Shown here piece by piece: positions 1 to 64,000 of a stretch of DNA of 64,000 nucleotides. The notes under the pieces are model-generated. The model had not been told where the DNA came from and did no database searches. It saw nothing but the letters and a program-made list of their open reading frames with translations. Made by a program: the position numbers and the translations under genes. The stretch is from Amoebophrya sp. A120 (lineage: Eukaryota; Protista; Dinoflagellata), in NCBI GenBank assembly GCA_905178155.1, contig CAJINV010000002.1:5761709-5825708 (forward strand), read 5' to 3'. The first letter of the stretch is position 1. Every line of letters begins with the position of its first letter.

Positions 1-31
1 CCCGAAGCTGACCGGTATCACAGAGGAGGCT

Positions 32-2211
32 TTGGCGACGGATGGACTGTCCTTTGAGGAGGCAATTGTGAAATTTAAGCACTTTTGCACAGGCAGCTTC
101 TCGTCGGCAACTACAGGACAGAGTGATAAAGACTTGCACTTCTATCTTCCCCTCTACCAATACGGAGCAGACGTGCATCTTCTCCGCTACAACTGGATTT
201 TCTTCCTCCTGCGCTCAGTGGGAAATGGAGATAGAGGAAAGATTAGTTCAAAGGAGAAGATCGCCGTGACGAAGTGGTTATTTCCGGCACTGACGAAACA
301 CGATGTTGGTACAACAACCTCGGTGCAGACCACGAGTAGAACAAGATCCACCCCAGGGTACGAACGGTATCGTCCGTTTCTCGAAGCTTTTCTAGAAATA
401 GCGTCCCAGCAGAAAGAACAGACGGAGAACATTCGATCCAAACTCGCAACCTTAGACGTCGCAGGGTTTGCGTCTTTTTTCGAAGGCAGCGTGATGAAGA
501 TGGTAGATGAAGATCTGAATAGCCGGTTTCGAAATCTGCGTCCAATCATTGCCGAATTAGCGTTGAAAAATAGGGTAACGGAAATAATAGCACCACCGTC
601 CTCATCGGCAACAGAACTCGAGCCGGAGCTGCATAAGCATAACCCAATCTCGAAGAAAAAATACACCGCTGGGAGTGTATACAAGGCTCTCGGGGTCTCT
701 GAAACGAGGTTCAACGCTACCCTACAGGAAGTTATCTCCATGAAACAAGGCGCAAGCTTTCGAAAGCAGATTCACGACGGGTGTTACGACTCTGTGTCCT
801 TGTTTCTAGCATTGGACAGATTGTGGGACTTGAACAAAAATTCTTGCAGGGCAGATGAACACAACGCGAATGTTAATACCACTATTTCCGACGGCATCGT
901 AGGTTCCAAAGATAAAAACGGGAGATTTGGTCAAGAACAAAGGAGAATTTTTTTTTGCCGGTATAACGCTACCGTGCAAAGGAAGCTGAGCACGGCGCTG
1001 TGTTGTTCCTCAACTGTGCTCACACAATCCTCTCCCTTTAGTGTAGCGAGTTGCGTTTTCATCTGTCTTGGGTGTCGTCTGCTTCATGAAAAATTTTGAG
1101 CTTCTTTTTGAGACGAGAGATCAGCGGCTGCCTCGCGACCTCTGTCGCGCTTCATTTCTTGTTTCACGATAACGTATAAATTGTGTTTGTGCTACTTGAC
1201 TGCAGCCTACGAATCAGGGTTAAGCAATAGATACCGGAGCCGTCTCAAGAACCTGATTTTTTTTCGGTTATTCGAATACTTTCGCAAGATGCCGTCCGTT
1301 GTCGCCAACTTCCGCAAGTCCGGCGTTGCTTTGCAAGTCCTCGTCTTTTGTTCCCAGGATCATGCCTCTTCCGCTTTTGCTGTCAGCATCCCAGCGAAAA
1401 CAACGAAAACTGCAGTCACTGGTCAAAACGAGAAGACTTCCACAGCCGTCGAGGACCCGGCTTGGAAAGACGAGGTGGCGCGGCTGTTGACCGGCGTGAT
1501 TGGGAATTTGGAAGGAGCTACGACTTCTTCCAAAAACAAAAAGCCCTTCTCCCTCCTCTCCCAGGATGAAATCATGCACGAATTAACCAAATCCGCCGAG
1601 CAAGAGCTCGACTCCATCGTCGATGCGGTAGCGATATCCAATGCAAAAGTACTAAATGTGGTAGTCGTACTAATCCATGTATGACAGTCAGATCCCCGTT
1701 TTGATGGAAAGCTGCATCATCTTCATCTTTGAAAAGATAATTTGTATTGCAATGCGCGATGCTCATGTTCTGTTGCTTTTGCAAGGCATAATCGAACTTG
1801 TCGGAGGAGGACGTTACGGAGGAGGACTACGGTTTTTCGAACGATGAAGAATCTGACGGCGACGCGGCGACAACCACAACTTCTGACGCGCAGGACCAGC
1901 TGCAAGAAGACGCTTCGACGTCTGAGGACGCGCAAGAAGACGACGAGGAACAGCTGCAAATGGAAGAGGACGACGGTGATGAGGACAGCACGGCGTTTCT
2001 GTCTTTGACGGGCTCGGATCAGGAACAGGATGAAAATGAGAACGAAAACGAAGAGGAAAACCTGTTGTCCATGGAGGATACGTTGAGTTTTATCTCCGAC
2101 AAGGAAGAGGACGGCGAACAGGATGGGAAAAAGTACATCCCGGAGTCGACCAAGAAGGAGGTCGCGAAAATCTTGAACGGCATCATCGGCCGCCTGTCCA
2201 AGCCGCACTAG
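32..2211 (+). CDS. Hypothetical multi-exon protein, probably 5'-partial, with an acidic D/E-rich C-terminus
   Basis: ORFs 32-1099, 1181-1684 and 1798-2211 are colinear and separated by intron-like T-rich stretches. No recognisable domain; exon boundaries not resolved. Confidence 0.5.
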
Positions 2212-3086
2212 ATGAATCGTTGTGAGAATCAGTAAAAACGCGGGAGGTGGTGATAGATGTTGTGAAAGGCTTTGAATTTTTTTTTTCCCAGTGGTTTCGT
2301 TTCTGAAAATGATTGTGATTCAGTTTTGCAGATCATGAAATATACTTAGGTATACGACGTCTCTGTCATCTTTTCCGAATGATTGTGATAGCACCCCCGT
2401 AGAAGGAGTTACTATCGATCGCCACGCATTGTATGTTTTCCGCCGGCGAAAGTGTGTCTGACACGAAAAGACGTGCGCTCCAAAGGTAAGCGTTTACTTG
2501 TTCGAAGTCGATAGGAATACATGTTGACTACGGGTGTCGCTTTTCGTCTTGCGGTGTTTCGTAATAAGGATCTAGACGCAAAGACTAAATCGCTCTAAAC
2601 ATTTAAGCAGCATGCGTTTCGTCGCAATATGAACATTGCTCGGATAGACAAAGTCGTCGGGGTCGTCTGCAGTGTCGTAGCAAGTTGCTGGTCGTTGGCA
2701 TGGCTGCCTTTCCCGTCATTTTCGGGTCGTTTCAAATCGTGGCTCGGAACACTGGGATTCTCAGGTCGTTGTAATGAAAACTTTAAAGTTGCAAAAATGA
2801 ACGGAAGTCGTGCTGTCGCGTATACTTCGATATTATTAGAGGCGGAAACGGAATAAATGGTGTTTTTTTGTGTAAGTACTTACAAAGAAACATGTCAGAA
2901 TCAGAAAGCGAATTGCAGTCCACCAGCAGCTGCTGGCTGTATGGTTCGAAGGTGCTGGTTTTTCTTGAAGTTGAATTCTCATCCAACGATGGCAGTAAAT
3001 GCGAATCATCGTCCGTCGAATGTCTGACTGCCGTTGGTACACTAGAATAGCCGGGGCATGAAGCCCTTGACTTTTGTGTTGACAGA

Positions 3087-5828
3087 ATGAACGCAATTTT
3101 TGGCTGCATTGGCCGTCGGGGGGAAAGAGCAGAACTGCGCGGAGTTTTCAAGAACCTACAGCAGGACCACATGGCACCAGGGCATCGAACATCGGGACGT
3201 CGCGAGGAGCGAGAAGAAATGGTTCGAAATAGTAGACCCAGTTCTTGTTCTTCTTCTTGTTCCTCCCACCGCCGCCGGTCGCTCGTCTTCTCCCACCTGG
3301 CCGTATTTATTTGTTTCGGCTGCACGACAGCTCCAGTTCAAGTTCATGTTCAGCTCAGCCGTTTCTTCCTAATTTCGGCGGAAGCGGCGAGAGCAGGTGC
3401 GCAGCTAGTACAAGAGCAGGAGAACCAGCAGCAGCAGCCGCCCTTGCCCACCGGCGCCACACGGTCCACAGCGGGATGGAAGGCGAAGAAACAACGCGAA
3501 ATATTGCGAGGAAAAATCCCCCCTCCCCATATCGAAAAGGCGTGTTTCCGAAAATTTGTCTTGCTGATTTGAGACCACAAATCACGTCTGTCCTGCAAGA
3601 AGACAACTCCACAGGCTCTGCCGCATTATGCAGGCGGTTTGTGATGCTGTTGGACCTACAGCGTAGCCGTTTCTCATGCTAAGCGCCTAGGCCAAAAGCT
3701 CTCTACTCAGGCTCGGCAGGAGCCTGCAGACCTCTACTGCAGGACAAGCCTGATTTGTATACGCAAATCCAGCGTCAGAAGCTTCCTTTTCTTTGATATG
3801 GGGGGGGATTTTTCATTGGGATACGAAATCGACACCATGTGTATGGCCAGCATGATGGGAATCATGGACGGCCCACTGCACGAGCAGAAGGTCGGGACGA
3901 CGAGTGATTTTTCTGCAGCGGCGGAAGTACTAGATCAAGAGGAGGAGCACGATCCAGAGAAGATTCTCGCTGCGAAAAAAAGCATCCTTGCCAAGCACGC
4001 CACGAAGTATTTCTACGACCACAACTTGCTCAGTACCACTAGGAACATCGCGAACAGTACGTCTAAAAGTACATCTTTTTCTCGGCACAGTACTATGCGG
4101 GAGGAAGTACTAGAGGCTTTCAGCACGGACGAGGTGGAAACGTACGAGAAGCGGTGTTTGCGGGAAAGCAGCGGCAAGGGGAAAAAGAAGGAAGATTCTT
4201 TTCCTCCGCCGGAGGATGCGGTGTACTACCTGATCGATAACAACCTGGACCCCAGCTCGAACCCGGACTCCGATTCCGCCCGACAGGGCCAAAGCTGGAA
4301 GGTGTATTTCGAGCTCGAGGAAGCATACAAGAACAGCGAGAAATATTCCACCTCTATGGCGGCCCAGCGCCTGCGCGCCCTGCGGTGGGACAAGATGAAG
4401 CGCAAGGTGCTGCAGATCGCGGTCTTCAATCTGTACCGAAGGAAAGACGCCGTGTATCTCTTGCTCGCAAGTCCCTGGCTGAGCAGTTCGAGGTACGAGT
4501 ACAGAATTACCGCGAGCCGCCCGGAAAGGAGTCGTCGTGTGACTGGAATTGGTCAAGACGAGCTGGTTGACTGGCGGTCGCGGTTGTTTCCGACGAAGGC
4601 GCAAATGAAAAAAATGCGGGAGACGGATCATTACATGCAGGGACGAACAACAAGCGCGAAAACAAATCTCCTTGACGAATATCTGGCCCAGCACGTGTCC
4701 AAGGTACAGACGACGGAGCAGGAGCGGGAGCAGACGTGCTTCGACTTGCGGGACTGGTTTGTTCTCAATGATGTTGATAATGATGAACAATTTATTCAGG
4801 AGGGGGCTCTTGCTAACGAAGAGCGCCGACCTGGTTCTCGTCGAAAAACGACGACGAGAATTTCTTACTCCTGCCTGCTGCCGAACAAGCAGAACCGCTT
4901 GCACCTGCTTTTGTTTTTCATCGAGACCGCGAGCCAGAGCGAGCTGGACTTGTTTTTCTACCAGGTGTTAGAAGAGGGTATGATGGTTGAAGAAGAGAGA
5001 CTCGTCGACCACAGCCCGCTGTACCACTTTTACCTGGACCTGCAGAACGTGTCGCCCAGGTCTATGAATCAAGCCTCGGATCTGATGCTGTCCGGTTGGA
5101 AGCACTTGGCCAAGAAGCGCGCCGCGCAAGCGTATCTGGACCAAGTGTTCCGGAACGAGTATAATAGAGACGTCTTGCAGCACGACAAAGCTCTTGCCGG
5201 CAAAGCGTTTGACTTGGTTATCATCACCGACGGCACGCTGGTACCGTGGACCTACAGCTGGAGAAAGGCCATCCAAATCTTGAACTTCTCCGGTATGCAG
5301 GACAGCACCCCGCCTTCGGAGAAGGAAGCCATGGCGATGGACGACTTCGCCTTCGCGAAAACCGGCCGCGGTACTACTGATGCAGGCTCTGGAGCAGGAG
5401 CAACAAGATCCTTTTTGCAGCAGCTACAGCCTGGCGGAGATCATGCTCTAGAAGATGAAGAGCAACTACAGCCTAGAAAGAACATTAGCATGGTTCCGCA
5501 GTTGCCCCAGAGTAACAACTATGTGCACACGACCTTCGTGCTGCTGGATCTAGGTTACCTGTCGGAGCGATTTGAGAAAGTGGACCCAGACAACATGGAA
5601 GCGGACCACCCACAGCGCCCCCGCACGCCGACGGAGGAGTTCCACCGCTGGCGGATGGAGGCGGTGCAGAAGGTGCAAGAGAATTTTGACATCCTGAGCC
5701 CCCAGCAGCGCGACGATGAGCGCCTGATTCAGCTGCGACACGTGCCGCTCACCTCGCGGCTGGAGCACTTCTATCGCAAGAAAAAACTGTTTCACTCACA
5801 AGCAGAAAATGGAACACAGAGCTATTAA
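3087..5828 (+). CDS. Hypothetical protein interrupted by an introner; may be the 5' part of the next gene
   Basis: ORF 3087 (..KKQRE) joins ORF 3798 (IDTMCMAS..) in frame after removing 3502-3828. A possible further exon at about 5954-6151 could link it to the 6386 gene. Start uncertain. Confidence 0.6.
3502..3823. mobile_element. Family A introner (322 bp), TSD CGAAA
   Basis: TIRs TATTGCGAGGAAAAATCCCCCCTCCCCATATC and GATATGGGGGGGGATTTTTCATTGGGATA. CGAAA at 3497-3501 and 3824-3828. Removing 327 nt keeps the frame. Confidence 0.95.
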
Positions 5829-6385
5829 TTTGTGTTGCTAGTACACCTGCAAGACATTGGATTTTCGAACGTGTTTTCCCTTGGGAAGTGCGCATGGCAA
5901 GTTTTCTATGTCATGTAGAACGAACTTGTGATGCGAAACTCGCAAAATTGTTACAATGAAACACTTCTTTCTCACGATAAATTCCGCAGCGTTTTCAATC
6001 CAGCCCCGACCTCTTCAGTCCAGACGGAAGACGCGGCTCCGGTATTCTGTGTAAATCAAACGTGGTCCCCACCTCGTGGTCCCCATAGTGAAGAGGGCAC
6101 TTTTGCTAGACAGGCCAAGAACAAGTTTTTTGACGGTATTTTTACAAGTTCGGGTCGTGGTCTCTAGTGTACTAGTCGTGGTTAGCTAGAGCAGTCGCAT
6201 ATCCCTAGTCGAGCATGACAAATTTATATTCCAGATAGAATGCAATTGCAAAAATAAGGCTCATCGCTCATACATTGTAGTTATCGGGCTGGCGATGCGG
6301 ATGCGAATAAGCATTTTAGGGATGGAAATTTGCATGACAGCTAACTATGGGGCCTACCTTGTGGGGACGACGTTTTTAATTCAGG

Positions 6386-9300
6386 GGATACCCGAAGATC
6401 GAGGCATTTGCGGCCACGGACGACCAGGTTTGGCGCAGCGTGCTGCTGCCGATCACACAACTCGAGCGCGATTTCTTGGCAGATGCGGACACTAAGAAGG
6501 ATCCAGCTGAAATCGCTAGGGCCAGGACGACCGAGTTCTTAGAGCACCGGTTTAGCATGGACGGGTTGATTCAACTCGCCGAGCACGAGCGGACGCACCT
6601 GGTTTTCGCCGAGTTTCCGTTCGAAAAGCTGAAGCAGTGCGCGGAGCGCGGTCGCGGCTTTTTGGAAGGTGGTATCAAAAGGAAAAATTACCCCTTCCCA
6701 TACTGACAAGGTACGTTTTCGAAAATTTGTGTTGCTGATTTGTGACCCCAAATCGTCTCTGTGATGCATGAAGGCAACTCCACAGGCTCCGCTGCATTCT
6801 ACAGGCGGTCTGTCATGCTCATGCTCCTACAGCGTAGACGTCTGTCATGCTAAGCGCCCAGGCCAAAACCTGCCTTCTCAGGCTTGGCATGGGCCTGCAG
6901 TCCTTGCCAGCAAGACACATCTGATTGGTGTACGCAGATCCACCATCAGAAACTTCGTTTTGATATGGGGAGGGGGGATGTTTCATTTTGATAGGTGGGG
7001 GCAAGAGTGCGACAAGTATAACCTCAACCTCGTCGCAACGAAACATTTCGCGGCGGAAGGAACTGGACGTGGCCAGCAGTCTCTTTTATACGCTTCCCAT
7101 GCACGTGGCGCGGATGGCCGGGATGTTCAAAGTGCCAAACGACTTCACCCACCACAGCTGGCAGGCGGACTACGTGGAAACGGTGCTCCGTAACCTGTGG
7201 GACCAGCTGGATAGCATGCTGCCCATCCCGCCGAGTTGCGACTACAGCGCGGGTATCGGCCAGGACTACCCCGGGAACGATCTGAACCTCTATCAAATGG
7301 AAAAATCCCCCCACCCCATATCGAAAACGAAATTTGTGATGCTGTATTTGAGTACACAAATCGAATTGCAATGCTAGAAGGCCAAGAGCCGCAGTTGTGG
7401 CCTCGTTTGCAGGCAATTTGTCATGCTGTTTCCCACTTGCAGTTGCTTCCTGTCATGCTGAAGATGCAAGGCTTTCCCACGCCACCCAGCACTACAGTCC
7501 GCATCTTTTCCCTTCTAGCATGGCAAAGCTGATCTGTGACTGCAAATCTGCATCACAGATTTCCGTTTTGATATGGGGAGGGGGGATTTTTCTTCTTGAT
7601 AACCTCGGGCGCGTCCTTATCCTGGCAAACAGCACGTTCTCCCAGTGCCTCGCGCTCTGCGCGGAGTTCTTTGAGGGCGAGCGCGACAAGGTATCCACCG
7701 AATTTGACGCGTTGGGAAACGAAGGGAAGCACAGCAACACGTGCTGGGGAGTGACCTTCATGGCAAATGCGGACGAAGTCGACGTTCCTGCTAGAAGAAG
7801 TACCACAGCGGAGCAAACAAGTACGAAGGCGAGGACAATGCCTGCGTGGGTGGAAAAGTTAGGGTACCCGGGAAATGATAATGCGAATAAAAAACTGTCG
7901 GAAAAAGAACTACCAGGTCGTGCAAGAACAGGTGAGAAGCAAAACCACGCGGCAAAAACCATACAGGGTACGTGTTCCTTGAAAGCGAAGCAGCTCCCTG
8001 TAGGCATCTCGGCCCGCGCAGGTCCGTACCAAAATCCCACCGCCGTTTCGCTCGTGATGACGAGACGCTGTCAGCAAGATATGTTCACCAACCGGGAGGC
8101 CCTGCTCGAGCGCATGCGCACCCTGATCTGGCGTGAACAGGGAAGAAAATCCGACTTGCAGAAACGGCGGTTCTTTCTGCACTACACCGCGGTCACGGAG
8201 TTTCTAGATCCCAGGCGCGGTCGTGGTCGTCGTTCTCCACCACATGTGGGCGTTAAAAATCTACTTCCAGAAGAAGAACACGTCGAATCAAGAAATGTTG
8301 GCCCGACGATGTGTTTCGACACGCGAGGCGAGGGCAAGCCGACGCCCGAGGTGGCTCTGAGTTTTCTGCACATGCACCAAATCGAGGTGGACGGGATGTT
8401 GAAGGCCGGCGACGTCGCTATTGGCGCGGAAATGAAGTTGCAAGAAGATCAAGAACCAGCCCACCGAGACAGCCTGCGTGATGACGTCGAAGTGGACCCG
8501 GAGCACTGGCACAAGACGCATGTTCGCCCCCCGCGAACGGACCTCCTGGGGCCCCCGAAAGAAGAATCTTTGCCTCCGCCTGAGGTTGACACAGCAGCGG
8601 GGGCTGCAGCTGGAGCTCCTCCTCCCCTTCCGCAGGAAGTTTCACCTGCAGAGCGGGCCCCATCACAACTGCCTGCGCCGGTAGTTGAAGTGCCGCCCGA
8701 AGAAGACGAGGAGGAGGAGCTCGAGGAGGACGTGGAAGTGGTGCCCGCTGTTGAACTCACTAGTACAATGCGTCCGCCGCAAGAAGATAAATTTCCTCTT
8801 GCAACCACACCTACATCAACTCCGGAAATGGAAGAGATACAATCGCCAGAAGCTTTGCCACCAGCAGAGTCAGCAACAGATGAACAGCAGGTCCAGGAGC
8901 CCGCTAAAGTAGCAGAAGCTTTACCTCCCACATCGAAGCCTGGGGCCGAAAAGAACATTCGTGATAGTACTTTGCAGCAAGATAAGGTTCATCGTCGAGC
9001 CCCGACCTCCGTTTCCGCTTCTACTGCGACGCTACCACCTAGTAGCACCAGTCCCACTTCTACTTCTTATTCGTCCACTTCTAGTCCTAGCACGTCTACC
9101 TCCCCCACCTCGACCAAGCGCGAGTGTACGGAAAAGGAGCGCATCATTTTCGGCCCGGATTGCGACTGGGATGAAGAAGACGAGATGGACGCGGGCCGGG
9201 TGGCGACCACGGAGGGACTTTCCGAGGCGGAAACGGAGATTCTGGATCCGGAGAAAACGGGGAATTTCAGCAAGGCCGACCTGATGCTGGCGGAAAACGC

Positions 9301-12300
9301 GGGCGAAATCCAGGCAGACACGCGCGGCGACGCTTTATTGATCCACAAAGATTGGCGAGTGGACGAGAATGCGAGGAAGAAGTTCGAAGAATTGCGCAAG
9401 AAGTGGCAGCGGGAGGAGGCGCAGCAGAGACAAATGGACGAGATTGAGGAGGTGCGACGAAGAGCGGAGGAGGAGGAACGCGAGAAGAGGAGGCAGAGGG
9501 ACGCGGAATTGAAAAAAAAGGCAGAAGAGTTGGATAAAACAAGCAGCACAAAAGCTCCAGCGGGTGAAGAAGATGTTGAGACCACTAAGTCTCCTTCTGG
9601 AGGGGACGATAAGCATGATCAAAGTCAGGACAAAAATGCTGACGAAGGAGGGGAACAAACAGAAAAGCCTGCAACAGGAGGAGAGACGAGCGAAGATGAG
9701 TCCACTACATCCACTACTTCGACTACTTTTCCGCTAGACACCCCGGAGAAGGACGAGACTTCCGGCGAACAAGACGACAAAGGCGAAGAACAGGGTGGCG
9801 GAGGTACTGGCTTTGCGCCAACGGTGGAAGATGATGCCTCCCTAGGCCCTCGTCCGGAGTGCAAGTCCATCGAGGAGTATCTAGAACCGGACTGTGTGCT
9901 GTCGGAGGAAGCGAGGAAAGATCTAGACAAAATCGGCAGCACTAATATTTTGACGGACAAGGATATGGATCTGTCAGGATTGAAATCGTCAAAGTTGAAA
10001 TAATTTGTCATGCATAAAATGGTCGGACATGCATGCATTTCCTGGATGTCCTTGGTCGGACATTCCTGTTTGGTGGTAGTATGGACCCCGTGTGGCTGTA
10101 GCGTCTTCCTCCGCCCTGCTTAGGCTGCCGCGCCTCGTGAGTTTCGTGTAATCGTTGTCCATTTTGCAAACCGTGCAATTGGTATATCCACACTTGCTCT
10201 TCGTAGTACTTCGTCCGTTGACCTTCCCCTCTACTCCCTTTACGTTTCCCCAGGCAGTACTCTTCATCTAAGCTGATCTTACCTGTTTTACGAATTTACT
10301 TTGAGTTAGCCTCTCATTACTTTCTCCCTTATCTTATGTCTTTCCTCAGAAGTGCGTTGGCGCGCCCTGCTTTTCTGCATGCACCATCAGAAGTGCATTG
10401 AATCGCGGCGGGATAATTACGAAAAAAATTTCCTCTTTGCATCGACTCTTGGTGGGATAATTACGAAAAAAATTTCCTCTTTGCATCGCGGCGGGATAAT
10501 TACGAAAAGTCTTTCACTTTGCATCGACTCTTGGTGGCTGCTTCCCACCGGCGGAGAGTATAAAGATGTAAAACATGAGCTGTTGACCACTGGGTCGCCG
10601 CAGCGTAGTGCTTGCACGCACCATCAGAAGTGCGTTAGCACGCCTTGCTTTTCTTGCGCACACCATCAGAAGTGTGTTGAATCGCGAGCGTATGATGATG
10701 ATGATGATTTCCTAGTTTCCAGGATATGTCTCACATATCTTGCTTTTCCTGCTTTCCCTGCATGACAAACCACGTTTTCGGTATGACTGTATGTGTAGCT
10801 TCTAGTTGTTTGTCATGCTGATTTTCGATAGATGGTTCTTTTTCTATTGCTCTGTCGCGTGACGCGTATCTCCTGATGCGCGTCACGGTTTCGGACGGTG
10901 CCGGTGTGGCTGATTACCATCTCTCCCCCGGTGCCCTATGCATGTGGCCGCCCTTCCTAATGATAAAAACTGCTATTTGCATTATATGCTCGCCAAATTT
11001 TCATATCGATACTACCACTATCCGACTCTCTGTCGTCCCGCACTTACTTTAGATAGAAAAATTTTATTGGTTTACGTAACCGGGGGCGGTGTGTCGTCTG
11101 CGGCGGATGATGACAGTGTACGCATTCAAAGAACTTCATGGCTTTTGGGGCTGCTTCCCCTTAGGTCTAGTATCACTTGACCCAAGGCACTGATCCGCTA
11201 AACGCACACCGTACGCCTCGCCCGCTCGGGGATAGCGTATCTCTAGACAGTGCTCTTGCTGCGGAGTGCTCGGCGATTCGCGCCGTACTTAATTCTACTG
11301 CGCGTAAGTCTTTCACTTTGCGTGGACTCTTGGTGGCTGCTACCACCGCGGGAGAGTATAAAGATGTAAAACATGAGCCATTAGCCACTGGGCTGCGGTG
11401 GCGTAGTGCATGCACGCACCATCAGAAGTGCGTTTGCACGCCTTGCTTTTCTTGCATGCACCATCAGAAGTGCATTGAATCGCGAGCGTATGATGATGAT
11501 GATTCCTACAGCACTTCGTATTTGCCTGCCGTTTACTCTCCTATGGTAACTTGACCTTCTATTTCCTCTCTCTACTCTTGTTTGGGTTTCGTTGTGACGG
11601 AAAGTATAGTCTTTGCACAGCAACGTGAATCCGATTTACTTGCTGCTGCTGTGTATGTTTTGTATGACATGCTACCAAGTATGTCTTTGCCTTTCGTGAA
11701 AATGTGTGATGATTTGTATGGTTGCCTGCGCTTCGTTGCTACTGCACTTCCTTCGTTAGTACCTGTTTCCTCGTATGGAGCTAGATCGCAAATTCGTACG
11801 CTCCTCATTCCGAAAAGTCCGATCTTCCCTGCCTTCCCCTCATGCCCACGTAGATGTAGGTCGCTACCCTTTTACTTCCTCTCTGCCGTGTAGTTTTGTC
11901 TTCTTATTTGTTTCATCCTTGTACTAGCGCTAGTTCGCGGAACCCGCTTCCTCGCAGGGGCAGCTGTTTTTTTTTCCGCCTTGCCAGCGGGTTTGTTTGG
12001 GGGGATACGACAGTATCGGCGTCGGGGGAAATCGCCGATGGGATACGACCGCAGTGTGACAAGCCAGGCGGGGAAAATAGTGAAGCTTCGGGTCTCGCAG
12101 CTCCACTTCTCCGTCTTACTTCCGTCTTCGTCCAGCTTCCTCTTCTTTCTTCTTCCGCCTTTTTCCGCTGGGGTTCGTCTTTGCATGACATCGAGGGACT
12201 AAGGGCGTAATAGCTTAACTTTATTGGTTTACGTAACCGGGGGCGGTGTGTCGTCTGCGGCGGATGATGACAGTGTACGCATTCAATGAACTTCATGGCT

Positions 12301-15300
12301 TTTGGGGCTGCTTCCCCTTAGGTCTAGTATCACCTGACCCAAGGCACTGATCCGCTAAACGCACACCGTACGCCTCGCCCGCTCGGGGATAGCGTATCTC
12401 TAGACAGTGTCCTTGCTGCGGGGTGCTCGGCGATTCGCGCCGTACATAGTTTTGCGGTGCGTGAGTTTTAGACTTTGCATCGACTCTTGGTGGCTGCTTC
12501 CCACCGCGTGAGAGTATAAAGATGTAAAACATGAGCTGTTGGCCATTGGGTCGCCGCAGCGTAGTGCTTGCGCGCACCATCAGAAGTGCGTTAGCACGCC
12601 TTGCTTTTCTTGCGCACACCATCAGAAGTGTGTTGAATCGCGAGCGTATGATGATGATGATTCCTTTATTGGTTTTAGTAGGGCGTGATGCCAACGGGGA
12701 CGGACAGCCCTTAGAACTCCGATTTCATGCATAAAATGCAAGGCATAAAGTTCCTTTTCTTGCGCAGATGGCAAGCGAGGCAGATTGTGAGCCTATTTAG
12801 GGTTTGGGATAGAGCAGCTAAAGAAGCACGACAAAAGCAGTCTTCTGTGCCCAAACAGCATGACAAATTGGATTCCGGTGCTCCGAAGATTTGTCATGCG
12901 CCGCTTGGAAATTGGTCTTCCAACTGGTATCCATTTTATGCATGACAAATCATTTCAACTTTGACGATTTCAATCCTGACGCTTCCATAAAGGAACGCGA
13001 ACGCCTGGATCCGGACGACGAGGGTGTTTTCCGCAAGCTGAAGCTGATCGGTCTGTACAAACGGGGACTCATCACCCGGAAACGGCTGGACTACTTGCTG
13101 CTCAACTGCAAATTTGTTCCTCCAGACGAGCGGGATAGATTGTTCCCCGATCGTCCCGATCTATTTGCGTCGAAAGAGGATCAGAACACGACCACAGCCG
13201 AGCCACCACTGGTGCGGGAGCCACGGGCGGAGAGAAGTTCTTCTTCAAACACAGGAGACGGAAAGCTCACGACTAGATCCGACAAAACAACGACCGAAGA
13301 GTTGTCCTGTTTCGGCGGCATCTGGATGTGGTTCATTCTGTCTGGCTTGATTATCGCGGGCACGTTGCTGCTAGCCTGCGTGTGCTGCCGGTTGGGGCCT
13401 TGGAAGTCGGGCGAGGCGGAGATCGACCTGCTTCTGCTGAATTTGCACGAAGGAGGTAAAAAGCCTCCTCCGGGCGGCACAACCACGGGAACGAAAGGTC
13501 AGGACGACCTGGAGCGCGGCCCGTCCCCGTCGAACCAAGCGGAGCTGCGAGCTGAGGGCTTGGAGAACTTCGGGCCTGCTTTCGGGGGCGCAGAGATCCC
13601 GGACATTCAGCTGTCGGCAAAGAAGAAAAAAGCGAAGGCAAAAGCCAAGAGAAAGAAGAAGGGGGTCGGATTTGCGGATGTGGGAGACGGGGATGACGAG
13701 GAGGACAACGAGGACGGCGCGGGAGACAATTCCGACGATCAGAATCAGTTTCTCGGGGTGGAAACCGCGATCCGGGATGACTCGCGGGACACTGCGCAGG
13801 CGGACGGGAAGGTGGGGGTGCTGGAAAACTTCCAGTATGGCGGCGAGGTGGTGAAAAAGCCGAAAAGAGCCAAGGACTTGGCGGCAGAAAACCTGCTGGG
13901 CCAGTTTGAAACGGCCACTGCGGCGGACGGTACGGTGGGAAAGCTGGAGGGGTTTGAGAAGGGTGGCGAAGTGCGAAAGAAACCGAAATTGCCGAGCTTG
14001 GGCGTCGAGAACGTGACCTCTTTGCACGCGAACCGATATGAAATTCTTGAGGTTGCAAAAATAGAAAATCCTTTTTTGGTCTCCGCGGTTTTGGAGAGGA
14101 ATGTTGCGACCACGTATGGAGTTGTAATTTGGGAGCGTTGTTTCTATTTGAACAGTTTGACTTTAAGTTTCATGCTGTAGTTAGGCATTTACCGGAGCCT
14201 CCGAATGGAGCCTTTTAACAGGTCCAATGGATTTAGAAATTTTGAATTTGCAACCTGCATAATGGAAGCGAGGAGGGCAAAATCGAAAACGTTGGGGTCC
14301 TAATCGGGTTCGAGAAGGGTGGTGAGGTCCGGAAGAAACCGAAAGCGCCGGACCTCGGCGTGGAAGACGCGGGCCCAACCGAGGTTCTATTGGACGGCAA
14401 AACCGAGAACGTGGGGGTCCTGATTGGCTTCGAGAAAGCAGGAGTTGCGAAAGTGAAAAAGAAGAAAGATGACAATAAACATCCGTCGCAGTATGATAAA
14501 GCGACGGACAGTCACTCCGATCCACACCGCGATGACCACAACTTGGATCCGACGTTGGACCAATTTTCCGCGGCGAAAGATGACGGCACGTCGCTAGGAG
14601 TAACAGTCGAGTACGTCAAGGAAAAGCATGATGCTTTCTTCAATCGGAACCCGCGACACTTCCTATTACAGTGAAAAGTGCCCCCCACCCCTGACATTGC
14701 AAAAGTTTGTGATGCGAAGTTTCCAAATGAAAACTTTTTGTCATGCATGAAAGGAGCATGAATCTTTCTGATGCAGAGCCTCGGCGTGTATCGCATCGCT
14801 TGCATGACAAGCGCCGCCCTTGCTGGGATCTTTTGCAATACAAATCTTTGCTATTCACGATTGGAAATCTGTGATGCTGATAGATGCAAGAGAGCGAGTG
14901 CTTCTTTTGGAAAGAGTTGCAATGCAAATGCTTTCAAGTTGAGGGGTGGGGGCATTTTTCATTGTAATACTTCCGGGCCGGCGAGGGCGTGGCGACCAGT
15001 CCAGCTCCGGTCGCCGGATATCATGTGGAAAAGTATCGTACTCGTCATACTGTTACTGATTGAGATTGGCATCATGCATGACTACCTTATTCAGCATAAT
15101 GAATTTTTGCAGTCGATTTACAAACATACACTAGTACGATGATTGTGCCATGCATACCGGAATGGGGCCAGTGATTCCCCTATCAAATGAGAATGTGTGT
15201 GGGTATGGAAGAGTGCAAGACTTGTCATGCAGGGCCTAGTACGACAGATTTGATTGACTCTGCGAGGTTTTCTGATGCCCATCCTGTATGCGAAACTTCT

Positions 15301-16284
15301 TCGCAACTTTATCAAAAATGAGCAACTTTTGGTTCTGGGGTCACGCAAGACAGATCTTTGTGTGGCCCACGGCAGGCTGCGTCACAAGTTTGCAATGTTC
15401 CAGACCCCGACTGACATATTTCCATTGCATATCCCTTTATGTCGAACTTAGAGGAGATGGAGCAGCAGAGGAAAATCAACAACGAAAAGCCGCTGGAGGG
15501 AGAGGCTTTGGCGGAGAAGAAGAAAACCCAGCAGCTCAGCACTGCTTTGAAAAAAATCGGCTTCACCGACGCCTATTCGGAGTTCGCAGCGAGACAAATC
15601 GTCGCCGGTAACAAGCGCACGGCCGGCGGAGATGTAGTTGAGGGGGAATACTACAGCCAATCTGGCGCAGCCGTGCTGACCTCTGATGCAACGACCGGCC
15701 AAGTGCCCGTCGCGGAGCCGGGGAAGGTCACGGGGTTCCACCCGATTCCGGAGCCGAAGGACGGGTTCGCGCACATCCTGGCGCAGCACGAGGATTTGGC
15801 GCAGATGGCGTTGGGCGACCAAATGCTGGCGAGAGAGCTCGGAATGGAGATCGAGGTGTCCGAGTGGAATGGGTTGGCGAAGGTCGGGCCGGAGCATTTG
15901 GCGATTTTGGAAAAGATGGCAGAAAAAAAGATTACGGAGCTGAATCTAGACAAGGGGGAGGAAAATGATCCTGATGCGAAAGCAAAAAAGCCCTCCGCTT
16001 CCACTTCCACGCCGCGCGGCAGAGCAGCAGCGGGGGAGAAAAAAAAGAAGAAAAGCGCCAGAAATGCGACACCGACGAGAAATGCGACACCGACGAGAAA
16101 CAAAACGCCGTCGCACGGCAGTGCGGATACAGTAACGACTTCGGGTCGGGGCACCCGGACAACCGAGCAAATCGCAGTATCTAGCAAGCGAGAAAACAAC
16201 CGTGCGGAGACCCCGGTTGGGGGCGGAGGGGGGAAGAAGAGTAAGAAAAGTAATCGCTCGATAAATGGTACAGCCGCAGAGTAA
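6386..16284 (+). CDS. Large single-pass membrane protein with a PAN/apple-like domain, Pro/Thr/Glu-rich stalk, TM helix and repetitive cytoplasmic tail; split by 7 introners
   Basis: After removing elements the ORFs 6440, 6988, 7397, 12891, 14360 and 15439 join in frame. The spliced sequence CDYSAGIGQDYPGNDLNLGRV..TFSQCLALC..CWGVTF resembles PAN/apple. TM GIWMWFILSGLIIAGTLLLACVCC. Repeats of GVL.GFEKGGEV.KKPK. Start not resolved. Confidence 0.7.
6673..6993. mobile_element. Family A introner (321 bp), TSD GGTGG
   Basis: TAT..ATA TIRs; GGTGG on both sides; removing 326 nt joins FLEG-GGKSATS in frame. The only clear case that can also be read as GT-AG. Confidence 0.95.
7291..7601. mobile_element. 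Family A introner (311 bp, opposite orientation), TSD ACCTC
   Basis: TIR TATCAAATGGAAAAATCCCCCCACCCCATATC; ACCTC on both sides; removing 316 nt gives GNDLNL-GRVLIL. Confidence 0.95.
10410..10508. repeat. Short tandem repeat, about 2.5 copies of GGGATAATTACGAAAAAAATTTCCTCTTTGCATCG
   Basis: Copies start at about 10410, 10454 and 10493. Confidence 0.85.
11063..11507. repeat. About 445-bp direct repeat, copy 1, ending in (ATG)n
   Basis: TTTATTGGTTTACGTAACCGGGGGCGG...GATGATGATTCCT; closely similar copy at 12220-12665 and a partial copy at about 10508-10710. Confidence 0.9.
12220..12665. repeat. About 445-bp direct repeat, copy 2
   Basis: Matches 11063-11507 and is followed immediately by TTATTGGTTT, the start of the unit again. 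Confidence 0.9.
14037..14261. mobile_element. Decayed introner (225 bp), TSD ACCGA/ATGGA
   Basis: TAT..ATA ends; residual IR AGGTTGCAAA/TTTGCAACCT; removing 230 nt restores the frame into the GKIENVGVLIGFEK repeat. Confidence 0.6.
14664..14969. mobile_element. Family C introner (306 bp), TSD CTTCC
   Basis: TIRs TATTACAGTGAAAAGTGCCCCCCACCCCT and GAGGGGTGGGGGCATTTTTCATTGTAATA; homologous to 32288-32591. Confidence 0.93.
15019..15156. mobile_element. Short divergent introner (138 bp), TSD CCGGA
   Basis: TATCATGTGG..ATCGTACT and AGTACGAT..CCATGCATA; exact TSD; removal gives PVAG-MGPVIP in frame. Confidence 0.8.
15181..15431. mobile_element. Family D introner (251 bp), TSD TCCCC/TCCCT
   Basis: Degenerate ATGTCTGGGTCTGGAA-type TIRs; removing 256 nt joins to the ATG at 15439 in frame. 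Confidence 0.85.
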
Positions 16285-17442
16285 GTAGGTTGGCAACACG
16301 ATGTAGATGGGGAGGAGAGGAGCGATTTGTGGTTCTATTTCGTGAAGATGTCAGAGAAAAAGAGTGCGGAACAAAGGATTTTTTGATATACAGTACTATG
16401 AATACAAGTACATTACGAGATGCATTTCAGGATTCTAAATTACTAGATTTTTCATGGCTATTGGCACAATAGGTGCATGGTCTGTTTACCTTGAAATCAC
16501 AATTACTACCAGCTGAACGTTAGAGTTTCACAGACATTTGCACACAAAAACGATAACGGTGTTGATACTAGAAAAAACTGTCACACGATGTTTTACTTTT
16601 CTTGCGGGATCTTTTTGAACACGTCTTGCTTTTGATTTCAACACTTATCTATCACGAGCCTTTCAATGTATGATCACGAGTAGTTGAATTGATTTGTTTA
16701 TGGTTGGATTTTTTTCTTGTACAAAAAGTTTTACTGACAGAATGTTTCATGCAAAGTCAATGGTTTGTCTCGGCCGCTTCTAAAACTGTACCTAGTAGGT
16801 GATGAAAATGGTGAAGACAAAAACCGCAGTTGCACGGGAATGGCGTGGACTACAGCTCCGACGCCACAGTTTCCTTATTGCGGTTATGTTTTTCCACGAC
16901 GATTTCGATTTTGCAGGTTGATAAATAGATTCGGCACGCTGTCCGCGACCTCGTATGTGCAGTAGTTCGTGGGGTTTCCAGTTTTGCTGTCTGTTGAAAA
17001 AGAAAGAAGTTCTAACGCTAAACGCAAACAAACCATTTTATGACCGATCCTGGAGCTGCGAGTGCGTGGCTTCAGTTTCGAGTCCGAGTTTTTGGGCAGA
17101 TAGACGCCCAAAACTCGATCCTTCCAACGCACTGTATCATATCTGCGAAAAAAGTCGAACAACGAAGATTAGAAATATGACTGCGTTTCGTTTCGGGTCG
17201 GCATCGTGGTTTGTATGCTATCCAGCGTAGAAGTTCGTGATCGTCACAGAATTCGTTTTTCAATGAATCGAACAAGAGCAGCACTTGCAATTATTTATTG
17301 CTTTCTCTCTGCTAGTGCTTCTTTCAAAAATTAGTCAGTAACAGAGGCCGCACTCGCTACAAGACGCTGTTGTGGTTTTTTTTGACAATGACGCGCTTTT
17401 CGACTTTCCAACTGCCTAAAAAATTCTCGCAGCGTTGAAAAT

Positions 17443-20400
17443 ATGATGAAGACTTCCACTGCTTCCAGGACTTTTGCGCTTGCCAGATCCTGCAGGGCGG
17501 TAACATCTTCACACCGCGGCGCTGCTCCGCTAATACTACGTTTTCCGTCACTGATCGCGTGGCAGTTCATCTTGTTCTTTTGCGCAATCGATTATACGTG
17601 GATTTTTTTTGAAGAACCAGGACGACACGCAGCGGTTGAAAGTTTTTCTCCACCGTTAGAAGAACAAAGAAGCAACAGCAATAAACTTTTTGCCGTTGCA
17701 GAGAAGCAAGGACATCAACAGCAGCAACAGTCCTCTGCAGCTTTGCAGGACGAAGAAGAGGCGGCTGGTGAAATAAACACGGTGAACAAGAAGAACAGTG
17801 CCGCACAATTTTTGGAACCAGGAGCAGAGGATGGAGAAGGACAGCTGGCGCAGAATTTTGGTCGTGTGTTGGGGCAAAAACAAAAATCTGGGCCACCGCT
17901 TCCTAAAACAAATCAGAAGACGCAAGGAGAAAAATTCCAATGGTTCGAGAACAAGAACGACGTTGTCTCTAGTACTACAAATTCCAAAAGCCTTTACCCG
18001 GTCCAGTATGACCAAACGCCAGAACATCAAGCTTCCGCTGGGGCGACACGTGTGGCGAAAAATAGCCGAGGCGGTGCCTCCTCCGCAAGTACTTCTAAAG
18101 CGCACAGCGGTGTTGTTCACAGCGCCCCGACGAGCGACGCAACCACCAGCAGCAGTAGAGCAAGACCTACTGCACCCATTCACCTCCCCACTCCGCACCC
18201 ACAGTTGCAGCAAGGGAAGAATTTAGTAAATGCTGACGTAGTGGCCGCACCCCCGCAACTCGCAGGTGGAAACGACCTCACTAGACCAGGATTAGGAGCC
18301 GCGGAACTACTTCCTGCTTCTACAGAAGGTCGCACAACATCAAGTAGCAGTGCCTCAGATCATCATGTTTTGCGGGTAGTTCCAAACGACTTTACTGGCG
18401 GCCGCCATTCTGCAGCTTTTGCTGGAGCGCCACAAGGTAGTGGTCCGCCGGGCAACTCTGCGGGTCCTGGAGGCCCCTTCTCGGAAGATGTTGCGGGAGG
18501 TGGTGGTGGTAGTCCTCCGGGTTCGTTTTCACCGGATCAATTGCACGATCGTCCCAGCATCGTGCTGTCAGACGATAGCGGCGCAAAGAAGGACTTCTAC
18601 ACGTCGGCGGGAAAAAATAAGTTGCAGAGTGACCACGCCTAGAGATTGTAAAAGTGTCTGGGTCTGGAAGGTTGGAACTTGTAATGCTAGCTTTCCATAC
18701 CGAGAAAATCTGTATTGCATAACCAACAAAAGTCGCAGCCTCTTTTGTGATGCAAAAACGCAGCTTCTCATGCGGATTGCCTATGCGAGAGCGTTTTGGA
18801 AAGTTGTAATGCCGGACTGCATTCGGAAGTGTTTTCATCATGCACATTTTAGCATCACAAACTTCCATACCCATACATTTTTACATTCGATAATGCCCGC
18901 GGCTCGTCACCGGGCGGAACTGACCACCCCGCTCCACCAATCACTGGGGGAGCAGGGGGGCCAGAAATGCTTGTTCACGACAATCTTCTTCACCCTGCGC
19001 GGGCGTCTTTATCTCATCAAGTGCCGCACAACGTGCTGTTTAAAAAACACCCGCAGACCAGCAACGAACACATCAGAGAAGCAAGGGAGGGACACGAAAT
19101 ACCCCCGCCGCAGCAGGCTAAAAACGAGACCGGTAAGAATGAAACAGGGAGCAACAACAACAATTCCGGAAGAAGCGGGGAATTGGGTTGCTGCAACGGG
19201 GCGTGGATGTGGTGTTTGCTTTTCTTGGTCCTCAAGGCCGCCTGCATTCTGTTTGTCTGCGTGTGCTGCAGCCTCGGGCCATGGAGCACCGAGGACATGG
19301 ATACGCACCCGTTGTTCGCAGCAAGCAAGCCAAACGTGCTATCAAAATCAAAAATCCCCCCACCCCACATCAAAACGAAGTCTGTGATGCTGGATTTGCG
19401 TACACAAATCAGATTTGTCTTGCTGGAGAGGACTGCAGGCCCATACCAAGCCTGAGTAGGTAGGTTTTGGACTAGGCTCTTCGCATGAGAAACGGCTGCG
19501 CTGTAGGCCCAACAGCATCACAAACCGCCTGCATAATGCGGCGGAGCCTGTGGAGTTGCCTTCTTGCAAGACAGAGATGATTTGTGGTCGCAAATCAGCA
19601 TTGCAAATTTTCTGCGACGTACCTTCTCGATATGGGGAGGGGGGATTTTTCCTCACAATACGTGAACACCAGCTTGGACATGCGGTCCGCGCCCGGGGCC
19701 CTGAACTACCGAAAGAGCGATCGGGATCGAGACACCGCGCAACCGGGGGTCGGGGAGTTGCAGAGCGCGGGACCCATGAGCTCCATGCTGGAGGGAGTCC
19801 GGGCGAAAATGAAAGATGACAATTTGAACAAATCACTTCAGCAACAACATCCACCACAGGAAGAGCCCATTGGCCACGCAAAGGACAAACGAACATTGAA
19901 TGTGAAGTTTGCAACCTCACCAGGGGATGATAGTGTTGAAAACAGCAGAAGAACGGGTCGTCGCGCAGGGAAAAGCAAGGATAAAAATGACGACAGCAGC
20001 TCCGAAGCGAACTCCATGTCAGACGGCGCGAGTATCACCCCACCTCCTTCGCCGCAAATCAAGGCTGCCGCGTTGAATAAAGCAAGCGGAACTACAGTGC
20101 TGTCGGGTACAACAGTAACTACTTCTACCAAAGTCGAGGAACAACAAGAAAAAAAGGTGAAGAAGGCAAAAACCAAGGAAGAAAAAGGAGATCAACTACT
20201 CGCGACTGGCAGCAGCAAGGAACGAACGCCAAAAGACGAGAAGGAAAGAAAAGAATTGAAACTGCAAAAGACGCTGAAGACGCAGGAATTCTTGGATAAT
20301 ATTAGCGGGGGAACAACGACGAGGACCGGAAATGCGGATGACAGGAAAAAAGTTGATGCAGCGGCAGCTGCGCAGGCTATCCACAGTAAATTTCCCGCAA

Positions 20401-20753
20401 AAGAAGTACAAATGCGGTGTCTGCATGGCAAACGGCAATAAACCTTCATTCCGCTCATGAGTTGGCGAAATTCAAATTTGTGATTGCATTTTGTAGAAAA
20501 AACAAGATTTGCGGGAAATTATTTGCATTGCATAGTGGTAAAAAACAAGATTCCGGCAGAGAACAACACCAAACTGGAGCGAAAGCAACCCGACGAGGCA
20601 CCATTCGATAGCGACGCGGAGGACGCTGAGGTCGAGCTGATTGACGTAACGGGTAGAAAATCTGAGACGGATTTAAGCAACGAAGTGTTTGGGAATTTCA
20701 AAGAGCAGCAAGGAAAAAAAACCGTCGCGACGGACGACTCGGAGGAGGTGTGA
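17443..20753 (+). CDS. Single-pass membrane protein, low complexity; 3 introners
   Basis: ORFs 17443, 18967, 19584 and 20484 join in frame after element removal. N-terminal hydrophobic segment; TM GAWMWCLLFLVLKAACILFVCVCCSLGPW. Confidence 0.7.
18640..18892. mobile_element. Family D introner (253 bp), TSD ACGCC/ATGCC
   Basis: Left end TAG (variant) ..GTCTGGGTCTGGAAG; right end ..CATTTTTACATTCGATA; removing 258 nt gives SDHA-RGSS in frame. Confidence 0.88.
19340..19660. mobile_element. Family A introner (321 bp, opposite orientation), TSD CGTGC/CGTGA
   Basis: Body is the reverse complement of 3502-3823; removing 326 nt restores the frame. Confidence 0.93.
20378..20534. mobile_element. Decayed introner (157 bp)
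   Basis: TAT..ATA ends; IR AATTTCCCGCAAA/TTTGCGGGAAATT; TSD decayed (CAGGC/GTGGT); removing 162 nt gives AQA-KNKIP in frame. Confidence 0.6.
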
Positions 20754-21430
20754 TGAAGGACCAAGTGAAAGTCTAGTTTAAGTTTTAGTTTACTTAGAGT
20801 GAGCACCTATCTTTTAGAAAGGTGCAGCTTCGTGCTTTATCGTTCATGTTTTGATCATGAATGCTGTATTTTTACCAGTAGACGAGATGTTGATTGTACA
20901 GAACCGATTGTACTACCAAACCGAATTCTCCTCCTCCTGGTGACGATAGATACTGCAAAACAAGCTACTTGCTCCTATCCAGCTTGTTTTCTAAGAACTG
21001 CAAAGACACCGAAGCCCCGCGACCTCCCGAGAGCGCGAATAAATGTCGAAGTTTTTTTGGCGCCTCAGCAAGCCGCGAGGCTGCGCATTCTAGTGTGCCC
21101 GCATTGACATTCTCGTTTAGTACATGTTTGATGTAGAGAGGTCCTCTCGAAAGAGCTCTTCGCTTGTACAACGGAGATCTAGAGCCGTCGAGAGTTGGTG
21201 TGGTGCGCGTAGTTGTCGGCATTAGAGAAAATCGATGATCGATAATTTTCATCTCGGAAGCATTCCCGAAAGGGCAATACTGCTGCCTCTCAACGTTCGA
21301 AAAAACAAAAATAGTCGTCGTACATGAATTCAGCCTGAATCACTTCCAAATATTGGCAATTCTATTGCGTTTGCAAAGTTGCTGACAAATCGTAGCGACG
21401 AGAAATCGGTAAAAAAAGCAGAAACGAAAA

Positions 21431-24256
21431 ATGTCGTTTTCCGCATTCCTTGCGGCCTCCTCCTCTAGCAGCACGGGCACTGCGCAGCCAGGCGTGCTTG
21501 GGAATCCCAGAGATACGGCCTTCTCCTCAGCAGCAGCAGCCCCCTCGTCTTCAACGAGTGCAGCGGCAGCGGCCCAGCAGTCGCGTGGAAAGAGTTGTCC
21601 GTTGCGGCTCGTTGAAAAGTCGGCATTTTTGGAAAGCAGTAGGAAGAAAAACGACAAAAGCATGAACAAGTCCTCTGGTCTTGCTCCCGCAGCGTGCGCA
21701 GTCGCAGCGCCCGACGATCAAGTGCACATTCCGAGGACCGAAAGCGCGAACAATGCTCCGGCTTCTACTTTTGCAGTTCCCGATGAGCAGCATGATATCC
21801 CGCCACACTTCCGTTGCCCCATTTCGAAAGAAATCATGTTCGATCCCGTAACCGCGGCTGACGGCCACTCGTACCAGCGACAACACTTGCAGCGATGGTT
21901 CCTATCCGGGGGCCAGCATTCGCCCGTAAACGCAGCCGTCCCGTTGATTTCCTCGCAGTTCATGCCGAATTGGTGGTTGAAGGCAGTGATCGATCGGTTT
22001 TTTCTCACTCGCTACGGCCTGGATCCCGCGGTCGTGACAAGCCCCGGCGAAGCGGCGCACATCTGTGGAAAAAAAATGCTCGAGGTTCAGCAGGAATTCT
22101 CGCAGGAGCGCGAGAAAACGAAAGCGGAGGTGGAGACGCTGCAGAAGCAACTACACCGGGCGCAGAATGATTTAACGCGCCGCGAGATCAAGGAGAGTAA
22201 GAAACTACAAACGACGAACACCAGCAGCGCCTCTGTCGTGGAGGAAACTAGAAATGAGGATTTGCAAAAGCAGTGCAGGGAGTTGCTCGCAAACGTTGCG
22301 AAACTGCAACAGGACAACGCGAAGCTGCGCAGGGAACAGCTGGGGAAATGGAGAACGGAAGTGGTGACGGACCTGTCAAATCATCTTCCGCATAATTTCT
22401 TTAGCGGGGATGAGTTCAAGGGTCTGACCGAATCGCAGCAACAGCTCAAGCTGATCAAAAATTTGGTCCAAGAAAACGAAAAGCTGCGGAGCGACGGAAA
22501 AGTCGAGAGTGCCCGTCTGCGCAGGAATTACGAGGAGGAGGTCGCGCGCGCCAAACGCGCGGACCAAATGGAGATTGCGCGACTGGAGGGCAGGCTCGCG
22601 GTGGAGAGGACGGAAAATCAGCAAGAGATCGAACGTCGGCGCAAAGAACGCCAGGATGAGGAAAAGCGAGTCGCAAACTTGGTCGCAGAAATGTCCAAGC
22701 GGGATGAGCGAGTCAAGAATTTGGAAAGGGAAAATTTGAAATTGACCACGGCGGCGATCAAAAAGGCCGAGAAAGCAGCAGTTGCAACAGCATCGTCATC
22801 TGGAAGTCGTATCTCTGCTCAGCATGGAGATTCCAGTCACGACCAGCAAGCGGAGGATCTTTTCCCCATTCTCGAAGACTTCAAATGTCCAATTATGCAC
22901 GAGGTGATGCGCGACCCGGTGACAACGGCGGACGGACACACCTACGAGCGCTCCGCCATAGCCGGTTGGTTCAGAAACGGAGGACAAACGTCGCCGATCA
23001 CCGGCACCAAGCTGCAGCACCAACAGCTGCACCCCAACTACGCCCTGCGGAAAGCCATTCTGGCTTTTCTGACGGATCGGGCCATTGCGGTCGAGGCGGC
23101 GCAGAAGGCGTTCTTGACCCGCGACTCTTACAAAGAGTCCACGCGGTTTCTGGCGCAGCAGGCGCGCGCGGCGGAGGCGGAGCGGAAGGATCATGGTGCG
23201 CACGCGCGGGAGAACGATGCGCCGCGGACAGAAAATGAGGGAGACGAAGTAAAAGATGTCGTTGCGGCGCGTCATGATGGCACGGATGCGAAGTTTGAAA
23301 TAAAGCAGGAGGAGCACCACATGAGCTGTGCGGCTGAACAAGTGCCTTCGGTGCTCAGCAAAGAAAACAAGAGCGCCACCAGAAGCAGTGCAGCTTCCTC
23401 CGGAACTAGCGTCGTAACTTCCAGCACCACGACCGACTTCCACCAGGTGCTGTTTCGGCTGTTCGCGGAGCAGGACAAAAATATCGTGCCGGTGGAATTG
23501 TTGCATTCCAAAGTCCGCGAGGAAACCACTATCACCAGCTTCCAGTTGGACCGGCTGCTTGTTGCGGTGCAGGCAGAGGGGAAAATCTTGGTCGAGAACG
23601 GATTTGTCCATTTGGACCGGGAACGGAGCAGCGGATTTGGTACTCGAAAAGATCGGGTGAAGCTTGCAGGGGGTTCCTCCTGCCATGTCTGCTCTGCTAG
23701 GTTGGGGCTGAAGCTGGAGAGTGCTTTGCAGAGTGATGCGAAAGCATCTTCTTCCGGTTCTTCATCATCCTCTAGTGCAGGAACAAGCAAACAAGCGCAA
23801 ACGAGCAACAAGCGACCGCGAAAAGAGGCGGGGGAAGAGGAAGACCTGTCCTGTTGGAGAGCTGCGAAGCGGATCTTTCTGGAACAACCTCCGGGGGGAA
23901 CTGCGTCAGGCGAAGGTGCCGTGGAAATCGAAAATCCCAAAGCCTCTACTTCATCGGAGGAGGAGACGGCGCAAGCGGGGCCACGCGGAGCAAACGACAC
24001 GGGCTCCGACGACAACGAGGATGAGATCGTGATACACGATCTCATCGCCAGGGAAAGCAGTGATAGCGAAGACCGTGCCGGAGTAGATTTCGACGAAGAT
24101 GAACACGAAAGGAGCGATGACTCGTGGTCCTCTGCTCAGTGGGCGATCGGAAATTTTCCGGATGCGGGGCGGCCGCCGCGCGGGTGGTTTCGAGACGATG
24201 AAGAAGACGAGAGTCTTGAAGATCGTATTCGTCATGAAAGATTTGCTCTGTACTAG
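21431..24256 (+). CDS. Double U-box E3 ubiquitin ligase-like protein with a central coiled coil
   Basis: U-box 1 PPHFRCPISKEIMFDPVTAADGHSYQRQHLQRWF..SP..PNWWLKAVI; U-box 2 DFKCPIMHEVMRDPVTTADGHTYERSAIAGWF..TSPITG..PNYALRKAI; single 941-aa ORF. Confidence 0.9.
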   Translation: MSFSAFLAASSSSSTGTAQPGVLGNPRDTAFSSAAAAPSSSTSAAAAAQQSRGKSCPLRLVEKSAFLESSRKKNDKSMNKSSGLAPAACAVAAPDDQVHIPRTESANNAPASTFAVPDEQHDIPPHFRCPISKEIMFDPVTAADGHSYQRQHLQRWFLSGGQHSPVNAAVPLISSQFMPNWWLKAVIDRFFLTRYGLDPAVVTSPGEAAHICGKKMLEVQQEFSQEREKTKAEVETLQKQLHRAQNDLTRREIKESKKLQTTNTSSASVVEETRNEDLQKQCRELLANVAKLQQDNAKLRREQLGKWRTEVVTDLSNHLPHNFFSGDEFKGLTESQQQLKLIKNLVQENEKLRSDGKVESARLRRNYEEEVARAKRADQMEIARLEGRLAVERTENQQEIERRRKERQDEEKRVANLVAEMSKRDERVKNLERENLKLTTAAIKKAEKAAVATASSSGSRISAQHGDSSHDQQAEDLFPILEDFKCPIMHEVMRDPVTTADGHTYERSAIAGWFRNGGQTSPITGTKLQHQQLHPNYALRKAILAFLTDRAIAVEAAQKAFLTRDSYKESTRFLAQQARAAEAERKDHGAHARENDAPRTENEGDEVKDVVAARHDGTDAKFEIKQEEHHMSCAAEQVPSVLSKENKSATRSSAASSGTSVVTSSTTTDFHQVLFRLFAEQDKNIVPVELLHSKVREETTITSFQLDRLLVAVQAEGKILVENGFVHLDRERSSGFGTRKDRVKLAGGSSCHVCSARLGLKLESALQSDAKASSSGSSSSSSAGTSKQAQTSNKRPRKEAGEEEDLSCWRAAKRIFLEQPPGGTASGEGAVEIENPKASTSSEEETAQAGPRGANDTGSDDNEDEIVIHDLIARESSDSEDRAGVDFDEDEHERSDDSWSSAQWAIGNFPDAGRPPRGWFRDDEEDESLEDRIRHERFALY

Positions 24257-25454
24257 CAGAAGAGCATAGCAGGCCGCCGCAGAATCAGAAACCTTCGTGG
24301 AACTACATTATGTCATGGACTAAGGTCGAGTACAAGGTCTAGCTCTTCCTACAGCACCAGCAGTGGCACTTTTGATGTTCACTGTAGAACTTTCCTTTAC
24401 TTTTGCTAGTCCTGTAGTTGTTCGGATTTGGCATTAGATTTGAGCTTTCATTTGAAAAAGAGAACAATGAATTGAGTTGTGAGCGGCAAAAACAGTATGG
24501 AATTATTTCCTGCAATGTACAAAATGGAGGCGGACGGGCACGCTGCAGTGTCAAATCTTCCCGGCCTTGTACAATACAGAACTTGATGAACTTTAGGTGG
24601 AAGCTGAAATGCATTATGATTTGGAAAAGTTGTTTATTTTCAGCTGCAAAGAATATGAAAAACAAAAACAAAAAGACCGAGAGGACGCGGATGTTTCATG
24701 GAAGCGATCCTTCCCTTTGATGTTTGTCTTTGTGTGCGATTTTCGTGCCTATCCGGTGTCGAGAGATTGACTGCATCGAGAGAGATGTCATGGCAAGGTG
24801 GTAAACTTGCAAAGGACGAGAGCGATAGAGCGCAACAAGGAGAGACCGAAAAAAAGCACGTCATCGAAATCGATATTGATGTCACAAAAGCACGTCACTG
24901 AATCGAGCTGTTGAGTCAGGAGTCGGTTTTTTTTTTTTGTTTTGATTTTGAGAGATCACGATCAGTCAGTCGCAGGGTGGAATGAAAGCCATCACAAGCA
25001 CAGCCACTAGGAACAATTCTTCAGGAAAGAAAGAAGCACGCAGCGTATCGTCAGTTGAATTTAATTGTCGAATATCTTTTCAACAAAAAAAAAACCTCGC
25101 AGGTAGCGACGCGCAGTTGCTCCCTCGGAAGTGCATTTTTCCCCAAATTTGTTAAGGAAAACGTTTGAAGAACTCTACCCGTCCCAACCGTTATATACTT
25201 CCGGGGATAATATCGTGTCGCCAAGGCATTTCGTTTGCAAACCGTGAATCGTTTTCGGAAAGAACACTCGGAAGGAAGAGGTACTACTTGTTTCGCGACG
25301 TGCTATCCATCAATTATTTCCCTCGAAAATAATAAATCAAACTAAACAGGGCTCGCTGTGCCGTCGAGAGATTTTTTGTGTAACTAAGAATTCGTCTATT
25401 CGATATACTTTCCTTCCTCTGTTCAGGCACTTTAGTACTACTGCATCAGACAAA

Positions 25455-28400
25455 ATGGCTACTGCGCAGCCCCCATCTCCCACGAACCCCTACAACCTCG
25501 ACCAGGAGATGCAGTCTCCCGTCGGCAACCCCGCCCAATCGCCGGCGTACCAGGTCAACGCTGAGTCGACGAGGAATTTGATTCTTTCCGAGACGCAAAT
25601 CGACGCTATGGAAGAAACCGACCCACATTCCTCCTTCCGGAATCTCCGCAGAAAAGTGATGTACGTTTCGCTCGCGTCCTCGTTCTGCTGCGTGATTCAC
25701 GGCGTTCTGAACTACTGGTTCCAGGTGGACACGTATGCAAGAAAAAAACTGTGTAAGTGTAAATCTGTGATGCAGAAACTACAAAACGGCTACACTTGTC
25801 ATGCTCGACATGCATGATCGGCTCGTTTCCTATGTGTTTTCCCTTCTTATCTGCGCATAACAAGTTTTTCCTGTCATTGCAGACAAACTTGTGATGCTGT
25901 TTTCCCAAAAGACTATACACTAACACAGTTTTTTTCTTGGATAACACGCAGCTGGAGATCATGCGCATCATCGACAACGCAACCGGCATATGGATTGCAA
26001 AAATGTCTGGGTCGGGAGAGTTGGAACTTGTGATGCTAACTTTGGATTCTAAAAAAATCTGTATTGCATTATCAGCAAGAGGAGTCCAGTTTGTGCCACG
26101 CGGAGAGGCCATTTGTCATGCGGAATAGGCATCAAGACGTCGTCAGAAAATCTGTGATGCTAAGGAATACATCACAGACGTCACGGATCATGTAAAATCT
26201 GCATGACAAGTTCCATTCTTTCCAGACCCAGACATTTTTACATTTGATACGGCAACCCGAGCCACCACAAGCCGCACGAGCCGACCAAGGCGTTTCTGTT
26301 TATCTTCTTCGCCGGGTTGCCCGCGGTCGCGGCGGGCATCTCGATTGGTCTGCTCGTTCCGATGTGCGGGTACTTTGGCGCAAAGTGGGTCAACCAGTCG
26401 TTTCTGTGCATGTTTTTCTCCTGCAACACCTGCGGGTTAGTGGGGTCTCTCCTCGGGTTCGTCATGACCTTGTGGATCATGCTGGCGGGCATCCCGGGCG
26501 TGGACCACTGGGTGGCGCACTGCGATCCGGTGCCGATCTGCTGTAAGGGGATCGGAGGTAGTGAGAGCGTTTTTTTGTGTTGTGCGAAATTAATTCGAAA
26601 GTTTGAATAAAAATGCATTTCATTTCCTCGATTGGGTTCTTCTTCTTTTAGCTTTGGAAAAAACCTCCAAAAATAAAACAGGTGAAGCCAATTGTGACGC
26701 GGCCACCGGGTTGCCCTTTCCTCAATTCGAAAAGGAGTACCGGGACTGCATTCTTGGGGCGCACCTGCAATACGAGCGGAAGTACCCGGACTCCTACCAT
26801 TTAGACCCCGCGCGCTGCGACCCCACGGTGAAACTGCTTTTGAAGTGCGAGCACTTTCACCCGGACCCGGAGAACGCACTAGAGCACCGGTTCGACAACT
26901 ACGAAAAGCAGCACCCGCACTGGGGAGACAAGTGGGGCTACAATCCACAGGACGAGGAACATCAACACCCTCCAGCCCCCCTCCCGACCATGCTGGCGCC
27001 CCCGGTGGAGAAGAGCCCGGTCGCGATGGGGCTGTGGGGCACGCCGAGACATGCGGACCTGTTTCCGGTGGAGTCCATTGAGCACGCACGGGAATTGCGG
27101 ACTCTGGCGGAGGAGGGTTTGAGTGAGGAGGAGTTGCGGCGGATTTTAGCGGATGGCGAGGGGGATCATTCCAGCTCTGTCCAGCCCTCAAGCTTTGTCC
27201 AGCAAAATGCAGAACAAGTGCAGAACCTGTCCGACCGAATGAAGCAGCTGTTCCACCAGCTCCCGGCGAACAAGGTGCACGACATGCACAAGAAGCCGAT
27301 TTTCGGCCCGAACGGGGTCTTCAAAAACCCCGAAGCCATGAAGGAGCACCTGAAGCACGGGAAGGATTTCGCCAAGGACAAAGCGAAGCACTTTCATCCC
27401 GAGGACCAGGAGAAGCTCGTGGACCAGCTGCACGACATGCACTTGGAGCACCACCACCCCGCGGGCTTCGACCACTGGCCGGCACACCTGAAGGAGCACT
27501 TGCCGGGACGGTTCCGACCGGACAAGTATAATTTCGTGCCGCATCACGTGCCGAGTGCCGCCCACTTCGACCCGAAAAAGGCGCACGTACCGACGAAGGA
27601 AGGCGTGATGCACGGAGTCCACAAAGAGGGAAAGAAACACGATCCGCGGGGCAAGAAGGTGGACGTGAAGGGATTGCTTGACCAGGTGTTCGGATCGCAC
27701 AACGACCAGTGGAACCAAGTCAAGGAAAACGTGGAGATTCCGCAGAAAATCGAGATTCCGGAAAACTTTCCCAAGTTCGGACCCAACGGCGAACAGGAAT
27801 TTCGGAAGGGGGCGAGTATATAATTTGAGATTGATAGATATTTTCTAGCACAACTCTGCTTGTCATGTTGCTTTTGGCGATCGCGGCAGTAGATGATGTT
27901 CATCGCCTCGCTTGCGCAAAATTTTTAGTCACTATGTTGACCAAGAAATCTAAACAATTCATCAGGTGCCGTGTCTCACTCCCTGAACCAGTTGACCTCG
28001 GGTGATGAGGAAAAGGCGAAAAAGGAGATGGCCCGGCTCTACAGCAACGGCAAGCACGAGTGGAAAACAAAAATCGCCAAACGCCACGACAAGCACCACC
28101 ACTGGGAGCCAACTTTTGAAACTTGCCGGGTCAACCCGAAAGCCGTGCGCTTGATGCACGCAGTGCACAACAATTTGGAAAGTCTCGTGCCGAAGATGGA
28201 GTTTTTGTGTGGTATAGTTTTACTTTGTTCATCGTGTTCTTCTTCCTTGCGACAAGCGTGCGATGCAGTGCTAGTGTAGTGTAGTAATCTATCACTGCTT
28301 AGGTGATCGTGACGCATGTTATAAGCCGCGGCGCTGTTCTTGCTGTTGCACAGCATCACAAAGTGCGTCAAGAATTTCGATACGACTTTTCTCAGGTGCA

Positions 28401-28739
28401 AAACTCCTTACTTCCATCCCCTTCATTTTCTTCATTGCGCTCGGTGCCCTCTACGGCTTCCGCATGTGGCGCGTGGCGAAGCGCGGCTACCGCCCGACCT
28501 ACTTCGAGGGCGCGGCGCAAAACCTCCAGCTCCCGCTGTACCGCAACCAGCACCTGATCGGTGGACCGCAGATGGCCATGCCAAACTACATCGTGACAGC
28601 GCCCATGGATCATGCTGGAAATGGGTATCAGATGTCCGACCAACAGTCCGCCTACCAGGTTCAATATCCGGCTTTGTCCCAGTCGATGGCGCAGGACGCA
28701 AATGGTGCACCCCCTGTGGCCCCGCCGGCAAATGTGTAA
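25455..28739 (+). CDS. Four-TM tetraspanin-like membrane protein with a large His/Pro-rich loop
   Basis: Spliced model has TM1, then TM2-3 with CGYFGAKWVNQSFLCMF, a Cys- and His-rich loop, and TM4 LLTSIPFIFFIALGALYGF. Two introners, GT-AG introns 26558-26681 and 28212-28395, and a non-canonical intron at about 27810-27965. Confidence 0.65.
25734..25943. mobile_element. Family E introner (210 bp), TSD ACACG
   Basis: TIRs TATGCAAGAAAAAAACTGTGT and ACACAGTTTTTTTCTTGGATA; removal gives QVDT-QLEIM. Confidence 0.92.
25989..26249. mobile_element. Family D introner (261 bp), TSD CGGCA
   Basis: TIRs TATGGATTGCAAAAATGTCTGGGTC and GACCCAGACATTTTTACATTTGATA; removal gives NATG-NPSHHK. Confidence 0.95.
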
Positions 28740-30095
28740 GGTACTGGCACAACTGAGCGGTTGGAAGATATTAAGAAGGAGAACTAAATTTCTGCAGTTT
28801 TGTCTAGACGAAAGAAATTTGCGGAACAAACTGGGCGAAGGACTACAGTTGTACAACCAGCAGTCGGAGGTTCTGCTTCCTCTTTCTTACGCTGCTCTGA
28901 GTATGAAGTCAATCACAAAAGATAAAAACAACACGAAGGGAGCATGGATAACTACGAGGAATGCAGAAAAAGTACAGGAGATTAAGTGCATGACTTTTGA
29001 TTAGATATTAGCGTATATCCAACTATAACCATCATCGCCTTGTGAGCGGATAGTACACTCCAGACCTCCAAATTTTCTTCTTTTTGTTTCACGTTGGTCT
29101 TGCAGTGAGTTTCTGGGAATACAGGTTTCGTGTTTTAGATATTTCTATACCTTTGTTTATTTTACGGGAAAACTGAACGATTTTCATTTTCTTTGCAAGG
29201 CGAATTCAACATCACTTTTTTTGGTTCTGAAACAGACATTCAAAAATACAGCAGCTTTTATGCGGAACACTAAACGGTTTTGAATGTACGAGAAGAGCTT
29301 TATTTGTTTCCATGGACCAAAAAATGCCAGGAGTCATGTGACTTTTTCTCTACTAGAAAAACCCGAAGGAGTAGCCGCATAGGTCACTCCTTTGCTTTTT
29401 TTGATTGAGTTGAAGATTTATTCGCATCTTGGAAGGACACCCGTGCCAGTCGGCGTAGAGTCCTAAAGTTGTTCTTTCTGACTGGAATTCTTCTAGCGCG
29501 CCAGCTGTTGCATAGTTCTCATTCGCATCGCTGTTTAAAGTAGCAACGCCCTGTTGGCGTTGCTTGGAGCGACAAGGCATTCGAGGAGTGAACGAGCACG
29601 CTGCAATGATCGTGAGAGAGCGCCAAGTCTGGTTGTTCAGAGGGCATTTTGATGATCGTCGCTTTTTGAATCGTGCTCGTTGAGTGTGAAGTGCGCTGTA
29701 CACCGCTAAGTATGTGATGTACTCCTTGGATCATCCATTGGCATTGCACTTCGTTTCTTGTGATGTAGAGGTTATTTCAATATGAGAGGCCCGAACAACT
29801 ATCGATAGGCCGTCGACCAACTTTGTGCCGGCATACGGTACGATTTTGATATCGTATCAATTGGCATCGCTGCTGAAACATGGAAATTGAAAATTGATAC
29901 ATAGGAGTTGTGGTGGCACATTAGGCAGAAGAACAACAGGTGAAAAATTCAGTATTACCCTGGCCTAGTGTTATCACGATCACTAAAGAAATCCGAAATA
30001 AAAAACAAGTACGCGGTTGCTTCGGCACATTATACGATTTACGAGTTTTTGAAAATAAATACATCTGGAGAATTATCAAAGAATTACCATCGAAG

Positions 30096-33000
30096 ATGGC
30101 GTCAGACTGGATCTGTGCCGTGTGCCTGGACATCAACTGGGCACACAAAAAGATGTGCCGCTGGGGCTGCGATACGGTGAACCCGACACTACCGCCAGGC
30201 GTAGATCCGTATGGACCGGAAGAAAAGTAAATTGATGTGCTAGCCTGCAGCTGCCCCTGCAAGAAATTATTGCACCCTGCCTGCCGTCATGCTTTTGCTT
30301 ATTGTGCAATGGAATGGATGAAATGAGGGTCTTTTCCGTTTGACGTTGATATTCATAAAAAAAAACAAGAAGAAACAAGCGGCTCCTCACTTGATACAAA
30401 GAAATCAAATCCTTACAGCACCGCGGGGATGGCCGGTGGGCCGCCGATGAGCGCCAGTGGTGGAAATAATAACAACTCCACGCCCATGAGTTGCGGTCCG
30501 GTAAACACCAGTGGTCTGCACCAGCCAAGCTGCGGCGCGAATGTACAGCCACCAGTGGCCGCGGGGACCGCGGGCAACGACCTGATGTCGAAAGAGGCAG
30601 AGGACCTTTTGGAGTCGCTCTTCGCCTGGACAAAAGACGACGGTAGCAGCAACTCCACCGGGGGCGCCAGTACTTCTAACGTGGGGAGTAATACCACGAA
30701 TCTTTTCAACCGGTCGAATTCGAACGGAACAAGGGTAAGTAGTTTATGGAAACTTAACTGCGTATCGATCGTATTTTATTTCGACGTTTTTCTTACTGTT
30801 TTTCTTTTTTGCTGAGCATGTTAGAAAAACATATGATTATTGAAAAAACTTCCTCTACACTTCTACCAGTCCCTCCTTCCGGATCCGAGTTCGCTGATCT
30901 CTACGACCTCTTCCTCCAGCAGTATGTGCGGTTCCTCGCTCCTCGCGGAACTGCTGAAGACCACGTCTTCCTCCAGTCAAGCGGTTGTGAACCCACTGAG
31001 TCTGAATATGGGCGGGCCAGACGGGTCCCTGGCAAGTCTCGCGAACGCGCTCTCCGCACCGTCCCCGCCAGACTCTGCCAGGACGCAAGCGCCCCCGCTG
31101 CGGTTTCCGAGGCCGGCCGGGCTGGACTTACCGCTCCCACCGACGGTCCACGGGTCTTCCGTGCCGAGTCCGCCGCCGATGAGTTCCTCCGACCTGTTCT
31201 GCCCACCAATCATACCGCCAATGGGCTGTTCCGCGGCGCAGCAGCGGCCGCCACCGATGTTCAACGGGGGAAATAATCACCTCTTTCCGCCGCAGAACAC
31301 ACACGACACCTTTACGCCAGTGCAGCAGCACCCGCAGCCGCCGAGAGCAGGAGGACATCACAACATGATCAACCGCGGACCGCACGGTGCGGCACACGGT
31401 CCACAGGACAACAGTACGGGAATGGAAATAACAACTTCGTCCGAGCGTTTCCACCCGTTGAGCGTGCTGTGTGATTACAGTTGGTTACAGCAGCATCTAG
31501 ATATGATCTACTTCTACTCTAGCAAGTTTTTTTTTTTACCGGCATATTACTAGAGGGAGGGAGAGCTAGCAGCTGCGGTAGCTGGTAAATAGGGTCCTCT
31601 GAAGATCTTCGGAAAAGAAAATCCTCGGATCTTCATCCTCACGTAGTGATAGATCTGGGAGCTGCATCTTGGTGTACTACTGGCACGGGCTTCTGTAGAT
31701 CACTATGGGGTACAGATTATGCGCACTTGGGAGGCTTCTGTCTTTTGCAAATTGAGAGAACTGCATATACACTGCAGCAAACGGAGCAAGAGTCTGTGGA
31801 TGTTGAATCTCCGAGACTATAATTGCCAGCGGGTCCGTTTATTTCTAGTATGATTGGGATGGGTATTATGGGTTTGCTGCTGGGTTGCCTACTAGTACTA
31901 CCTAGTTTGTCCGGATAAGAAAAACTCTTCCTCTACTTCGTTTGGGAGGCACATGCAGCTCTTTTTCGTTTCTGTTGCGTAGCTTCCAGGGCAGAGGTTG
32001 GTCGACCGTTGCGTGTTGGACAAGCTTCGTGGGATAATTTTTGGGTGCTCTCATTGGTGTTACGATGTTTGCCGTTTCCAAGTAGCCCATGCATATCATG
32101 ATCATGTATACGCATACCGTAAAAACCGTTTTCATTGTAACATAAGCACATACACACATACCATTAAAACTGTGATCACACATGAAAGATGTTTGAAAAT
32201 ACTAGAGTCGTTCCTGCTTATTTCTTGGGTGGAAAGCAACTTCTTTCCTCTCTATCACACACGGGCGCCGCAACAACGGACACAAGATATCGCGAGGAAA
32301 ATTGCCCCCTCCCCCAAGGTTGCAAAAAGTTGTGATGCGAAGTTTCCAAATGAAAGCTTTTTGTCATGCATGAAAGGAGTATGAATCTTTCTGATGCAGA
32401 GTCTAGGCGTGTATCGCATCGGTTGCATGACAAGCGGCGCTCTTACTGGGGTCTTTTGCAATACAAATTTCCGCTATTCACGATTCAAAACCTGTGATGC
32501 TGATAGATGCAAGAGGGCGAATGTTTCATTTGGAAAGGTTTGCAATACAAATCTTTCAAGTTCGGGGGTGGGGGCATTTTTCATTGTAGTACAAAACCGT
32601 GTTCCCGGGCGACTGGATCTGCGATGGGTGTGGCGATTTGCATATCAAAATGAAAAATCCCCCCTCCCCATATCAAAGTGAAAATCTGTGATGCGGGATT
32701 TGTGTACACAAATCGGGTTTGTCTTGCAGTAGAGGACTGCAGACAGATACAAAGCCGGAGCGGGGGCGTTTTGGTGTAGGGACGCCTAGCACGGCAGGCG
32801 CGTCCTTTGTAGGCCACACGGCATTACAAATTGCCTGCAAAACGCGGCGGAGTCTCTGGATTTGCCTTCCAGCAATACAGAGACGATTTGTGGTCACAAA
32901 TCAGCATCACAAATCTTCGGAAGTATCCATTTTTGGTATGGGGAGGGGGGATTTTTCCTCTCAATATTGCAATTCGCCCGGAATCAGTCCTGCCGGGTGT

Positions 33001-34549
33001 GCGGGGCGCCACGGGCGAAAGAACGGCTGATGTTTTCGCAGCGGGACGGGATCCCGGAGAACGGGTTTATCAAAAGTAAAAATGTCTGGGTCTGGAAGGG
33101 TTGGAACTTGTGATGCAAACTTTGGAGCACACAAAAATTTGTGTTGCATGAGCGCCAAAAGCTGTCCATTTCTTGGCAAGCAAGTAGGAAGTTTCTCATG
33201 CGGGACAGGCATCATGAGGCGTGCTCAAAACCTGTGATGCTTTCGCCTGCATCAGACGCCACTTGCGTGATCCGAAATATGCATGACAAATCTCAGAATC
33301 TTCGTCTTCCAGACCCAGACATTTTTACATTTGATAGGGTTGATGATCGAGCAGTTGCGGTCCAGAATGCCGGGCTCGCTCTTCTCCCAGCGGGCACCGA
33401 ACCAGTGGGGAAAGTCCTCGAACGGATTGCGGGTGGCTAAGGATTTGACCGCCGGGGGCGACAGTACTACGAAGGATAGTAACAAGGACAATGCTAACGG
33501 GACGAACACGAACAACAGCAATTCGAGCAGCTCTTCCTCATCTGGTGGCAACAAGCAGTCGAATACAACCACGTCGAACCCCGGGTCCGCTTCTTCCCCT
33601 TCCGTCGACTTGGTCGATGCGGATATGCTGAAAGAAGTCAAGAACTCACGACCGAGCACGGAAAACGGAAAGATGAGTGACGACGAGCAGATGAAAAGCT
33701 GTTCAAAAAATTCCTCCCCCAACACGACCGGGGAGATGGAAAATGACAAGGAGGAAAACCTAGAAATGAAAGACAAAGACACGACAACAGGAGAACAACA
33801 AGATGCCGTTGCCCCGTCGAAATCCACGGAGGAAGAAGGAGGTCAGCAAACTAGTACAGAGAACAAGCACACTTCCTCTTCCTCTACCGGCGGCGGCGGC
33901 TCCGCGTCTGTCGTGGAAACGATGCTGTTGGAGGTGTGCGGGGCCCTACCACCGTCGGACTTGACCATGATGGAGAAGGAGGAAAACTCGCACGAAAATA
34001 GCAACAGCAACTCCGCGGAAAATAACCGACCGCTTTCTCTTTCGGAAAACATCGACAGGAAAATCGAGGAGTTGAAGAACGAGATTCACCGGCCGTCTGC
34101 AAAAATCCTGCCGAACAAAAGTGCTGGCTGCAACGGCGAAAACGCGACTAGTAGCTCTAGCTGTCAAAGCACGAATAGTTCCGCCAGTAAACAATACTCA
34201 ACGAACGCGAGTAGTCCGATGTTTGGGGAAAACCACATCGGAGAGGGAATGGAAGATTGCAAAATGGAAAAAATCGATTCTACTTGCAGCACTATGGCGG
34301 GCAGCAGTTCGATGGGGAGTGCGAATGGCGGGACAACTACGACGGTGAAGTCGGCTAAGCCGGTATTTTTAGAAGTGCGCTTTAGAAGTTATTATTGCCA
34401 CAGTGGTTGGTTTGCATACGAAGGTTGCTGTGCATGTTGCTGCAGGTTGCTATGCATGTTGAGAAATTTCAAAATAATGAAAATCAAAATTCATCAAACA
34501 GGCTATCCGGATCCCGAACAACCCATTTCTGCGGAGCGCGCCATACTAG
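30096..34549 (+). CDS. Protein with two RanBP2-type zinc fingers and low-complexity regions
   Basis: ZnF1 DWICAVCLDINWAHKKMCRWGC. ZnF2 GDWICDGCGDLQFARNQSCRVCGAPR appears only after removing 32643-32971. The linkage across 31456-32258 and the 3' end are inferred. Confidence 0.65.
32288..32591. mobile_element. Family C introner (304 bp), TSD CAAGA/CAAAA
   Basis: Homologous to 14664-14969; right end GTA (variant); removing 309 nt gives GHK-TVFPGDW in frame. Confidence 0.92.
32643..32966. mobile_element. Family A introner (324 bp), TSD TTGCA
   Basis: Family A TIRs; exact TSD; splits the RanBP2 finger between its two Cys pairs. Confidence 0.96.
33068..33336. mobile_element. Family D introner (269 bp), TSD GGGTT
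   Basis: TIRs TATCAAAAGTAAAAATGTCTGGGTCTGGAAG and CTTCCAGACCCAGACATTTTTACATTTGATA; removal gives ENG-LMIEQ. Confidence 0.95.
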
Positions 34550-37000
34550 CGTTCTGCGCCACAGCCATCGCGTTTCGGAAAAGAAAATGACGAATTCTTC
34601 AACACCACACAGTAGAGAAAAGAACCGCGGAGCAGGGGTGATGCTGCGACGATAAGCAGAACTCTTCGCGAAACCAAACGACAAATTCAAATTTAGTATG
34701 TGAGCAATACTAGTTTCAGTACCCAAAGCAAAGATAAACTCCACAGTTAATGACGACACAGCCGATTAGTATGTCTCCGTACACAAATAACGAGCCTCGC
34801 AGATGAAAGGACCTGAGAGGTTTTACAAAATTGTTCATATTCAGACACGATAACTCAATAAATTCGTTTCCAATATTCAAAATTATTCAATTTAAAGTTT
34901 TACAATTATAGCAAAGGCTTCTCGTGATTTTAGGTAACTTGTGATTTCGTGATTTCAGACTTGTAAGAACTTAGTCGTCCGGAAACTCGACAGAAAATAT
35001 CCACCCGTGTTGTTACAACGTGACTTACATTGTGTTACTTACCACCCTGTCTTACTGACCTCCGTTCGTTCCCAAAAGGACCTAGACTTACACTCGTTGC
35101 CCGCTCAAGCATCTTGCAATAGCGACGTGAGGATCATACTAGCAGACTCTTCGTGTTAAATGTGTGTGGCACAGAGAAAGGAAAAATTAGCATGACAGAG
35201 TCAGAACCCGTGAGGGAAAATATCTAATGACCGCCTGCTGGTGCTGCAGGTAAAGTAGACAATAACAAATTTATCAATTTACAACTATAGCAAAAATAGC
35301 ACTCCTTACAGCATTTTTTATCGGATTTGGCATATGTTAATCACTGAAGTTTTAGCTTGGGCAAAAGTACACCACGAAACCTCCTGGTGCCACAAGTGAC
35401 GGAGTGGCTTTATCATACTGGAAGGAGCTATGAAATGAATAGCATGAAGAGAAGAAGCTGCTTCTCTCACGACATATAACATCGGGCGAAAATTATGATT
35501 ATGTTACGTTTGGAGCCGTTGCAGCCGACTCACTAGGATGCGGGCGAGATATCCACCATCGAAATAGCACCAGTACAGATGTAGACTCGGTTTCGGAAAA
35601 GTAAATGCAAATGAAAAATGAACGATGTTGTCAGATGAACTACTAGGAAGACGGTTAATATTAAGTCGAGCATCACACTTCTGCTTCAGTAGCCGCAAGA
35701 GCATACGATAATGGCGATTACAATTTTCCTACTCAGACACTCTTCGCTTTTACGAAGCACAATATGTTGTGTATGATCTGCTATTCGTAGTACTTCTCCA
35801 GCTCGGACGACAATATACACGATGTTTCGAATCTTACGATAGACGCCCAACTACTCCGAAATAAAACACACCAGGACGAGATAAACCCGACACAGCATTA
35901 CGCTAAAATTCCGCTTACAAATATCCACTCTATTTCCAGTACGTCAGCTTCGTCTCTCCGCGAATTACGCAAGAGGCAGCGACGTAACACGCTGGATACC
36001 TGAACTAAAGTTTTGCTTTTACCGTAGATGTGTGTCGTGTTCTACTTTACTGGATAAACACCACCCAACGCTATTACTAGACGTAGCGCTAGCGCCATTC
36101 AGGAGTAGTTTCTGCTTTGTGATTGGCCTTGAACTACATTTCTCACTCCTAGGGAAGGAAGCTATCTTTTCAGATGATCCACTTTATGCTAGTAATTCTA
36201 AATCAGATTCCACTCGCCTCTTCTCGAGTTACCCGATGAGTGAATGTCAAACACCTCAACCTTTATACCGCCTATTACTGTAAATCTGTATGTAAAAAAA
36301 GTTCGAATCATCGTTATCGAGAATACAACTTAATTATTGAGCTATCCGCCGAAAAATGAAAAAAACAAAAACTCTCTGCGGCACTGCAACTGGATGCCGG
36401 CACTATCAAAAAGCGCCTTGATGCTATTCATTTCACGTGTTAATATTTTTGAAAATGCCGGATGGTACTGTATCTGCTACTGCTCCACCTGGTTTCGGGA
36501 GACACGATGTAGATTTGGGGTTACTTAGGGCGGGTTTTTATTAAATTTGAGAGTGTACTAGCACTAGGGTTTTGATTCACAGCCGGGCGCTGTGAGAGAG
36601 GGATGGAAACGATGTCGAAAATGTCCAAACGAGTGAAGTACTGAGAGCGAGCGAAGAAGACGAAGAAGATCCTCTTCCGAGGAGAGACCATGGTGCCACG
36701 CTTCAGTAACTAAAAGCATCTCTCGCGTTATGAAATACGATCGGTGAGGACACCGTAGTAGCGCTCTGGGTTGTGGTAGCTGCGTATCTATCATATTGAC
36801 AAGATGACGCGCGACCACGTTCTCGATGGCTTTGCTTGCTGATTCAAGCACGTGCTGCCAAGAGGAGTACTACCGTCTGCACGAGTACTAGCTGCTGTGC
36901 TTTGCTTGCGCCTGCTCCGCGATCGGCGATATAATCATACCGGACCTGTTTGTAGCAGGAGCGACCGCGTACTGAGTATCATCGGCAAGGAGAAATAAAA

Positions 37001-39251
37001 ATGAAGCCAACGAACATAGACGCGCAGCGGATCCTTGCGATCCTGCAGGAACTGAAGGAGAGGCTGACATACATGAGTGTCGTAACGCCGCAAGTGTTGG
37101 AGGGTCTGCAATCGGATGAAGGGAGCAACGTCCGAGAGCTGCTTGGTAGAAGGAGGTTCGGTTGTTTTTTCCGACGCTGATGTTGCGAAGAGATGAATGT
37201 TTTGCATGAATTATTCATGACAAGAAATAAACACACTACGATTTTTATTGCTTTCGTGGGTGCTGTGTGATCATGAATCAGGTCCGGAAACTTTCAAGCT
37301 CTTCGTTGACCAGATTATGCTGGAGGAAAATTACGTGTTGTCACACACGCAGCAGGACCAGGGCTCGGAAGCTGCCGAGAACGGCGGCGGAGGTGCGGAG
37401 CCAGAGGGCGAGGTAGAGATTTTTGCTGCGGTGAAGTAGAACTACGCGCAAGACAGTGTCAATCCTGATTCCTTTCTCTGCATGACAAGAATTATATGTA
37501 TATACATAGAAAAAGAAAAACACGCACATTGTCATCACGCTCAGGCTCGCGAACTCCTGGACCGGCTCTCGAAAAACTCGGTAGATCTGTGCCGAAAACT
37601 CAAGACAACAAACGTTATCACGGAACTGCGAAACTTTCAAGAAACAAGACCACAGCAGGTATTGTACGATACTTCTGTTGATGCGTACTTCAACTTCTAT
37701 TCTAGCATGCCTGCTTGCATCAAGTGTTATCTGCGATGCAAAAACTACAACTCTACAGGTCCTCCAACTCATCCGCACGTTAGCAGACATGGAAGAGCTT
37801 ACGCTTAAGCGCCTGGCTACCACTGTTGAAGAGGAAAGATCACGACAAGAGCTGATTGAGCACTACAAATCACGGGAAGAGGCCTCGTTGAAGAAGAAAG
37901 CGCAGTTAGAAAAGGACCTCGCCGCGGTGAGAAAGGACCGGGAGAAGGCACAGGCAAGTAGAACGGAGGTTTTGACGAAGTTGAAAGCAGATTTGTTGGA
38001 TGTGAAGGACTCCGCGGACCACAAATCAAGGGCGCTGAAAGACAAGTGAGTTTCGATTTTGTCATTCGGCTTTTGCGACTCACACTCACCCTCACGTCAA
38101 TCTTGTCATGTTTGGGGTTAAGGAAAAATAGACAACACAAATCAAAACACGAGCAAAACTCCAGGTATAACGGCCGCATGCGGGAGTTGCAAGAAAAATA
38201 TCAGAAGAAGGAAGAGCAGTACACTGCCGACATCCAGAAGTTGAGAGATCAAGTCAGATCACTCGGAAGTAGCTCACAAGAAGACGAGGTGGGACTAAGA
38301 AGAAAGAAGAAGAGGTATCATGATGAGATCGGCGCTTTAAAAATACATGTGATGCAAAGCGTATACGCGTATGTAACTCGTCGACTTCTAGTGTCGACCG
38401 ATGTGCGCCGCGTCAAGACGCAGTACTTTCGTGCAAGAAAGGCAAATTCTGTCATGCAGAATACCACATACACTTTTCCACATAACAGGTTTGAAACCGA
38501 TATTGAGGAGCTGGTGCAGAATTACGACTCCGTATTCCGCGCAGCCCACGAAGAGTACGAAACGTCACTAGTAGAATTGAGGAAAGAGCAGAAGGAGCTC
38601 TCGGAACTCGAAGACCACTTCCGAAAACTGGACTCCGAGATATGGATTGCAAATATGTCTGGGTCTGGAAGAGTGGAACTTGTAATGCTGTCTGCGGATT
38701 CTAAAAATGTCTGCGTTGCATGAGCAGCAAGAGGAGTCAGTTCTTGGCACGCAGAGAGGGCATTTCTCATGCGTAATTAGCATCAAGAAGATCTCAAAAA
38801 ATCTGTGATGCTAGCACCAGCATCACAGACCTCGCGGGTCATGCAAAATGTGTATGACAACCTCCGACTCTTCCAGACCCAGACATTTTTGCATTTGATA
38901 CGAGATTCGGAGGAACGAAATGGAGACAGAAATGGAATCTCTGCGCGACAAACTGGTGGAGGAGGAGAAGGAGAGGCAGGCGGAAGCCGCCAGCGTGCTG
39001 CAGGGATTCTGGAAGGGTACAGATTTATTTGGTTTTTTGGCAGGCAAATTGCTGATTCTGAAACTGAACCGGAATCCATGTTTTATTATGTTCTTTTTCA
39101 TGTGCGTTTTCATTTTCAAGTAGTACTGCTCGCATGACAAAGTAAATTTTCAATGCTTCTGCTGCAACACAAAGGTATGACCGGTCGTCTGGAATACCAG
39201 CAACTGAAGAAGATGAAAAAAGGAAAGAAAGGCAAGAAGGGGAAGAAGTAG
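37001..39251 (+). CDS. DRC10: Dynein regulatory complex subunit 10 / IQCD-like coiled-coil protein
   Basis: N-terminus NIDAQRILAILQELKERL; RLATTVEEE motif; long coiled coil; C-terminal IQ-like AASVLQGFWKG followed by KKGKKGKKGKK. Several GT-AG introns and one introner. Recognised by eye. Confidence 0.78.
38641..38900. mobile_element. Family D introner (260 bp), TSD CGAGA
   Basis: Family D TIRs; exact TSD; removal gives LDSE-IRRNEME. Confidence 0.95.
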
Positions 39252-41990
39252 TTGGAAGCCGTGCAGAGGAGATCATGCGCATACGGGATGATGTTGATGG
39301 ACGGTGGTGTGGAATTTCAACCTGCTACTTCATTCACTCTTTACGAGTTTGCTGCGCGGCAATTTTCTTCCTCAGATTCCATTCAGAAGTTTTCGTATCA
39401 CTTACTTTACATTACTCAGAAACTTAAAACACAGAGCAAGTTTGGGCTTGTTTTTGGATTTAGAAATGGTCAGTGCAAAAGAGGCAAGTTGATGCCAGTG
39501 TAGAGCGCTCTTCAATGCCTTACGTCAACAAGAGCGTTTCCATTTACGTACAAATTGCCTCGTGCAATTAGCTACGAACAATGATAAAGCACGCCACTAC
39601 CAGTACTACAATGAAAGTAGTATTGGCGCTGATGTTGCCGCTACAGGGAACGACACATGCGCCTTATCTCGGCTCAACAATTGTGAGGTTTTCTTTTCAA
39701 GAACGGTCAGGACTGCGACTGCATCTGCAACCGCAAAGAGATTGGATCACGAGATCACTGGCTTTTTTTTTGATATTCACTGACAAGCCAAGAAGAAACT
39801 CGAGGCAGCAAGATTACTGTTTCGATGTCATGAGATGACAGGACGATGATTTATTGTGCACACGTGTTCGACGATTGATCTTCCGGTCGGCGCTTTTACA
39901 ACCGGCGCGCCATCATCTGCTGAAAATGCATCGACAAGCAGGGCACGGCGCACAGGCACACCGACACGATCGCGAGCGCGTTGATGCGAGACAAACCGCA
40001 CGCGGCGCGCCCCATTGAAGAAGCAGCCGAGCACGCCGCCAACTTCCCCCATTTGTTTCCACTCTCGCGAGCTGCCGAAGAGCCCGCTGGAACCTCCTGC
40101 GGAGTTCAAGGGCACCCCGATCGCGGGCGCCGGCCTTTTGGGGCGCCTGCGTGGTGGAAGAGAGGCCCGCGCCCGAGTCGCGCTGTTCCGCCATTGTCTG
40201 AGCTGGCCAAGAGATCCAAACCCGACCCGCGTGGCGAAGAGCGGATCGACCAGCTGCCGCGGTCCCAGTTGCGCGAGAAGCTTCCCGCGGCCGAGAAAAC
40301 GGCCCGCGCGGCGTCGATTTGTAAAAAGCCGGGCTGGGGACGTTAGAGAGCCCGCCCGGCGTCAACGTGGCGGCGCTCGTTCCGGCGCTGGGGCCAGCAG
40401 ATGCACACTAGGGCGAGAAACCTGATCAGGCTACGCGGCGTGACGGAGGGGAAACGAGGCGGGGAGGTGGTGTGGGGCTGTTTCGCGCACGCCCCGGCGC
40501 GCCAAAGTTTACAAAGGCGCGCGGGCCCGCCCGCCCGGCCGCGCGGTCTTTCGGGGGGAGTGTCAGCGTGTGCGCTGCAGCAGCGCTATTCGGTGCGGAA
40601 GGAGGGGGCCCCACGAAGCCGATGAAGGTGGTGGCGCGCGGGCGCGCCCCGCCCGCCCGCGTTGACCGCCATGGTAAGCCAGAAATTGAAAGCGACCCCA
40701 GCGCCCGCCCCTGGTGGAAAAGCATATCGCCGCGATCTTTACGAAGGCCGGAGGCGCCATAGCCCACGCGGCGCGCCTTTGGCGCAGCGCCCCGCCCCCC
40801 CCGGGCTGCTCGGGTGTAAGGAATACGCGCGCGAGAAAAGCAGGACCCGCCCAAATTGGGCGAGGGGGCGCACATCCGCCAGGACTTCCAGGGCGCGGGC
40901 GCGTATCCTTTGGGAAGCAGGGCAGCCGCAACACATAGGGGAATGGAACAAAACTGGCGAGAAGGTCGCCGCGCAGTTAGCGAACCCGGCACAGAGAACC
41001 GGAGCCGAGTGCCAGGCGATAGCGGCCCTGGGGCAGGAAGCGGGGGAAAGCGCAAGCGGCCGGCCGCTGCCCCTCTCATTCTCTCGCTTATTGCATGGGG
41101 GCGGGGCCGGGCCGCGGCCCATTGGGTGGCTCTTCGTTATATATTCCCAGCAAGAAGGGCCCCCGGCCGCGGGGCCGGTCGAAGCCCGCCGGGGTTTTTC
41201 CGGTAGTCGCCGCGAAGGGCGGGCAGCTCGGGAGCAGCCGAAAAGGTTGCCCGCCCGCCGAGGCCGACGGGCCAACTAGAAAGAGCCCGGCGGCCGACCT
41301 CCCCGGCCCCGGCCGTCTTGGCGCTCGCCCCTGAAGCCTGCCGCGTAACCGGTCTGCCCGCCCTGTTGGGCGGGTCCGGCCACTAAAATGGCTTCTCGTT
41401 TCGAAGGAGTGGCAGCCGGAGCCGGCCCGCGCGCTTGCTTGTCGCATTGGCGGGTCGACGTTCCTGGCCGGGTGTCCGTGCGAACGGCGCGACCCGCCGC
41501 GCTCGGCATGTTCCGCAGCTGTAGTCTCACCAGGGTTTTGCCTCGCTTCACCCTGTGGCCTGGGTCCTGAAAAATTGCTGCGTCGATAATAACGTCGTGG
41601 TCGAGCCGCGCACTAGCACCCACACGGAACCATAAAACGTGGCGCGCGGTGTTCTGAAAGGAGAAGGATTCGGATTGTTTTTGGGTGTAGAGAATGGAGC
41701 GACGTCACTGCATCGAAAAACCAACCAGGAGAGTTTTCCAAAGCGGCCGCTCGTGTCAGAAAAAGGAGCGACGGTCTCAAAACGAAGCTCTGTGTCTGCA
41801 ACTGGTGCCGATGTCGAGGATTTTGCATGCATTTTTCCGAGAGCTAGTTCGTGTGGAGCGGAACGTTGTTGATAGTGGAGATCTTGTATGAAGCTGGTGC
41901 ACCAACAAGAGGCATTCATCGGAATCTCCGAGAGCTGCATGACGACTTTTTGAAAACCTCGTTGGAGTCGAAGCCGCACCGCAGCCCAGT

Positions 41991-44900
41991 ATGACGACGC
42001 CAACAAATAACACTTCCGCCACCGCCGCCATGGAGGAAACCGAAGCGCAGGCCGCCCAGCTCGACGAGGAGATGCGGGAAAAGCAGCAGCGCATCCGCGC
42101 ATTTGCGCGCCACGATTCCATGGACCGCAACCGCATGGAGGAACTGTCGCAAACCGTGTCCGATAGGGACTTGAACAAGAGTCAGATGAACACGAGCGAC
42201 GGCGATCGACACAGCGAGAGAGATCTTCACGACAACTCGCTGACTGTGCATGATCAGGAGCCGCCAGATCTGACGAAGCTTCCGTTGGAAGAACGGCGAA
42301 TCAGCATGGGCAGCGACAACGAGCTTGTGCGGGACTTCCACGAAAAGGTAGGCCGAAGGGGCACACCTGGCTACTACCACTCCATGTCCTCGGTTGGGCA
42401 AATCCTGTACGGCTCCAGCCCCTCCTCCCCGAGCGTGTTCCCGCGGTTGTCGAATTTTCTCAGCGCTCTGACCACGCGGCCGCGCGCAACTTCGATCGTC
42501 TCCTCGGTCGCAACGCCTGTGAACGGGAAGGGCGGCGACATTGCCGTGATGGAAACCGTGGAGCAAAACGTTTCGGTTTTGCCGATGAGCAAAGGCACGA
42601 CGATGTTGACGAGCGGCGGGGAGATGAGAACTAGTACAACCAGTAGCGCGCCGCCCGCTGGGATGAATAGAGTTCGATCTGCGCCGGCATCTACTTCTTC
42701 CAAGAAGAAAGCACACGATGACGATCTGATCGGGAAGAATTTGCTGCTTACTGCGGTAGGAGACGTCTCAAACAAACCTACTGATGCGGATCGGAAAACC
42801 ACATCACAGACCATCGCTAAGATGCAGCTCCCAGCGACGTTTATTGCAGGAGCTCCTTCTTCAGACGGAAACAGCATGATTCCGGGGGCCGTGAATCAAA
42901 ATATGATCAAACGAGACGACAAGGATATTCTCAACGCCGTTCCCTCCGCCCCGACTATTTTGGTGAATGGCTCAGAGTACCACACGACCCAGCAGCAAGA
43001 AGATGACGTCAAAGACAATTCAGTGGTCGTCAATGTCGGGGATTCTTCAGATGGTAACCCTACAACTTTCAGCAACATGCAACTCAACAAAAACACCAAG
43101 TCTCTCTCCTCCGATCTCAAAACACACGTCGAGACAGCCTCCGTTCGTTCGAAAAACACGCTTCTGTCCGCACCACAGAGCGGATCTGGCACGACAGCAG
43201 GAAACACGAATTCTGATGCCAATAAATTCTCGACCTCCACGACCAGCAATCGGCTCTCCGCGATTACGAACCGATCGAGCATGGTTTCCGTGACTAGCAC
43301 CACTTTAGGTAGGTTGGAGAACTTGGTGACCACGTTTTTGGGTTCGATGAATTTTGGAACACAACGGCGGGACAGTGGAAACCGGAAGTCGTCGCGATTT
43401 GGTAAAAATGGTGCAGCTCTCGACTGCGTTTTGGAGGATGATAGCTACGGGGAACCACGACAAATAATACCTGGACTGGAAAGGAGAAACGAATTGGAAG
43501 ACGCCGGCTTAGCAGCTGCTCCATTGAAGGAAAATCTAGACAGGCAAGACGAAGACTTCCTTGCAGGCACAACAAATCCGTCAAGCGGAAATAAACAAAC
43601 CAATGCCAAACCGAACATTCACGCTCGCCAATCCGCCGCGTTACACCGCAGCTACAAAGCCACGCGACAAAGTTCCTGGCTGGCGCTATTGCCGCAGACG
43701 AGATCCTGGGTCAAGATGAAGTTCGACAACAGTTGGCAAAGGTCCACAACTTTGTCGCAGGACTTTGACCTACCGGAAGGGCTGCAAAATAACGGAGTAG
43801 GCGATAGGAGCAATAAGTCCTCGCCCCGAGACGACGGATCGGGGTCAAGGTCCGGGCGTAGCTTCGGCTTTTTCTCAAGAGCGACGAGGAAAGACCGGGA
43901 TTCGTTCCTTCAGTCCACTTCCACAGCGTTAAGCTACAACGCGAAGTTTTTCTGCGTCAATTGCGCGCCGGTGATTTACTTGCTCAAATCTCTGTTCCAC
44001 ATGTTCATGAACTTTCTGCAAAAGCTCGTCTACTTCCTCTGCAGCTACGAAACCGAGCAGGAATTGTTAAAATGGCAGGCGTGGTGGGAGAAGACGTTTC
44101 GGCGCTGGTACGAAAACGTGGAGAAAACGAGTGAGCACACCGTGCATAAAGAGAAGCTGTTGCATATGGAAGCGTCAGGATTGAAATCGTCAAAGTTGAA
44201 ATAACTTGTAATGCATAAAATCGATACCAGTTGGAAGCCCAATTTCTAAGTGGTGCATGACAAATTTTCCGAGCACCGGAATCCAATCTGTCATGCTGTT
44301 TGGGCACAGACGACTGCTTTTGTCATGCTACTTTAACGGCTCTACTTCAAACCCTAAACAGGCCGCCAGTCGGCTTCACTTGCCATCCCGGCAAGACAGG
44401 CAATTCATGCCTTGCATTTTATGCATGCCAAATCATTTCAACATTGTCGATTTCAAACCTGACGCTTCGATATTGCACTCCCTCAGGTCGGAGATCTACG
44501 ACAGCAAGACCCGATACAGCATTTACGACGTGTTTGAGCCGGTGACGATTTCGCAGTCACAGTATTCGACATCGTATTCAAAAAAAAAATACCATCGCAA
44601 TCACTTTTGCACAATACAAAAATTTTCGTCATGCGCAAAAATGCATCACAGTCAAGAGTCATAGGCGATTTCCCTTTGTATTTTTGCAATACAAGAAAAA
44701 TTTGTCATGCGGGGCAAACTTCTGATGCAAAACCTCCTAAATGTGATTGTGATGGTGTTTTTTTCTAGGATACATCGTCCTCTTCGAGTACTAACAAAAA
44801 CGGTTCAAATCGGAACAACAGAAACAGCAAAGCTGCGAACAACGGAAATAAAGGTAGCAATGTCCGTTCCGGCCAGTCCGTGGCCTCCGGTGCCCGTTCG

Positions 44901-47900
44901 GCCTCTTCGAAGTCTCGTTGCAGCCTCGCTTCCAACCCGTCCGGAGGCGAGGAGCAGAATTACCAACACCAAGACGACCCGACTGAAAATTTCTTTGCCC
45001 GGAACCGGGCGTTGTCAAGACTCTCTATGTTTGCAAACCACGTGAACTCGATCATTGCCGCGTGGAGCTTCATTTTGGGCACTGGGCTGATGGTGTTCTG
45101 GGATTTCATGCTGTGTGCGCAGATCGCGACGTTGCTGAAACTGGATTTGTTCCTCGACGCGGCGTACGTGCTTCTCGGACCAATTCTTTGCCTGCGCACG
45201 ACGGTTTTGAACGTCTTGCGAGGGGTGGAAGTTGTGGGGCCGCCGCGGCTGATCATGAAGTTGCAAATCTCTGACTCTACCTGGTGGATGGACATGTTTT
45301 CCTGCGTTCTGTGGCCCTACCTGTTTTACTACGAAGACAACATGATCAAACACGACCATTACCAGAGCGACCACTACCACAGCAACAGCGGTGGGGCGGA
45401 CGGCGCCGGCGGCGCAAACATCGTGATCGTTTTGTCACTGTTGAAGCTGGTCCGGATGTGGCGGTTGGCAAGAGACCCGACCTACATGCTGGTGGCGTGC
45501 CGGACGTGGAACACGGGGAGGTTGGGCCGGCTGGTTCTGCTGATTTTGCTTTTCGGACACTTCTGCGGCGCGATTTGGTTTTACGTCACGGACAAAGAGA
45601 AAACCGTGCTGCAAATCGTGTCCCGGGACTCGATTGAATTTGCGGATTACTACACCGATAGTAGTACTTCTGCCAGCACAACAAGCCTTCATATTTCCAA
45701 CGAGTACCTGAAGGAACAGCTGTCCTTCTACGATCTGTACGCCTACTCCCTGCAGCACGGAATGATCATGTTCCTCGGCAGGATGAATTCCACCGGGAAC
45801 TCCCCCGGGGAAAATTTACTTTTCGCCTTCGTTGCTCCGTATCCTGAGTAAAAACGTACCCACACCAGAGTCAAGATGGAAAATCTGCTAGACAAATCCA
45901 CAAGCTTTGGCTGTTTTGCATGACAAATTCGGACTCGTAGTGTAGTGCTGTTTGAGCGTGCTCAGCAGCATTACAGATCTAGTCTCTCATGCTGATTGGA
46001 GCATGACAAATTTCAAAACAACATTAGAGAATGCTCCTCATGCGGCTCCGCATGAGAAACATTTTAAGCATGCAGATTTGCATTACAACTCTGGCGTGGG
46101 TACGTTTTTACATAGGATACCCCGGTTGGGATCATCATTCAGTCCGTGATCTTCAGCAAAATGTCAATGATGTACATGTATAAAATGCAAATATGTCTGG
46201 GTCTGGAACAAGAGTGTAACTTGTCATGCTACATCTGGATCGTGGAAAAACTTGTGTTGCATGATTACCAAAAGAGGTCCACTTTTGAACAAGTTTAGAG
46301 GCAGTTTCTCGTGCAGGAAAGGCATGGTAGAGATCTCACAGAACCTGTCATGCTAGGCAGTGCATGCCAGACCGCGTGGGTCATGGAAAACCTGCATAAC
46401 AAACTTGCATTCTTCCAGACCCAGACACTCTTGCACTTGATAACATGGCGCAAGACCAGCACATAGTGCGCCAGCAACAACTCCTCGTGGATCTCCGGGC
46501 TTCCATGAAGATGCTGCGGTTGCTATCAAAAGGAAAAATCCCCCCTCCCCACACTGAACAGGTATGCTTCGTCTAAAAATTTGTGATGCTGATTTGTGAC
46601 CACAAATCCTGTCTCTCTTGCCAGAGGGCAAACGCAGAGACCCCGCCACGACATACAGGCGATTTGTAATGCTGCAAGGCCTATAGGGCAGCAGTCTGCC
46701 ATGCTAGGCCCCTACACCAAGAGACCCCCCCTTAGGCTTACGATCTGCGTGCAGTCCTTTACTGCAAGACAAATGTGATTTGTGTACTCAAATACCGCAA
46801 CACAAATTTCGTTTTCGATATGGGGAGGGGGGATTTTTCATTTTGAAAGGTGCCGTTGACGTTGCGGTCGAGGATTCTGTCTTTCTTCACCTACCAGCGG
46901 GTTATGCATTGCAAATATGTCCGGGTCTGCACGGCTCCGAACTTGTGATGTGAATTGCGGATCGTGCAAAGATTTGTGTTGCATGACTGGCAACAGGTGC
47001 TCACTACTTCTGGCCATGCTGAGAGGGTATTTCTCATGCAGAATAAGTAGGCATCACTGAGGGGCTGCAGAACCTGTGATGCTAGGACCCGCATTCCAGA
47101 TTTGAGGACGCTAGGAGAAACTGCATGACAAAAATCTGCATTCTTCCAGACCCAGACATATTTGCATTTGATATGGGTCCACAGAAACCAAGACTTTCTC
47201 GGCGTCCTCCACAGTTCCGGCGGGGGGCAGAGCCAGCAGCTGAAGTGGCAGCTGGCTTTGACACTGTATCGGGATTTGCTCGACCCCGACGTCGTGGGTG
47301 GCTTCTGTTTGCCGACCAGTAGCTTCGCAGCCTTGCAGGCAATCTTGCTCGCTCTGAAGGACGAAATTTGCCTCCCCGGGGACTACATCTGCAAGGAGGG
47401 GGACGAGGGAACGGGGATGTACTTCTTGCTAAAAGGGGAGTTGATTGTGAGCTCGAAGGGCGAAACGCTAGCGGTTCTGCAGAAGGGCCAGTTTTTCGGC
47501 GATCTGAGCTTGTTAACGGGGTTGCGACGGACGGCCTCGGTGCGGGCGAACACGTTTTGCACTTTGGCTTTCCTTTCCAAACAAGCGATGGCTCCGATCT
47601 TGCAGAAGTATCCGAGTCAAATGGAGTTGATGGCCTCGGTGTTTCGAAAGACGGTGATTGGCATGGGAGGGGGCAAACCGCCACCTGGAGGTGGGCCACG
47701 ACAGGGTAGTAACAGTCAGAACCCCACGGGTGCCGCTGGACGGAGTAACCCGTCGTCGAATGAGAACTACGTTTCCGGGCAGCAGTCGCACTCAGGAGCA
47801 CCGTCGGGAAGTAGAGCAGGTTTGTCTTCTGGTGGACAGCAGAAAAACAAGAACCAGAGCAAGCAAATGCACAACCAGATGCCACAAGTTGTAAACCCCA

Positions 47901-50900
47901 ACATCCCGTCGTGGCGCAAATCGCAAATGCGCACGCAGTATCAAATGCAAAAATGTCTGGGTCTGGAAGAATGCAAGTTTGTCATGCTTGTCTGGCATGA
48001 CTAGAAAATCTGTGTTTCATAGGTACGAAAGAGCCATCTTAACTGCCATGCAAAGAGGCAGTGCGCCATGCGGAATGCATAAGACATGGCAGCCACAAAA
48101 TTTGTGATGCATAGCTGCGTATTGCGGCACGTCTATCATTCACTTTTAGCATTACAAGTTTCCAGACCCAGACATATTTGCAATCCACACGCAGATGCAG
48201 GACCAGATCCAGCAAAAGTCGAAGCAGTTTTGCATCGACCCGAATCTCTACTCTAACAAAGATACCTGGGTGGAGCGGGAGCTGTGGCAGCGGTGCGAAT
48301 TGATGAGTGAGGAAAGTTCGGAAGGCAGCGGTAGCTCGGATGAACAATCGGAGGAAGAAGACTCGGACGAGAGCGATCACACTGAAGACGAGGACGATGA
48401 TGTTCATGACAACGACCGCAGTCAAACCGAGTGCAGCCGAACCCAGGACTCCGAAGAGTCGCCTTACTCGGTTGAAACTTCGGAGACGTTTCCCAAAGCG
48501 AGGAACGGGAGAGGAGGACGACAAAGGGCTGCGAATTATCGCAACAATGATAGTACTGACCAAACATCTGGCTACAGAACCAGCGGAACAAACGGTAGTC
48601 ACCAGGGGTCCGAGAGGAGCGGCACTGGTCCTACTGCAACTCGGGGTGAACAAAGTAGAAATCACAACGATTACAATTCATCACAGCTGGTGAACCGTTT
48701 GAAAACCTTCCAGTCTGTTCAAACTTGCGATTTGGAGTCTGGGGATGAGGTCTGGGACCCGAATGCCGATACGGATTCGGAAAACACCAGCGGCTCTGCG
48801 TCTGAAGGTGCAAATGAGGAGGACGAAAAAGAGGACAAAATGAACAGCACGATTAATTCCAAGTCCTCCAAGCCTTCGAACGCCACCACGTCCCATTCCC
48901 ACCGCCAGCACTACCAGGCCCTGCAAACCTTCGCGACGCACGCGGTGGTTGTGAGCAGAGAAACCACGAAAGACAGCACAGCGGTAGGAGCCGATGTAGA
49001 AGCGGACAACGCCAATAGTTCGCCAACCCGGAAGCAGGCGAAAAACAAAAAAAGACGCCTCTCTGGGCAGTCGGAAAGAAGGGTGAGGAAAATGTCGCAG
49101 CAGTCGAAGCTGTCCATGCGGTCCTCGGTGCGGACAGGCAATAGCAGTATCGCGGATTCCAACATTCGACGGATTCGGGCGAGAGAAAAAGAGGGCTGGG
49201 CGGGGATCATAAAGAAAAGTGCGGGTCGGTCCGGGTCGAATCAAGAGCCTCTGGATGATCAGCTTTCACTGGACGAGGACGATCACCCGCTGCAGAGGAG
49301 GCTGAGTCACGACAGTCTCTGCTCCGAACTGATGCAGTTCAAGGATAACGTCTGCTCGCGGCATGCGCGGCACGCGAGGCGGATGAGCAATCCGTATCCG
49401 GAGGATGCGGGGTATGAACCAGTGTATGGTGGTGACCATGCGCCAGTTCTTAACCACACAAGAACTACTTCTACAGGGAACAAGACTCACAGTACGAAAT
49501 CGAGCCCGAAAATGATGAAGGGTAGCAGATCTTTTGGCACCAGTAGAACGACCAAGAATTTGGGACGACAACAGCAGAACAATAATAACGCGGCCCTGCT
49601 TTACAACCGGCCGACTTTGGAAAAGAGCACATCGGAATTAACGACCGAGCAGATTCCGGCGGATCAACTTCTGCATCCGCAACCGGTTCTTTCGCCTATC
49701 CCGGGGGAGACGTTGGTGCCCTTCCAGGAGCAGCTGCATCTGTTTCCGAGAGCAACGACCGATAATTCCTGTAGTTCAGGGAAGAAACAGCTACATCAGG
49801 CCCAGGGAGAAACTACTACGGAACTAATGCAGCAAGGGCCTATGCCTGCCGCGCCTCCTGCTGCTCTGACCCTGCCGCTCCGCCAAACGCAAGCCAGGTC
49901 TCAAGTCGCGGAGTCGGAAGTTGTACCGACTAAGGGCGGGGCGGGCCAAGCGTTAGTGGAAACACTAAACCCGACAGTTGATGTACTAGACCACGAAGAT
50001 GTTGCAGCTCCGGTACTAGAGAACGACGATGGGCAGCAGGAGAAAAAGCGACAGCAAGCTTCCCCCGTAGAACAGTCACCGGCGAGAAGTATCACCAGCA
50101 GCAGGAAAGCGAAGGACAGAATGATGTTGAAAAAGAAGAACAATTTTGATGCTCAAGAAGTAGAACATTCTGGCCATCCAGGTGTTGTTTCCGCGTCCGC
50201 ACCTCCCGCTATCCCCCCTATCCTCGAAGACATTGACGTGCAGCACCGCACCGCGTCGGGGAAGTTGGTCAGATTTGATCTGCGAAAAACCAAACACACA
50301 TCCAGCTCGGAATCAAACATCCGCAGTACGCAAATGGGAGGGGTTGTAGGCAACAAGGAAGGCAGCGGTTTGCACACCAACCACAGCTCGGGTAACCGCA
50401 TGAGTGACAGCACGCCCGGTGAACTACGGACCAACAGCAGTTCCGAGGTGCCGGAAAGAACGAATACGTCTTCGGAGGTGGATCTACTTTCCGCAGCGGT
50501 GTCCGGGTTCAATACAACCAGTGCGGGAAGCTCGGTTCAGAACTTTCCGACGCAGGAGGGGGATCATGATGACCTTCGACGTGTGGGTCGTGAGAGCAAA
50601 AGCAATCAGGATGTTGAGCAGGATCATTTTACATTCGCAGGAACTACAGGAGCCATGATGCCTGTGGTGCCAACTGTCGCTGGAGAAAACGCGACCAACG
50701 CGCGCGCTTTCAATGTTCCAGTCCGCGAGGACAGTGTCAGTGCGTCGAAGCCGAGTAGCACTGTGGGCAACACCTCGGACGACATGATTTCCTGGTCGTC
50801 GAAAAAGTCCAAAAGGTCGTCCCGCTCTCACCGAATAAAGGACCACAGGCGGGGGAGTGGTGGTAAAAGCGAGCGGAAGGAAGATACTCTCAGAGAGGAC

Positions 50901-51821
50901 GCAAAAAACTCACCAAGAAATACAGTTGCGGATACACAAGTAAAACAGCAGAACACTTCCTTCGACACTCTGAATCACACTGCGCGCAGCAGCAGAAGCA
51001 GTAAAAGAGGAGACTATGATCAGAGAAGGAAGGAGGGAAGGGATGATCATGAACACGATAGGAAACGAGCCGATGGTTACAGAAGCAGTTCGGGAGAGAG
51101 GAGTCGAGCGCACGCCGGGCGAAACAAAAAATCTGCCTCGTCGGATCATCAGGAAAAGAAACGAAGAGAACGCGACGACAATGAATGTGAAACGAGTGGC
51201 CCAGGCGACCATGGTGAAAACAATGTCGAGGGGGGGAGCTACAATTGCAACACCAAATCCGGCAGTAGTCACTCGCAAAAGTCGCATGCGAATACCGGCC
51301 CCGGCACTAGCGCAGACAGCGTCGCTCCTCCAGCAGAGCAACAGAAGTCAAAGTCAAAAAAGCACCACAGCAAGGACAAGCATCTGCAATTACCGCGGAA
51401 CAGCAACAACCTTGCGCAAAACGATGCTGCGAGTACGCTTTCTGATCTGCCGTCAAATTCCGGCTCCAAGTATTCCTCTTCTCACTTTCTCGACTATGAA
51501 CCGCTACAGCAAGGAGGAAATAGTGCTGGACCAGGCTCGTACGTCGGAAGTTCCGTTGCGCCGGAAGGAGCTGCAATTGGGACCAATAGCAAACCAAAAA
51601 CTTCTTCTTCGCACACGCACCGCCGCGCATCTGTTACTGCGGGCGGTGGGACCACAGCGAGCCACGGAGCCGCGTCGAGGGGCAGGCGGAACAGTGCGGC
51701 CATTATGAACGTGGATTACTGCTTAGTCGATGTGGCGATGTTGCAACAGCCCCCCGGCGGCGCGGGTTCCTCGCAAGACCCGGAAAATCGAAAATCATCC
51801 CGACCCAGTGCGAGGAAGTGA
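41991..51821 (+). CDS. Cyclic-nucleotide-binding ion channel (CNG/HCN/EAG-like) with long disordered termini; 7 introners
   Basis: S4-like LLKLVRMWRL; S5 ILLFGHFCGAIWFY; C-linker LPLTLRSRILSFFTY; cNMP domain PGDYICKEGDEGTGMYFLLKGEL..GQFFGDLSLL..RRTASVRANTFC. Confidence 0.88.
44165..44472. mobile_element. Family B introner (308 bp, uninterrupted), TSD TTGCA
   Basis: TIR TATGGAAGCGTCAGGATTGAAATCGTCAAAGTTGAAAT; opposite orientation to the 9964 and 55593 copies; removal gives EKLL-HSLRS. Confidence 0.95.
44575..44772. mobile_element. Family F introner (198 bp), TSD CATCG
   Basis: TIRs TATTC(A)nTACCATCGCAATCAC and GTGATTGTGATGGTG(T)nCTAGGATA; removing 203 nt restores the frame. Confidence 0.92.
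45840..46119. mobile_element. Family G introner (280 bp), TSD CTCCG/CCCCG
   Basis: TIRs TATCCTGAGTAAAAACGTACCCACACCAGAG and CTCTGGCGTGGGTACGTTTTTACATAGGATA; removal restores the S6-like helix FAFVAP-VGIIIQSVIFS. Confidence 0.93.
46179..46442. mobile_element. Family D introner (264 bp), TSD ACATG
   Basis: Family D TIRs; exact TSD; removal gives MMYM-AQDQH. Confidence 0.94.
46524..46848. mobile_element. Family A introner (325 bp), TSD GTTGC/GGTGC
   Basis: Family A TIRs with right end AAA (variant); removal restores the C-linker MLRL-PLTLRSRI. Confidence 0.93.
46903..47173. mobile_element. Family D introner (271 bp), TSD CGGGT/TGGGT
   Basis: Family D TIRs; removing 276 nt gives YQRV-HRNQDF in frame. 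Confidence 0.93.
47939..48189. mobile_element. Family D introner (251 bp), TSD CGCAG
   Basis: Family D TIRs with right end ACA (variant); removal gives MRTQ-MQDQIQ. Confidence 0.93.
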
Positions 51822-54134
51822 TGCTGGGAGCATTGCGATGAAATTCGAGTGTGAAATAGAATGTAAGAACTGTGAGCATCTGAATCTCTTTATGTGTGTT
51901 TCACTGTTAGACAAAAGGGGGACTATGAACAGACAGAACATAATTTCATTTTTTCATGGAAAAAAATTATTGCGATGAACTTGAACATGAATATGAACCT
52001 TTTCCTTGTCGTATGATAAACCCGGCCACGGAATCAATATCAAATGTGACAAGAACCGACAGCATAGCTTATGAACGTATTCGTATTGTCGCGACCTCAA
52101 CATCCTTTTATTTTTTTTTGCTTACGTTACGCTCCGGCTCCGGCGAGTAATCTACGTACTCTCGTCTGCTATGTCACAGCCAGCAGCGCATCCAAGATGT
52201 CTTTGTCTACTAGCTGAGGCTGGAGCCTATAGCGCGGCCTTCTGCATGTGCATTTTTTCACAGTCAAAAACTGTCTTTGTCCAATGTAAATGTTAGCCCA
52301 ACAGCCAACTGCAGCTGTTGCATAGTTTTACCCGATTACTCAAACAGACAAAGGACATGGAACAGCTAAAGCACCCCTTCCACAATCCTGTACATACACA
52401 TAGCGCAAAACCTTTTTGATGTGATATTGCTAATTTTTCGAACCAAGAGTGCGCAGCTGCGGCACACACAGCGCGAAGAGGCTACGTAGTGTGAACACAG
52501 GAAAGAGCTGAGCACTTTGAAAGGGCGACTCTTTGAATAAATTCAATCGACTCTCGGCAGTTTTCGAAGTCAACTTCTTCTGCTTTTTTGTTCCGTATCG
52601 ACCGGTGGTGCCGGCGGCGTCGCGCATTCACTTAGCTTGTTCCTTCTTTCGAGTGTTGCGCAACAGCGGAAGCAGTTGGCCATGCCATTTGAGAAAAGAG
52701 GAAGACGATTTCACAAGGCGCCAGATACAGACACGAGAGAGGGCGGCTGCAGCAAGGGCCCGCCAGCGCGGCTGCCGGGGCAGCTTTTGGCTTTGGTGAG
52801 CCTGCCGCCACACGGAGGGGCACTGCCCGAAGCCGTCGGGATTGCGCGCAGAAGCGGCCCGGGCCGCTTTTTGGCCGGCGCCATGTCTTTGCTTCGGGGG
52901 CGCATTGATGCATCTGCAAGGAAGAGAACGAGGCGCGCAGCATGCCCATTGGCGCTTAGCTGCCTGCGCGCTTTTGCGGCGACTTCCAGTGCATTTATCT
53001 GCAGGAGACCAAAACCGCAGGGGCGCCTCTCTGTTGCAGACCAAAACCGCAGGGGCGCCGTGCGCGCACACAACGCAACACCGCTGCGAGCGAGATCGTC
53101 GACAAATGTTTCAAGAGTAACCCGCTGCGCCTTGTAGTGCCGCGCAATGAGGTAGACAACTACAAGGCTCTCGCGGGGCGCGCGCAGCTTGAGGGCGGGC
53201 CAGGCAGCCGCGCGCGCGGCGCCGGGCCGGCTTTTTCGATCGCCGAAAGGCGGGCGCCATTGCATGGCGCGGACGCCGGCACCGGGCGGAGCAATTGGCC
53301 CGCGGCGCGCGCTTCCCCGCCCGGCGCCGAGCACGGCAGAAATCTCGACACGATAGAAATGCGGGCCAAGGATGAAGCAGTGGGCGCCGTAATCCCTTCC
53401 TCATATCTGTAGCCATCTGCCATGGAAGCCGGGCCCAGCCGCTGGGGGTCCAGGCCAACGAGCCACCGCGGCGACCAAAGGGCGGCGACCCGTCGCGGTC
53501 GGCGAGCGAGGGCGCGAGCCTTTTGGAAGCACGACATGAAGGCGCCCGCCGCGGCCGCCGGCGAAGGAAGTGAATCAAGGCGGGGCGGGGCCTTTGGGCC
53601 ATCCGAACAGGTGTGGCACCCAGCGCGCGCGCCCGCATGTCGCCTCCCTTGCGAAGGGGCACCCGCGCGATGTCTTTGGCGAGTTGCACGCGCCGCCTCG
53701 GTGCCCGTGGCCGGGTTCTGATGTTGGTGCCTCGCTATTGATATCCTTGTTGTGGTATAGCAATAGACCAACAGCAGCAAGACCAAGATCGGCGAGAGCG
53801 AACGCTTGCATCTTTCGCCAGGACTTAGTAGCGGCGCTACCAACTAGGTAGGTTGTTCCTAGTCGCCCGCATGACAAGTGGCGCATTTAGACTTGGAGAG
53901 AAATCACCATGAAACCTGAACTGCGTGAGCTTGAGTAGCAACATCGATACGAAATCCACCGGCGAAGATAACAAAGCTTGTGAGCAAGAAGGAGTTTCAA
54001 GAGAGGTCCCGAAAGCTATGACCGCACGAAAAATTCAATCAAAATTAATGATCATGCCTCAAAATCCGCCCACCGCGAAAGCTGCACTTGTTCCCCTCTT
54101 CTAACTCGCGGCTCCGTTCCCGGAACGCCCGGCG

Positions 54135-57100
54135 ATGACGTGGGCCACGCGCGGCGGGTCGTCGAGTAGCTCCGCGCCGGGAGGAAGTGCTACCGCTGCC
54201 ACTGCTTCTAGTGCACGTTGTAGCGCAATGAAGTCTAGTGCATCTGGAAACACCAGGATACGGAAGTTTCTCTTTCTCCTTCCGTCCGCAACCACAACCG
54301 CCATTCAGCTTCATGACACGGCCGAAATTAAGCAGACCACAACTAGTAGCATGGTGCACTCCAAGCTCGCCGCCGCAGCACTGAAAGAAAAGGAGATCCA
54401 AAGGGGGAAACGGAAAGAGCGACTGTCCAAGGCAGCCGTTTCCTTGCACCAGCATCACCAGTCTGGCGGCGCAACTAGTACTAAAGAAACTTCTTCATCT
54501 GCGGCTGCAATCTATTCCAAGCATGCCAGCAGTGCGGGGGGAAAGACAAAGAAGGGGGAAAAGCAGACGAAAATGTTTTTCACCTTCATAGGCGATCCAA
54601 ACCCCTTCGACCAAGACGACCAACTTTTTCCCAAAGCCTGCTACCCGGAGATCACCGAAGCGGCGGTGCGGTGCTGCAAAGCAAACAAGAACGAGACGGA
54701 CAAAGTTATGATGGAGGATTTGCGGGACTTGTCGGGCAGGCGGGGAGGCAACGACGATAAATTTTGCAACGGGCAAGGTAAATGCAAATTGAGATTTTGT
54801 TTGGCTTCCATTTGTTTCCACTCAACAACTTTTAGCCGGTTCTTCTGCCACTGATGTTAGTGGTCGCACATCAAGCATCAGAGAATTAGAAGCAGTACCT
54901 TCCACCTGAAGAGCAACAGAGGGAAATTTGACAAATCGTCCACGTTTTCTGCACCACAGGCGAATGGGTCGACGGCACGCAGGTAGCCGACTTGAAGGGT
55001 CTCACCCAAGCCGAGGCGATGCAAATTTGCTCCAACGCCGGCGCGCGTCTGTGTGATTTCGAGGAGCTACGCGCCGACAAGACTGCGGGGACTGGGTGCC
55101 AGTTTGACGATCACAACATTTGGAGCAACACCGAGTGCTACGAAGAAGGAGTGTACGTCAACAACTGGCTCACGATCGAGGGTATGGATGAGATGAAAAG
55201 TAGAGAGCACCTCGTCGTGTAATGTTACCTCGATCTGCATGAGGAGTTGAGTTCACATGGAAGTAGCACTTCAAACTTGTCATGCGCTAGCTGCACGCAT
55301 ATTGTGTAAAAATGCGCGCATTCTGACAACGTTGTACTACACGGGGATGCACTCCGACTTTTCTCATCGATACAAGAAATCAGACTCTCCGATCCAAGAT
55401 TCATGAACGACGCGAACAAAAACGTGAGTTTTTTGCTGCTGCTTTAGCTTATTTTCACTTCTATGTACTGCCGACGGATGCAAATAGATTTAGATTTTGT
55501 GATGCGAAACTGACTCGTACCAATGAAACAACTCAGGTGATGATGGCCGCTGCATTCAACTGGACCTACCCCTTGACGGCAGAGGCAGAAAATATGGGAG
55601 TGTCAGAATTGAAATCGTCAAAGTTGAAGTGATTTGTCATGCATAAAATTCGACGCAAAAAGTGCCTCTATTGCAGAGGACGCACGGAAGGCAGATTATA
55701 GTCCCGGCAAGGGTCAAAAGTTGGACTGCTGACTAGCATGACAGAAGGCAGCGCTTTTGCCCTAAACCGCATGACAGACTCGCTTCCAAGTCCGGGAAAA
55801 TTTGCCATGCACCGACTACAAGCAACAAACAAGTCGTGACTGATTGTGCACAGTAGTGTAGTGCTTTATTATAGAATAGCATTTATAGACGTATAGGGTG
55901 AATAGGTAGTCGTTACAACGAAAAAGCAAACACTATATGCGATTAGTTCTGCGCTCTCATGATGATAAGTGCACGCTATCACTCGGTACGTCTTTCGTGT
56001 GAATGCGTTGAACTACGTCAATCACTCCACTGAGATTCCGTTGAACTACCTTCGTTGCACGACCCACAACGTTTAAGTAGATGCTGCATTTCTCTTCGCG
56101 CGTGCCCGGCCCTCGACGCATGACCTCTGCTGCTTTGCTCTGATTGACCTGCTGGTTCCAATCGCTTGGGTGGATGTCTTGTTGCGGTTGGCCTGCTGGC
56201 TCCAACCTGTTTTTTGCTTTGCACTTCCTTGTTTTTCAGCAGCTTGTCTGCTGGCAGACGGTAAAGAGATTATCCTACAGTGGTGAGCATGCACCCTCGG
56301 GCGCTGTAGGTTTGGTCATCTTTCTCTTTACGCGAGCACCTACCCTGCTTCTGTACTTTTTGTGGTATGTTGGCCCATACCAGTACAGTTTTCGGTCGGG
56401 TAGGACCCCGGGTGGCGGTAGTCTGCTTCTTGTCTTGATTTTTTGCTGCTGCTGGGCTGCTCTGCTTGCGCGCCTTTCCCTTCTTCGATGCTGCTCTCGT
56501 TTTCCTCGTACTTGACCAGCGGATAGAAGTGTACCAATTCGTTGCTCTACCCACTAAAGCCCAATCGTGACCATGCCCGTAGGAACTACTTTATTAATGT
56601 CTCTACGACTTTTGACTTCAATCTTAACCTTCACATGTATTCCTACCTAACTTGTGTTGTTATTTTTTGTTTTTTCTCTGTACGACTACGATTGGCCAAA
56701 GCGCCACCGGGACAGCCTGCCCGTAGATCACCGATGCCATGCACCGACTACAAACTGTAGGCGTAACTGGTATCCGTTCTATGCATGACAAACTATTTCG
56801 ACTTTGACGATTTCAAACCTGACGCATCCATAGAAAAATGCACCAAGGGGTGGAACCCGACACCAGAAAGTTTAAACGAAACGCACTACGGAATCATGTG
56901 GGACAGACTAGCCCGTGTGAGCAGGGTACAGATGATCTGATGCAAATGTAAGGGCGATTGTCTGTTTTTTTCCGTCGATGCGCGAGAATCTTTAAGATGT
57001 AGCTCCACTGTTTTTGAATGTTGCTCGTCCAATCGATAGGCGTAAATGCTTGTTCAAAAGGACGTAGCTACCGCCTCGTGCTCGTCCATCACCCCCCCTT

Positions 57101-58139
57101 CACACGACATCAGGTCGAGCTGTTTGCGCAGAGCAGCGAGGGCGCGGCGTTTACGACTACCACCAAGATCATCGGACTGAAACGCGACGAGGACGGGACA
57201 CAGACGGAGATTTTCTCCTTCGACAACATACAAACCGTGACGCCCGACGGCATCTCGATTTACCTCGACACGAAACCCCATGAACTGGTGAACACCCTGA
57301 AGCTGATCAAAAAGTGCTCCGACCGGCAACCCTGTTTCGAGCTGTGCGGGCTGCGGGTGGCGGTTGAGAGGGCCTGGCGCATGTGGCCCGGGGATCCGGG
57401 AATGTTGGATCGATGAGTTTTTTTCTTTGCGATTTTTTCCCTTTTGAAACCTGATGCATAAGAAAGTGGGCATGACCCAACAGAAGCCGTCTGTTGAGTA
57501 AGTACCTCAGTATAGGACAGCTTCGTCGAAAATGCACGAAACAGACAAATGAGGAAACGGAACATACACATCTAACGATAAATATAGCGAAACGAATAGA
57601 GCTACATCTAAAGAAAATTTCGAAGAAAACATCGGCGTGAACGTCATACGAAATCAAAATGAATTTGTACCATAAGGGCAATCTCCTCGGTTTCATTTTT
57701 TTCAAGACATGAATGGGGATTGCAGACTTGAACAGATTCTTTCAAGAAGAAACTCCGATAAGCATGAACATGACAAAAGAAGAAAAAAAAAAGTAGCGGC
57801 GATCATGTGTCGAAAAGCACAACCATCGACGATTTTCTCTCGCATGATTGTGCACATATGTAGATACCGGGTTCTATTATGGATATTCGGCGTCACATTG
57901 AATTCGGCGTCCTTCCAGCACCCGCCGGGCTGGACAGGAAGAAATCCCAGCAAAAGAAAAGGCAAGGCTCCAAGCCTAGGCGGTGGCAACTGGCGGCGCA
58001 GGGCATAACTCCGTGTTTTCCTGTGGCCCCCGGTGGCGTCGGTATACCTCTCCTTCCGCTCCGGCGTTTTGAGAGTCAGCAAGACCTCTGGTTGCGCTGT
58101 GGTTCTTGGATCCGGTTTGACGTCAGGCTGAGCACATGA
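54135..58139 (+). CDS. Cys-rich, probably secreted protein with a C-type-lectin/Link-like motif
   Basis: Exon 54960-55182 reads LTQAEAMQICSNAGARLCDFEELRADKTAGTGCQFDDHNIWSNTEC; upstream AAVRCC; GT-AG introns plus 2 introners. Both ends uncertain. Confidence 0.55.
55183..55372. mobile_element. Decayed introner (190 bp)
   Basis: TIRs TATGGATGAGATGAAAAGT and ACTTTTCTCATCGATA; TSD decayed (GAGGG/CAAGA); removing 195 nt keeps the frame open (IEG-IRLSDP). Confidence 0.7.
55593..56832. mobile_element. Family B introner (308 bp core) carrying a 0.9 kb nested insertion, TSD GAAAA
   Basis: Family B TIRs; GAAAA on both sides; removing 1245 nt keeps the frame. Confidence 0.92.
55822..56734. mobile_element. 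Nested 913-bp insertion with a 19-bp TSD, putative retroelement fragment
   Basis: TGCCATGCACCGACTACAA at 55803-55821 and 56735-56753. Removing the insert plus one copy leaves 308 bp, the family B length. Confidence 0.85.
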
Positions 58140-59079
58140 GGAGGGTTGTTCAGCACTGGCGGCTCTTTGGAGGTTGATCTGCTCACACGGATGAGGAGGT
58201 AGTGTGATGCTTATCTGAAGCGCAGCAGCAGTGAGTTTTCGGACTCACTCATACTGTGCGACTCCCTACGCTTGGTCGTTCACCGCTAAAACGGGTGGTG
58301 TTTGGTCTTGTTGTAGTGCCTAAGCTCTCAAGAGTTATTCGCAAAGGACTTGCTCTCAGGATTCTTTAGCTGTATATGTCAGACAGTTACTCGCAGGCCA
58401 TAAGAGGCGAGCAAAGGGTTGAATTTGAAATCAAAATCTGATTATCATATCGGATTTGATCGTGAATCTGAATGGGTGTCCCACTAAATGTGTGGCGCTA
58501 GCTAACAACATCCAAAATGCAATAATTCCAACATATTTTCTCATGATCTGATCATTTCCGTGGTAGGATATTTCTTTCTTTCTTTTCGTGTCTGGGTATG
58601 GTATCAAAAGGCATGATATTTGATGTTCTTATTTTTGAAATGAAAAATTTGATTGAAAAATATTTCGGATCCATAGTAATTCATCGATATGTTTTTTGGA
58701 AAATAAAACATTTCTAGGTTATATTTCATCAGAAAAGAAATTTCGTCGAAATTTCGAATCTAAAGTTTTGCAATTTGGGATCTTCGATGATCGATATACA
58801 TTTTTTTCGATTTTTCTTGTCATGAGATTCATGGAAAAATTTGAGATTCTCTTTGATGATTTTCGGATATCAATTTATTCTTCCTGATTTATGAGGATCA
58901 TTAGATGTCGAAATTTTTTTTAAAAAAACATCGAGAAATTTATATAGATTTTTTTTTTAAAAATATCAAGAAATTTTTCAATCATTCAAAAGATGAATAT
59001 CAGGTTTCATGTTTTTCAGAGAAAAACGAAAATTTCAGAGATCATTTTGCGATTTCGAAACAGAATAAAAATCATGTTG

Positions 59080-59151
59080 ATCGATATGATAATGATTGAG
59101 ACACCAAAAAACTATATCGATATGATAATGATTGAGACACCAAAAAACTAT
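59080..59151. repeat. Tandem duplication, 2 x 36 bp, in an AT-rich tract
   Basis: ATCGATATGATAATGATTGAGACACCAAAAAACTAT occurs twice. Confidence 0.9.
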
Positions 59152-59614
59152 CAAAAAATTTCTGCAGATATTCAATAATTTTTTTCTATACCGATTCTTT
59201 CCTCACCATGAATATTTTCAAAAAAAATATTAATACCCCGACATCGATCAATCCAGATCCTAGATTCCAATTGATATCATCTTGAATTCCTATATTTGAA
59301 TTGAGAGAAAAAGATTTGATGATGGGAACAGAGATAGACAGACAATCATGGACCAGACCAAAGATAAATTATGAAACAGGACAAATTTGAATCATCCCCA
59401 GACATGACCAGGAAGAAAAAAATTGGTTGTTGCTGCGTGATTTTTTGTTTTGGTATGGTGATCATCATCAAGAAGTTTTCAATTTGGTATTTTTTTGTCT
59501 TTATTCTCAGCAATTCATGCAGTATTCTTCTGCAACCACCACTATGCATGTTGCACATCAATTTCAATAGAATAAATAAGTATTCACATGCTGCATTTCC
59601 TTTTCCATCCAATA

Positions 59615-62600
59615 TCATTCCAAAACCAACCCCCACCCGTCGTGTTCTTCTTCGATAGTCCCTTGAATTCGCCACAGTGAGTCGTAGTGCAAGTGGTTGT
59701 GCCATTTCCCCAACAATCGAACTCGCGAAAATCTTCTCGCGGTCGTATCGTAGAACAGCTTCACGATGAGACTCATCGGCCGATAGGATTCCCATTCCGG
59801 CCGCGTGGTGTCTGTTGTCTTTACCACACAAGTATACCCGACGATGAACTCAATGACCACCTCGCGCTCGATGTACTTGTCAATCTCCGCAGAAGGATCT
59901 CGGATTTCTTCTGTTCTTCTTGTGTCGTTCTGCATTTCAATTTCTTGCGCTTGCCTGTGCAAGAACAACTCATGATCTTCGCTCTGCCTAGCAGAAGCTT
60001 GTTGCCCCCGCTGCTCTTCATCTTCTTCCTCCTCATTTTTCGATACATTCAAAATCGAGCGTCCGTAGTCGAGTTTCTCCCGATACACCCTCCGGAGATA
60101 GAAATCCTGCGCCCCCCGGATAAAGATCCGCTCAACTTTTGTCGCGAAAAAACTCGGCTCGTTGGTCGCTACTAATCGGGTTCCTTTTCTTCTGCCGGAA
60201 CTCTCGAAGTTCTCATGCCACGCCGCTCTGGTCGGACGCTTATCCACCGGCGCGCTGCGTGGAACTTCTTCTCGCGGCGCGATATCCGCCTTTGTAAAGC
60301 CCAATCCATTTATCGGTAACGAAACGGGAAGAATCTCGTCCTCCTCGAAATTCGTCGCCCTGTCATAAATTTCGTTGAAGACGGCGAGGTAGTCCAGCTG
60401 TTCCATCACATGCGAGACCAGCGGATGTGCGTAGGCTTCCATATCGAGATTTTGATACCTCCAAACCCCGGCGCTGGTACTACCAAATATAGCCGCCGGG
60501 GCGGGGGTAGTGAGGTCGTGGGCGTTTTTTTGCCGACCGCCGCCTTGGCCGCGCCTTTGTTTTTTCTGGGCTCGCCATACCGCCGTGAGTAACGTTATGC
60601 CGCACGGTATGGCGGCCACTTGGGAAACATCACAAATTTTGGCACATTTCCCAAATTCCTTCCCGAAAGCCAGCCCCGATGCTATGGGGCCGATCCGGGT
60701 GCCACGGGGGGCGCCCAAAAAGCGAAGAAAAACCGGGCCCATAGCATGCGGATTGGCTTTGCGCGTCTGGGGCGTTTTTTATTTTTCGCGTTTTTATTTT
60801 TCACGCCGGCGCTTTTTGCAAAGCTTCCCAGGCTCTAAAACCGGCGAAAAGGCGGCCGCTTTCGCGGCCGCCCAAGATGCTCCGAAATCGCGGCCGTGCC
60901 ATGCTGTTTCGCTGTTCTGATTTTGGGCGCGTTTTTTGCGCGCCCCTTTTTGGGCGCCCCAAATCGCCAGAAACCAAGGCGGCGGGCGCCTCGGAACGGC
61001 GCCCCTTTTGCCGGCTTCCCTGCGTCGTTTTATCCAGTGCGAATCGATAGTTTTCGACCGGGCTTGTTTGACTTCAAAGCCCCGGAGGCTTGATAATTGA
61101 AAATCTTTTATGTCAAAAAACGCTTCCGGCCGCTTGAAAACTGCCGGTCGTTTTTCACGGTAGGTGGCAAAAAAACTCCCCGGTTAGAACCGTTCGGTGA
61201 CCTCACTACATACTATCGGGGTACGGACTGCTCAAAACTTCCTGGACCTTTGCGTCCCAGTCTGTCTTCAGGCGGTCATGCAGAACCTCGTTTTGAAACT
61301 TTTCCAGCGCCTCGATAAACGGAAGGACTCGGTTCGCGGTCGGGTACCGGACTTTTTGGAGGCGGAGGAGGTGCGTGGCGGGCCTCTTTTCCCGCACACC
61401 AGACGGAGTTACAGTGACGCCTTCTACTAGCATGTCTACGTACTGCTGCTGCGGGTGACACAGTAGAGCATAACTGCGCAGATGAGGTTGAAGATGAGGG
61501 CCTATTGTTTCTCTCAGAGCAATTTCTCAGAAGGTATTTTTGATCTTCTTCGGCTACAGTAGCGACATTTACCGGCACCAGTAACTGATCCAATACTTCC
61601 TCGGCTAGCAATACAGATACACCCGGACGACGAGCAAGGGGCCCCCCGCGGGAAATAAGCAGCTCCGGAGCAGCGCCATAATTCGACGGGCCGGTGGGAC
61701 GAGTTCTTTCTTGGACATCATTATACTCCTCCTTGCTACAAGTACTACTTCTCCTGAAGAACCTCGTGTTGGGCGAAAGCTTCTTCGGCGGAGGAGGTTC
61801 TTGTGTTAGTACACCAGGTGACTCAACATCTTCCGATGTGGAGATGAACCTCGCAGCACGAGTGGCGTCGTGATTTGTTACCTTTGTTGTGCTGCAGCTC
61901 CGCCGTGGGGGTGAGGGAAAGGTAAGCAGGTGCCAGTTGTAACCGCCGTCTCTTGATGTAGTTTGTCGCATGCCGAAAGTTGTTGTAGCGTGGTCCGAAG
62001 ATGCTGTAGTCCCCAACAACCCAGTCACGGCGTCGTGCACCTTATAAAGCGGCCAATCGTTGGAATTCTTAACAAATTCGCTTGTTCCAGTGCCTCTTTG
62101 TCTGTCCTCCCAGTCGTCCGCCCCACCGATCACGAGGTGCGATTTGGGGAAAAGATTTTGCACAACCAAACTTTTATTTCTACCCTCTTGGTCGTTGTAA
62201 ACGATCTTGTCGCCCGCCGCATTGAAGATTTCCACTAGGACCCACGTGGTATCTTCTGGTTGTATTTTTTCCTTTGATTTATTCTCAGTCTTATTTTCTG
62301 CCAGCTGGAAGCGATCTGGATCTACTTCACGTTCACGCACAAATTCATTGTCCCGGATAGAAGCAGTTCCACGTGGATTGCCAAATTCTTGTGACGCAAT
62401 TTCATCTTCTCTGCAATTATCATGACGACGACGGTGGGTCGTGTCCGGACTTCTGTCCTCCGCCTCTTCATCTCTGCTACGCTTTGGCGGTAGAAGTATG
62501 TTTCGAGATGAAGGTGTTAATGCTGGTGAACAAGCAAGGTCGCTACTTGTATTGTCGTGGTCTGTGATCATGTTTAATATGTCGCATAAAAAAGTTTCAT

Positions 62601-62922
62601 CTTCTTCACCTTGTCCAGGCACCGGGGACGATGGCACTGCGGGCGGTTTCGAGGAGACAACGTCATTTTGTGTAGTTTCCTCCTGTGCAGGAACTCCGCC
62701 TCCTTCTTGAACGTGACTCGCGTCCTCCTGTCGATCCGGAAAAAGCGGGAACCAGGACGACGAACTGGAGCTGAAAATACTGCGGGAAACCAGGTTTAGA
62801 GCGTACCCAGTCTTGAGTGAAGACAGCGTGGCACTGCAGGTGAAGAGAAGTTTCACAAGTTTCACAGCGCACCGCAAAAGGACACCAGGGGCAGGGAGGT
62901 GCCGTGGCGGAGAAAGGCGCAT
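59615..62922 (-). CDS. Hypothetical protein with an apparent frameshift near 61525 and a GC-rich intron at 60502-61216
   Basis: ORFs 61276-62922, 61206-61433 and 59615-60742; the last two join in frame as SPYP-APAAIFG. Confidence 0.5.
60507..61216. mobile_element. GC-rich 710-bp inverted-repeat element, putative introner of a different class, direct repeat CGGGG
   Basis: GTAGTGAGGTC (60507-60517) and GACCTCACTAC (61199-61209); CGGGG at 60502-60506 and 61217-61221; removing 715 nt fuses two ORFs. Confidence 0.65.
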
Positions 62923-63502
62923 TTTATCTTTCTGGTGATCAGCAGGTACAATGAGTTTATGTAGACTGCAATGACAATGTCCAAAAAGTCAACCGACGAG
63001 CAGACAAGGAAAACCGATGAAATGATGCAAGCCAAAATGAAAATCGAAATCCATCAAGACTGCATCAATTGTCTTTACCGACGCACGTGCGGCTTGCGTC
63101 GCAGGTGAGGAAGAAATCTCTCGTCGATGAAAGGCCTGACAGACCTCCGGACCGACTCGCACAGAAAAGCGTTGTGGAGTTGAAATACGAAAAAACAACA
63201 CACAGCGATTCTTTCAGTGGCCGAGTGATGTCTCGCAAGAGCAGAAGGCGCACAGATTGGAAAATTGAATGTCAAGGAGCCATTTAGAATCTGGCCAAAA
63301 AATCTGTGATGACATTGTTCATATGTGTCCACCAAAATTCAAATTATTGGCGTCAATCAGATCATTTTTGTTGAAACGGGCACGATAAGTGCAAAAAGAG
63401 TTCACGACCAAAAATATTCTTGGAGAAACAACACCGTGACAACGACCGTCCGGTTCCACAGGAAATAGCAGACTGCAACAGAATCAAAAAGACCGCATCT
63501 TC

Positions 63503-63560
63503 GGTCCGCTGCCATCAAGAGACTTTCAGAAGCAAAAAGGTCCGCTGCCATCAAGAGACT
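63503..63560. repeat. Direct repeat GGTCCGCTGCCATCAAGAGACT, 2 copies, 36-bp period
   Basis: Copies start at about 63503 and 63539. Confidence 0.85.
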
Positions 63561-63713
63561 TGTTTCAGAAGCACGGAAACACCGCACCGCACTCATCGGC
63601 CAACACAGCGCGCTCCAACGCGGTCAAGCCGGAAAAGTCAACTCTCTTCGCGCACGGCCCCGCGTACCCAACGGGGGACAGACACTCGGTGCCAATCGCG
63701 CCCCACCCCTGCG

Positions 63714-63988
63714 TATCAAATGTAAAAATGTCTGGGTCTGGAAGGTTGCAACTTGTGATGCTGTCTTTGGAAGGTAAAAAAAATCTGTGTTGCATGACCA
63801 GCAAGACCAAGAGGAGTTCAGTTTGTGCTACGCGGAGTGCGCGTTTCTCATGCGGAATACGCATCAGATTCAGAAGGCCGTTTAAAAATCTGTGATGCTC
63901 GGCAAGGCATTACAGGCATCATGGGTTATGCAAAATATGCATGACAAACTTGGCAATCTTCCAGACCCAGACATTTTTACACTTGATA
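63714..63988. mobile_element. Family D introner (275 bp), TSD CTGCG
   Basis: Near-perfect family D TIRs; exact TSD; the host frame cannot be checked at the window edge. Confidence 0.93.
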
Positions 63989-64000
63989 CTGCGGACAGCC

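Follow-up and report, generated by a model that had tools for sequence, protein, structure and literature searches.

Putative LINE-dependent retroposons at a short motif inside introners of Amoebophrya sp. A120

The window analysed here, a stretch of 64,000 nucleotides from contig CAJINV010000002.1 of the dinoflagellate Amoebophrya sp. A120, contains on its forward strand an introner (9964-12989) that is interrupted by a long insert. Paralogue alignment and an inverted repeat search showed this introner to be MITE-like, with 59-nt terminal inverted repeats (TIRs) at 9964-10022 and 12931-12989 that are 93% complementary, and flanked by a 5-bp target duplication, AAGGA, at 9959-9963 and 12990-12994. 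Together with one AAGGA copy, the introner makes up a non-GT-AG intron of 3031 nt. Inside it lies insert 1 (10022-12722, 2701 nt, plus strand and sense), a non-coding, pyrimidine-rich composite element with an AT skew of about -0.27. It stands between two copies of a target-site duplication, TGTCATGCATAAAATG upstream (10006-10021), which consists of the target motif and 8 further nt, and TTTCATGCATAAAATG downstream (12723-12738). The initial annotation had read a duplication of 16 bp here, 14 of them exact, and the letters bear this out: the 16-nt pair has one mismatch, at base 2, and a 14-nt exact stretch.

Several parts of insert 1 recur elsewhere in the genome. Its head module (10032-10344, plus strand) is also found in short elements of ~330-350 nt that consist of head, spacer and tail (copies C6, C18, C16, C20 and C4). 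An internal unit of ~450 nt (11053-11503, plus strand) is repeated at 12210-12661 and partially at 10508-10705, and in other copies this unit and the tail form an element of ~520 nt; the internal direct repeats loosely resemble pseudo-LTRs. A mosaic segment (11582-12225, plus strand) recurs in three dispersed copies, each of them 100% identical to it for at least 470 nt; in the C9 copy the identity extends over 644 nt. The 3' 400 nt of the same copies are just 63-94% identical, a combination of identical internal segment and diverged tails that is unlike simple master-copy retroposition. Within this segment, 11613-11990 resembles the body of a second family, M, described below, at 84%. The insert closes with a 3' tail (12664-12722, plus strand) made of a conserved lead-in, a small hairpin of variable sequence, GGGAC-N8-GCCC and then TAGAACTCCGA, and its terminus at 12697-12722 reads ...GGGACGGACAGCCCTTAGAACTCCGA. 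No TIRs of the insert's own were detected in the repeat search, no ORF in insert 1 had a Pfam match, and an Rfam search of 9900-13000 with a cut-off of E<=1 came back empty, without a hammerhead.

A second introner of the same family (55593-56832, plus strand), flanked by a duplicated GAAAA (5 bp; 55588-55592 and 56833-56837), hosts insert 2 (55822-56734, plus strand), which copy comparison identifies as a 913-nt element of the subfamily with tails ending in CACCGA, its terminus at 56709-56734 being GGGACAGCCTGCCCGTAGATCACCGA. Paralogue alignment places its 19-nt target duplication, TGCCATGCACCGACTACAA, at 55803-55821 upstream and 56735-56753 downstream on the plus strand. An uninterrupted introner of the family (44165-44472, minus strand, TTGCA duplication) served as empty-site reference. 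When both host introners, with the inserts removed, were aligned to this paralogue at 44161-44480, the 16-nt and 19-nt segments appeared as additional copies of the target sequence, and are therefore true target-site duplications. A direct count agrees with the earlier reading that the two inserts end alike at 20 of 26 positions, and both termini do adjoin TG(T/C)CATGC as that reading had it. The extent of the similarity needs correcting, however: not 26 but ~50 nt are shared at the 3' end, comprising two small hairpins and the terminus, and there is a weak additional block of 17/19 (10083-10101 against 56403-56421, E 0.47). Inserts 1 and 2 are the only tail copies in the window, where 0 would be expected. 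One other genomic copy is 99% identical to insert 2, which points to recent activity.

Genome-wide, 68-88 copies share the ~50-nt 3' tail. The terminal pattern had 68 matches against 0 for the reversed control, and tail plus motif had 84 matches against 1. The initial annotation had suggested tabulating what follows the terminal motif, and these flanks proved non-random: with up to 1 mismatch allowed in the 19-mer, TGTVATGC follows the tail in 64/68 cases. All of 37 sequenced junctions showed the motif, departing from it at no more than 2 of its 8 bases. While the 3' end is fixed, the 5' end is truncated at arbitrary points, and copy length ranges from 23 nt to 2.7 kb, the shortest being 23-25 nt. 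This graded truncation is seen in two subfamilies. In the insert 1 family, copies match 1033-, 1387-, 1561-, 2117-, 2199- and 2467-2702 of the query with a common 3' base, and starts range from 1033 to 2569 with the end constant at 2702. In the insert 2 family, starts fall at 1, 13, 88, 355, 362, 380, 487, 507, 720, 732, 739 and 834 and the end is always 913; the 12 other copies of insert 2 start between 13 and 834 of the query, all ending at 913. Duplications of 15-23 bp were found in 14 clean cases, all beginning at TGTSATGC; the insertion L035 has TCTGATG in both copies of its duplication.

At least six unrelated bodies have just the tail in common, and it is the sole part common to all subfamilies. 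Single-sequence folds gave two small hairpins for it. The first varies in sequence and keeps a stem of 3-4 bp (GGC/GCC, GCC/GGC, UGGC/GCCA, GGCU/AGCC). RNAalifold on the sequence-based tail alignment recovered the invariant GGG/CCC stem alone, because MAFFT misaligns the first hairpin.

The motif is abundant and lies mostly inside introners. Copies with C or G at the fourth base number 59,388 genome-wide against 457 for the control; by fourth base there are about 41,600 sites with C, 17,800 with G and 22,021 with A. The proposal that the elements target introners holds, but not as a specificity for the introner family that the initial annotation called family B, since the motif is carried by several introner families and is their most repeated feature. 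The introner context also held up: about 30/37 sequenced sites lie in dispersed repeats common to other sites or to introners of the window, and introner-type inverted repeats bracket 18/37. The tail subfamilies differ in which fourth base of the motif they use, C vs G/A (Fisher p ~1e-17). Tails ending in CACCGA, CACCAA or AACTCCGA are found at TGTCATGC in 35/36 cases, whereas tails ending in (C/T)CTCCGA occupy TGTGATGC (24) or TGTAATGC (5), with no case at C; segmental duplicates among the hits inflate these counts slightly. Sites with A are thus used by the "G" subfamily and never by the "C" subfamily (p 0.014). Insert 2 sits at TGCCATGC, a variant present in both copies of its duplication. 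Family M enters this motif in the reverse orientation, with priming 7 bp away on the other strand, and its duplications measure 11-22 bp. A single staggered cut serving both the present family (family 1) and family M was considered and rejected, as the duplications are 15-23 and 11-22 bp long, not 7 bp.

The initial annotation had predicted a junction that skips 3031 nt. A contig of run X3, a run guessed to be RNA and a contig that is therefore probable cDNA, joins 9958 to 12990 with a 5-nt ambiguity, and this joint is absent from the DNA run X1. The introner and its insert were probably removed together in this skip. In the raw RNA runs X9 and X10, labelled as the same species, not one read fell on this stretch, nor was any element RNA with a definite 3' terminus observed. 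Illumina-derived DNA contigs left the insert/introner junctions unbridged among the matches listed, and the local assembly rests on its internal logic rather than on reads. The same junction was met again at more than 80 positions and also in a separate, independent assembly, and a relative diverged by ~10% has an introner with a nested copy where the orthologous locus of A120 is an empty site.

The reverse transcriptase (RT) and endonuclease that had been expected in the longer copies were found neither in nor near any copy examined. No hit to PF00078 (106 hits) or PF03372 (43 hits) lay within 10 kb upstream of the 88 tails, no RT or AP-endonuclease hit was downstream-adjacent to the 110 profile hits, inspection by eye likewise left the profile (R1) hits and the family M tails without a neighbouring RT or APE hit, and no LINE with this tail was present among the RT hits. 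Lacking coding ORFs and nearby RT or APE genes, the copies are non-autonomous, their RT partner not being among the hits examined. A weak APE-like match was noticed in a 1621-aa frame at C2:7978646-7979128, which is without any of the tails searched for.

Taken from these comparisons, inserts 1 and 2 very probably belong to a superfamily of non-autonomous, LINE-dependent, SINE-like retroposons that home on the introner motif and that have no recognisable Pol III head. The initial annotation had suggested target-primed reverse transcription (TPRT), and the fixed 3' end, the arbitrary 5' truncation and the duplications of 15-23 bp that start from one nucleotide are its classical hallmarks. We infer an RNA intermediate and a trans-acting enzyme: an RNA bearing the conserved ~50-nt 3' tail as recognition signal would associate with a reverse transcriptase provided in trans, and a sequence-specific bottom-strand nick precisely between ...AAWTY and TGTSATGC would free a 3'-OH that primes cDNA from the last base of the tail. 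A frequent early stop of synthesis would leave 5'-truncated copies, and a top-strand cut about 16 bp downstream would give the 15-23 bp duplications from T1 of the motif. Since the landing site is internal to an introner, splicing of the pre-mRNA would take out the whole composite along with the intron and leave the host frame untouched, and it is possible that this location confers a selective advantage, the safe harbour envisaged in the initial annotation.

An origin of the insert by an event at the DNA level (through a DNA transposon, through a Helitron or as a variable internal region of the introner family) or by an assembly artefact seems very improbable to us. The host is indeed DNA-transposon-like, the insert is built as a patchwork of repeats and its junctions are unspanned by the short-read contigs listed, but the insert has no TIRs of its own, its duplications vary in length, a fixed end stands opposite a graded one, both paralogous and orthologous empty sites exist, and the same junction recurs in those many places and in the independent assembly. 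A Helitron in particular was rejected: Helitrons insert between A and T, make no duplications and end in a 3' hairpin followed by CTRR, and here there are duplications of 15-23 bp and an element end of CCGA next to TGT. It is also improbable, though less so, that no dedicated endonuclease is involved and that priming occurs on motif nicks made by another enzyme, such as the machinery that mobilises introners and would recognise the repeated motif. Such a use of nicks would fit the absence of an endonuclease or RT gene tied to any copy, the priming of family M on the opposite strand of the motif 7 bp away, the prominence of the motif in several introner families, and the report that strain A120 has no transposase (Farhat et al., PMC7789003). 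What argues against it is that the duplications of both families are not the 7 bp of one staggered cut, and that some step must discriminate C from G for the subfamilies to choose so strictly between them. In L1 biology, moreover, insertion independent of an endonuclease usually lacks regular duplications.

The remaining alternative refines the preferred reading of LINE-dependent retroposition rather than replacing it. Target choice could depend, at least in part, on annealing between RNA and DNA and not on protein alone: transcripts would run on from a donor copy into the motif downstream of it, and this 3' extension would pair with the nicked bottom strand of a new motif; we hold this as a tentative proposal, its chances being below even. 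The subfamilies would then inherit the motif variant of their master, as the table of C vs G/A suggests, the use of A sites by the G subfamily and never by the C subfamily is what rG.dT wobble predicts, and the position of insert 2 at TGCCATGC is compatible with an rU.dG wobble. On the other hand, separate partner enzymes with different specificities would explain the same table, the variant at L035 is not wobble-compatible, and no read-through RNA was observed. If annealing does operate, the motif might be an RNA-guided landing pad that locks each lineage to one variant (C, or G and A by wobble), and the unrelated non-coding RNAs and the opposite-strand family would be parasites inside spliced-out parasites, a picture that we consider rather doubtful at present.

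Like R2, R1, Tx1, NeSL/CRE and Utopia, which insert at an exact nucleotide of a multicopy sequence by TPRT, a habit read as a means of sparing single-copy genes, the elements described here enter a multicopy target at an exact nucleotide (64/68, with controls of 0 and 1), and they share with non-LTR elements a common 3' end, variable 5' truncation and variable duplications. An encoded RT and endonuclease were not found in the copies examined. In Xenopus, the target of Tx1L is a DNA-transposon-like element. Unlike elements of the R2/R1/Tx1 type, those found here are all non-coding, have subfamilies that discriminate one base of the motif, and use an 8-12 nt motif with about 60,000-80,000 copies inside introners, with the result that the insertion is spliced out. 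A shared 3' tail, 5' truncation and target duplications are features of LINE-dependent retroposons as a class. SINEs, stringent LINE/SINE pairs and R2-derived SIDEs are short and non-coding, and likewise place diverse bodies on a structured 3' tail; here the tail is kept across at least six bodies and no RT element carrying it was found. Unlike SINEs, the elements reach 2.7 kb and are mosaics, and Rfam over 9900-13000 found no tRNA-, 7SL-, 5S- or snRNA-like head. Penelope-like elements combine an RT with a GIY-YIG endonuclease and often have hammerhead ribozymes in their terminal repeats; insert 1, without a hammerhead by Rfam and without an ORF matching Pfam, showed neither.

The host of the insert is an Amoebophrya introner, whereas the insert itself makes no intron and has another insertion chemistry. 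The introners of this genus have inverted repeats, direct repeats of 3-5 nt and non-canonical splice borders (PMC7789003), and the hosts described here show the same, with a 59-nt inverted repeat, the AAGGA, GAAAA and TTGCA duplications and the skip of 3031 nt. Farhat et al. 2021 (PMC7789003) analysed introns of 40-1000 bp only, which places longer composites outside their set. Some introners of A120 have been ascribed to non-LTR/LTR elements by Gozashti et al. 2025 (PMC12130899), who also describe a TIR-flanked element with copia/gypsy ORFs, and nested insertion could be a source of the retroelement homology in A120 introners. Site-specific non-LTR elements that target other transposons are known in general (PMC4640811). 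Homing endonuclease genes in self-splicing introns or inteins are likewise nearly harmless parasites removed at the RNA level (PMC4640811), but they move by DNA homing rather than retroposition, and the present case differs also in its spliceosomal or introner-specific splicing and in the mobility of the intron itself.

We found no published description of retroposons homing into an introner motif; this retroposon is a new addition to the site-specific non-LTR retroposons, with a new class of target. Site-specific retroelements are usually explained by the redundancy of their targets, and here the redundant target is itself mobile. Because the cell excises this mobile target from its RNA, an insertion into a gene should cost the host next to nothing, and with tens of thousands of sites the supply of targets would be almost unlimited. 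The motif marks the handle by which a putative nicking enzyme recognises introners. Once found, the enzyme would be a natural tool for writing DNA at a defined short sequence and may bear on how Amoebophrya introners move and are recognised, and the one-base discrimination between subfamilies offers an experimental entry to how target choice is encoded.

The orientation of the insertions relative to the host gene was also recorded. By purine skew, 22 were sense and 7 antisense, a ratio in line with the 2:1 strand preference that the motif itself has within the window, so that no additional orientation bias is shown; voting by ORF length placed 11 insertions in sense and 1 in antisense, with 27 unclear.

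The repeats bordering the two nested inserts were read directly from the sequence, and the description in the initial annotation (a 16-nt repeat including 14 nt without mismatch, the end of the insert, and the agreement of both insert ends at 20/26 positions) was borne out. The copies TGTCATGCATAAAATG (10006-10021) and TTTCATGCATAAAATG (12723-12738) enclose insert 1, the 2701 nt between 10021 and 12723, whose 3' terminus is GGGACGGACAGCCCTTAGAACTCCGA, while the 19-nt repeat TGCCATGCACCGACTACAA lies on both sides of insert 2 (55822-56734), which ends in GGGACAGCCTGCCCGTAGATCACCGA and is identical to the insert 1 end at 20 of 26 positions. Both hosts belong to one introner family, which carries 59-nt terminal inverted repeats and duplicates 5 bp of its target (AAGGA, 9959-9963 and 12990-12994; GAAAA, 55588-55592 and 56833-56837), and an uninterrupted third copy of this family lies in the opposite orientation at 44165-44472. 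When the inserts were deleted and the three introner copies aligned, the 16-nt and 19-nt segments were surplus introner sequence in one copy each, and they are therefore true target-site duplications that arose at insertion. The earlier statement that the inserts have no likeness beyond their 26-bp ends needs correction, as they are otherwise unrelated but have their last ~50 nt (the tail) in common, as well as a weak block, GGACCCCG(T/G)GTGGC(T/G)GTAG, found in the head of insert 1 (10083-10101) and within insert 2 (56403-56421; 17/19, E 0.47).

Searches of the whole 115.5-Mb assembly, in which the window occupies C2:5761709-5825708, showed that both inserts belong to sets of copies with a common end. 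Insert 2 as query retrieved 12 further copies, one of them 99% identical, and every one ended at the last base of insert 2, with starts at 13, 88, 355, 362, 380, 487, 507, 720, 732, 739 and 834; copies of insert 1 started at 1033, 1387, 1561, 2117, 2199 and 2467 and had its last base as their common end. The tail pattern gave 68 matches in the genome against 0 with a reversed control, and tail and target motif combined gave 84 against 1. The flanks of the tail are non-random, as the initial annotation had anticipated, since the motif occurs within one mismatch at 64 of 68 tails. At all 37 distinct readable junctions, ...CC(G/A)A is followed directly by TGT(C/G/A)ATGC, starting from its first T, and no more than two of these eight bases deviate. 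In 14 copies an unambiguous upstream duplicate could be recognized, 15-23 bp long with a mode of 16, always starting at the motif T, with (G)AAAWTY ahead of it in the target; the shortest insert is a bare tail of 23 nt and the longest measures 2.7 kb. The analysis as a whole covered 64 loci of this genome and two from metagenomes, together with coordinate tables. Target-primed reverse transcription is known to leave such marks, namely a 3' junction that is fixed, 5' truncation that is graded, and duplications of variable length that are all anchored at a single nick; we know of no DNA transposition mechanism that yields them. The same three features support the earlier reading of the inserts as products of target-primed reverse transcription. 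Several tails with identical scores lie 11-13 kb from one another as pairs, or cluster within 30 kb (C6:3814929-3845077; C18:1358516/1369838; C20:589728/602661; C4:9103881/9115536); these are probably segmental duplications carrying copies, which would make independent insertions slightly fewer than the copy counts.

The target motif itself is strongly enriched, with 59,388 occurrences of WWYTGTSATGC in the genome against 457 in the control, 22,021 against 113 for the A variant WWYTGTAATGC, and 33 sites in the window, 22 on the plus and 11 on the minus strand, where 0.74 were expected. Each introner of several families carries multiple motif copies in both orientations. In roughly 30 of 37 cases the 3' flank of the insertion site is a dispersed repeat common to other insertion sites or to introners of the window, and 18 of the 37 lie between inverted repeats of a kind typical for introners, for example CTTCCAGACCCAGACATTTTTGCA; the sites whose motif is most degenerate are among the few that lack an introner-like context. 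The proposal of an element that targets introners is thus borne out, but specificity is for the motif and hence for introners of many families, not for family B alone.

Position 4 of the motif, its variable base, differs between subfamilies of the tail. Based on exact and one-mismatch junctions of the combined pattern, some of which are segmental duplicates that slightly inflate the counts, 35 of the 36 tails ending in CACCGA, CACCAA or AACTCCGA lie at TGTCATGC, and those ending in (C/T)CTCCGA lie at TGTGATGC (n=24) or TGTAATGC (n=5) and never at C sites (n=0; Fisher's test for subfamily against motif base, 1e-17). This choice holds despite the available sites, ~41,600 with C, ~17,800 with G and ~22,000 with A, where the proportions of C and G were extrapolated from the first 100 sites listed for WWYTGTSATGC and the A count comes from its own search.

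A partner enzyme specific to each subfamily fits this pattern. A more tentative explanation, which we consider possible but doubtful, is that a read-through 3' extension of the RNA, consisting of the donor's own motif, anneals to the nicked target and so sets the base: a G-type RNA would then accept an A site through an rG.dT wobble and a C-type RNA would accept nothing else. Both duplication copies of insert 2 read TGCCATGC, so the motif there derives from the target, and this variant is compatible with an rU.dG pair; however, the site at locus L035, TCTGATG, is a misfit for annealing.

The bodies of the copies fall into at least six unrelated types, and their sole common part is the tail, in which a T-rich lead-in is followed by a small hairpin of variable sequence with a retained 3-4 bp stem (GGC/GCC, GCC/GGC, UGGC/GCCA, GGCU/AGCC), then by the invariant GGGAC-N8-GCCC and a terminal TAGA-N-C-N-CC-R-A. 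In stringent LINE/SINE pairs the reverse transcriptase recognizes a 3' RNA signal, and the architecture of the tail is as would be expected for an RNA signal of this kind, although it is not proof of one. Insert 1, whose sense strand is pyrimidine-rich, is made up of a "head" that also begins short elements of ~330-350 nt (head, spacer and tail), three copies of a 200-450-nt unit, a 644-nt segment (11582-12225) and the tail, and it contained no ORF with a Pfam match and no Rfam match. Since the order of these parts is the same in 5'-truncated copies, insert 1 was inserted in one piece. The segment at 11582-12225 is 100% identical over 644 nt in a copy on contig C9, and two further copies match it perfectly over 470 nt or more (loci L002, L003/L017, L004); the 400 nt 3' of it are only 63-94% identical, with a drop-off point that varies by copy. 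Such a pattern is not expected from uniform decay of retrocopies; gene conversion, or a switch of template from one RNA to another, could be its source. Complete dinoflagellate spliced-leader sequences, CCGTAGCCATTTTGGCTCAAG, were also found in genomic DNA directly before a repeat (L015:370-390, plus strand; L039, minus strand, position 1747 of the reverse complement), which suggests retrocopies of trans-spliced RNAs, and behind the leader in L015 the sequence matches window 11926-12005 at 87%.

A second retroposon family, M (loci L006-L008), was reached through a weak profile match and inserts into the same motif in the opposite orientation. Its tail, ...GGGACGCCCTGCCCTTAGTTTCCCAA, has the GGGAC...GCCC-TAG core in common with the tails described so far, and 50 of its 51 genomic copies (control 1) continue into CATGAC(A)(A/C) when eight free positions are allowed after the tail. 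The family M tail adjoins CATGACAA, the opposite-strand reading of the introner motif, and its insertion point falls between motif positions 7 and 8. The 1438-nt copy (L006:1152-2590) has an 11-nt duplication, the 2507-nt copy (L007:85-2591) one of 22 nt, and the third, with its 3' end at 2445 of L008, is 5'-truncated. Positions 11613-11990, within insert 1, have 84% similarity to the family M body, so insert 1 is partly a chimera.

The initial annotation had also predicted that the host introner is removed from the transcript across a 3031-nt junction. Reads and contigs from four runs were mapped onto 9300-13400, and a 1129-nt contig of run X3, which is RNA only by the tool's guess, with coverage over the exons and next to none over the insert, joins 9958 to 12990, skipping 3031 nt with a 5-nt ambiguity due to the AAGGA repeat. 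The joint is absent from DNA run X1, in which insert sequences are present, and the prediction was confirmed to this extent: introner, one duplication copy and the nested 2.7 kb leave the transcript together, in what is probably RNA. The reading frame is open across the joint (...GAC AAG G|AA CGC GAA...) and the borders of the 3031-nt intron are not GT-AG. Raw RNA runs X9 and X10 had zero reads on 9300-13400 and are hence uninformative. Among the short DNA contigs displayed for this interval none bridged the insert/introner junctions, so the reads are no proof of the assembly at this locus. No Pfam match was found in the two large exons of the host gene (8522-9961 and 12996-14177); the gene is an orphan, which agrees with a published observation that poorly conserved genes are where non-canonical introns preferentially occur.

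The initial annotation had proposed a search of the longest copies for reverse transcriptase and endonuclease. For 88 tails, the 10 kb upstream contained none of the 106 reverse-transcriptase hits in the genome. Likewise, tail-profile matches had no neighbour among these 106 or among 43 AP-endonuclease hits, and the copies are therefore non-autonomous. A weak AP-endonuclease-like match occurs in a 1621-aa frame elsewhere in the genome, where all searched tails are absent, and offers no basis for a link to these families.

The introners described by Farhat et al. 2021 (PMC7789003), with inverted and direct repeats and non-canonical borders, match those found here; that analysis was restricted to introns of 40-1000 bp and reported A120 to be without transposase. 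Gozashti et al. 2025 (PMC12130899) traced part of the A120 introners to non-LTR and LTR elements and described as puzzling an element flanked by TIRs that contains copia/gypsy ORFs (section 6). By analogy with the inserts described here, the latter and the non-LTR-derived introners might be TIR introners with nested retroelements. Kojima and Jurka (PMC4640811) count transposons among the sequences that site-specific non-LTR elements are known to target, and the principle is thus already known; here the targeted transposons are introners, which are spliced out, and subfamilies discriminate a single base. Full-text literature searches found no combination of introners with nested or site-specific retroposons, and this target class with removal by splicing, together with single-base discrimination between subfamilies, appears to be undescribed.

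Metagenome contigs were scanned for tail and motif, and two contigs were found, both of assembly JACKZZ01. One of them (L065) carries, within an introner of ~150 nt, a copy of 160 nt that has the 13-nt duplication TGTCATGCAGATT, and the same system is therefore present in a relative ~10% diverged. Synteny at 86-95% identity joins L065 to C4:1636390-1643788 in this genome; the introner and nested copy of L065 (query 3184-3506) are absent from the orthologous locus on C4, where the flanks overlap by 9 nt, and this locus is an independent empty site. Another introner of L065 (2687-2833, 147 nt), from a very abundant family with dozens of matches at 91-95%, is absent at C4:1639610-1639614, where the flanks overlap by 5 nt, a presence/absence difference of an introner between relatives ~10% diverged.
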